A stretch of 64,000 nt of DNA from Oikopleura dioica (lineage: Eukaryota; Animalia; Chordata). The notes below the pieces were generated by a model. The model was given only the letters and a program-made list of their open reading frames with translations, did no database searches and was not told where the DNA came from. Shown here piece after piece: positions 1-64,000 of the stretch. The stretch covers positions 5,518,001 through 5,582,000 of the forward strand of contig OU015569.1 in NCBI GenBank assembly GCA_907165135.1, given 5' to 3'. How positions within the stretch are numbered: position 1 is the first letter of the stretch; every line of letters begins with the position of its first letter. A program made the position numbers and the translations under genes.

Positions 1-110
1 ATGTAATTGCGTTGATAAAGTCGGAAATCGAAGAGGAACTAAACAGAACGAAAAAGAATGTGACGAATACGAAGGGAGGCGAACTATTACTGAAGAGTGG
101 TGTATTCTGA
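1..110 (+). CDS. 3' end of an upstream gene (partial, unknown product)
   Basis: Open frame ...IKSEIEEELNRTKKNVTNTKGGELLLKSGVF ending at TGA 108-110; no motif recognised. Confidence 0.35.
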   Translation, partial: VIALIKSEIEEELNRTKKNVTNTKGGELLLKSGVF

Positions 111-212
111 AAAGTGTATTCCATCTGTAATTAATCTTGTTCCGCCGATTCTAGAACGCCTACTTATTTTCTTTCTTTTCAGAACTAAACATCGCATTAT
201 TTGTCCAAGATA

Positions 213-1111
213 ATGGAGTCGCCACCGGGATGCACCTCTTCAGAGGAGGAAAAGAAGCCACAAATACTCAGTGAATCGAGCGACTTATTAACGCCGGATC
301 AGAAAAAATCGCGGAAAAGACGAAAGAGAACGCGTAATCGGAATCGGCCAGGCACGAGAAATGTCTCATTTGACGAAGAGGGTAAAAACCACTCCCTAGC
401 TTCCCTCTTTTATTATTTTGTTCAGTGACTGGTGTGTCTTCGCCATTCATCCCACACTCAAAAGTCGAAAAACGAGCTTACCGCGCAGAGTGCATCAATA
501 GACCTAGAATACCTGCACCCGCAAACACTGGTGAGTCGTGAATTTAAGTCATTTTTGTGAATACGCGTGTTTAGGTTCCTTTATTGCTGATAATAACTCT
601 TCCGATGGGGAATCAGAGCTCAAAGAGGTGGGAATCAATGAAGATTTCGACCGTGACTACCACTCGAGGCTCAATGACGAAATCCAAGGCGAACGAGAAA
701 GGTATGCTTCCCTGCGTCTTAAATTGCTCAAAACCTTAAACTTTTACTTTCGCACTTTTATGATAACGCCCGAAAGAGGTTAGACTAACACTTAATCTCA
801 GGTCAACACACGAAGAAAACGTGGCGAAGAGGCAAGACCAGCTGAAGGGACGACTGGAGTCGGCTAATTTAGAAATCGCGAGACTAAAAGAGAACGAGTT
901 TAAGCTCGAGAACGAAAACGAAACCCTCCGCTCGAGAGTAAACGAACTCGAAGGCGAAGTGGCCAAGTTGAGAAAAATGAACAGAAATTACGTCTCCAGG
1001 CAGCGATCTCAAAGGTGACTCTAGCTCTTAGAAATCATCATTAATCCAGTTTCTAGCGAAAGCGGAGAGTCCGGTTACACTGGTGGAGCGATCAACGGAG
1101 GGATCATCTAA
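213..1111 (+). CDS. HEXIM: HEXIM-like P-TEFb inhibitor (multi-exon)
   Basis: Spliced translation has a basic tract (KKSRKRRKRTRNRNR), then KRAYRAEC..IPAPANTGSFIAD, which aligns with HEXIM RASRIRAEM..VAPYNTTQFLMD, an acidic EDFDRDY segment and a C-terminal coiled coil. GT-AG introns at 382-425 and from 531. Confidence 0.65.
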
Positions 1112-1326
1112 TGATGCGACTCGAGAAAAGCTCGATTCGTACACTCACTACAGTTATATTTTACTATTCTTTCTTTTGGCCGCGACGGACCTTACTGCAA
1201 TCATCCATTCTCATTCAAGTTTAACTTTACTAAATGCTGTTTTAGTAACTGCCTTTCTTTCTAAATCAAGCAGATGCAAATTCAATACTTTTCTTTTCAA
1301 CTTTTCTATTTTCAGATCTTTCCAAA

Positions 1327-1822
1327 ATGCCGGAGACAAAGAAACCCGAGGTCAAGCGCGAGGAATACCGAAAATACCTCGGTAAGTCTAAAAAAAATAT
1401 TTTATCAAGTTAATGATTAATGCCATTTATTAGACAGCGCAGGAATTCTAGACGAACTCACCAAATTCCTCGTCACGCTCTACGAAGAGCCAGACAAACC
1501 ACAGGATGCCGTTGCCTACATGAAAAAGCTTCTCTGTGGAGGTGAGTCCTCCTTGATTTCTACTTGGGACTTACTTAAATTTGAGGTGAACCTGATGCGG
1601 CTGAGGTTGAAAACATGAAAAGCGAAATCGAGCAGCTCAAGGCTCAAGTAGAGGAACTAACTAAACGAGCAGAAGCTGCTGAGGCGAAAATCCTGGCGGC
1701 CACGCCAGCGGAGGCTGAGCCTTCAGCCCCAGAAGGTGAAGGTAAGCACGACACTAGTTTAACTCTTACTTCACATTTGAGGGAAAGAAGCGAAGCCCGA
1801 TGCGGAAGAGAAGAAAGAATAG
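1327..1822 (+). CDS. MYCBP: c-Myc-binding protein (AMY-1)
   Basis: Spliced MPETKKPEVKREEYRKYLDSAGILDELTKFLVTLYEEPDKPQDAVAYMKK matches the MYCBP core (KREQFRRYLEKSGVLDTLTKVLVALYEEPEKP), followed by a coiled coil. A ttttcag acceptor lies just upstream of the ATG. Confidence 0.9.
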
Positions 1823-2217
1823 ACCTCTCGTGCCAGTATGAAAAATTTTGAACTGAAAAATGACTCGAAAACACCAATATCGCTCTATTCCTGAAAAATG
1901 CTTTATCCGCTTTATATTATTAATAATTAACGTTTTCGTTCCATCAAAGAATTTTTCTCAAGCCCTACTTTCGAAATATTCAAATTAAACATCCAAAATA
2001 TATATTTTTTATATAAAATATACGTTCAATCGGAATCAGTCTGTGGCGGATACTTATGCATCTCTACAGAATGATTACTATTGTAGCTTTTTATATGTTT
2101 TAAAAGGTTTTGCAATATGAAGAAAGTGTGCAACGCGCCGAATCTATGAAAATCGGAGGATTGTACTCTATTTTTTCTTCAAGAAAGTCTCAACTGATGT
2201 TTCAACTAAACTTTGAA

Positions 2218-2700
2218 TTACATTTTGCTTGTCCTTGTAAGTGTGAAAATTTTCTCCCTAATTCGCAAGTGTACCACCTCATCAACTGGTGATAAGCGAT
2301 CTCGGCGTCCTGGTGCGCCTTTATCATTGACTCATAACTTCTGTATCTTTTTTCACGCTTTGGATTGATTGTGTTATCAGGGTAGAGGGTGAACTGTTCA
2401 CCCGTCGTTGAAAAATTTTGAAGCTTTCTGTTGATAATTTGCAACCTGTCCTGTTTGCGATGACATCATCATGTAGCTTGCACATTTCTTATTGCAAATA
2501 AACTTTTTGTTTCGCTTCATTTGTTGCGTTGCTTCTCATATTTACTCCAAACGCGGCTTCAAACGAATTTCCAAGAGCTCTTTGACGAGAGGTGCTCGTT
2601 TTGAACCCGCCTCCAAGAATAATTCACTCCTTCTCGGCTTATTTTCGGCTTTAGCTTGACTGGTTGCTTCTATTATTCGGAAATTAAAACGAAAAGAGCA
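2218..2700 (-). CDS. possible spliced gene of unknown function
   Basis: Exon-like frame DRLQIINRKLQ...AHQDAEIAYHQLMR splices GT-AG to TSKM-stop; upstream exons could not be joined with confidence. Confidence 0.25.
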
Positions 2701-4889
2701 AAATTTTTTTTCTGAATTGAAAATTTTAACCTTGGAAAGAAGATTCTTCGATTTTCTGAGAAGGGGGATTCTTAACGATTCACAGCTTGAGAATTATGCG
2801 CCCCGTGGGTTGAAGCATGAGCCCGATAAATGGTATTTTCATTGACCCGGAAAGGCATCTCAAACGAGCACAATTTCACCCGTTGACCCTAATCACGACA
2901 ACAATTGAGGTCAGGTATGATTTTATGATTATATCTATTTGCGACACTCATCACTGTTGATTTATTTTCCAAAGATGATGAGAAATGATTAAGTTTTTGG
3001 TGGATTTCTGAAGACGTAAATTATCGCGAATGGGGTCGTTCGTAAAAGAATGCGAATCAACCGCAAATAAGACCTGGCCGGCGTGTTTACCCTAACACGG
3101 CGCGTAGCTATTTCCCCTCCAGGTTAATTTACACTTGCTAGAGAAGACTTCCTCCACCTGAACCGAGAAACATAGCATTCTCCTCTTTGATTTCAAACCG
3201 TCGCCTCAAGTGTTCTTTTCATTTCTTTCTTATTTTTTAATAAGATTTGAGTCATTGTCTGTTAGAGACAGAACTTGTCTTGCTTTACACAATGGTTGCT
3301 ACTGTCAGAGCGTGAAGAGCGTCGAGTCAATCGTCCGATTTCTTTGTCAGATTTGACAATTTCGAAGCTACTCGCGTGCCCCTTTTTTATTGCTTGTCTT
3401 ATCAAAACAAAACGAGCAAAGAGAATTATGAGCGTGAAAGGACTCTCAGTCTTTACAACATTTAGAGCACAAAAAAGAAGACTATTGATTTGTTCATTTG
3501 GGAACTCAAATGTTAAAATGGAAAAATCAATTTTAATTTAGGGTCTTTTTTGAATTCTTTTTAAGAGTTTTCATTAGTGGCTTGAATATGATAAATCTCG
3601 CAGTATGACTAGTCGAGCATTCCGCAAATTAATACCGCTAGCTTTGTTTTTGCCTGAAATCATTCCCATGCGGTCACATAATTTCGCGAATATGTGGCAT
3701 TAGTAAAAAATAATCAGCGGATGATTAGCACGATCGTTAAATCGGATTCTAAATGAAAAATGTCTATTTTTTTTGCTCTTCAAATATATTCTCAATTTAC
3801 AAACAATTTCCATTTATGATATTTTTGTATGTTCTGTCATCTTATACATTTTGATTAGTTATGCATGACATGGGTTGTCAGTTGCTTGTCACCGGATTGT
3901 TCAACTTCCAAGAGCTTAATTTTGATGGAGTCCAAGTTTGAACAAGTGGGTTATTTTTTACGCGATGTTGATCGATGGCTGAGCCCATTATAGTATCCTG
4001 GGTTTGACGAATCGTTGCCCCCACGGGCAAATTTTTCCAGTTGACTCAATTGCTGCCGGGTGACTCAATTGACCATTCATAGTGGTGGCGCTGCGGGCTC
4101 ATCCCAAAATCGGTTTTTGGCGCAAAACGCGCGGCAAAAAAAATACTCGGCGGCTTTTCTCCAATTTTTCGTTTTTAGACAGAAAGAGCGCTAGAAATCG
4201 GTACTCCGAAGAAATCAGAAGGTGAAGACTTGAAAGCGCAAGAAGAAAGATATAAAAACTAACAGAGACTGATCCAGCTATGAAGAAAGAACTTTGAAAG
4301 AAAACGGAAATATCACGAGAAAATGGTTGATTTCGCCCCAATAGCGCAATGGTTGGCAAATTTTGGCTCCAGCATTCCGGCAAGGATCCCAAAACAAAAT
4401 AAAATATTTGAATAGGAATCAAAAATCGACCGTTTTTCGACTTCGAAAAGAAAAGATGATTGAATCGTCAAATTTTGCACTCTCATTTCATTTTATTGTT
4501 CCCCGCACAGGGAGCTAGACAGGGGGTCCAAGGTCATGAAATTACCGAGGCCAGATTTCACGCCAGCTGCCCGTGTAAATTTTTATTTCCGCAGCGACAT
4601 ATGCGCTACTGGAGTAATTCTCCGTTTTTGTCTCGGAATTCTTCTATCTAAAAAGATGAAATTATCTTCAACGCAACTACTCATAGTCCTCGTAAATTTA
4701 AATTGGGTATTTATACTAAACGCAAGTTTAGTATTTTTCAAAGCGCAGAGGACTGGCACCTTGCCAATTGAAGTTATTTTACCCGTCACAACTTCCTTCG
4801 GCGTCCACTTAACTGGCCAGTGATATGAATTAATAATGAAAAGGCGTGCCCCTTGGAATAAATTGTTCTTTTGAGAAGCAATCGATAGA

Positions 4890-6860
4890 GCACTTTCCGA
4901 AGAAAGGTTCTTTCAAATTTTGATCCGAACAAAAAGCACATCACGTTCAATATGGAATCGCTGCCGCTACCTCAGCCCTTCCAGCCAGATCTGCCCCAAT
5001 ACCAGGAGTCGATGATTTTCTTGGCCGTTTTGCCATTTATTTATCTCATCTTCGTCATGGTCGTGTTGATGATCTTCTACTGCTGTGTAGACTTTACTAC
5101 CTCGCGCGAAGGAAACGAGAAAAAATCCTGTTGTAATTGGAGCGCTTCCTTCTATACCATAAGCCGTAAGTAGCCTAAACTCGCGTTTCCTTTTCAAATT
5201 TTAACAGCGTAAAAGATGTTTTTGTATTTGACTCCAGCTCAACCTTTCTTTAGAAGTTATTCTCCTTATCGCGTCTTTCTTTGCGCTAAGCGGTGTCATC
5301 ATGATTTGCTTTCCATCGATCGAGAACATCAACAAGTCGGCCGAAAAGTTCATTCCAGAAATGAAGGACACGAATCTTATTCCAAAGACCATCGCCAGCA
5401 TTAACAGTCAGCTAGAGGCGAAGAGCGAGGAGATCGATTCCATCTCGGCCAAAAACGACGACTTTCGAAGTGCCGTCGATGCCTTGGAAGCTCAGCTGAA
5501 TAAGGACACTCTCATGTAAGTGCGCTTTCAATTCTGATCAACACATAATTCTATTTTCGAGTGATTCACATGACCATTTTTAGGATTGAAAATTTCCTCT
5601 CAACAAATGCGCTCGAGACGACAAAGACCGTGACGACAATCACGCTCTGGACATCAGTGGGATTATTTTCCTTGTTTGCCCTTGTAGCGATTTTGTCCAA
5701 GACTGGCGTATGTCTCAAATCCAAGGCGAGTACTTTATTCTCCCATCCATAATCGAAACACGCGCTTTTAGAATATGCTCATTGGCGTCACATGTGTTTC
5801 CTTCTTTGCAATGGTGCTCTGCTATCTCTCGCTTACTGTGCAACTGCCCGTCGCCGTGGCCGTTTCTGATTACTGCAGAAATCCAAAAGAATCCAAGGAT
5901 TCTATCGTCAAAATGCCCGGTAATTTACTCATCCCTTTAACAAGTCATATTGACTTAAACTAGACTGTGAAAGCGACGAGCAGCTAGACACGCTCAATAG
6001 TGCCCTAGAGAACTTGCAAACAATTCACTCGGGTCTTTCCAACCATCCGAATATTAATACCGACACGACTCTGACAGAATTACGGTAATTACAGTATAAA
6101 TTGGGCCCGCTCTATGTTTTTTTTGTCAGGAATGGAGTAAAACTTATCATCGACTTTGGCGAATCGGTGAAAACGATGCTAAATTGCGAAATGGTCGAAA
6201 GCGAGTACGCCAAAATAACTGGTAAAGCCAAAAAGCGAAAGAATAAACCAGTCAATGTTTTTTCAGAAGCGATTTGCACGGACTCACGCACGCCATTCAT
6301 CGTCGGCTGGTGGGCTATCCTCGCTTCCTCCTTTCTCGTCTCGTTATTCATCGTTACGGCGCTGCTCATTGCACCTTGCGCCTGGCGCAACTACGACCCG
6401 CACAATGACTACGGTGAAAGGTAGACTTCAATTACAATCGAGAATGAATCAGCAAACTTTTCTTTCAACAATTATTTCTAGTGGCTACGACAAAGGAGGG
6501 GACGAATTTCTGCCGCTCAATCGACCTTCTCACTTCCAACAGCCTTCTTATCCTCCGGTAGTTTCGCGAGTGAAGCAACGGGCATTAAATTTAAATGTTT
6601 AGGCACGTCAAGATGGGCATCTAACTCTGCCCAGCTATCTCTGCCATTCGAGTGACGATCTCATTCTCGATCGTCCGCCTAATGTAAGTAGCAGCTCATC
6701 CGTACGGTTTTCTGGTGATTCTATTTTGTAGATTAAAAGTGGCGCTGGCAATAATTTTAAAAATGAGAACAAACGTAGCCTGCTCTTGAGCACGGACTCG
6801 TTCGTCATTGAAGGCTTTTTTCCATCGAGTTCTATAAGAAGCAGCGAAACGGCTGTCTGA
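4890..6860 (+). CDS. TTYH: Tweety family membrane protein (5' end uncertain)
   Basis: FQPDLPQYQES+TM, QLPVAVAVSDYCRNP (TTYH AVGLSDFCSNP), LNCE..EAICTDS..TM..APCAWR (LHC..LCEDA..LPRAWA); five TM-like segments across the exons; stop TGA 6858-6860. Confidence 0.8.
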
Positions 6861-7975
6861 ATTTTTATTCATTTTGGTAAAAGATCCAAATACTAAAAAA
6901 CGTACTAAAACATAATCAAAAAATAACTAAACGAATCCAAAAACGAAAATTTAAGCGCATTGACTCTGAAAAGACTTACGTTGAATTGGGCACACCGAGG
7001 GATCCGATGAGCCCGCTCACGCCGACGGGTGCCCAGACTAATTCCTTCAAATATTAATGGACCCATAAAACACGTCTCATCAATTATGGTAAACAATACG
7101 TTATGGAAGTTATTGCTCGAATCAATTCTTGCACGATAATCTATCTTCTTGATATGCGCTTGTTTTTTTGCACTCTTGTGGATAATGACGAGGCAAACTT
7201 GTTGTTCCCAAAATTTTGCCGTGATTAATAGTCCACTTCGCTTTTCCAATGCTAATACCGTTTTCAGTACGCATCGTTTTCTTGAAGCTGCCAAACAAAA
7301 ACAACAACGACTGATGAAGTACCGCTCGCCAGTAAAATTCCAGTTCAATCCAATTTACAAAAACACTTGCAAATATTTTGTACAGAAAAAGAAGAACTCT
7401 ACTTGCAAAGAGCAACGACACTAGAATTAAGTTTATGCAACTAATGTAAAGTTCACTCATTCGTTTCTTTCTTGACCAGTTTGTGTGAGGGAAAGGAAGC
7501 ACGACCAAGGAAGAATGGTTGTTATGTTTCCTTCCATCTCTGCCCAGAAGGTTACAGTTGCTCATAAATCGCTTTGAATTTGCAACTGAAAGATCCCTAA
7601 ACGTCCCTCCGAAAGATCCCCTCATCCGACTATTGCTCATCCGGTTCCAAATTCTAATCCGAAACGTTCCCCTCTCATTGTGCCCAAACTAATTGACTCT
7701 CCATTTCTCTCTCTCATTCCCTATTCAAAACTCGCTCAAGAATATTTATGAATATACTCTTTGTTTGACGAAAACCCCTCTTCATCGCATATTGTCAAAA
7801 ACATTCAATCCGAAAAAATAATGTCGAATTTGTTTAAATATATTGTTCCTACCTCTCATGATTTCTATTTTCTCTTTCTTGCAGGTCAATCACGAAATAT
7901 AAATTATGTTCGCTAAATCAAACAAGATTCTCGATTACTCCTAAATGCATGTGTTGTTTTAAGAAAACTCCAATC

Positions 7976-10205
7976 ATGCCACCGAAAAAGGGAGGAGGAG
8001 CGAGTAAAAAGACCGAGGCGAAAAAGAAGGAGAAACTTATCGAGGATAAGACCTTTGGTTTGAAAAATAAAAAGGGAGCCAAACAGCAAAAATTCATTGA
8101 TCAAGTCGAGAAGCAGGTCAAAACGGGCGGAAAGGTGAACTCATGGGCTCAGGATCAGGAAAGAAAGAAAGGAAAGGGGTTTCAACTTTTGTAGGGAATG
8201 GCACATCTTCCCTTTATTTATATATTTTCGACCAAGGCTTCTGAAAGTAAACCCCTGATAGCTCAAGAAAGGAAGAAAGCAAAGGAGGCAGAACTTTTGG
8301 AGCTTGAGAAACTGTTCGGAAAGGCTATCCCCGCCAAGAAGGGAGGTGCTACGATGATGACCAAAAAGGCAAAGTCGATCCAAAGGAGAAGGCAAAGAAA
8401 GCTGATCTGCACGTCGATCGACGAGATGAAGAGAAGAACAAAACGATGGAAGGATGGACCGAAGAAGAACTGCGCGCGGCGATCGAGAAGAAACACGGCA
8501 AATCTAATAAGAACGCCGCGACGACGACGGACAAGATCTGCAATCATTTCTTGCAAGCTGTCGAAGACAACAAGTAAGCTCACTGATATGTGTTCCGTTC
8601 GCTAGTTTTCTTCCAGATATGGTTGGTTTTGGGACTGTCCTAACGGCGATAAATGTAAATACCGACATTGTCTCCCAGAAGGTTACGTTCTCAAAAAGGA
8701 TCTAAAGAAGATGAAAGACGCCGAAAAAGAAAATCAGATCTCACTTGAAGATTTGGTAATCAAAAAATATTCCGGCTATATACAAACACTATTCAATAAA
8801 CAATGTTTATAAAACATCAATGCGGACCAGGAAGCTGATTTTGTGATCTAGATTGAGAGAGAAAGAGCAGCTCTCGGTCCTGGCACGAAGATCACCTGGG
8901 AGACTTTCTCTGTCTGGAAAAAGAAGAAGAAGGAAGAGAAAAAGAAGGCATTGGAGAAGGAGAACAAAAAGAAGAAAGGAAAGGCCAAGAGTGGACAGAC
9001 TACTGGACTTACTGGTAATATTCTTGAACTTTTAGTGAAAAAGAAAATCTTAAGGCCGAGAATTGTTCACCTTCAATGCTAACATGGGCGGCGACGATGA
9101 TGAAGCTGAAGACATCGAGTTCGAGAAAGAGGTTGCTATTTGAAGTTCTTTGTCTTTTATTAAAAATGCGATAGGAAGACGATCCCGAGGAAAAAGTGTT
9201 CGAAGTCGGAGCCAATACCTTTGAACTTGGCGCTTCGGAAACGCTCCTCAGATCGAAAGGGGCTGTTCCGACGTCAGCGGAGAACCGGTATTGCTGGGGC
9301 GGCGACAGTGCCAATAAGGTTGTAGTAGTTCAAGAAGGAACAAGCGAAACGACAACGCCGGCAGAGAAACCCGCAGAGCCTGTAAGTCGAGAAAAATATG
9401 TGAATGCGTGTGTCCGCAAAAATAATATTTCTATTGATCGATTGATGATTTCAAAAAACTTTTTGTGCGGCCGGAAATCGTAAAAAAACTGCAAGTGCAG
9501 TTTTCTTCAGCTCTTCAAGACGAATCGAATGATGGGTCTAACTCCTGATAACTCTAAGGATTTACCGGTTTACCGGCTGGTTACCGGAAAATACGTTGTC
9601 AGCGGCCGTTTTTGTTCTAGAAGTGATAGACTAATGTTTGACACCGGAAATTGTTCCTTATAGTCAGTTCTCCTGCAGCCTAAAAGATGAAGATTGTATC
9701 AAATCTCTGAAGAGAGTTATCACTAAAATACTATTTTTGGCGAAAATGGGACTAGAAATTAGGAACGTGCAGCAACAACAAAATTTTAGTAAAAATTACT
9801 GTTTTTAGTGATAACTCTCTTCAGAGAATTGATACAATCTTCATCTTTTAGGCTGCAGGAGAACTGACTATAAGGAACAATTTCCGGTGTCAAACATTAG
9901 TCTATCACTTCTAGAACAAAAACGGCCGCTGACAACGTATTTTCCGGTAACCAGCCGGTAAACCGGTAAATCCTTAGAGTTATCAGGAGTTAGACCCATC
10001 ATTCGACTCGTCTTGACGAGCTGAAGAAAACTGCACTTGCAGTTTTTTTACGATTTCCGGCCCCACAAAAAGTTTTTTGAAATCATCATTATGAATGTTT
10101 AAGGCGCCTCCCGCTGTTGAGGTCGATGAAGACCTATTCGGCGAAGACCTCGGCGATATCGATGCAGAACTCGGCGACCTCGGACTGGAAGAAAGCGCAA
10201 GTTGA
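7976..10205 (+). CDS. ZC3H15: ZC3H15/DFRP1 (DRG1 partner)
   Basis: [40 protein letters not shown], then [31 protein letters not shown] and [16 protein letters not shown] frame discontinuity lies near 8350 (see findings). Confidence 0.92.
9443..10088. mobile_element. fold-back MITE-like element, copy 1 (inside ZC3H15 intron 9382-10103)
   Basis: Arms of about 285 bp are near-perfect reverse complements (TGATGATTTCAAAAAAC...GTTTTTTGAAATCATCA) around a ~80 bp spacer; no ORF. Confidence 0.85.
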
Positions 10206-10413
10206 GAGTAACACTCTTTTATTTATTTCATCCTATCTGTGCTGATCAAAGTTAACTAAAATACTGCGCTTTTTTCTGTAGGCTAAATTATAAAATCTCT
10301 CCAAACTTCGTAGAAAACTGTGCTTTATCTATTTTTCCTGGTTCCTAGTCTTATTCTTATACGCATTTCTTCCTGAATACGTAGTACCTTCAGTAGATAT
10401 ATTCTGTTATAGA

Positions 10414-12085
10414 ATGGGAAGTGTTACTTTGACAGAAAGAGTGAGGATATTGTCGAAGAGGCCGGAGAATAGAACTTGTGCTGACGTACGTACAAATTGA
10501 ACGCCCAGGCAGTCGCCAACGCAAATGATTATGTGTATCAATACGGGCGGGTTTTTGGTTTCGGAACACCACTTGGGGATTGACCTTTCTTTTGACTTCA
10601 GCGGTGTCAGAGTGAACTGAGGTGGTCCCCAGGAGTGAATGGGTTGTTCGGCCCAGTCGGATAATAGGGAATCGGAATGCATCACACACCATTAGCCCAG
10701 CCGACCCATATTTTTTGCCGGGTATTCTTGCGAATCCCTCATTTATGGTCCTTTAGTGTGAACAACTTGGCCCTACGTATGTAAACTGCACAATTGGATC
10801 ATTTGTGTGTACGACATGTTCGGGCATTCTTCGCGGACTTAACCCGCCTCATCGGATCAAATCAGTCGGTCTTTCCAAGGTAAAATTACCAAAAAAATCT
10901 AGTTATGTTAAATTTTGTAGTTTACTCTCCAAGAAGTCGAATTCATGGAACAATATGGCAATGAAAACGTAGAAGGGAAGTGGATGGGTAAATACGATCA
11001 GCGATGTGGGAAGAAAGTGTCCAAAGATTCACCTTTATACAGAACTTATTTAGAAGATAAATATGAGCGAAAATGTTGGTTTGATGACGCGTTCAAACGC
11101 ACTCCAAAAACGTTTGTTCCTACACTAAAATGATCGTACTTTTTTTTGTAGTGAAAAGGTTGAGGAGAAACAGAGGCCAAAGAATGCTTCTCGGTCCAAC
11201 TCTGGAACATACAGTACATACAGGTAATCGATTACTTGATCTCGATAGTTCTTATGCCTATTTTAAGTCGCGATGCGGACAGTGAAATTCAATTGAATCG
11301 GAATGATTTGTATTCGGCTTCTCTTGGAGGAGACTCTGGCTTCTCAAATGATGATTTCTTCGCCGACTTCGATTCTGTTAACTGGCAAACGATCAATGAT
11401 AAGGTCTGTCATTTTCTGTTACAATGAGAGTAACATATGAATTAAGGAGAGCAACAAGCCATCAGCTAACTGTTCCAACAGTCTGGTCGAGCCATTCCAG
11501 TCCATGTCTTTTTCGAGTGGTGACGACTTTAGAGCGTCGAAAGCAGCACCATCTTTACCAACACCAGTGATCTTCTCCCAACAGTCTTTCTCAGCAAACA
11601 CCATGACTCCTCATTCTACGCAGCCCGTTCAAAATCAAATGTATTCTTCACCAGCGCAAAGAAATCCATTTCTTGATCCCCAGACAACATCTCTCACTAC
11701 TCAAAACCAGACTTTAAGTAGTCAAGAAATTCAACATTTTCATCCCCAAAACGTTTTCGCGTCCCCACATGTCCAACAAACTTTAATGTATCATAATCAG
11801 AGCTCTTCGCCAGCTACAAGCAGTGCTGATCGCTACTCTGCCCTAGCTGACCTCGACGCTTCCGTAAAAGCAGAGGCGATGAACGCTCGCCGAGCAAAGC
11901 TCCAAAAGCAAGTGTCGGTTGGGCAGCAGATCTTCGGCGCTGCTCCTAGCTCTGCGAACCCCTTTCTCAACCCGAAGAGGCAATCGTCTGTCCAGTACTC
12001 GATGCCTAACCAGCCTATCGCCCCTTCATGCATGTTTTCTTCAAATCCCTTTTCTTCAGGGGATCCGACAAATCCATTTCTTTGA
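10414..12085 (+). CDS. AGFG1: ArfGAP with NPF motifs (AGFG1/HRB/drongo family)
   Basis: Spliced NRTCADCEQLGPTYVNCTIGSFVCTTCSGILRGLNPPHRIKS (ArfGAP zinc finger), FTLQEVEFMEQYGNE..EDKYERKCWF; four NPF motifs in the last exon. Confidence 0.9.
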
Positions 12086-12407
12086 TTTAGGATCTCATTG
12101 TTTGTATGCATGAATATGTATATTTGTTGAAAGTTTGTTCATAAACTGTATCATCCTGTTCATAATTCTGGTTTTATCTACTTCTGATTTCACCGTGCAC
12201 AGACCTACTTCTCTCAAGAATAATCTTCAATGCTGTTTCTACCTTCAACCAGTTTTTGTTCTCGTTATTTTAAGCCTATTTCATTATCGTATGAGCTGGA
12301 AAGGCATTTTCGTGCAGCTCGCAAACTTCATGTTTCATTTTCAAAACGAAACACTTTTCAATGAGTCTTCATATTAATCCGATATTCACTACTATTCAAC
12401 TACTAGA

Positions 12408-13873
12408 ATGGATACCAACAGAAAGCGCAAGAACGAAGACAAAGAAGGCGAAGAGCTAAATATGGGCTCTGGAATCCGACGAAAGGTCGACATCGACGAA
12501 AGCTTCGAGAAAGAACTGCAAGCCGAGCGGGGAATCACGATACTCAAAACAAATACAGAGAAAAAGTCAGAAAAGCGTCTCATTGTTGTGCTCGAGAACG
12601 CAAATCTTGAACTTGGTAAGTTGTTTTTTGCATATTTATTCACAATAAATACATTTCAATAAATATGATTTGTTGGGAGAGTTACAGATTACGCTCACGT
12701 TTGGCAGTTTTATCCTCTCGCGAGGTTTGTTCTTTCTCTTCCTTGTTCTCGAAGGAAATTTGGTTTAAGCCATCAAGCATTTCTAAGAAAAATATTTAGA
12801 AATTAATTAAGACGAGTAATCTTTTACCTGAATTGTTCTTTTCCTGCTGAACTCGAGCAATCAAATTTGTCATGGTGAAGAGAGCGGCCCCACTTAAGCC
12901 CGCGTTCAGACCGGAGTTGAATCCTTTCACTGGGCTGCTATTTGGGGCAGCGGGAATTTGAGCGTTCTCGTCACCGTAGTTCATTTTCCGTAAAACCGAG
13001 TTCAATCTGAAAATGTAATTTTGCAATTTACCGTCTTTATTTTAACAATATTGTACAAGTTGATAACGAAGTCTGAATTCTGCTGAGGCCAACGGAGACC
13101 CACAACATTTTCAAAGGATCTGATGCTCTAGAAATCGATCATTTTTGTCTATCCATATTTTTAGTGAAGAATGGGAAGAAAGTTGAATTGTTGAACGCAG
13201 ACACGCACAGAAACATACTGAAAAAGCACGGACGGGATATTGGTTCGGCCAGGCCTGATATCACGCATCAGACATTGTTGAATCTGATGGACTCGCCGTT
13301 GAACAGAGCGAACCTACTTCAAGTTTACATCAAAACCTGCAAGAATGTATTGATCGAAATCAACCCGGCTGTAAGTTAGCGAAAACGATTCTAGAAAACT
13401 ATGTCACATAATCTATGTCCTTTTCTCAGAACGAGACTCTAGCTGGATTTTAGACGCGTATTCCACGAACTTTCGACCGTTTTTGTGGATTGATGGTGAC
13501 GCTCCTTGAAAAGTTGAGCGTGAGAGCGGACGGTGGCCCAATCAAGCTGATGAAGGTGATAAAGAATCCAGTCACAGATCATCTTCCTGCAGGCTGCAAG
13601 AAAACTCTCTTCACGTACACGACGAGCGGAATCATTCGTCCTGCTCAGCTCGCGGCGGAAGCTGGCGACATGCCTCACTGCGTCGGTAAGAGAGAAATGA
13701 AGCATGTTCGAAATGATTGAAACTAATTTTTAGTAATCGGCGCCATGGCTCACGGCAAGGTGGACGTAGATTATTGTGAGAAGGAAGTTTCGATATCGCA
13801 TTATCCTCTTAGTGCTGCACTCTGCGCTGCTAGATTGACGGCTGCCTTTGAAGAGCACTGGGGCATTCACTAA
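12408..13873 (+). CDS. EMG1: EMG1/NEP1 18S rRNA pseudouridine methyltransferase
   Basis: [75 protein letters not shown]. Confidence 0.95.
12682..12984 (-). CDS. small two-exon orphan gene nested antisense in EMG1 intron 1 (~85 aa)
   Basis: [16 protein letters not shown]...QQEKNNS joins through a 45 bp GT-AG intron (12783-12827), phase-matched, to [33 protein letters not shown]-stop. Confidence 0.55.
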
Positions 13874-13917
13874 AACACTACCCCAGTCGCACTTATTGAA
13901 CCCTTCCTTTGTTAAGA

Positions 13918-16386
13918 ATGGAAATATGTGATGGTGTCTTTCTCGGAGACTTGAGAGATCTGGAGAGGAGCGACTGCACTTCCGTTCTCAGTCTCTACAA
14001 TCTTCCACTCGACTTGTCTCGTTTCGGAGAGAAAAAACTCGTTTACAAAGTTGAAGATTCGCCGGTGACAGACCTTCTAACCGAGTTTCCGCGGATGATC
14101 GACTTCATCAAGAGACAAATAAAAGAAAACGAAGCCGAAGATGGTGAAGAGAACTCTGTGCTAGTGCATTGTCAGGCAGGTTCATCAAGATCTGTCACTG
14201 CTGTGATTGCGTTTTTGATCGGAGAGGGAATCGTCTCGACTGTAGAAGGAATTGTTGAGAAAAATTATTTGTTTTGCCTGTAATCTCTAATAGAGATTCT
14301 CTATGTTCCAACTATCCAAGATGCACATTCAGTATTTCTCAGCTGTCTAAAGAGGGAATCGCGTTGATTGTTCAAAAAGGTGGATCTCCGAATCCAAACG
14401 AAGGATTTCTCGCTCAACTTGAACTATGGCAAGAAATGGGAGGAAAATTAGACACAAACAATCCTGGATTCAAACAGTACAAGATGAGCATGTTTCAAGA
14501 GTCAATGTTGTTGGGAGCACCTCACGAAGATCGTCCCGGTAATTTCGAAGAACTGGTTAAACGTACTCCAAGCGAGCGGGATCCCGCTGCTTTCAAGTGC
14601 AAGAAATGTAGACGCGCGCTTTTTCTGCCCGCGGCTATAATTCCACACGGGAATGGATACGCGGGGAAAAAGGACTTCTTGGATAAGAAAAGAAGAAGAA
14701 TGAAGGATAGGGAACAAAAGAACATTTGTTCGTCTGTCTTTCTTGAGCCGATGGAGTGGATGGAAGATCTTATTCGTGGGAAATTGAATGGCCTGTTAAC
14801 CTGTCCGAAATGCTCTCAGAAGGTTGGACACTTCGATTGGTCCGGTTCGCAGGTAAAGCTTACTTCTGAGTAATATGAAGACATACTCCCTTTGAAATGA
14901 TAGCAATTTAGTGAAAGTAGATCGTTTTATTTAAATCAGCATACACGATCGTTTTACAGAAATTGGGCTAGAGTTTTTAGTTTAGAGAATACATGAAGTT
15001 AAGGGGTTCGTAGTTTGCTTTTTGTCAGAGTTCGTCTTTTGTGGAGTTTGGAAGGAGATCTAGTCAGTCTTGTTGATAAATGAATTGCTGAATTGTGTCC
15101 ATTCCACCGGTAACGAGTTCGGCAGTTTTCTCATGTGTTGCCGTGCCGAGAAGTTTGGGCACGCCGTTGATAGAGATTTCTCCTTTTCTATAGGCTTCGT
15201 ACGCCTGATTCCATCGAAAAGCGCAGAGGCACCAGCGGTCACCCTCTTTCAAACCAGGGAATCCCCACGATCTAAAATTAATATCTAGATATTCTAAAGA
15301 CCTTAGAAGAAACGATATTCCGATCAATCGGAATGTCTTGACACTTGAATTAAGAGCTTTGTCGTTAACGAAGATTACTTACGTTGGGTCCATGAGGTTG
15401 TTTCCCTTTGACTTAGAGAATTCCAAAAACTCTGTTGTCACAATTGAGCAGGTCGTGTGTGTTCCATAATCTCCCTGGTAAAGTTTACAGGTTCCGTCTC
15501 TTGTCCATCCAGTCATAGGATCTGTCGAGCAAATGGTAAGATCATCTCCATAGATATTGACGTTGTAGGCCATTGCGATCGATGCTGAATTGTTAATTCA
15601 GAATTGAATTTCAAAAACGGAATCTCTTTTCAATCGGCTTCTTTATCTCTGATTTCGCGGTCGGTTGCTCGAATGGTCAAAAGAGTCCAAGCACCAATTC
15701 ATGGAAAGCTATATTTAATCCAAATAAATTAGTTCAAGGACCGTCCCGACCATCGATATTAGCTCAAAGGATCTCTTGTTGACAGTGGTCGTCTTCTTCT
15801 TCAGTGTATTTCGTTGTTTCAAGCTTGAAAAAGGGAGGACTCACCGAGGGCAGGGATAAGCTTCATCTGAGAAAGAAGGTGTTTCTATGAGTAGGGTCGT
15901 ATTGGAAATGATTGAAGGAGAGCGAATTCTGGCTTTCAAGAAGGGTTACCGAAATATTACGTAACAGCGTTGCGCTACGTCTCGCGGCTTCGGGCCCCTC
16001 CCTTTCAACCGTTTACGCAAAAATGACATGTTGCCAGTCGATTCTACCCGCTTCGGACAGTACTCTCCCTTTGCAATCAGTCGGATTGCGCTTACTTAGG
16101 ATGATCATGACTTTTTGTAGTCAAAAACCTGGTTAGTCGAAAGGTCAATCGTCCGTAATGATCTAGAATGAAGTAATCGTCGCTCTGCCCCTTGGCATCT
16201 TCCTATTGATGAACGACTACGGAAGATTTCATTTCCGCGTCTGATTTTTTAGTTTATCCTCAAAAATTGGTAGTTCTTGTGATTGCTTAAAGATTTGTGA
16301 TTTAGTGCTCATGCGGACAGTGGGTATCTCCAGCGATTCAAGTGCATCGAAAGCAAACTGATGCTCCTCCCGGATTTGGCTTATGA
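13918..16386 (+). CDS. DUSP12: dual-specificity phosphatase 12 (Yvh1)
   Basis: Catalytic VHCQAGSSRS, PNEGFLAQL, zinc-binding FKCKKCRR..LTCPKC..HFDWSGSQ; last exon CSCGQWVSPAIQVH at 16306-16386 after a ~1.45 kb intron. Confidence 0.92.
15064..15573 (-). CDS. DUF2237-family protein nested antisense in the last DUSP12 intron
   Basis: CSTDPMTGWTRDGTC..GTHTTCSIVTTEFLEFSKSKGNNL, intron 15272-15382, then FPGLKEGDRWCLCAFRWNQAYEA..ATHEK; these are the DUF2237 hallmark motifs as I recall them. Confidence 0.85.
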
Positions 16387-16524
16387 AATCTTTTTCCTGT
16401 CTGAATCATCTGAATAATGAACTTGACACTATTGTTCTGCGAACGATCTCATTCTCCGTCAGAGTGGCATATGTTTAGGGGTAGAAAACGCCTTCTGAAA
16501 CTGTCAGATCGCTGCTTGAAGCAT

Positions 16525-17942
16525 ATGTTACGACTCAATCGTTTTGTCGTAAAATTCGCCTCCTGTCGCACCACATCCGGTTTTTATTCCGGATGCGACC
16601 CAATGACAAAAGAAACAATCCAGAAGCATTGCCGACTGTGGCCCAACTTCATCGAACCTGCCGTTGAGGAACTCTTTCTGCAAGAGATCGAGCCACAAAT
16701 TAGGTAAACGCAGCGGTCCACTTCCGCGGGGCCAGACTCGTCAGAGACAAACCAACTCGAGCGCTGTTACAACTTTTACGGCCGATATTGGTCAATAGCG
16801 AGAGTAAACACGATTTTAAGAGAGGCAAAAGAGAGACTCACAAAAGAAACAAAAGATGATCTCGCAGAGAAATCATCATCCTTACAAATGTTAGATAAAT
16901 CGTTTCATTCTTCTTTCTCTGAAAGAACTTATCTTTAAGACATGTTTTATTCTAGGGAAGTGAAAATATATTTTTTTGCTTTTGAAAATTCACTTCCACT
17001 CTTGCGATTATAAATTTTAAATCACATTTTTGTTCATAGGCATTTGCCATATAACGACTCGCATTTTGATAACGCTATCCACGAGTACCGCGAAATTCAG
17101 AAATCTAGCTGGACAGGGCACTGGACACATTCAACTTCCGGCTTCTCACGGGTGACCAAATAGCATTTTGTTTGTCAATCCAGGGCACAGATACAGCTTA
17201 ACTTCTCAAGTACTAGTCTACCCTTGTTTTTACAACTGCACAAAAAACAAAGGAGTTCCTCTTGACAGGGCCGTCGAGCTCCGTTTCCAGTGCCCTTTTG
17301 AAGATAGCTCACTTCAAGAGATTATGAAAAAGGAATGGGTACAGCGTTTCACTTTTCTTCCTTTCAGAGAGCCAGCTTTATCCTCAACAAGGTCACAAAA
17401 ATATGTTTCGACGAAAGTGACCAAATCAAGCCACAGACGCACTGCCTTGATTTAGCGGGAAGCGGTGAGATTCTCCCTCATGTTGATTCCGTAAAATTCG
17501 TCGGACGTGGCCTGGCTACCATTTCTCTCCTCTCAGACTCAATTTTGCGCTTTCGACGAGTCAACAACCCCGACGATTTCGTGGACATTCTCGGTAAACA
17601 GGCGATTTTGAATTCAAACGAAAATGAAAAATAGTCCCAAGATACTCACTCTATTGTATGGCTGACGAGGCGCGCTTCGACTTCACTCATGAAATTTTAA
17701 ACAACAGCAAAAGCTTTTTCAATGGCGAAAAAATTAACAAGTCAAGGTGATCACTGTTCGCACTTTGCTAGACTGAGTTGGAGCGGAAGTAACATTTCTG
17801 TAGGAGAATATCAGTGATTCAGCGAGTCGAGCCAGACACCCAAGTCGGACGCTTGTTCGATAGTCATGGAACCCTCGACGAAGAAGACGCCTATTACGAA
17901 GAAGAGGAGTCCAGTTTTCCCGAACTGCCACCACTGAGATGA
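16525..17942 (+). CDS. ALKBH7: AlkB homolog 7, mitochondrial
   Basis: Arg/Ser-rich transit-like N-terminus, HFDNAIHEYRE, LDL..GEILPHVDSVKFVG..ATISLLS (HxD iron motif), ARFDFTHEIL, RRISVIQR. Confidence 0.88.
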
Positions 17943-17994
17943 ACGAGTACTTGAAACTAACTCGATTATATTTTCAGATGATGTCGATGTCAAT

Positions 17995-20488
<2,494 letters not shown>

Positions 20489-20690
20489 ATCCGCTGATGT
20501 ACAATATTTAAACACGAACACCTTCCTGGAACAGAAGAAAATGATCAACGCACAAACACGACAACTGTAAATACTGATCTACCTTGCCCTATCTCAAGAA
20601 CTTTCCAACCCCTCAACTTTTCAGAGCACAGCTTTCCCCTTCTGCTTTTAACTTTTTTCTGAAATTCGAAAGAAAAATTCAAATAAATGA

Positions 20691-21338
20691 AGATGATTTC
20701 AAAAAAATTTTTGCGGGTCTGAAAATCGTAAAAATTCTGAAAGTGCAGTTTTCTTCAGCTTGTTGAGACGAGTCGAATGGTGGGTCAAACTCTTGATAAC
20801 TCCAAGGATTGACCGGTTAACCGGCTGGTTACCGGAAAATACGTTTCCGGTCGCCGTTTTTGTTCTAGAAATGCTAGGATGATGAATGAACCCGGAAACT
20901 GATCCTTATGATCAGTTCTACTGTGGGCGAAAAGATATTGGTCGAATATATAGCGAAACTTTTTTTAACGATAAAAATTCTAAATTTTGTATGTATTTCG
21001 TTGTTGCTGCACCTTCCTAATTTTCGGTCCCATTTTCATAAGAAAATAGAATTTTGGTGATAAGCATCTTATGGTTAGAGATATGATTCTCATTTTTTCA
21101 CCCACAGAAGAACTAACTTCAAGGACCAGTTTTCCGCTTTTTTTTGTCATTCTAGCATTTCTAGAACAAAAACGGCGACCGGAAATGTATTTTCCGGGAA
21201 ATTGCCGGCTAACCGGTTAATCATTGGAGTCATCAAAAGTTTGACCCATCATTCGACTCGTCTCGACGAGCTGAAGAAAACTGCACTTTCAGATTTTTTA
21301 TGATTTCCGGACCCGCAAAAATTTTTTTGAAATTATCT
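20691..21338. mobile_element. fold-back MITE-like element, copy 2 (same family as 9443-10088)
   Basis: Same terminal GATGATTTCAAAAAA and shared internal blocks (AAGTGCAGTTTTCTTCAGCT, TTACCGGAAAATACGTT, TTTTTGTTCTAGAA) in both arms; more diverged than copy 1. Confidence 0.8.
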
Positions 21339-21867
21339 GAAAACAATATTTAACTTTTGACGGATAGAACGCAATGAGTGTATCTAGATCTTCTACCGGT
21401 AGTTGTTATTTCTTTTGGCCACAAGCAACAGTTAGTCAGAGCATGATTGAAGATAAACTTACTGCGCATTAGTGTTATTGGATTTCTAGCTATGATGATT
21501 TGTTAGAATTAGAATTAGGTTTTTAGTAAATATTTGTTCGGCCGATTCGGTAGTGTCAAACGGTTTTCACTTAATATCTTTTAACGCATTCTGTAGTGAA
21601 GGATTGTAAAATTTTTCTGGATGAGTTGACTGTTCAGATACGAAGAAGGAGCTGTTGCGCATTTAGACATTCGTAGTAGCTGGAAGCAGAAATCAATTAA
21701 CATCCTGTGAAGCCATCGAGTCTTGTTGCCTTGCGCAAGCGCCGCACCTACGCATTTATCGCCGCTGAGTAATTTTGCGAATTCGTGATTTTAAAAGAGC
21801 ACGGATTCTGCTTTATTTCGTCCTCGTCGGTATTATTCAATAACTCAGGAGTGCTTATTCAAACGAT

Positions 21868-22806
21868 ATGAGAGAAATTACGGTCTCAAGTTTGGCTCTC
21901 ACAAAAATGATGCTTCACTCGTATAAATACCCTCATCTACGTGAGTTTTCTTGAAAAAATTAACTGAAATTCATCGTTTCTAATTTTTCAAGATAATATA
22001 ATACAAGTCAGAATATTTCGTAATTTTTCACTAGTCAGGAAATAGTTATTTGGGTTATATAATATTACTTAAATAAGATTCTTGAGTTACTTTTGCTTTT
22101 ATACTTGTGAATTGAATATTTAGCTGTAAATGGTGTTTTACTGATGGACTGCGACATCGAGAAAGAAACTTATATATCCGAGTGTATTCCTCTTTTCCAC
22201 CAGGTGAGTATAACTTTTGTTGCGCAGTTGTGATCTGAATTGTCAGGGTATTTCGCTGAAGCCAATGTTCCAAGTAGCGATGAGAACGGTAGAAGACTAC
22301 TGCGAGCGGAACAACCTGGCCATCGCTGGCTACTACGAGTCGCCCGAAATCGTCAAGAGCGCCACGCCATCGCAGTACGCGGAGAAGGTCGGCGACAAGC
22401 TCCGTGAGCAATTCAAGGACGCCTTCCTTCTTCACAACATTTGGCAAGAAGACTCCAAATTCGCCCTGAGACCGTTTGTCAAAGAGGTGCGAAATTTTAT
22501 CGATACTTCTAGAATCTGTGTTGATTGATTTGCATTTAGTCTGGAAAGTGGGTTTACTCTTCAAACAAGCTCAGCTTTGAGAACGAAAACGTTTTCAAGA
22601 CCGTCGCTCAGCTGCATAAAGCCGACTTCTGCCTCGAACTTCAAGTTAGAACTTCTATTATTTTGCGCACGCATGGCCTTTTCTAGGACTTTGACTGCTA
22701 CCTCGACAACTTCACGAACGACTGGACAAACAGATCTCTGCAAGAAGTGATTATGCTTGTGGACGCGCAAACCGAGCACCAAGATGCTAGTATAAAGGCG
22801 AAATGA
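21868..22806 (+). CDS. EMC8: ER membrane complex subunit 8/9
   Basis: Spliced TKMMLHSYKYPHLPVNGVLL..ECIPLFHQGISLKPMFQVAM..IAGYY..AEKVGDK..QDFDCYLDNFTNDWTN. Confidence 0.9.
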
Positions 22807-22971
22807 CACGAATTGAACAATGGCGCTACTATTTCTACCTTTTCCTTCCCAAAATGTCTCACACCGAGCTTTACTTTCTTAGATTATTTCGAATTTGTGC
22901 AATCTTCAAACATGTTGTGTGCGCTCCGTTAATTCAATAGCGTCGCAAAACTGATTTCGCTTGTTCAGAAG

Positions 22972-23431
22972 ATGTTGAACAGAACTCTCGCTCGACAGAT
23001 CGTCTCCGTCAGAAACTTCCGATCTGGCTCTTTCCAGGTAATTCGCTTTAGAAGGAGTTACTAATCTGCGCTTGTAGAACAAGTTCAACCAAGTCCCACC
23101 AAAGAAGGTCTACTGGGGCTCTGCCAAGCTCTCTGGTGAAGCTTTCCTCGCTGCCGGCGCCATTTTCTTCTTCTGGGCCTTTGACCGACTCGCTCGAGCT
23201 GACTTCCTTTACTCCAAGTTCCACATGTCTGCCTCTCACTTCCAGATGGGTTCGCTTCGTGTTTGAGTTCGCACCAACTGACAAAATCGTTAAGATAACA
23301 TCATCATCGTCGATGGCAAGTACCGATACATCCCCACCAAAATGCACCCCGCCGAGCACGAGAAGGACGTCTCCTACATGTCCAACTTCACCGAGTACGA
23401 CTGGACCCCTACTGATGGCAAGGGCATCTAA
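22972..23431 (+). CDS. small mitochondrial single-TM protein, possibly complex I subunit NDUFB2
   Basis: Three exons give MLNRTLARQIVSVRNFRSGSFQ-NKFNQVPPKK..EAFLAAGAIFFFWAFDR..DWTPTDGKGI. Transit peptide and C-rich codon usage; only weak resemblance to NDUFB2 (YRQFP..EFFSGLMWFWILWRF..QWTDEELGI). Confidence 0.5.
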
Positions 23432-23730
23432 GCTCGTTCACGTTAACCCTAGTAAGTCTTTGAAAGTTGTTCTTTTTGATCATTTATTGGCGTCTGATGA
23501 ATAATTTAGTTGCTCGATTCCAAGCAGAAGTCGAAATCGTCGTTTCCACCTGTTCAAACCTTTCGGATTATTTATTCGACCGCATGCAAAAGAAAATTCC
23601 CTTTTCTTCGGTCTCCTACTAAACACGACTCCAATAAAAGTCAATATTCGCATTAAAACTAACATGTTCAGACTTGTTTTTGTTTTCCGAATCGACTTGC
23701 TATTTGCCTGTTGGGTGTAAAATACGCTTA

Positions 23731-25593
23731 ATGAGCAAATTGCAACGCATTGCCAGAAGCAGGACTATGATGCGCATGATGGACGATCCTCGTTCAATAG
23801 AACACGAAGTCCGAAAATTCATTGACTCTGGAGCCCTTGAGGAATACTGTACGTTACAATTATCTTCAATATTGCTTGCTAAGCCCAATTTAGTCAAAAA
23901 CGGCAAAATAACGCTTCAGTATCTTCTGCATAGCGTTCAGTTGGATATGCCAGACGAGTGCGATTGGGAGACGTTCCAAGAAGAATTTTTCCGCCAGTAT
24001 TCTCAAAAGATCATAATTTGTCGTGCTCTCTCGAATTCTAACGATGACGATAGTAAGATATTTCTTCATTTGCATGTATTGATCGTTCATTTAGGCAACC
24101 AAGAGGCGAGCCCACAAACTTCTGGCTTCAGAAGTGATTTTTCGGTCTCGCGCACTGTTTCTCCCGTTAGAAAACTCCACGGTGGTCATGATAACAACAA
24201 TGTGATCGACGCGAACCGTGAGTCCAGTCGCCGCCGTCGAACGCAAGCTATAAGAAGAGGCGAGCAAGCTCTTCTAGAAGAACGCTTGAATCGTCTTACG
24301 ATCAACGTTGGTCATCAAGTTGTCCGTCCACCCCCAGAACCTCAAGTCAGCCTGATGCCTAGACGATCGTGCCGTTCGAGTCCCCAAGAAAGATCTAACA
24401 AAGGGCCGACCGCTTGCAAGGATCACCTTGTCAAGCGCTGCAGTAGGGTGGCTCACTTTTCGGGAAGGTCTTCCGATTACGTTCTATCCTTGTCAGGTGG
24501 AATGTTTCTACCCATACAACATATAAAAAATAAAAATTCGAAAAAAAATTTTTTCCCCAAAATTTTTTTCCAGAATTTTTTTCTCAAAATACAGTTTTCG
24601 TACTGTAATTTCTCGGCACATACCCGAACCTTAGTACTAAATTACATTTTTCGAAAGAGCTCATCAAGCTGGTCATTATGATACCCATATCTTTTTTCGG
24701 ACAGAAGTGTGACAAAAGTTATGGCCAGTTAACCCCAGGTTTTTTGGCCAAAATATCGAAAATTTCGAAAATTTTAGGCGTTTTCCTGAATTTCAAGGGC
24801 AGATAAAAATACTTTCCGAAAATCTCCCAGGGGTGGTTGAGTGCTCAAAATACTCAGCAGAATGAGCTCTTTCAGATAAGCACAAGAAATCGGGTGTGCC
24901 GGGAAATTGTTGAAAAAGTGAGCCACCCTACGCTGCAGGGCATTGATTAGATCCCAGTCCGAATACCCGCGCATTCTACGAGTTGATGAATACGAAAGTC
25001 TTTACCAAAAGCTTTTCGACAGTAATCTCCGAATAGATTGCGAACGACACGGAGATAGTTGGGCGACAATCAATGAGCTTGGAAGCGAGGAGGGAGAAGT
25101 TTGGAACACACGAACCCAGGCAACTACCTTGCTCTATTCTCCATTCAACGAGGAAAGAGTTGGCCATGGTGTTCAAATCAAGTACTTAGCTGAGAAGTCT
25201 GTTTTGACGGGTTTGTAGTAAGTTCACAGTCTAGGGAAATATCCAGTTTTTCGAGCGGGCCTAAAATTATTCTAGCTTGTTTAAACCGAAATCAATTCAA
25301 TACTTGGATTCAAACGAGATCAATGCACTCCGAAAGGGTTACGGACGCCTTCTCGAGCGATTGTCATCGGCTGAGGAAGTGGCGAAGATCAAAGAAACAC
25401 CGTACGATTACCGCTACTTCTGCTGGCTCTGCGGTGCGGACGACATCGACGAAGTTGTCGAGGTCCTTGTCAAACCAACCAGGTAAGACTCATCACTTCC
25501 TAGTTGGGAAGATCACAACTATTTATTGTTAGAAATGATCACTCGCTCTCACCGGTCAATTTTTCTCCAAACCGTGTTTCAGTTTCAGTCTGA
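23731..25593 (+). CDS. unknown protein; coding exon interrupted by a hAT-type element
   Basis: Long open frame from 23731 runs into the element; the frame resumes at 24939 in register with the pre-insertion allele; further exons include YDYRYFCWLCGADD. Confidence 0.6.
24444..24930. mobile_element. non-autonomous hAT-type MITE, 487 bp
   Basis: 17 bp perfect TIR (TAGGGTGGCTCACTTTT / AAAAGTGAGCCACCCTA) flanked by an 8 bp direct repeat CGCTGCAG at 24436-24443 and 24931-24938. 8 bp TSDs and TAGGG termini are typical of hAT elements. Confidence 0.92.
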
Positions 25594-26396
25594 AAGTTTA
25601 AATCAAGTCTTGATGGCAATGCGACAAAGCCTAGGACGCGTGATCCAATCGATTTTCCTCATTTTTACAAATCAATTTTGATTAACGAGATAATGTCTTC
25701 GTCGTCAAAAACTGTTAGTTTTCCCCGCCGAAGATTTCGGTGACAAGCGTGATCATGAAAAATAGTAGCGATATATTTTTTGATTAATAGCTTATGACTC
25801 ATAGTGTATTCTGCTAAGTTAAACATTTATCACTGCGATATTTTCAGACAAGAGAGATCCTCTCGCCGCTCCTCCCGACAATTCGAATCTACCTAAAGAG
25901 GATCTCTTTATATAATCAATTTTTCACACTGTCATAAATTTGTTTTATAATCTAAATTTTCAAGACCTGCCTGTTACGAGCTCTCATTTCCTAACTGAAA
26001 ATCGCTTAATAATAAGAACGCTCAAAAAGTTCAATTCCTCAATAGCTGCTCAAACTGCGCCAGTTTTTCCCTATCTCGTTTCTCGTTTTTTTCCACGTTT
26101 CTCGTTTATTGTTGCAGGTCACTAAGTGCTAAAGAGAACTCCTAACTCTAACCCAAACTACACTACCAAAATTCTTCATGCTGTATCGCTGTCTTTTGCC
26201 CACGCTAAAAAAAGTTCGGGTTAGAGTAATCACTTCAAACGTTTCCAAAATTGTTAAATATTTTAAAACAAAGGTTCAATAATTCTTAACTATTTTTCCT
26301 CTGTGCTCTTATTATTTTCTTCAACTTTCAATGTGCATCAAGTTGAATATAAAAATCTCAAATTTTGACTGAAATGTAACTGTTATCTTTTAGAAA

Positions 26397-27088
26397 ATGG
26401 TGTTGTCAATATTTCAAAGGTTTCTCGACTGGCTAAAAGCGCTTTTCTTCAAAGAGGAGATGGAGCTATCGCTTGTCGGCTTGCAGTACTCGGGCAAGAC
26501 CACATTTGTTAACGTGATTGGTCAGTCTTTCTTCCCGCTCGTCTGTTTCACTCAGTTTTTCTAGCGTCTGGCAGCTACACAGAAGACACCATTCCCACGG
26601 TCGGATTTAACATGCGTAAAGTTCAAAAGGGCAACGTATCGATAAAAATTTGGGATATTGGCGGACAACCTCGTTTCCGAACAATGTGGGAGCGATACTG
26701 CCGAGGCGTCAACGTAATCGTATACATGGTCGACGCGGCCGATCACGACAAAATCGAGCAGACAACTCGCGAGCTCCACGAGCTTCTTGACAAACCATCA
26801 CTACAGGTTTGAGAAACTATCAAGCAGCTGTATATATCCATTTATTCTTCAGGGCATGCCCGTTCTCGTGTTGGGGAATAAAAACGACCTTCCCAACGCG
26901 CTCGACGTTGACAGCTTAACTGACAAACTCAATCTTGATCGAATCGACGACCGGGAAGTCGCAGTTTACACGATCTCCTGCAAAAATAAAAATAACCTCG
27001 ACGTCGTTCTTCAGGTTTGATCTGCTGCGCTAACTATTCTGGCTAACTTGCGTTCTAGTGGTTGACAAATAAAGCGAAGAAGAACTAA
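26397..27088 (+). CDS. ARL8: ADP-ribosylation factor-like GTPase 8
   Basis: [64 protein letters not shown]; four exons. Confidence 0.97.
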
Positions 27089-27567
27089 AATACGTGATTC
27101 CTGTTCGTCGCTTCACCTCACAAAAAACTACTCATGTCACCTTTGTTCAGTCATTAATATCGCGTCAACTTTTCTCAATGTTTCGACCTTGCCCTTTATT
27201 TGTAACTTTCAATTTCCCGATTCTGTGCGGATAACCGATCTCTTTCAACGCTCGCCGAAATCACGATTCATTGTAGCTGGCTAGTCAGAAAAATCAAAAA
27301 AGACCTTATTCGCATGTCTCAATCACTCGCCCGCAGTGGCTACCCGTTGTCCCCAACCGCTGTAGGCACACGTTTTATATTTTCATCCTCTTTCTATTTA
27401 TCGTCTCAGCTCTTTCACATGTAGCAAGTTCAACAAAAAACAACAATACAAACAGCCTTTTTCCGGCCATTCAAAAAAAAAATACAGAAAATTCCGCATA
27501 AAATATCCTTCATTCTGTGAATAAAACGATATTCATCAAAAAAGTGAAAACTTTTTTTTTCTGAAGA

Positions 27568-28411
27568 ATGGCGAATTTGGAGCAAAACGAAAAGTTCGCC
27601 AGTCAGGAGTACTGGGACAAGAGGTTTTCTGTTGAGGAGGAGTTCGATTGGCTTGGCAAGCTCGATGACTTTTTTGAAATTTTGAATTTGGAGCCGCATT
27701 CTGCGATACTCGTCTTAGGCTGCGGCAACTCGACTCTCAGGAAGCGTGTTGAAAGTTTTTTCCTTTTTGTTTCTTGAGTTCTCGTTTTCAGCACTCGTAG
27801 TCAGCATCTGGAAGAGCGCGGTCATTTTGTAGTGTCCACTGATTACGCTGCTTCTGCTTGCGAGAAGCAGAAGAGGCGTAAACCATCGCATCAGTATTTA
27901 ACGTCGGACTGTAGGGACAGGATCTGTAGGCGCGGCTTCGATCTCGTCATTGAAAAGGGTGTCATGGACGCGTTTCTGGCGGCTGAAAATCCATGGTCGC
28001 CGTCTAAAGAGGCTAGCGGGATGATCAGGAGTACTATCGAAGCAGCCAGAGGGAGCTCAGACAGATTTATCTCTATTTCATTCCATTCTCCCCTAGATAA
28101 GGGTCTATTCGAACGTAGTAGGACAACCGTATGTACTGAAAAGTGACCCTGATAAAGTTAGGCTTCCATTAATATTGTCACCGGACGAGTACGATGTTTC
28201 CTTGAACACTTATCAAGCTGCTCTGGAATTTTATGCTTATTCGTTTGATTTTGAGAAGAGGTTATCCTTTCAATTTATTTCATTTACAAATAATCCGATT
28301 AGTAAACAACAGTCAATTTTGCCAACATTGGGAAGCGTGGAAAATGATTATGATGGGAGCAGTTTATCAGAAGACTCAGAAGGCTTTTTAGACGGCATAG
28401 TTGTTGACTGA
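27568..28411 (+). CDS. EEF1AKMT4: eEF1A lysine methyltransferase 4-like
   Basis: EYWDKRF..FDWLG..ILVLGCGNS (SAM motif I), FDLVIEKGVMDAFLA..NPW, RFISISF. Confidence 0.8.
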
Positions 28412-29410
28412 TATTCCAGTGTGAGAAAATAAAGAACCGAAAATGTGATTATTGTTAATTAACAAAGGCCTAAATAGCGTCAGCTCACTTTTCTGCCTTT
28501 TAGACTTGATCTAAATTTAGCAAGTCAGATAATTGTCAAATGTTAAAAAAACGGATAATCGAATTCGCCCACTTGGGAAAAGTTTGGCAAGCCGTCTGGC
28601 TGATCTTAGAGGATATCTTTTCTGATAGAAAACGAATAAAATATGCACGAGAAAAAGATCTCTGCTTTGCTGATCCCCGTGTTGAGCTGATGCAACCTTG
28701 GGTAAATCTCTTTACTATAAAAGTAATCAAAGAAACTCCATTTCGGAAGGTCGAATGATTTTTAATATTGAGTCTTTAATACTTTTATTCATGATTTTAC
28801 GGGTGAATCGTCGTTTAATAGGTTATTTGTATCTAAGTTCTTAATTGGAACGTATCTTCTTTCACCGCTGCTTCTTTGGCTGAGCTTACACTTGATTGCC
28901 AATTATGTCGGTCGAAACGAAACAGATGAGTTTGGGCGAACAAAGTGGCAACTCAGCGGGAGTTCCTTTTCTACTATTTGCAGGTTTGCATGCTAGAGGA
29001 TCGTCTTTTCAACTTGCTATTTTAGCTTGCCGACGGGGTCACGTGCCAGCAGAATTTCGGGAACATTTCTGCGCTCTACTCTCAGCCGAGTCACGGAGGG
29101 AACCGGGAAACGCTCAGTTTCATAAGATATTCATTTCTGTGCATTTTGTTCTATGACAGGTTTTTTTTTATATTGCACAAGATCTTGGGAGTCTAATAAC
29201 TCCAAGACGACACATCGTAGAGGGTCCCCCATAGCATCAAAATGTAGCTTAGGGTCTGGGCTATTGTTTGAATAAGTTTGAGATTCTAGTGCCCACGTGG
29301 GATTACGTAATATTACGTAATAATCTAAAAAATGTTATATTTTCAGTATTAGAGGTGCTAGAACCTCGATCTAATGACTATTCGAACTCTATTTTCTTCC
29401 TCTTTTTTCA

Positions 29411-29690
29411 TCGAGGTCACTCGAGGTCACGTGACCCCAAATGACCTTTTTTTCTTTGTTTAATAGTCTATGATGTATAATACATCAAATTGCTTGTTTT
29501 TTGATGCTCATTCTGATTAAGCCATCAAAAAGGTCATCTGAGGTCACGTGACCCCCAATGACCTTTTTTCTTTATTTGACTAAATATGATGGATTATACA
29601 TCAATTTGATTGTTTTTTGATGCTGATTCTGATTTAAGAATCAAAATGGTCATCTGAGGTCACGTGACCCCAAGTGACCTCGAAATTTCA
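29411..29690. repeat. ~116-117 bp tandem repeat, about 2.3 units, each with the palindrome GGTCACGTGACC
   Basis: Palindrome at 29425-29436, 29542-29553 and 29658-29669, with similar AT-rich intervening sequence. Confidence 0.85.
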
Positions 29691-29698
29691 AAAATTTA

Positions 29699-31268
29699 TT
29701 TCAGCCCCGTCCCTTGATTCTTAAATTTAAGGGGCTTGACGGCCCTTCGGGCCGTTTCAGCCCCGTCCCTTGATTCTTAAATTTAAGGGGCTTGACGGCC
29801 CTTCGGGCCGTTTCAGCCCCGTCCCTTGATTCTTAAATTTAAGGGGCTTGACGGCCCTTCGGGCCGTTTCAGCCCCGTCCCTTGATTCTTAAATTTAAGG
29901 GGCTTGACGGCCCTTCGGGCCGTTTCAGCCCCGTCCCTTGATTCTTAAATTTAAGGGGCTTGACGGCCCTTCGGGCCGTTTCAGCCCCGTCCCTTGATTC
30001 TTAAATTTAAGGGGCTTGACGGCCCTTCGGGCCGTTTCAGCCCCGTCCCTTGATTCTTAAATTTAAGGGGCTTGACGGCCCTTCGGGCCGTTTCAGCCCC
30101 GTCCCTTGATTCTTAAATTTAAGGGGCTTGACGGCCCTTCGGGCCGTTTCAGCCCCGTCCCTTGATTCTTAAATTTAAGGGGCTTGACGGCCCTTCGGGC
30201 CGTTTCAGCCCCGTCCCTTGATTCTTAAATTTAAGGGGCTTGACGGCCCTTCGGGCCGTTTCAGCCCCGTCCCTTGATTCTTAAATTTAAGGGGCTTGAC
30301 GGCCCTTCGGGCCGTTTCAGCCCCGTCCCTTGATTCTTAAATTTAAGGGGCTTGACGGCCCTTCGGGCCGTTTCAGCCTCCCTTGATTCTTAAATTTAAG
30401 GGGCTTGACGGCCCTTGATTCTTAAATTTAAGGGGCTTGGCCGTTTCAGCCCCGTCCCTTGATTCTTAAATTTAAGGGCTTGACGGCCCTTCGGGCCGTT
30501 TCAGCCCCGTCCCTTGATTCTTAAATTTAAGGGGCTTGACGGCCCTTCGGGCCGTTTCAGCCCCGTCCCTTGATTCTTAAATTTAAGGGGCTTGACGGCC
30601 CTTCGGGCCGTTTCAGCCCCGTCCCTTGATTCTTAAATTTAAGGGGCTTGACGGCCCTTCGGGCCGTTTCAGCCCCGTCCCTTGATTCTTAAATTTAAGG
30701 GGCTTGACGGCCCTTCGGGCCGTTTCAGCCCCGTCCCTTGATTCTTAAATTTAAGGGGCTTGACGGCCCTTCGGGCCGTTTCAGCCCCGTCCCTTGATTC
30801 TTAAATTTAAGGGGCTTGACGGCCCTTCGGGCCGTTTCAGCCCCGTCCCTTGATTCTTAAATTTAAGGGGCTTGACGGCCCTTCGGGCCGTTTCAGCCCC
30901 GTCCCTTGATTCTTAAATTTAAGGGGCTTGACGGCCCTTCGGGCCGTTTCAGCCCCGTCCCTTGATTCTTAAATTTAAGGGGCTTGACGGCCCTTCGGGC
31001 CGTTTCAGCCCCGTCCCTTGATTCTTAAATTTAAGGGGCTTGACGGCCCTTCGGGCCGTTTCAGCCCCGTCCCTTGATTCTTAAATTTAAGGGGCTTGAC
31101 GGCCCTTCGGGCCGTTTCAGCCCCGTCCCTTGATTCTTAAATTTAAGGGGCTTGACGGCCCTTCGGGCCGTTTCAGCCCCGTCCCTTGATTCTTAAATTT
31201 AAGGGGCTTGACGGCCCTTCGGGCCGTTTCAGCCCCGTCCCTTGATTCTTAAATTTAAGGGGCTTGAC
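29699..31268. repeat. 56 bp minisatellite, about 28 copies
   Basis: Unit TTTCAGCCCCGTCCCTTGATTCTTAAATTTAAGGGGCTTGACGGCCCTTCGGGCCG, nearly identical throughout, with a few deleted units near 30375-30480. Confidence 0.97.
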
Positions 31269-31736
31269 AAAGGCTGGGAAAAGGCTGAGTTGATCATTCT
31301 CAGTTGCGTCCCCAACCCCGCCCACCTCCATCTGATGTTTCAATTTATATTGTCCATTTTTTAGTTTTTTTTATGGTTTTTTTTAATTTTTTTTATAGTT
31401 TAGCTTACACTCGTCAAATTATTGAAGAGGCCTTTCTTCTTTTCTAGACTTTCGTCATTCTTTCTTCCAGCAGGAGGCTCCCACAGAGTCCTCCGGGTGG
31501 GGTCCTCCGGCCGATTTTGAGAAGTTCAACTTTGACGGCTAATTAAATATACTTACCGTTAATTCTAGAGCTTGAAACTTATTCAAACAATAGATTAGAC
31601 CCTAAGCTACAGTTAAATGCTTTTGGTCTTACTGTAGCTTTACTGAGACCAGAGTTATTAAGCTCCCAATGAAGCCCGTTTTTTGTGCAATATAAAAAAA
31701 CCTGTCTATGTAATTAAATTGTAAGGCATTGAACAG

Positions 31737-31818
31737 GACTGGATGGCCGAGCGGTCTAAGGCGTTGGATTAAGGCTCCAATCTCTTCGGGGGCGTGGGTT
31801 CGAATCCCACTTCAGTCA
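31737..31818 (+). tRNA. tRNA-Leu(AAG)
   Basis: GACTGGA/TTCAGTC acceptor stem, A box TGGCCGAGCGG, anticodon loop TTAAGGC, long variable arm, B box GGTTCGAATCC, and a T5 Pol III terminator just downstream. Confidence 0.97.
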
Positions 31819-32472
31819 AACTTTTTCTTGTTCTAGAGATGATCTACAGTTTTTGTTGTCCTCTCACCGCGTTCCATGAAAGTTCGGTGTCCGCCTTTAG
31901 TGACGGCAGATTTTTAAAAGGTCTTGTCGGCGGTGGTCCCATTTGGCACGGAGCAAAGGAAATCAAACGATTCTCCCGTCAATCAGAGCAAAAGGATATT
32001 TAAACAAATACTTAAATATATTTCCTTCACCCGACGTGCGTAAGAATGTATTGTGCTTGTATAGAAAGAGAGAGAATAGAAAAAACCTCGCTGATTCGGA
32101 AAATCGATATCAAAGATATAATGAGCAGGCCCACTCTCTCCCCTTAGGGCGTGTCTCGTGAACCTTTGAGAAAAGTGAAAATTAAGAAAACAGTCTTTGT
32201 GCTTAGACTGGGAACAATTTATTATTGAATAGTAAAAAGCACTTCCCCAGCGAGCGCTGAGATTTTTTATTGAAAAGTAGTGATCCGTCACTATCCGAAT
32301 CCTCTGAAAAAGCTACAAATCTTCGAAAATAAGCGAGAACGAAAGGGGCAGTGAGAGAGAGCGAGCGTGGGTTATTAGTCCATTTGGTCATAAATCCTGA
32401 CACAGAGTGTCTTTTTATTTAACCTATGACTGTTCGATTGAAGAAGCTTGTTTTAAGATATGGAATCGTACC

Positions 32473-35400
32473 ATGGCTGGGAAAAATGATATACAGCAGC
32501 AAAGCAGATTTGCTGAGTGCGGGGAGCTTGTGCTGCAGAAGCTCTTTCTCGATTTCGTTCGAGTCGCTGATAAACGCATCGTCAACTCGTCCATATCCTC
32601 GCAAGATGCCGAATCACTCCACCGACAGTTTCTCCGGTAATTAATTAGAGTATCAAAGTTCTCATTCTCTTGTAGCGGGAGAGACACGGAATTCGATCGT
32701 CTTCTCACCGCTCTTGGTCAGATGGCAGAATACTGCCTCAGTTCCGTTATTCGTCATGCATTTGACTGGCGGCTAACTAAACTAGAATCGGATGATCGCC
32801 GAATGCGCCAAGGCGTTGAGTTCATCTTCTGCCATCTTCTGATAGAAACGCTGAAGCAGCTGAATGTGCATCCGATTCCCGAGCGGGACATCAACACCAT
32901 CCTCAATCTCGCATTCGAGCAGTTTGAGAGTGCAGATACGAGTGCAGATCCCACGCAGGCGAAGATCTGCGAGCTCTACGCGGAAGCACTTGGCGTCGTC
33001 TCCGAACATCGACATCCGCAGGTCCGGCAACGTTTTCTCGCCGAGCTGCGTAATCTTCGCCACAAAGCCGTCAATCTTTCCAAGTCGGAGTCAATCCTAA
33101 ACGGGATGAAGTACTTCAAAGTGAAGATGTATCCAATAGAAGACTTCACCGAGTCGATTAACTTTCTGAAAGAACTCGGCGACTACTTTCACGACGCTAT
33201 TGACAACAAAGACCAAGCGCTTCAAAAGTGTTTGGCAAAGATGACCTCCGAAATTCTCGAGCCACTGGCCGAAAACATCAACAATGAAGTGAACGTCCCC
33301 GTACTCAGGCATTTCGTAGATTCGCTCTATCCATCTGTGCTTGAATTGTCAAAGCAGAGAGGTTTCAAGAACTTTCCCTGGGTAGCGCGCTTAGTTCAGC
33401 TGCTTCTTGCCGTCTCTCAAAAGCAGTTCTTCCTTAATCACTGGTCAATCTTCCTTCAATGCTGCTTGGGAATCATACAGAAGAAGAAATTCGAATCTGT
33501 GTCGCTAGAATGTGTCTCCCGCCTTGTATGGGTCTACTGCATCCGGCATGGACACGCGGATGCCAACGCGACAACTACGAGCCGGCTGACCTTGATCACA
33601 AAGACCCTCTTCCCAGCAGGAGCGCGTCACACAATTCCAAAGAACCAACAAAGCATCCACTTCGTTCGAATTCTTTCCTACATAGCGGACATCAAACTTG
33701 AACTGGCAATGGCGACGATCGAAGATTTGCTAGGCGTCGCTGCGAACAAAACAACAAACCCGGAAAGAGTTCAGATCTGTGTTGAGAGACAACGTATTGG
33801 TTTACGGGCTTTTGTTGCCATCGCTAACAGTTTCCAGCAGCGCGAAAAGCCAAAGTTACCGCCTATTACTTACCGCCCGAGCGGAAACACAATTCGCGGC
33901 AAAAACAAGTTCCTCCACACGCCGCTTTTCGATGAGCAAGCACGTCTTGCTGGCCTTGACAAGTACTTGCCTACTGTTCAACGCGCTCTTTGGCAACTGA
34001 TGTTAACGTTGCACAATCAAGTCGGCTATGATTATCTCATTACCAAGTCACTGAAGTTTGAAGATATCTCACAAGAGAAAATCGACCTTCTGACCTTGTG
34101 CGTGTCAGCGATTCCTCGAATTTTACCAGAAGGTTTCCGGTCCTACAAGAATCGCTCGCAAATCCTGCGCATTATTTCTCAGCTCACTATTCACCAAAGC
34201 AGTATGGTCGTCGAGCAAGCTCTCAGAAGTCTAGATGGAATCATTACCGAGCTGCCCGAGTACAGAGAAGATGTCATCGCGATATACTGTACCTTTATTC
34301 TTACAGAAATTCACGACTCGCACGAAATGTCTATCGATACTGCAGTTGCTCATTTAACAGGACTTGTCGAAAGATGGGCCGAAGTTCATTCCGCCGGAAA
34401 TAACACCGATTGTCCTTCGATTCTCGATCGTCTCGATGGATTCTGCCTTTTTCTCTTAGCAAATAATGCGGAATCCGTTCGTGTATCTTCAGTTAGTCTG
34501 ATCAAATCCGTTGTCGTACTTGCTGACACTCTCGGTCTTCAAAATTCGAGACTGCTGCATATCCTAAACGAGTGTTCTATTCGTCAAATGAATATCGAAT
34601 CTCTTCGGGCAATGATCGGCAAATACGCAACTTGTCGCGCTGAAGAATGGCGAGACAAGCTCGACGAGATCATCCAGTTTATTTGGGCGAATTCCACACA
34701 AGTGGTTCCACACAAACGAAGCCAATCGAAGAACTTTTCGTTGATTCTGTACTTTACATTCTTGGATACTTTCGAGCGGATTCGCTGCGGCCCCTGGGAA
34801 ACGTTAGCAGCTGGCAATATGAATGTTCCTTTTATCGGTTCTGGTTCTCGATCTCGCGCTCAGCCTAGTGCAAGTGGCTACATGCAACAGTGGGGCAATT
34901 ATTTGCTGGCATCGCTTGCTTCAACCCCCGTTTTCGGCTCTCGCGAAGCTACAAGCCACCCGACGGGCACTTCAGACTGGATGACGTGCACTGCGCTGAT
35001 AAATGCAAGTAAGACGCCGGATGCTCTTTTCAAGTGGATATTGGATAGTTTGCAGAACACCTCAGAAAATGCGAAAAAGGAACTCATCACGACTTGTCTG
35101 GCGCGAACTAGTATCGAAGCGATTGACCTTCTCCTGCAGGAGCTCAAACTTTCTGAAGCAGCGCCAAGCTCTAGAAGAAAAAACAAGCGAGATAGACAGC
35201 GATTTCAAACAGCGAAAGTTATGGCTGAACTTGCTGAGCTCGGGAAACTTGCGACCGAAGTGAAAAGCGATAAAGAAACAGACGTTCCTATCCGAGAAGG
35301 CGTAGTTGATTACGCGATCAATTGTTATGAATATTTTCAAGGCGTAAACTTGGAGCAAGACTACTCTGAAGATAGAGACCAACGCAAATTTAATTTTATC

Positions 35401-38400
35401 CGTCTTCTCATTGGCCTGATCCGTAATTGTCCCGAATCACATAGAAAACACTTGTTCTCGACAGAAATTCGGAGCAAAATGGCAAGCCTATTTGGAACGT
35501 GGTGTCCATCTCTAGCAAGCGATCTGAATCAGCTATCTTGTATGGCTCTTATTGGCAGATGCTCCATTCTTTTGGCGGGTACAGTCGAACTAGATCCCCG
35601 ATTTAGTGCTTGGCTCAGTCGACTTCTTCTGCTAGAAGAAAATGAGCAAATAAAATCAGCGATTTCTCAGATATCTGCCGTGAAGTGCTTCAGCTCGATC
35701 GATGCACTGATCATTGAGTTTGTTTCCGCCCTTCTCAGGGCGAATAATGATCAACTCTTTGAATTCTCCTCAGAGCTAATGCGTCGTTGCTATCAAGCTG
35801 ATGCTGAGCTAGTTAATCGACGTGCTCTGCTAGCTCTTGCTTCAGTCGTTGGCTCTGAGGGATGGGACAGAATGGAAGCGCCACAGCGAGAACAGATGAC
35901 GAGAATGAAAGTCCCTCTACTTGTTCTGGCAATGGCGAACATGTCAAATGAAAACTCACAAGTTGCTCAAGCCTCCCAACTCTTTGTTCAAGTCCTGGCG
36001 AAGCATTGTTCCAAAGAGGGGAAGGTCATTGAAAGCACCTCTCCCGAAAAGTACCCTGAGGTTCTAGCGGCAGAACTAATTGATCTTACATTCCCTATTT
36101 TGACCGAAATATTTCTCAGACTTCAAAATCGTGGAGCTGAAAACTTCCGTGAAGACTTGGTGGACCCAAAGATTGGTCAGATCGACAACTCTTTGAATTT
36201 CTTCTATGAGGCTAGACTATTGAGTTTGCTTCTTCACTGGTTGAGAAAACTGCAGCTAGACAGCTGCAGCAGCAAAGAATCCCTGTTCATAATAAATAAT
36301 TTGTTATTCTGCACTTATACCTTCAGCCGCCGTCATCCTGTTGTTACACGAGAAGTCTGGTTTGCCCTCGGTCAAAACGAGCAAAACGCCATGATCGTCA
36401 TATATTCTATTTGCGCTATGGCTCGGCTTGATAATCTTGATCAGACGGTTGTGGACTTATTCCAAGATGTGATGTCAGAAATCACATACGCATCTCCAAA
36501 CGCCTTTGAATACCTTATCACATCATTAAACAACCACGGCCCAGTTCCGTACAATGTCCAGAGACTTGTTGAAAAGCCATCATGGATTGTAAAGAAAGTC
36601 AAATCCGACTCACCAAATGGATCAGTTAATTCAGCGAAAATTGAGGGCTCGTTGAGCGCCTCGCGCAATCGGAGAACTCTTACTGCCAGCTCCGTGGAGT
36701 TCGGTTCGAAAAAACAGTCTTCTATGCGGGATCGCGCTCCATCTCACAAGGAACTTTTCTACAGTCAAGAAGATGACTCTACTCGTCTCGATAACTCGCA
36801 TGTTAACTTCGAGAAATCATATCTCCCGTTTGCCAAACTTCTTCCCGACCATTTCTATTCAACAAAAGCGTCTCTTGGTTCAATCTGTCTGCTTTTCGTT
36901 CCGCGACTTCTCGATGATCGTCGCCGATGCCAAAATTCACTCAGTAGCACAATCCCCTCTATTCTTGTTGCCAGCATTTTATACCTGGACTCGAATGTGT
37001 CCGACATTCGAGAAGCGGCTCGTCTCTCACTCCTCGCCATTGCTCATCGACAACTGGTGTCTTCAGAACTGAGTGAAGGCGCGCGCGTTCTCCTCCAGCA
37101 GCTCGAGCAGCGCGGTCAACTTCTTCTCGATGCTTATGACAGTGGATACCACAGTTCTTCTACATCTTCAATTACAGCAGATTTACCTTCGCCAATGTCA
37201 ATTCAATCTCTCCTTACTAATGCCTCATGTTCCAGGTTATCATTCATAAATTTTATATTTTTCTGACGATTTTATAGTTCGCAATCGAGTCTTACGATGA
37301 TGCATTTTCTGTGTACCACGCGAAAATTTTGGATCAAAGAGCTCGCGTCTCCAAGTTTTCTCCCGTCTTCTCTTCGTTCATCCGCCCAGCTCAAGCACCT
37401 AACCGAATCGCTCATCAACGTTTTTGGGAACGATTTGAAGAGCAAGCTTGGCGATTTAGCCATCGTGTCTGCCATCAGCTCTCCTTCACATCCGATTACG
37501 TGTCGTGCAGTTCAGCTCTATCGTTCTTTGCAAATCAAAATTACAGAAAGAACACTCAACAAAATGATCTCGAGAGTTTCAGAGATTGTCTCTGATCCTC
37601 ATGAAGAAAAACAAGCCGCAGTCCTAGAAATTTTGGACTTATTCTACCAAGATGTTAAACTAAGAAATAAAATCAGTGAAAAGGGATTGAAAGATTATTC
37701 TGACTCTGGAAGCGCAACTGTGCCGAAATCCCACTTTCGGGAAAAGAGTGGCCATCGACGAAGCGGTTCGATTTTGGTAATGACTTTAAGGCCGAACAAT
37801 CGAAGCTCGAATCGAAATCAACATCGACTGGGGCGATAACATCTACAGGAAAATCTTCCTATGTTGTTCTGGCTGATGAGCGAAATGAACGACTCGACGA
37901 TGATGACGCTAGAATACTGTCGATATTCCTTCAAGTTGGTATAGCGCTCTTGCACTCTGATTTCGAACATGAGTTCCGAATGGCGCTCAAGCTCATAAGT
38001 CAGATCAACCACATTGTTCCTATTCGGCTTCTTGTACATTGGTGCAAACGACGGAACATACATCCTGCGAAGGACTTACAGAAAATGCTCTGGAAAGGTC
38101 TCGTCAAGGAGAAAGATGTCTCATACGATGCCGTCGATCTGGACATCGAAGTCTATCAGGTTTTAACTGAGCTGCTTCCTTCTTCTTCTAGCTTTGGCGA
38201 TTACGGATTCTCGTTGCAACTGTCCTCTTTATTGCCGCGCCTTTACGAGAACTTTGTTAAACTTAATCCACAAGACATCAATGCAGCTCGACGGACCGGA
38301 CTAGTCATCAAGCTGATTTTATCCCAAACAACTTCCGAGAGCACTTCCCTCAAAACCCCCGCTCAAATCGAGGCCGGTCAGAATCTCGAGAAAATTATGC

Positions 38401-41302
38401 GGATGTATGCAAAAACCGAGTACAAAAACGGCAACACCACGTGGCTCTCTGCTGCCTGTAAATACTTGCACGAGTTCGAACCGGATGCTATCAACGATCA
38501 GTTAGACTTCTATTTAACTTTAATTGACTCTCGCGACTGTGCCTCTTGGCTGTGTGCTGCCAGTGCGGCAATAATACGCTACTTGCTCGAACATTGTCTT
38601 AATTCGCACTACCCACCAGCGTCGCTGAATAACGTTATTTGTTCGCTTACAAAGATAGTGCAGCAATCTCATAAAGCAAAAAACAGTCCTACTTTGATTG
38701 ATAATGCCTTGTCTGCCCTTCAGTCAATTGTGGCTCGAGCTGCCACTTTATTCAGCCCTGGTGACAGTCGCTCCTCGAGCCCGGTCTACTCAAATCTGAT
38801 GCCCGGGCGCGTGCTTGACTTTGAAGTCGATTATAATGAGGTCGATGAAGTGCGACGGCCACTAGTCCCCTGGAAACGCAATCCGACAGGTCGAGAAGTG
38901 AAGAAAAAACTCCGTTACATTGCTCACAATTCAATCATGTCTAACAACACAGTCACTTCCCGTCCTCCTTCCGTACATAATATCTCGGGAAAAGGTGACT
39001 ATGTCGATTCTGATCCTGGAGTGATAAAAGGCAATAATTTGGCGAGTTCTATTAGCGAGTCAAACGCAGCAATGTCAACTGAAGAAGGGCACGAAGACGA
39101 CACTAAGACAAATGGAGAGCACTTCGAGTCCCAAATCATGAAGGATTTTGATTTCCTCTACGATGACTCCACTGCCGGTAATACCGTTGATTATCTCTAC
39201 GAATATGATGATTTCACCAGTGATCCGAAGCCTTTCAGGTTGTTCTCTGCTGTTTTAAAATTTTAACTCTTCTTTAGTCCTAGACACGATTCTGCACACG
39301 ATACCGAGAGGGAAAACGAGCTCAAAGATGTCGAAGACAAGGAAGAGAACGATGACGAGATTGACTTGCGTTACCCTTCGGAGTCTGATAATAAGATAGA
39401 CATGATAGGTAAAATAAAGTAAAAGAGGATGGTCATAACAAGATATAAGATCTACGACCTGGCAATTCCAACTCTCAAGAGGATTCTGACCCAGTTATCA
39501 TGAAGCCTGTCAAGGAAAAGCTTAGAATATATTTTAGGCTATTCTCTACGGAAAATATTTTCTATATCTAAAGTAGCAAAAAAAGAAGAAGGAAGAGCGT
39601 CGCAGACGAGAGCGTGTTCTTGAAATGATGGAGTTCGATGGCAACTCTTCGGATACGTCGACCCAGAGCAAATCAAGAACATTTGTCTCGCCTCTCAAAA
39701 ATAAAACACTGTCGGTTCACCGGACAAAAAAAGTATCTACAAGCAGCCATGCGACGACGAGGCCACTCTCCAGGTGCATGATCAGAAAAATTAACATTTA
39801 TTAATGTTAATTGTAGCATGTCTGAGAGTAACTTCTCTGAACTTGAGCTTCCGTGGTGTTCCACTCTACCTCTGTCCCCTTCTCTAAAACATCGTTGGCA
39901 AAAGCTTATCGAAAAGGGTGATAATTTAGCAGCACTTCCTCTTTTTCCAAACATTTGGAACGCTTTACGCGCTTCCACCAACTGGATTCTCTCAAGCACA
40001 AAAGATCAGATGAAGAGCCCAAGCACAAGTTCTGTTATCGTCGAGATCGACCAGCGTTTCCGCGAAATTTGCCAAGTGATGAACGAGCTCTGCCCTTCAA
40101 TTGTGTTTGCCACCAAAAGCGCAATCAACGAAGAAATGACAACCACTCTTGCGTTGGGAATTTCGAAGCTGTCTCATGGACTCGAGAACTTCGCCATTCA
40201 CGATACCAATACCCGTAATTGCATGGACTACATGAACTCTAAAGACCTCGCAAAGGTATCCAGGTTGATAATCTAAGGCGAAAATGTAAACAAAGAAATG
40301 ATTTTTCTATCTTAAATTTCAGAGGCTCCGAGCACGCCTAGTAAGTTAACTGTTTCAATGTAGCATGGGACTTATATTTGAGTGTTCGGCGAAACTGCCT
40401 GTTTTCGCTGATTGTGTATTTGTTCCCTCTATAACACTATTTCTAGCAACTAGAATACTGCAAGCTACTCTATCTCCTATTCTTCCAACTGAATCAGATC
40501 CTCATGGAGTACGATGAGGTGAGCTTTCTTTTTTCTTCAAAAATATATAATAAACCAAGATCACGAGACAAGTTTACAACGGACGAAACTTGAGCCACAC
40601 TGATCTCAGTCGAAAGATGAATACTCTAATGAGCTTTTTCGAAAACTGTTTCAACTCCCATCGTAAGTGTTTGCTTGAAAGGCTTGTATAAAATGTGATT
40701 AGCGGACATGAAACACTTCGAACTACTCAGCCCTGATCCACAAGAAGTTTTTGGCTGTGCGGAAATGGGAGATGTTGGTGGTGTATTGGAGATCGTTCAG
40801 AAATATGGAAAAACAACTGCTGCTGCATCACCTGAGTCCGGAGCGTTTTTTGCACTCGCTGCGTAAGTCTGTTTTAAATTTTCATGAGTATTTATTTTTT
40901 GTAGCTCCTGCTTCCTGGGAATGAGCAAAGAAGGCGTGCCAGAGGTAGCGCGTACGGCTAGATGGCAGCAACTCGACGCTGGAAAGAAGTTTCAGACAAT
41001 TTCTAACCGCCTGTTGGAGGTGGATAGATTCATCAAGGTTTGAATTATATAAACTTTAAGTGACTTTTGCAATAATTAATTCAGGCACAGATCCGCAACG
41101 CGGAAGCTGAAAGCCGGTCGGGTTCGCGCCGCGGGCGTCGCCAGAGCTCGACGAATTCTTTCGTCCAAACGCGTATGAGTGTGGAGGACCTGGAGACGGA
41201 CAATTCGACTTCGCTTTACTCGCGCAGTCTCAATAACGATCAGGTATTTATCCTCACGAGAAGCGAGAAAGTCGAACACCTTTATATTTATAGAAATATT
41301 AG
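32473..41302 (+). CDS. FRY: Furry / Furry-like scaffold (3' end approximate)
   Basis: GELVLQKLFLDFVRVADKRI..RGRDTEFDRLLTALGQMAEYCLSSVIRHAFDW, YFKVKMYPIEDF, SLECVSRLVWVY, HPITCRAVQLYRSL, HEFRMALKL match FRY/Tao3 conserved blocks. Confidence 0.92.
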
Positions 41303-41922
41303 CTTGTAGCCGTGGTGAGTTTAATAAGCAATCAAAATATGAAAGTATACGCACCTGAAATCACTCACGAGTATCAAATTAAACTCTGTACCTATCATAA
41401 ACCTCTTAAACATAAATTTTTCACCAAATAACGTGGATTCGGAACAGAGCCACAGAATCATATGTTCAAATCAAGACATTTATCATTCTTCCCCTTTTTT
41501 TGCAAACTAAAATCGACTATTCAGATAACCAAAGATGGCAAAGAAAAAAGGAAAAAGCGCCGTCCGAATATCCATCGGCGTACAAGTTTCTAACGCACCA
41601 GAGCTAAACCAGAGCAATTTTCTTCAACAACAACGTTTACCATTCCGATTCAACTTAACTATTTAAATATCTCTTCAACTTTTGCTACATTTCTTCCAGC
41701 AAACGATTCGTTCATATTCATTTATATTTATATAAAATCTTTTGACTCCGTCTCATCTTAAATAAATCGCTCAATAACTTCACGCACTCATTATGTTCTT
41801 AATATGATAATAACATATTATTTACAAAAATTGTCAAGAACCGAATAAGTCGCAGCAGGGATAGGAGTAAGTTTAAAAAGTTATCTGGTAATGTCGTGAA
41901 TGAGACAGAAAAGAACGAAGTT

Positions 41923-43947
41923 CTAGTTCATATCTGCCATAGGAATTGCTGCATTTATCCTCGTTCGGATCTCGTCTTCAGTCATATTTGGAGTAGAAGC
42001 ATTGAATTGTATCCTTTTTGTGTTATTCTTATCGCTCAGGTCAAAAGCAGTGACTGTCGAATCCTGGGTTGCAAATTGTACCATAAATTAGACGACGTTA
42101 GCTTTTAATATTTCTGGAAAAAACAAATGAAACGTGCCTGAAATTATTTGCAACCCTAGACAAGAGGCGACTCGCATTAAGTTCAAATGAAACTTCAAAA
42201 ATATCAAAAATACGTTTCGCTTTGATGAAAGATACCTTCTACTTTCGGCTGTTCGATGGGTCCTTTTTCGCATTGAATAGTTATCTGCTGGATTTTGACT
42301 TCTTTCTTTATATCCGGATCTTGCGTGTCTTCAATTTGGTAGATAGGTATAATGACCTCGGTCTGGTCCGGGCTGTAAGTAAAAAACTTTTGTGTGACGG
42401 CGGGAGACGGGATGGCCGATCCTTTTTCGATCAGCTTTGTTACGAACGCCCCTCTATTGATTAGGTTATGCGAATGAAACGCTATTAATTGACTCACTGG
42501 TCTTCTTCAACTCTAACTCCAAACGTGAATGGATTGATGTCCACAAGAGTTAAGTCTTGAAGTGCCTGGTTTCCGTTTCGTTTGGCAGCGAGAATCGCGC
42601 AGCCCATTGCGACTGCCTCATCCACGTTGATTGAAAAGTCAAATTTTGTCCTTAAATTGTTTAAAATGAAAGACTTAAATGGAGAAATACTTTTGAGGAA
42701 AGTACTCTTTCAACATTGCCTGAATTTTGGGAATACGTGTCGAGCCGCCAACAATGACGACTCTGTCGATTTCCTCTTTTTTGATCTTTGCTCCTTCCAG
42801 ATTGCGAGTGATAATATCGATGGTGTCCTTGAACAAATCGACGCAGAAATTCTCAAACTTCGCTCTTGAGAGTGGGGAGTCATAAATATGATCCCCCACT
42901 TGGAAACTAACATTTGTCTCTCGCTGAACAGTGAGCTCTTTTTTCGCATGTTCCACGACGTCCCGGAGAAACAATCTGTCCCGTTTGTACTTGTCGTCTG
43001 ACATGTCCAGCTTCACTTTATCCCGACGATTTAACTCGAGAATAAGCTTGTTTGCGATCTGGATTTATTCTTGAATTTTCCACAATAAGAGAAAAATCTT
43101 ACTCTGTGGTTGAAATTCTCGCCGCCAAGATGAGAGTTCCCGTCGACTGCGATAACTTTCAAACCCTGATTCTCCTCTACTTGAATTATCGTGGCATCGA
43201 AAGTTCCGCCGCCGAGATCATAAACGAGAATCTTATTTCCAGTGCTGAGTCTATTTTTATGTCCATATGCGATCGCTGCTGCGATGGGTTCGTGGACGAT
43301 CTGGAGAACTTCTAAGCCAGCGATTCTAGCAGCGTCTTCGGGGGATTTTTATGAATTCAAAAAATATGAGCTCACCTTCTGTCGCCCGAATACGTCTCGC
43401 ATTAAAATACGCAGGGACGGAAATAACTGCCTTTGTAATTCCTTGTATTCCCAACGCTTTCTCCGCTAGAAATTTTTCTCTACTAGTGAAAAAATTATGT
43501 GCAATACCGTCCAATCTGACTTTCCGGAGAATCTCTGAAGCAATTTCTTCCGGAGAAAAATTTCGCCTTTTGCCTCTTTCGTTCACTTGAAATTTCAACT
43601 TGCCGTTTTCGTCGATCGGCTGCTGCCAGGGCAAGTGGAGGTTGTCAATCTCTACTTCTTCGTCTTTCGGTGATCGACCCATGTATCGCTTTGCGAGAAG
43701 AATTACATCCTCGGGATTAGAACGCATTCTTTCATAAGCGATGTTTCCAATAATCAAGCCCTTTTCTGTGTACATAACGCAGCTTTTCATAAGTCGATCT
43801 CCCTATTTTTACTTTATTCTTTTATGAGCGATTTCATGGTACCTCTGCATTTTGCAAGACCTCCGCGTTATTGCGCCGATAAACTGCGAAGACTGTATGT
43901 GTTGTTCCCAAATCTATTCCAATCGCGTACTCATTTTCATCCGTCAT
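41923..43947 (-). CDS. divergent Hsp70-family protein lacking the C-terminal lid and EEVD
   Basis: Spliced IGIDLGTT, VISVPAYFN, AARIAGLEVLQIVHEPIAAAIAYG, YDLGGGTFD, HLGGENF, VVIVGGSTRIPKIQ, INVDEAVAMGCA; ends ...NMTEDEIRTRINAAIPMADMN-stop. Confidence 0.85.
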
Positions 43948-44448
43948 TTCTCTCTCCTTCAAAAATTATTCTCGGATGAGTTTTCCCTTTTCAATGGCGT
44001 TTTTGATTGAACGAATAGTTTGCTCAAAAATGCAGATAAGGTAAATATTTGAGGTAGAAAGATTACGCCGTAAGAATGACGTCCTCATACATTCTTTTAT
44101 CCTTCATTTTGATATCTTGATAAATTTGATCATTTTTTTTTGTTTTCGAATTCAATTTCATGGGTACTTCCAATTACTGTAATTTGAATTTAAATAAGAA
44201 AAATGCTAGTTTACAGCTTAGGATTAGTATCAAAACTTTTTCCGTTGACAATTGCTGCGGAGAAAGAAAAGTTTTCCGAAATTGGCTTGTTTTGGACATT
44301 GGGCGCTTCTAGATGTACTTTCGAGCCGATAGGCCCCGGCGCGGGAGCTAATTTCTCCAAAAAGTGAAAAAAGTTTTTCATTTCGCTTTTGACTGAAAAC
44401 GAAAATCATTCAAAAAAAAAGAGATTTCCGGCCTTCTTCTTCTTGGAC

Positions 44449-45495
44449 ATGGAGGAATTCTACGACAACAGCTCTACCACCTGCACCTTCGGCGACTACA
44501 GCTCTTTGATCAACAACACCAACTTCCTTTCTCCACTCCCTCAGGTAATAAAAGCCGTTTGTATCTTTGAAAATGATCTTTTTCAGGGTGAAGAAGTCCG
44601 AACCTTGTACATCACCGGTCTCCCAGCGGACATCAAGCGACGGGAAATTCGAGTCCTTTTCCGAAACGTTCCCGGTAAGAATCGATAAGAATTTTTTTGT
44701 TAAAAATTTGACTTGCAGGATATGAGGGAGCGATCATCGCTGGGCCACCTGCTCACAAACCCCACGGACACCCGATTGCCTTTGCAACTTTCACCACTGT
44801 CGAAGCTGCTAGAAGCGCAATGAACAGCTTCAATGGCTTCCAGCTTGACCAGGAAAGCACCTTGCGTTTGAAAATCGAGTTTGCCAAGGTAAAAACTCTT
44901 TCCGTAGAAGAGAATTTTCTCAGACAGGTCTAATGATCTTTAGGCTAACACAAAATGCAATGTTCGACCGAGAAACGAGCTATTTCCAATGGGAATTCGA
45001 GAATTGGATGAAGCACCGTACTTCTCCCTGTCACCGAAAGCCTCTCCATACAGCATGGCGGGTTCTCCTCCAGACCAACTTGCTCCTGTTCTTCGAGTTG
45101 CGCCTGTCTACCCAGTTCAGGAGCATTTTTCCCCTCCGATGATTTCTCCCGCTCCTCAACCAGTTTTCTGGTATGTCATTCGATATCTCCTTTTCCTTTA
45201 AATAATTTTACAGCGTTTACGTTACAAACATCAAGCCGGGACTATCTCAAATGGAGCTTGAGAGCGCATTCAGCAGCTTTCCTGGGATCGTCATTTTGAG
45301 ACAATCTATGTAAGAGCGCCATCATTGACCAATTTATGAAATGTTTCTAGTAATGCTTCGTGGCTCTGCATTCAAAGCACCTCCTCGCAAGTTCTCGCGT
45401 ACTTGTCCGACTGCATCAGTCGAAAATGCATCGTCAACAACATCGAGATCGGCCTCTCTCCTGGATTAAACGTCTTGGATGTCTCTAGCACTTGA
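44449..45495 (+). CDS. RBPMS/couch potato/MEC-8-like RRM protein
   Basis: [63 protein letters not shown]; a second degenerate RRM follows (VYVTNIKP). Confidence 0.8.
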
Positions 45496-45909
45496 TTTCC
45501 ACACTCATCAAGTCATCTTTTACAGTAGTCACTTATCAACACTTTCTTCTAATTTTAGTTTAGCTTCTTAAATATTTTCTCCCTTCATCAACTTATCCAT
45601 TGTCATACCCACTAGTCAAAACACTCAAAGTCACTGTTTACTGTATTTCATTCTAACTCGAAACTACTGTCATTAAACACAATCGCACCAAGACGTTTGA
45701 ATGATTTATCTCAAAAGCAGCATTGCAATGAAATTGCAAGCGAGCAGTGTTTCGTGTTTTCGGGAATCAGAAATTGAACGTTTATCAGATTTAGCCAGCT
45801 TCCCACGAGTTCAATGGGATGCAGAGAATCTAGTTTTACCGGCCGAACAATTTTTATTCTTGATCAAAGATGCACAAACTCGCTCTCAATAATGTTTGTC
45901 GTTAAGATT

Positions 45910-46830
45910 ATGGAGAATGTGCTTCTTCACGAAACAAAAACTGAACCCATGGAGGTAAAAGAGGAGCCAACTGAAATCATCGAGGACCCGAGCACAACGG
46001 CGGTGAAAATGGAGATGGATAGCGAAGAAGACAGCGAGCCAGAATTTCACGTGTCAAATAAAAACCCAGAAAAACTTCTTGAAGAGTCAGACGATGAGGC
46101 TTCTATTCCGCCGAAATCAATCGCTTCGGAGCTTGGTATTCGTTCGAAGACTATTTTTCAAGGTAAACAAGCTCCGTGAATAATTATTTTCAATCCTTTG
46201 CGTACAGAATGCAAAGATACAGTACGACTTGCTGGGAAAGCTGCTGTGAACCTTGCGATTGAACTTGAAATGGCTAGAGACGACCACGTTATCAAAAATC
46301 ACTACGATTTTAACAGCCCAGCTTCGTACAACGGAATATTGACAAAAGAGAATGCGGCTGGGAGAAATCACTGCACGGAAAATCACTTTTTCAAATCGTT
46401 GCCTAAATGGGTGATAAAACAACTTCAACAGCCAAACTTGCTTCCCGTTATTTACAAATTCAAGTAAGAAACTTTGTTTCTCTTTTTTCAAACTCCGAAT
46501 TGAAGCGGCCCTAGTGATCTATCACTTGCCAAAGGGAACCCTTTTGGATCTATTGCGGTAGCCTTTCTCATCAGCCAGATAGGCCTATACGACGTTATTG
46601 GGCCAAAAGCATTCGTGTCCGGCTTCAATCAGCTCTATCGAACAATGTTCACCAAGCCACCAGGAGCACCAGAAGAAACATTACCTCCAGAACACCCCGT
46701 ACGAAGATTTGACTGTCTTTCTTTGGATGAAAATGAAAAAGTAGAGTTCTTGGAAAACGAAAGCCGATGCGCGCTTTATAAATCGCAATGTTTCACCTTT
46801 GTTTCTGCATTGAGTTCAGACTCAGATTAA
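45910..46830 (+). CDS. unknown protein with acidic N-terminus
   Basis: Three phase-compatible exons (MENVLLHETKTEPMEVKEE.., ECKDTVRL.., GPSDLSLAKGNPFG..); no family recognised. Confidence 0.5.
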
Positions 46831-46943
46831 AGTTCTCTGCAAATAAAAAAAATATTTTTCATGCTCATAGTTCGAAATTCGGCGAACTTACTTAGTTCAA
46901 CCATTTTTCGTGTGTAACTCGCAAATGTAGTTTTAGGATTGGT

Positions 46944-46959
46944 AGCCCTTAAAAGGGCT
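46944..46959 (-). promoter_or_regulatory. histone 3' stem-loop
   Basis: Minus strand reads AAAAACC-AGCCCT-TTTA-AGGGCT-ACCAA, 24 nt after the H2A stop: 6 bp stem, 4 nt loop and flanks as in replication-dependent histone mRNAs. Confidence 0.88.
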
Positions 46960-46983
46960 GGTTTTTTGGCTGTTAGTGGAGTT

Positions 46984-47502
46984 TTATTTCTGCCACTCGC
47001 TGGTAGAAGGCTTGGTTCGTGGAAGGAGGTTGGGATGAATGTGAGGCGTCACGCCTCCTTGAGCAAAGGTGACGTTGCCAACGAGCGCCTTGAGCTCCTC
47101 ATCCTGATTGACAGCGAGCTGTATGTATCGAGGAGAGATTCGCTTTTGCTTGTTGTCACGAGCAGCGTTGCCGGATAGCTCGAGGACTTCGGCGCAGAGG
47201 TACTCGACGACCGCAGCGATGTAGATTGGAGCGCCGAGAGTCACCTTGTTGTTGGCGTTCATCTGCCTCATTGTCCGCTTCATCTTGTGGACTGGGAGTT
47301 GAAGGCCACTCATTTCTTGAATGTTCTTCGCTTTTTTGCCCTTCACTCGCATCGCTCGCATTTTCGCCATCTTCTCTTTCGCCGCTTCGGATCCTTTGAC
47401 GAAGGTCGAAGCGTCGGTAGAGACGGAAGAATTGCTGGTAGAAGCGGCATCCGAAGAGACAGAGTCATCCAAAGCTTGCTTCTTCTTGTTGGATCTGGCC
47501 AT
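46984..47502 (-). CDS. H2A: divergent histone H2A variant with long N-terminal extension (172 aa, intronless)
   Basis: GLQLPV..GAPIYIAAVVEYLCAEVLELSGNAARDNKQKRISPRYIQLAVNQDEELKALVGNVTFAQGGVTPHIHPNLLP is the H2A histone fold and docking domain. Confidence 0.93.
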   Translation of the reverse strand: MARSNKKKQALDDSVSSDAASTSNSSVSTDASTFVKGSEAAKEKMAKMRAMRVKGKKAKNIQEMSGLQLPVHKMKRTMRQMNANNKVTLGAPIYIAAVVEYLCAEVLELSGNAARDNKQKRISPRYIQLAVNQDEELKALVGNVTFAQGGVTPHIHPNLLPRTKPSTSEWQK

Positions 47503-47580
47503 GTTGAAAAATCAAAGTTTATTTTACGTCTCGGACCAGAGAAAGAGACTCTTCACTGTGATTTCTGGCCGCCCAGGCAG

Positions 47581-47739
47581 CCTTTTTATACCCAGGGTTT
47601 CGGATGGATCCGGAGGAGTGTATTGCGAAATATGGGTTGTCTCCCACACGGGTTTCCATCACCGCGGCATGCGCGAAAAACAAAATCTGGAAAGAGTGCT
47701 TCCCACCCGAGAATGTGACGAAATATGGGTTGTCTCCCA
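47581..47739 (-). promoter_or_regulatory. H2A promoter: TATA box and two 20 bp direct repeats
   Basis: TATAAAAAGG (minus strand) at 47581-47590; GAAATATGGGTTGTCTCCCA occurs at 47627-47646 and 47720-47739. Confidence 0.6.
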
Positions 47740-48120
47740 TGCATGGTTCCTGCGCCGCGCCCAACACGAAGCTAAGAGTCTTGAAAGTGAGCTTCTCACC
47801 TAAGAATCAGGCGAAATATAATTCTGTGAAGATGTGCTTTAGTTGTTATAATAGACATTTTTTTACAATTTCAAAAACGTCACTGATAAACTGCTCTAAC
47901 AAAAATAATTAACTAATAAGCAAGAGCCTGCACTCCTGCAATAACCATACATGCACACTCGTTGTTAGCTTTCTGCAACAATAAAATGTCAGTAACTGTT
48001 TTCAAAATTTTGAATGAAAATGTATTGTCGCGAAGATGAATTCTCAAAGGCTCTTGAGGAGGGACAAGCATTGTCCAACAAATCTAATTCCATTCTACTT
48101 AATAAGCATTTTAGAGCTTC

Positions 48121-49689
48121 ATGAAACAGGGTTATTTATTTTTCGTAGTTTTCATTCTTGTTGAAAAGAAGAGAGTACTAGCACAGTGCGGTGGCAGCAT
48201 CCAAGATGGATCGAGTGCAATAGAGCCTCCAATGGATCCTGGAAATCCTGCTAGATATGATACGGGTCTTAAATTTAGAATGTAAAGACTAGCATTACCA
48301 TCAGTTTTAGACTATATAACTTATAGTGGAAATCCGGCCCAAATTATATGACATATAAATAAATCATACATAATGACAAATTAAATACCTAAGCGCCCCG
48401 AATAAAGCAAACAATGAAGAATGTCAGTGGACTATCGGAAATCCCTCCCTTCAAATTCTCCTCAGAGTGAGTTCAGTATTTGGGGTTGAAAACGACGGAA
48501 GATGTCGCTGGGATTACGTTCAAGCTAGAGCTCGAAACACACATGAATGTCATCTGTAAATTATGTTGAGCTCTTTACAGTAACTGCCGCGGGAACACTT
48601 CAAGGAAAATACTGTGGAGAAGGAACGGGCTTTGCTGGCGAAGAGTTTCTCTACCAAGGACCAGTTGTCATCGAATGGAAATCTGACGGAGGTGTCAACA
48701 ACATAGGATTTCGTATCGAATACGAAGTTATCTCGGCCGACCCATGTGACAATGTCCAATGTCAAAACGGAGGCACTTGTGATGAAGGAATGTGTGTATG
48801 TCTAGCAGGCTTTGAAGGCGAGCTTTGTCAAGAAAACGTAGACGACTGTATCGACGTCTCCTGCAATAATGGAAGCTGTGTAGATGGAGTCAACGATTTC
48901 TATTGCGATTGTTTTTCCGGATTTACTGGCTATTAAGGATATAAAGATATTTAAATTTTATCTAATAAAAACATGTATTTTTATTTCCCGAAGAGATTCA
49001 TGTGAAATTGACATTGACGACTGCTTTGAAGATGCCTGCCTGAACGGCGGAGAATGTATTGACGATATCAACTTCTTCTGGTGCTTCTGTCCGGAGAATT
49101 TTGGCGGCGATTTCTGCGAAACCTTACTGGATCCCGAAACGGGCTTACCAGATGGGTGCGCTTTTGAGAATTGCGAGAGGCGAGGTGTATGCTCCAATTT
49201 ACAAGATGAACCATGGTTCGAGTGCGAATGTGAACCAGGGGTCCGAGGAACAAGGAAAGTTTGAAACGAACAGAAAAATATAGAAAAATAAGAATAAGAA
49301 TTTTTCGTTTTAAACTTAGCATGGATGCGAAGAAATCTACGGATGCGTTCTTCCATCAAACGAAATTGTGTAAGTCGCTGAATATTTTCGCAGGCTGTCT
49401 ATGAAAGTGTCTAGCCTAATCGGAGGAAGTGTAATTTATGCTTGCTCGTCCGCAGCAGATCCTATGAACTCTACTTGCTTACCCGACGGAACATTTGACA
49501 ATCCACCCAACTGCGATACTGGGAGTTCTAGCGGTAATAAGGCTGTCTTCATGATGTCAGGTATACTTCCTGTGGAAAAGAAAAATGTTTTGCATGAATT
49601 TAGGAGTCTTTCTCACTGGGGTCTGTGTTATCAGTGCAGTATTATTGAAAATGGTAATTTCATCTCCGATTTCTGGTTGGAGGGGATAA
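48121..49689 (+). CDS. CUB + 4 EGF + CCP/sushi-like single-pass membrane protein
   Basis: Signal peptide, CGG..CQWTI..CRWDYVQLF..GKYCG..GFRIEY (CUB), EGF repeats (PCDNVQCQNGGTC, ENVDDC, IDIDDC), a sushi-like segment (GGSVIYAC..TCLPDGTFDNPPNC), TM and a short tail. Confidence 0.8.
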
Positions 49690-50684
49690 CATCATGAAAT
49701 CATTTCTGTTCAATTTGATATATATTTATTTATCTCTAAATAAAAATGTATAAATGGACTTAAGTCTTAAGACAATTAACTAGAGTACAAATGCAATCAA
49801 TGTTTAAATTGATAACCATGAACATTAATTTTTTCTGCCAGGAGTTCGGTCTCTTACACGACTTTTCTCGCATAAGGGACGAAAGAATAATTACATATTA
49901 CTTTTATTTTGAGAATATCAATAATAGAGGTGTGTGTAAATAACATCGCTCAATAATGTTAGCCAGACAGTTCCAACAATTGCCATCGTCCATCTATCGG
50001 CTCGCTAAATTGAGTTCAATTACGTTATGTTGGCAGTGATAAATATACCTGCTTATGGTACTTTCTGAGCCGTCTTCGAATGAGAATTTTCCTGATGACA
50101 TATCGATGTAGCTTATGGTACTCTTCAGTTTGATGTAGAGGACACATCACCTTGTAGTTTCCAATTAACGATGGTGTTAAGTATATCTTCGTTTTGAATA
50201 ATTGATTTATTCGGGCAGCTTCCTTATGATTGATGATGCGATGCTCCATCCCTGATTTAGACTTAGAACTGATTATAGCAAGCAAAAGCAGATCAAAATA
50301 ACTTAAGTTCTAGAAAATACATTTTTAGAGGTAGGTTTGGCTTGCTGAATCTGATAAGGACTGGTGCCCGAGATTGGGAACCGGGATCGATGTAAGTTGA
50401 TGATAAGAGAAAATTATGATTTCGTTTGTTTACACTCAACGATGTCTGTGATTGCGCAATTTACTCAAAATTAGGAATTGAATGAAGTGATCGAAGTGTC
50501 CCTCACCACCAATCGCCATTTATTTGTTCTAAACTACTCCGTTCTTTGTCTACGGGGAGCAACAAAAGGGTTCCGTTTTTAATTTTTTGAGGAGCAAACA
50601 GCGCCAAGCTCGAAGAGGTTTTATAAATCTTCCCATCCAGAGACAGCCGCTTTTATTGTTCCATAAAACGAGAGAGAAAGAGAC

Positions 50685-53600
50685 ATGAAAAAATGGACGT
50701 TCTTACTGTTTATGCGCGCAGATGCACTTTTTCAGGAAATAGTGAAGGACGATGCCGCCCGTCAATAGCAACAGTATCTATAAACAAACATTCGTTTAGC
50801 GCATTGACTCCTTCATCTATCTCAACAGACAAAACAAGAAGCATCACAAGTCTTACAGCGTGTAAGACGATCAAACAATATACTGGAGGAGTTTACTCAA
50901 AGTGCTGATTTTGAGCGTGAATGCGTCGAGGAGGATTGTAACCAAGATGAACTGTTTGAGACAGCAAAGGGCCTTAATCAACATGCGAAAATCCGTAAAT
51001 GGGAAAAATACGAAAAATGCAAAGAAATTCTGAGCAATGAATACCGAGGAGAATGAGCACGTGGAAGAATAACCAACTTCCAGAATGTATGGAAGACGAG
51101 GATCAATGTGCAGCGAATCCTTGCGATCAAGCTCATACGATTCGTTGCCAGGACTTGATAAGGGACTTTCGCTGTGAGTGCGAATATGGTTACGGAAAGA
51201 AAGATTGTGGCACACTGGTAAACTATTGCGTGAACAACCCTTGTGTTAATGGCATTGGCGGAGAAAAGGGCGACGGATGTATTCCTGAATACGAAGATTA
51301 CACATGCAATTGTCAACTTAATTGGGAAGGAAAAAACTGTGAGAAAGAGGTCAAGGATTGCAGGCGTGAAGTGCTTGAGCCTAGCGATGAGGCCTACCAG
51401 TGCGTCCACGGAGAATGCGACGATCAGCAGGAAATGTGCATATGTGCGCCAGGCTGGGTTCATTCAAATAGCGGCTTTGACGTCTGCGACCAAGACGAAG
51501 ATGAATGTGAAACTGGCTCTCACCAGTGCGAGCATCAATGCGAGAATACCATTGGCTCCTACATCTGCAAGTGTAACAAGGGATACATTAAGAGTAGCCA
51601 GAATTCGAACAAGTGCGACGATGTGGACGAATGCAGACACAACAACGGCGGTTGCGAAAAATATTGTTCGAATACAGAAGGAAGTTTTCAATGCAGTTGC
51701 CCTGACGGATTCACACTAGATATGAGGTAATATTTCGCAAATAATGAAACCATATTTGCAAAAGGATATCTACAGGTACGAACGACACTGCTATGACGAT
51801 GACGAATGTGAAGACAATAACGGAGGTTGCTCTCAAGAGTGCAAAAACACTCATGGTTCGTACTACTGCGGATGCGAAGATGGCTACTATCTCGATAATG
51901 ACCGTCATACTTGTAAAGATTTGGATGAATGTCATCCAGAAGACCTTCCTGCAGCTGCACTTTCCCAGGGTGAGAAATTCTTTTCTACTTTTTGAAGATA
52001 TTCTTAGATCTGAATCCATCCTTAAAAATGCAGCTTGACAATATGGAACCAAATGGGAAGTGCGACCAACTTTGTGTTAACGAAGATGGTGGTTATCATT
52101 GCACTTGCGAATCAGGATATCACATTCTTAACGATGGCTTCACTTGCATGGACGATGATGAGTGTCTCGACGGAACTCACGAATGCACTCAAAAATGTAT
52201 CAACACTGATGGTTCCTACGACTGCTCTTGTAAAGAAGGCTTTAAACTTGATACGGTAAGACTATCCTAAATATAATCAAAACGGTATTTATGAAGAGCG
52301 ACTGGAAAACTTGCCACGACATCGACGAATGTTTGGAAAAACAGCACGACTGTCGATCTCCTTCTGTTTGTGAGAATACAATTGGGTCCTATGAATGCCC
52401 TTGTCCCTCAGGATACACTCCTGCCATGAGCCGATATAGCAACCCACCATGTATCGATATCGATGAGTGTCAAGACACTCCCTGTGCACATGGAGGAATC
52501 TGCACCAATATTGATGGTGATTTCCTGTGTAGCTGCATAAACACGGGCTTTATCGGAAAAACTTGTGAGATCGACTTGGACGAGTGTCGCTGTATGGAGG
52601 ACCCTGATTACAAAAATGAGCATTCATCGTGCCTTGCTCTTCTTAGAGAAGGTCAAAGATGTCAGCATGAGTGTCAAAATTTCAATCCAGACTTGGACAA
52701 ACAAGGTCGCAGGAATCGGTCACGTTTATGATATTTTGAAAATTTTGAGACTCGTTTATGACCGAAAATCATAGATATGAATGCAGCTGCAACACTGGCT
52801 ATATGTTAGACAGCGACAAGCACACATGTAACAATATTAATGAGTGCGAGTGCTTCGAAGGTGGTTCGCGCTTTTATAATCAGAACCGTGAAGTTTGCGA
52901 AGAATTCATGGATCGCAAGTGTACCGAGGATTGTCGCGATACATCTGGTGATTTTCAATGCAAGTGCAAAAAGGGACACTGGCTTCAGGAGGATGGTTTC
53001 ACTTGTGCAGATGTCGATGAATGTCGCTGCATGAATGATCAGACTTACAAGGTACTCCTCGTTGATTTTTTTTCAGGATTTTTACATAATCTGGATTCGA
53101 TTTAATAATGATTTTCGAAAGGAACTCCTCAGAAAATCAGATTCGGATGCTTGCAGCAATCTCATCAAATGTCACCATAAATGCAACAATCTGGAGGAAA
53201 CTTATGAATGCAGCTGTCGAGATGGATACCTCCTCTCACCGGATGGACACAGTTGTGAAGACATAGATGAGTGCGAGCTCGGAACTCATAACTGTGGCGA
53301 CGGAGCAATTTGTGAAAATACCAGGAACTAGTTAAACCAGTGAATTTATCATAGAATAAAAGACAAGAAATTTGATATTTAACTCAATGAAAGCGGTAGT
53401 TTTGAATGTGTTTGTCCGAGAAACTACGCTCTCGATCTGGACAGAAACTGCAAAGACGAAGACGAGTGCAAACATTCCTCATGTGATCTTAAAACATCTT
53501 ATTGCAACAATCTTCCTGGCAGCTTTAACTGCGTCTGTCGCGAAGGTTATGAGGAGGACAAGACGACAAACCAGTGCAAGGAAAGATTGCTCAACTTTCG

Positions 53601-55157
53601 ATCATCCATAATCCTTTATTACAGGACATTGATGAGTGTTCTACAGGATCTCATACGTGTGACGAAGGATTTGTCTGCCAGAACACAGTCCCTAAATATG
53701 AATGTGTCAGGCCAAACGTCCCAACAGTTTGCCATGAACCGATCGAGCCTATGGCAGAGTCATACCAAACCGGACGGAAATTCAATGGCGAGAACTCGCA
53801 AGTCATTGATCTTAAAATCGTTGGTGAGGACAAGCATTTCGAATTCGCAGTGAACTTTCGAACACGCGATGAAAGTGGTGTGTTGATGGAAATGAGCTCA
53901 AGAAAATCAAAGAAAAATAAGGGTCAGCTGATAAGGGTAAAATTGGCCGATGGTATGGTCACGACGGTTCTTTCTGAAGGAAGCGAGATCAAAGGTGAAT
54001 TTATTGAAAAAATATATCTTATGATAAAGTTAGGTTCACAAAACGTTACAAATAGCTATTCAAATGGCTATTTTTCGACTTTAACTTTCCGTCGGGACTT
54101 CGGAGCTACGAAAGCATTGAAAATCTCCATCGACGGGAATATAATCTTCTCCCAAGATGGCTTTGACCAAGGAACATTTGGAACAAATATGCGTCGAGTA
54201 AGCTGCTTTAGCTTTTTTAATCTAAATTTGTTCAAGCTTGAACTTGGTGGAAGCAAAGACCAGCCTCTGATTGACCCATCAAACTCGCTCGATGCTTGTT
54301 TCCAGAAACAGTCAACTACATTTTTCAATAAATACGAAATTCCTTCTGAAGTAGAGGTGAGCTCCTCTGAACAATGCTTCGCTGAAATAGTGGATGGCGA
54401 TGGCATCTACGCCGAGGGAAATGGCTATGCTACATTCGATATTTCAAAGGACAGACTTTAAATTGGCACATCAAAAATAATCTACAGCGATAATAAATTG
54501 TCAGTCTCGAAAAGCTTGAAAATCTTCACCGCAAAGACAGTCATTTTAGCTTTGGATTTTATGCGATCATAGAGTCCAATACAGGTTTTGACGTGCGATA
54601 ATGCTATTTTTTAATGTTTTTTAAGGTACGATTTTTAAATTCGGTCCGCTGGAGCTGTCTGTGAAGTTTGGAAAATTATTTCTCACTTTGACCAAGCGGG
54701 GTCGATCAAAGACCGTCGACCTCGCTGACTGGGTTGTCCGGGATAAAAAGAAGAACCCCATGCATGCAAGACAACTGCATTTCTGCGACGGAGCAAAGCA
54801 TATAATAAAGGCGAAGCTAATTCAAGAGCCCAACGCAAATACCAATAAGGCAATTGTAAGTAAAATAGGCTTTGAATAACTAAATACGCTGCTACGTAGA
54901 TAGTGATTGGTACGCAAATGTTCAAGATGTCGGAACTCTTTGGAGATACAAGTCCGGACGCATTTGTAGATGAAATCACTCTTGGAGGAGAGAAGAACAC
55001 AAACAAAGGCATACGCGGGATGTTCATGCCTTACCCGAGCAATGGACGACCCTGCCACTCACGGCGCATAATGAAGACTACGTGTGACTTCACACGACAT
55101 GTAAAAGATTATGTTAACTTCCGACTGTTCTCGGCACCCGCCAGATTATTGCCATGA
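50685..55157 (+). CDS. Gla-domain / ~15 EGF / 2 LamG secreted protein (Protein S/Gas6-like)
   Basis: Propeptide [13 protein letters not shown], Gla domain [25 protein letters not shown], Gas6-like EGF1 [18 protein letters not shown], many DxDEC calcium-binding EGFs, Lam[15 protein letters not shown] and [13 protein letters not shown]. Confidence 0.88.
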
Positions 55158-56098
55158 ATGCATTATTGCCATGAATGCTTCTGTAAAGATTAAAAGAGAA
55201 ACAATTTTTAAAAGCGGGTTCCATCACTTGAAAGAGATTTCCATAAGAGTATGCGCAGGTCTTTTACTATCCACTTTGCTAAATTAGCGGCGATTAGTCT
55301 TTTCAGAAAATTCAGCTCTTTCCTGCGCTCTGATTAAAGTTTAACTTGTGCTCATAAACGGGACATAAGTGCGGTATAAAATTATTTTCGCCAGATGAAG
55401 CGTCCTTGTAACATTCTGGCTGCTTGAGAATAAGAGAGAGAGAGGGAGAGTAAAGAAGTTTTGTCTATATAGAACTCGAGAATTAAGGTAATAGTATCAC
55501 AGTAATACGAGAAGATAGTCAAAGATTTTTGTCCAAAGTCGATAAATGTGATGTTCATTATTAGTTTATGCTTCTTGCATTAATGATTTATTTATTTAAT
55601 AAAAAATGAACTAAACGTGATAAAATTAAGGTGAAAAGATATTTGTTTATTGTTCTTTTTATAATTACTATATCACGATCTATTAAACTAAAAGACAACC
55701 TCGCGCGAGTGTATTCTTTTAAAGATAGTACTTTTTCGCTTGGCGCGAATTATTCTCCCGGTATGTCCCTAAAGCGGTGGGAAGTGTCGGCTGAGGGCGA
55801 CGGAGCGCAACCTCTCTCGCCCGGGGCATAGAAACTATGGCGCCCATAGGCAGTGAGTTCTATTTTTTCTTCAGAAAACGCAAGAGACACTAACCGTCAA
55901 TGTAAAAATAATGACGACAGCGACTTTATTGATGATCAGTAGCGACTTCAAATGAATTTACTCGTTCTGTGACCCAAGGCAGGTTCTCACAACAAGGAAA
56001 TCTTGAAATAAAAAAAAAAGTTGAACCTTTCTCAGAATCCCGGTTTACCCCGGGCGACGTGAATCTACCTCAACGAGAAATCGCGACCCTAACCAGAG

Positions 56099-56880
56099 AT
56101 GACTCCAATTCGAGTGGGAAATTCCACTGAAACTGGTCTCCTCGATGAATTTGATAAGACTTCCAGTAAAGTGTCTCCTCTGATGCAAAGTATCATTATT
56201 TTTATCTGGTTAGGCTTACGGTTTGTTATGATTTATTAACGCCTTATCAGTATGCTTGGCTTCTTCATGATTTTGTGGCTTATTGATCGCCTTTTCTGGA
56301 AACACACTAAAGTAAGTTCAGTCGACCTCGGTTGACCCTGTATTTCTAACCCATGAAGTAAGAGTTCGCGTGCATTTTGTATGGAGACTACGTCCTTAAT
56401 TTGAAATTCTAACGCGGGTAGTATTCTAAATTAAACAGAGAAAACATCGCGCTTGGATGCATAAAAAGCGCCATAAACGGCGTATAAATTGAGTCTTTTC
56501 AATTTTCAGGTGCTAGGGGCCAAAGAAGATCAGTCCGATTTCGACTTCGTGAACAAATACTCGATGGCGATGGGGCCACGCATAAATGTTGGAAAACTTC
56601 GCACACTTGCTACGGCCAGTTCAAATGTGCGTCTATTCGAAATCTCCGACACTGATATGGCGAAGGGGCTAGAGTCTATGCAACGTAGCCATTCGATGCT
56701 CATGCACAGGAGAGACCAAAATATGAAGCTCCTAGAAAGGATATATTTTATTTGAAACATAAAAGTATAAGTCTTATAAAGGCGACAATCAACTGCATTT
56801 TTCAAACGACGTGATTCTACCTCTAGTAATAACAGGTACCGTAATGGGGACTGGATCTAATTCAATGCCAAGATCCAGCA
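56099..56880 (+). CDS. unknown small single-pass membrane protein (3' end uncertain)
   Basis: Spliced MTPIRVGNSTE..SIIIFICMLGFFMILWLIDRLFWKHTK-VLGAKEDQSDFDFVNKYSMAMGPRIN..; N-terminal NST sequon and one TM segment. Confidence 0.45.
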
Positions 56881-58689
56881 TCTAATGTTAGATGACAAAG
56901 CCGAAGCATTTAGCACGAGCGATAAATTCAAAAATCAATAATGTCGGCGACAAAATCGTCGAGAAGAATTAATTTTTGATTTTCACTCCGCTGAGCGATG
57001 GGCGCTCATCCTTTCACTCCCTTGACTAACCCGGAATCACTTTCAGTAACAAAAGTCACTCATCACTATCCGCCGAAAAGAAAACTAGATTTAACTTCAA
57101 AGTAAGAAATGTGGTTGTCAATTGTTGATTGGAGTTGAATATTTAAACGATAATCTAAAATCACGTTAGGCTTCCCGCTACATGTGGAAATCAATGAGGA
57201 CAAGCGACAACTCGCTGCTTGGGGAGCCCGATCAAGTTCTTCCAATAAGCAGGTACTTTTCAATTGGGTACTTATTGCATAAACCTTCCATTCGAGTTTA
57301 TTATATGCATGTCCCCAGAGTGCGTAGGTCCGTGGACAAGCTGTCGCGCCGATCCGCGATCAGTTCTCCGAGGTGCGCGCCCCAGTTTCCCACGCCCATC
57401 GTTGCTCATCACAAGATCCTTCTTTAGCGAACTCTTTATTCCTAGGGACAGCAGCATCGCCAGATCAACCTACTCTACGCGCAGAGCCAGTATCTGTATC
57501 GAGGTGAGTCCAAATATAAATCACCATCTCATAAAAAGAGATCACTCAATCATCTTCCTTCATCACTCACAAAGATCTTTCTCCATCTATTTAAAATAGA
57601 CTATTTTCAATTTTAATTTGCATCTCAATTTATGAGGACATCAGGAAGTTCTAGGAAATATTTAAATTGTTTAAATTTTGAGAGATATAGTCTAAATAAT
57701 ACTGTATTTTCAGAGCCTAGCATGTAAGTAAAACTAAATTTTTAGCCTGGTGAATCAAGCATTGCCGAAGTATGATGACAACAAAGAAACGCGTCAGTCT
57801 AGATGCGAGAAGAATAGCTAGAGGTGAGCTAAATTTAGAAATATAGTTTATTTTAAGATTACCTCATGGAGGATTAGGCTAGCCATTTTCCCAGGGAGAG
57901 TGCATGTTTTCACGTCAGTTGCTAGTTCCCTTGAGCCGAGGCTGTTCGACTTCAAGCTGCGTTGTCACGGCGAAGGGTGTCGAGCAGCTGTTGGAGAGGT
58001 CTTTTTCAGCCGCATCAACACGGAGCTCGCACACCAGCTTCATCAACTTCACATCCCAGAGTAGAGATTATTGGAAAACCATAAAAAAGCTATGGTGAGT
58101 GTTGGTTATGATAATTTATGACGTCTAGCACTGTAGTATTTTGCTTTTTTTATATTTTTTGTCGTACATCTTAGATTAAATATCTTTTAAGACTGATTAT
58201 AAAACTGTTGACTTCAGTTTAATGCATTCAAAATATGAGTCAAAAATAAAAATAAGTCAATCAAATATAGACTCAGGGTTAGGGTTGCGTATAAGCGCTT
58301 AAAATTCATCAAAAATTACACTGACATCTACTGTCTATATCGAAAATTTGGGGACAAATCGCCCGCCTATTCCTATCACTAGACCATCAAAATTAGCAGA
58401 TAAATTTTCATAAGATGATTGTCACCCTTATTCGAGATGTAATACATTTCGAGTGTTACAAAAAGGGAGGGCTGTGTCCCGTTTAGCGTTTCATGAATAA
58501 AGGAGAACTTTTGGCCACAAAGTTGTTCGAATGTGCCATTTGAATAATTCACTAGCTGGCGGAACGAGTAATCTACTGGTGGTGTCCATTTTCAATTGCT
58601 ACAAAATAACACCGTCTACCCGATTCTGCATTTTCTTAGCGTAGATTCTCATCTATTTTTGCTAGGGTGAACGACGTGGATCTATCAAA

Positions 58690-59638
58690 ATGATGACCGC
58701 CGAGGAGGCTCGAAGCGCGCTCACTCCTCAACAGGTTGACGGTAAGTTTCATTCCCCTTTACATCGAAATCACCGGTCTTTAAGACTTCCAGTCGGCATT
58801 TAACATCTTCGACTCCGATGGAGGAGGAGAAATCTCCACCCGGGAATTGCTCAAGGTTTTCAAGATGCTTGGCTTTACTCCAACCAAAGATGAACTTGAC
58901 GAAATCATCGAAGTCGTTGACCAGGACGGCTCTGGCGAGATCGACTTTGACGAGTTTCTCATCATGATGGTTATGCAGCTCAAGGAAGAATCCAAATCTC
59001 AGGACGAGACAGTTCTCAAGGACGCTTTCCGAATTCTTGACAGGTGTGGAATCTTATGTGAAGACTAAGAAAATGAAAACAATGAGAAACACTCCCTCCT
59101 TACCTCGATAAAATAGACTACTAATTGTTCATTCTAGTGACAAAGACTCCTACTTGTCTGTCGCCGAACTCGGAGTAGCTCTTGCTGGCGCAGCATCTGT
59201 AAGTTAACAAGATACTGTGGATCATTCTTGGGACGGCCTGTTAAATAGTACCTCATATTTTCTAACCATATCATTTTTCTATAAGTTCAAAGTTGTAAAC
59301 GCGAAATGTACCTACGTGATCTGATATCCACACTTGGATTCAGAGGAGTTATCACTTTCTAGGTGCCACACCTTCTCAAATTGTACTCCTCTATAAAAAT
59401 ACTATAATTGACAATATAGAATAACTATATATAACAACGATGATTGATGTGAGATTGTAGGAGGAAGAAATCAAGGAGCTCTTCGATGATGCCAATAAGA
59501 AGGGAGACGGCAAACTTGACATGGATGGTGAGTTTATAAAAACAAATGCTTGGTTTCACAAATATCTTCTGTTTAAATAAGTGTTTATACTTGTTTTATT
59601 CAGAGTTCCTCGCTGCCCTCCAAGCTAACGGCCATTAA
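58690..59638 (+). CDS. TNNC: troponin C-like EF-hand protein
   Basis: EARSALT..DFQSAFNIFDSDGGGEISTREL..MLGFTPTKDELDEIIEVVDQDGSGEIDFDEFLIMMVMQLKEESK closely parallels skeletal troponin C; five exons. Confidence 0.8.
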
Positions 59639-60875
59639 TTCGATTCTCGCTGGGCGAGTGGTCCTGGGCCCACGACCACACGCTGATGGCAAACCACTTA
59701 CAACAACACAACATCGTTTCTGGCCAGAGACAGGTGTATCTTCCCCTGTTCTGTATTATCCTATTCCCCCTTATTATTCAAATCTGTTTTGTACTGATTG
59801 ACTACTAAAAAACTCTGTAAAGAATCTCGTTTTCTCGAACTTTTCTCAAAAAGAAAAAAATGCAGGAGCAAGCTGCAAAATTAATAAGACTCTGTATAAC
59901 ATGCAGCCTAATTATTCAATCACTGGACCAGCAAATACAAATTCGATCAGAAAAGAAGAATGTTCCACGATTATTCTTTAACTATCAGAATTATCCCTCC
60001 TGTCATATCAAAATAAATGCCATGCCCTGCAAGAATACATGAAGAAAAGGCTTCTCAAGGAAATCAGTTTTCATTAAGAAGTATGTTTAAAACTCGAAAT
60101 ATCTTTTTAATTAATTGAAACATGTGCAGCAGAAAGGTCGTATTTTGTCAGCAGAGAAGAAATAAAAATGCAGTGGGATAATTCCACAATACTTACAGAG
60201 GTTTGTTTTGCAGGTACCATAAAGTAGATAGATGTTAAAAAATAGGTAAATTGTTAGATTGATACAGTAACTTTGAGCGGGTCAGATTTTCAGCGAAGTC
60301 TTGATAAGAAAATTATTCAGTTGAGTTATAGCTCCACTTTTTTCAATAGGATGCCGGAACGAAAAAGATTTTTAGAGTAGAATAAATGAATGCGTAGAGA
60401 TGGAAATTAACTGCGACTTGACAATACAGTGAAAATTTCAACCACTTGAAGTTGATTTTTTTGTTGAAGAAAGAGATTTGTTTCCAAGACTTTGGCAAAT
60501 GCTCGTGCACGAGGCAGAGCCGATCAGCTGAAATAAATGTCAGACCATGTAGCACTCGGACGCGACATGAAAATAAAACATTGTTAATACAATCAGTTTA
60601 GTGCTGACCAAAAAGACGCGAATAATCAAAGGATGAACGGTCTCTGATTTAAAAATAAATAGCAAATAGATTGAACTTGAGCATGCCAATAATTGAAATT
60701 GATAAGTCTATTGATTATGCAGACTCAATAGTTTCCTATATTGTGAATGGGAAAGGAAGGCTTTTGTAGAATTCTAAGCGCCAATCGCGGCGAATTATTA
60801 ATTGATTGGATGCAAATTTAATCAAGCGACTTTTGATTGAAAAGTTCTTTACCGGTAGCGAAGTGGTCCTGTCGG

Positions 60876-63800
60876 TCATCGCCGACTTTGTCCTCTGCGA
60901 AAAAAAAGTTAAAATATCTATTGCAGCAGACATTTATACTTTAAAGTTTAAACGTCGTTAATGCAGTTATAACATACTTACGAGGTAGTTCTACTTTTAC
61001 TTACTGGCTGTAGGAGTTGAGAGGCAGATCCGGGCTCCGATTTGAGTTCGGACTTGCACCGTACTGTCGATCCCGATTTTGATGGCGGCCGGACATCCTC
61101 CTTAGCGTCATCGTTCCTAGAAAGACTGATCAATACATATCCAAGTAATCGGATAGCCTTGATAAACAGTTTATCTGTTTTATGAAGGTATCGAAAATTT
61201 TGGAGGAACGAAAATGTGATTAGAGCACTCTCAGACCACAACGATTACTTCTCAAAATCTTTTGTCTTATTTTAGAAGTTAACGTGACGAATATATGTTT
61301 TACGGCTTTCTGGTCTTGGCAGAGAAGCTCTTCATCGTCGAAATGAGTGGGAGAGCTGAATTTCGAGAGACCGGCGAGGGCATTCGCCGGGGTTCACTTA
61401 CGGGCTCTCTGGTGACACTCACTCGTGGACTTGCCGCCCGAGGAGACAAACTTTTCAAGGTTCTTCATTTTTGCAAGCCAGATATAAGATAGATGTTTAT
61501 AAAAAAGAGCATCTCAATCTTGTCTTTTAAAATTGAAGATCCCAATTAGCCAATGCCAGTAACTTGTGGCATTGGAGACAATATCATCTCTATTGCTCTT
61601 CTGGGACGGAGGAAAAGCCCTCCTCCCAGCGATATTTTGAGTTTGCCGAGTAATGGCATCAACCCTTTTTAAAATAAATTGAAATAAAAGTGTGATTTGC
61701 ACCTGGGAAGTCGCGATGACGACGCATCTTCGGGTTATTCGTAGGTGTGTGGATAGAGCAGCATTTGATGAAGGCCCCAGCTAACATCACCAGCGCAATA
61801 GACATGGCAACGACGGCCCACCAATATTCCTTAAAGGCAGCACTTAAAAGACCAAGTAGCTGATCAAGAGCCTACCACGATCCAGTCGCGGATATTATTA
61901 TAGAGTTTCATATTGAAGAAGATATTCCGAAGCCGAGCAAGAGGGCCGTCTGCATCGACCTAGAGATAAAAATTACAAAACTATTAAGAAACGTGATTTG
62001 CAACCTTTCTGCATTTCGAAAATACATCACAGTAGCCTTTAAAGTCATCACATGCAGAACCGGGTTTTCTGTAAATCGTCCTGTTGTTAAAATACTTGGT
62101 AAGCTCTCCAGTTGACATACAAGTATTTGGTTGGCCTTGTAACTGAAAATCTTAGTGAGAAACCGACAGATTTCGTGGCGATACCTGACAACAGACATGG
62201 CAATGCTTCTTTTTCTCGGCCTCTGTAGCGTCAACTTCCGGCACTGGACAGTTGCAAGACTCAAGGATCCCTGGAAATTTGTCACATGCACTTCCAGAAC
62301 AAAACCCATCAATACAAGTCATCGTTTCTTTCTGGCACCACTCTATAAATGAAATTATAACTTCTAATTCTTTTAGAACAACTGTTCTCAATAGATTATG
62401 TATGAAAGAATGACACTTACTGTAGTTCTCTTTTGGCTTTGGTGTCGGGCATTCAGCCTTCTTGCCAGAGCACATGGTCGGCTCAGTACAGTCTTGTTCT
62501 TTGGCGCAGAGAACATTTGTTCCATGATGTCTACACGTGTTTCCATCGCAGCATGGACCTTGTGAGATGGAGCACTGCGCTCCACGCTTCAACTTGCATC
62601 TTTTGTTTGGAATGTCGAAATCTGCCGGGTAGCAGCAGTTATCCTTGAGTCGCTTGCATTCTTCTTCGAATCCACAGTCACACTCTTCCTCCTTGTCAAC
62701 AATTTGGTTGCCGCAAATAGGTGCATCGGATGTAACAAAACAACTTCGCTTTTTGCTCAGCACTCGCGTAATGTTTCGGATCGAGCATTCCGAGAATTTA
62801 TCATTATTTGCTTTGTCGCCGGAGGTGGCACGGGAGAACATGATATAATTTCCATCCCTTTTGATGGACTGATCCATCGAGTCGCCTGGTGTGCAGAGAA
62901 TACCTCCATCATGAGGAGAGCCAAAATTATGACCCACTGAAAAAATGAATATTGAGTCATTGCCGTTTAATCTTACCTTCGTGAGCGAAAGTGATATGGG
63001 AGACCTTGGTGGGGACAATTGAGCCATAGTTCTCGATTGTGATGATGCCTGTGTTCAAGCTCTTCGTATTCCCATCGTTGTATCGTTTGTTCTTCTCACA
63101 AATTCCGCCAGAACTACCTTCCGGCTGAGCAACCCAAGCAAGTCCAAGAACACCAGAGTTAAAATCGCGCTTTGTAAATACATAAGACAAGCAGTAATCG
63201 TCATAATCGTCGAGCGAAGCGTACTCAAGAAACTTTTCCACACCAATATTGCGCGATCTAAAGTTGTCTCCTTCGCCAGTAGTGTCATCGATTTTGATTC
63301 GCTTTACTTGGAAGCGAGGTCGGATGTACACCTTCTTTCCCTTGGCGCCATCGACAATAAACTGGTGTTTGATGTAGATTTTGTTTATTGCCTTCAAATG
63401 CGAAGAGATAAAAGAGAGAATCTCCTCCCGATCCACAGGACAGCTTGGTGAGCGTTTTCCATCTGAAAATTACATAAGAATCTAATGATTAAATAGTGCG
63501 GTACCTGGACATCTTTTGTACTCATTGGAGAACATGTGATCTACTTGAATACGCATGATACAAGTGTTTCGCTGATCCTCTTCGTACGTTTGATCAGATT
63601 CACGGCGCACTCTCGATCCGTCATCAGGCTCAGTGTGGTGATATGCACCCATTGGCGCATTAAAATCAGCAGGAGAATGTTTCATCTCTTTGCAGTGACC
63701 GAAATCTTTCGGAAGTTCAATTTCATTTTCATGATAAATAACAGAGTGAGTGGTCCCAGCTTCTCCCCGTCGCTCGACGTAAAACGTTCCCCAAAGCGGA

Positions 63801-64000
63801 GAGAATATCGTCCCACTGAAAACGCCCTGTCGTAACTGTCCTTCTGCGTGTGAGCCTGGTTGATCAGCGATCTTGCCAGAAACAAGATGATCAATCCGGT
63901 GAACTAGTGAATGCCCTTTATTGTCTTCTACTTCATAACCTTCCGCAAATACAGAAGAGTCAGCATGAAGCAGCAATGGGAAATGGTAACCCTTCGCAGT
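60876..64000 (-). CDS. ADAM10: ADAM10/Kuzbanian metalloprotease (5' end beyond window)
   Basis: Furin site [17 protein letters not shown], zinc motif [15 protein letters not shown], disintegrin [25 protein letters not shown].., tail [24 protein letters not shown]-stop (compare human SYQMGHMRR). Confidence 0.96.

Follow-up and report, generated by a model that had tools for sequence, protein, structure and literature searches.

Can a DNA transposon that lands in a coding exon be removed from the transcript as a new spliceosomal intron? This question is raised by a locus in the X-specific region (XSR) of Oikopleura dioica OKI2018_I69, where a small hAT-like element interrupts an exon of the gene g14848. 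The question is relevant for a species in which 76% of the introns are found at new positions and about 11-12% of the donors are non-GT (PMC4122922, PMC8008620), and in which the mechanism of intron gain is unsettled. An earlier reading of the DNA letters (the sequence-only reading) had proposed the birth of an intron at this site, with the donor provided by the element and the acceptor by the duplicated target site. All positions given below are those of the window, that is, the whole stretch of 64,000 nucleotides that was analysed.

Gene g14848 and its interrupted exon

The gene g14848 (Oidioi.mRNA.OKI2018_I69.XSR.g14848) occupies positions 23767-25896 on the forward strand, and its annotated product comprises 335 aa. 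The window (positions 20767-28896) is matched at 100% identity by both the annotated protein (P0002) and the corresponding locus (L004/L128). Threading P0002 on the DNA gave introns at 23849-23893, 24053-24094, 25218-25275, and 25483-25847, the last of which was confirmed by a contig from metatranscriptome X1 that joins 25482 to 25848. According to the same threading, the element is hosted by exon 3 (24095-25217, forward strand), which measures 628 nt if the insertion is not counted. The empty allele, P0001, has an unbroken reading frame through this exon. No Pfam domain was detected in the g14848 product, even at E = 10, and the only relatives found were P0001 (TARA) and P0003. The gene is a fast-evolving orphan gene. 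For exactly the interrupted stretch, the ESM atlas (language-model/structure) pointed to a possible OST-HTH/LOTUS assignment, which we treat as a lead only; the pLDDT of the AlphaFold model is only 43.5.

The OKI2018_I69 assembly (GCA_907165135.1; record OU015569.1) was derived from one male of generation 47 of a laboratory culture. Its gene models are AUGUSTUS predictions for which pooled animals of generations 30-31 supplied the RNA-seq hints (PMC8008620). Because the locus belongs to the X-specific region, the sequenced male was hemizygous and did not carry a second allele of g14848. Among the sequences compared, the filled site is present only in this reference assembly. Three ENA/TARA metagenome contigs (L001-L003) share 97-98% identity with the window; being mutually identical across the gene, they represent one wild haplotype. 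Their alignment to the window ends at 24443 and restarts at 24931 with an overlap of 8 nt, which corresponds to an exact empty site. Likewise, a 3875-nt contig from DNA run X28 (an Okinawa-type sample with the same species label, different study) is >99% identical to the window and joins 24435 to 24931. Both empty-site sources carry one copy of the 8-mer that is found on either side of the element in the window. These alignments indicate that the insertion is real, polymorphic, and recent. Empty-site alleles in other individuals, which the sequence-only reading had proposed to look for, were recovered from the TARA haplotype as well as from X28.

We then compared the coding sequence of the window with the TARA haplotype. 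Codons 204-331 contain 1 nonsynonymous and 6 synonymous differences, three of the latter being located in the 90 nt upstream of the insertion. If roughly three quarters of random changes were nonsynonymous, the binomial probability for at most one nonsynonymous change out of seven would be ~0.001. In the N-terminal half of g14848, there are 16 nonsynonymous versus 3 synonymous differences. An exhaustive HMMER search identified P0003, a 39%-identical homologue with an uninterrupted frame on a 1.5-kb JGI contig. This protein aligns straight over the insertion site (KDHLVKRCRALIRSQSEYPR versus KEQLVMRCRTLTRSSSSFPR), and the insertion point is located within the conserved peptide LVKRC/RALIRS. As judged from these alignments, it is established that purifying selection acts on the flanks and that the insertion resides in a constrained coding exon. 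That the element had hit a coding exon had already been stated from the sequence, and this statement is upheld by the empty alleles, the 1:6 ratio of nonsynonymous to synonymous differences, and the alignment of P0003 across the site.

Structure and family of the element

The element extends from 24444 to 24930 and comprises 487 bp with a GC content of 37% and no coding capacity. It is flanked by two copies of the 8-bp target site CGCTGCAG, the left one at 24436-24443 and the right one at 24931-24938, and the terminal AG of the latter (24937-24938) is the proposed acceptor. The left terminal inverted repeat, TAGGGTGGCTCACTTTT, covers 17 bp at 24444-24460 on the forward strand. Its counterpart at 24914-24930 lies on the reverse strand and reads AAAAGTGAGCCACCCTA on the gene strand. 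The 17-nt inverted ends pair with 0 mismatches, compared to 0.01 matches expected by chance. The perfect duplication and the perfect inverted ends described in the sequence-only reading were thus both confirmed. The predicted fold of the element transcript is a long hairpin (z = -9), which would bring the ends of the element together.

No further copy of the element ends was found in the window when up to 3 mismatches were allowed. The element is nevertheless a member of a multi-copy family. One further copy (L126) is 97.6% identical and a second one (L127) is a 240-bp deletion derivative; the flanks of both are non-coding in appearance. In run X28, the summed word depth reached 300-1440 for the element versus 68 for the flanking single-copy DNA (~5-20-fold), and additional flanks around element copies were observed. 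The recent insertion of the window copy, which had also been claimed before, is supported by the exact empty sites and the near-identical family copies. At 24780, at 24827, and in one T-run, however, this copy is unlike every copy in X28. It is therefore young but need not be brand-new, and there may be an assembly error within the repeat. A 260-nt contig from metatranscriptome X1 stems from a different copy of the element. Matches to the 17-mer ends in JGI metagenomes (at least 120) were discarded: 0 of them contain the element, and their number is about equal to the chance expectation for a 17-mer.

By its target-site duplication, its inverted repeats, its small AT-rich non-coding body, and its near-identical copies, the element fits a hAT-type MITE. 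It shares the 8-bp target-site duplication with Mar and Vege, two hAT MITEs of Drosophila willistoni. The inverted ends of hAT elements measure 5-27 bp, and those of Hermes, with 17 bp, are as long as the ends of the window element (PMC3517528, PMC10368747). The Mar terminus CAG(G/A)GG (PMC3517528) resembles the TAGGG of the window element. Further features common to hAT MITEs and the window element are their small size, AT-richness, lack of coding capacity, multiple copies, and the occurrence of deletion derivatives. Six family flanks were seen (CGCTGCAG, ACTTGCAG, CCGCAAAG, ATGCAAAT, CTGAGAAC, and ATAAGAAG), four of which have a terminal AG. Compared to the Ac/Hermes target nTnnnnAn (PMC3517528, PMC10368747), all six fit at position 7 (A) and just three at position 2 (T), the number of sites being small. 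For hAT MITEs, mobilisation by the transposase of an autonomous relative with matching ends is expected; the window contains just one copy with these ends.

Reading frame, splice sites, and transcripts

Computed deletion of 24444-24938 leads to a continuous frame (..LVKRCRALIRSQSEY.. / ..KDHLVKRCRALIRSQSEY..). Deletion of 24468-24938 (471 nt, GT..AG) results in ..LVKRC-SRVAHFSG-RALIRS.., which keeps the frame and adds eight residues. If the element is retained, the first in-frame stop is a TGA at 24679-24681 on the forward strand. In all three respects, i.e., the restored frame, the in-frame splice with its additional SRVAHFSG, and the stop ending at 24681, the computation reproduced what the sequence-only reading had claimed. 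Overall, the locus contains 128 canonical GT-AG pairs that are in frame and stop-free; the annotated pair ranks first and the proposed pair fifth. We also analysed 300 elements with a shuffled interior and fixed ends. At least one in-frame GT-AG pair was obtained for 300/300 of them, with a mean of 76. An in-phase GT pairing with the AG of the duplication was present in 59% of the shuffled elements, and 28% offered an in-frame route adding no more than 30 nt. An in-frame splice route is expected by chance and hence unsurprising.

The strength of the splice sites was assessed with donor and acceptor matrices derived from 21 introns of the window. These introns were obtained by threading, based on annotated gene spans and product lengths, and were checked by homology where possible (ARL8 GTPase, a kinase domain, DUF2237, UPF0172, and g14848 itself). 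De novo matrices based on open-frame logic and codon bias were discarded in all three versions, since they were flat and noisy and one ARL8 donor was mis-called. With the small matrix of 21 introns, which is mostly annotation-derived, covers GT donors only, and ignores the hairpin, the proposed donor AAG/GTCTTC (24468-24469, forward strand) scored 1.3 bits. This is below 20 of the 21 reference donors (leave-one-out) and corresponds to the 75th percentile of the GT dinucleotides in the window. Local donors have a G at +5 in 83% of the cases and an A at +3 in the remainder; GTCTTC possesses neither of the two. The AG of the duplication scored 2.2 bits, which is above 6 of the 21 reference acceptors and makes it the eighth best of the region. 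The proposed pair, at 3.5 bits, is below all 21 reference introns (6.0-18.7).

Stronger sites are found elsewhere at the locus. Of all acceptor-like sites in the region, the strongest one, TTTTTTTCCAG/AA at 24560-24573 on the forward strand (10.3 bits at 24573), lies within the element, and so do the acceptors at 24777 (8.3 bits) and 24797 (7.6 bits). Within the element, AAA/GTGAGC is the only motif that strongly resembles a donor, and it is located in the right end (GT at 24918, 7.4 bits). Because this motif sits at the 3' end, it is unable to remove the element. If the frame is ignored, the best pair spanning the element is 24346-24938, which causes a frameshift. By these scores, the element and the duplication do not provide competent splice sites.

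In the public gene model, the element is contained in a 612-nt intron at 24346-24957 on the forward strand (CAA/GTCAGC ... CCCAG/TC), the removal of which also eliminates 39 flanking codons. These codons belong to the coding sequence of the empty allele and show conservation in P0003. The annotated donor is good (6.4 bits) and the annotated acceptor poor (0.5 bits). Two raw RNA runs of the species from 2026 (X8, X9) contain 0-1 reads on g14848, and 0.00 of the words of the locus are present in the indexed O. dioica RNA runs. The RNA found on g14848 consists of one metatranscriptome contig that covers 25276-25482 only. Because the indexed runs lack the words of the locus, we read the annotated intron as a workaround, that is, it may be the way of the gene predictor around the stop codons and not an observed splice. 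Junction peptides over the element were not found in the protein database (searched 184-586, 62-198, and 51-163 aa); the only matches were P0001, P0002, and two frames that run through other copies of the element.

Possible fates of the filled allele

Taken together, we consider it probable that the filled site represents a recent, polymorphic, and disruptive allele of a hAT-like MITE, either disrupted or hypomorphic. The transposase cut CGCTGCAG, within LVKRC/RALIRS, with a stagger of 8 bp. The inserted element would be ill-suited to splicing, with a left end that lacks a competent donor, a strong donor motif at the 3' end, and the best acceptors in the interior. Most likely, transcripts of carriers would either contain the element with its stop (24679-24681) or be spliced at cryptic sites, which would mostly result in frame shifts or the loss of conserved residues. 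As a consequence, the allele would most likely be null or hypomorphic. It would be tolerated because males are viable without the gene, and drift in the small laboratory culture (generation 47) could have kept it. A comparable situation is known from maize, where exonic Ac/Ds insertions at wx, adh1, and bz were reportedly found by Wessler and colleagues in the late 1980s to be partially spliced via cryptic sites at their ends, giving leaky alleles. In both cases a hAT-type element resides in a coding exon, and any rescue would depend on imprecise and inefficient cryptic splicing. While spliced products were reportedly demonstrated in maize, those of the window allele are predicted only. As it stands, the locus would be an ordinary case of transposon polymorphism, in which a young insertion disrupts an orphan gene that evolves fast. 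Its value is that of a clean test case, with an exact pair of filled and empty alleles, a constrained exon, and hemizygosity in males.

A functional allele appears unlikely. For this, a permissive spliceosome would have to excise the element without loss of the frame, as a GT-AG intron (+8 residues) or as a hairpin-aided GG-AG intron (+1). Several observations nevertheless speak against disruption. The hemizygous carrier male reached maturity, which also fits a functional spliced allele; a permissive spliceosome has been reported for O. dioica (PMC4122922, PMC8008620); and in Fritillaria borealis, introns are formed from MITE insertions and removed (reviewed in PMC11282704). If the allele were indeed functional and spliced, a spliceosomal intron would have been caught at birth, with its presence and absence still segregating in one species, at an X-linked gene that is hemizygous in males. 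It would then be one instance of a genome-wide route from hAT elements to introns behind the lineage-specific introns of O. dioica. The canonical version, a nascent 471-nt GT-AG intron (24468-24938) with its donor from the element, its AG from the duplication, and 24 additional nt, strikes us as distinctly improbable. The sites are present, the frame is kept, and the carrier male is hemizygous and viable. Moreover, the arrangement is known from the introners of Aureococcus, which add 12 nt to the transcript, 4 from the element and 8 from the target-site duplication (PMC9860276), and since 4/6 family flanks end in AG, an acceptor in the right duplication would recur. But the 1.3-bit donor and the pair rank below 20/21 and 21/21 of the references, respectively, the pair is only the fifth of 128 in-frame options, and an equally small route exists in 28% of the shuffles. 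In addition, eight residues would enter the conserved RC/R motif, and the junction occurs in no RNA or peptide found. Of the hAT intron birth proposed in the sequence-only reading, the hAT-like insertion in a coding exon holds, but the intron via GT 24468 and AG 24938 is not supported. The sequence evidence disfavours the idea of an intron birth, without refuting it.

A near-scarless GG-AG intron at 24447-24938 (TAG/GGTGGC ... CTGCAG/G) would leave TAG, i.e., 3 additional nt and one Ser (..KRC-S-RALIRS..). It is in frame, and the frame would be kept at any family insertion whose duplication ends in AG; non-GT donors are reported at the rate given above (PMC4122922). However, the non-canonical introns that the papers examined attribute to O. 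dioica are GA-AG in an AG/GAA context, which is absent here (PMC7072748), and the GG-AG intron is a candidate by sequence to which the GT-only matrix assigns no donor score. We regard it as very improbable. Rather unlikely, too, is a removal of the element together with the 39 flanking codons as the annotated 612-nt intron, which would give rise to an in-frame, internally deleted protein. This intron is the public gene model, and with its good donor it forms the best-scoring canonical pair in frame. Its acceptor is poor, however, and the donor pairs better with AG 24938, causing a frameshift, or with acceptors within the element. The conserved LVKRCRALIRSQ stretch would be lost, and because the indexed RNA runs contain no words of the locus, read support for the model may be scant or absent. 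Finally, the filled site could stem from an error of the assembly or reflect a somatic event in a single molecule instead of a germline allele, given that it is seen in the reference assembly alone. This is scarcely credible: a perfect 8-bp duplication combined with perfect inverted ends, where the alignment is otherwise collinear, is the signature of a real transposition, and the assembly is based on 221x Nanopore coverage of one individual.

Transposons that generate introns are known from other eukaryotes. Such introners have been described in Micromonas, Aureococcus, Symbiodinium, and others, including the tunicate Styela clava (PMC9860276, PMC12130899). Like the window element, they have inverted ends and a duplication and are placed where the coding sequence of relatives is uninterrupted; at g14848, it is uninterrupted in the empty alleles and in P0003. 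The proposed scheme, in which the element and the duplication contribute one splice site each and few codons are added, matches introners such as those of Aureococcus (PMC9860276, PMC12130899). In contrast to the window element, their splicing is demonstrated, and they occur in many genic copies with a shared arrangement, whereas here we find one exonic copy with a weak element donor and stronger competing sites inside the element. Fritillaria borealis is a larvacean and hence belongs to the same animal class as O. dioica. MITEs that insert into its genes are rendered harmless by a modified spliceosome of the U2 type (Henriet et al. 2019, as summarised in PMC11282704 and PMC13326754). The resulting introns are described as mostly AG-AC or AG-AT and dependent on U2AF paralogues specific to Fritillaria, whereas those of O. 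dioica are mostly GT-AG, plus GA-AG. An excision of the Fritillaria type was considered for the window element and rejected, since a scarless cut would have AG..GC ends here; both this class of ends and such a system are undescribed in the O. dioica literature examined.

The O. dioica genome is very compact, with one gene per 3.7 kb and a median intron length of 49 bp, and exons account for a large share of it. Because of this large share, transposon hits in exons are expected by chance. In a small laboratory culture, mildly harmful alleles can drift.

Ends and an open frame of the inserted element

The 487-bp hAT-like MITE in exon 3 of the X-linked orphan gene g14848 carries TAGGGTGGCTCAC at its 5' end (24444-24456), and its 3' end presents the strong donor-like motif AAAAGTGAGCC (24918-24923). 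Since the ends of the element are inverted repeats, the same end motifs are found on whichever strand is transcribed and in any copy of the family. This end layout is the reverse of a splice-ready arrangement.

One frame of the window copy is open for 79 codons (24444-24681), and the corresponding frame of another family copy, L126 (positions 108-551), is open for 147 residues (P0004). Because the sequence is of low complexity, this open frame is probably due to chance. In the marine metatranscriptome X1, a 260-nt contig matches the interior of the element (24623-24882) with four differences, indicating either that another copy is transcribed or that DNA was carried over into this library.

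Divergence and a possible fold of the g14848 protein

We compared g14848 with the element-free allele of the TARA haplotype, which is represented by metagenome contigs. The N-terminal half (23767-24340) differs by 16 nonsynonymous and three synonymous changes, and the C-terminal half (24340-25215) by one nonsynonymous and six synonymous changes. The head of the gene evolves fast, and its tail is constrained. For residues 215-294 of the TARA protein P0001 (24410-25180), a language-model and structure search suggested an OST-HTH/LOTUS-like winged helix; Pfam gave no OST-HTH/LOTUS match in this stretch, which coincides exactly with the part interrupted by the element. The AlphaFold model has low confidence.

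Variation in the introns of g14848 and a further repeat

Two short introns of g14848, 23849-23893 (45 nt) and 24053-24094 (42 nt), are stop-free and have lengths divisible by three. The donor of the latter is GT in the window and in X28, a DNA run from another study under the same species label. The TARA haplotype, which carries 24054 T>A and 24056 A>T, has GA at this site. Either the donor is polymorphic between GT and GA, or some alleles read through this segment. In the last intron, 25493-25570 (78 nt) is an indel polymorphism, with the segment present in X28 and missing from the TARA contigs; no obvious transposon ends were found at this indel.

Elsewhere in the window, 9444-10087 and the region around 20691-21337 share a repeat of ∼570 nt with 71-75% identity; at the second of these sites, the repeat additionally matches itself in inverted orientation.
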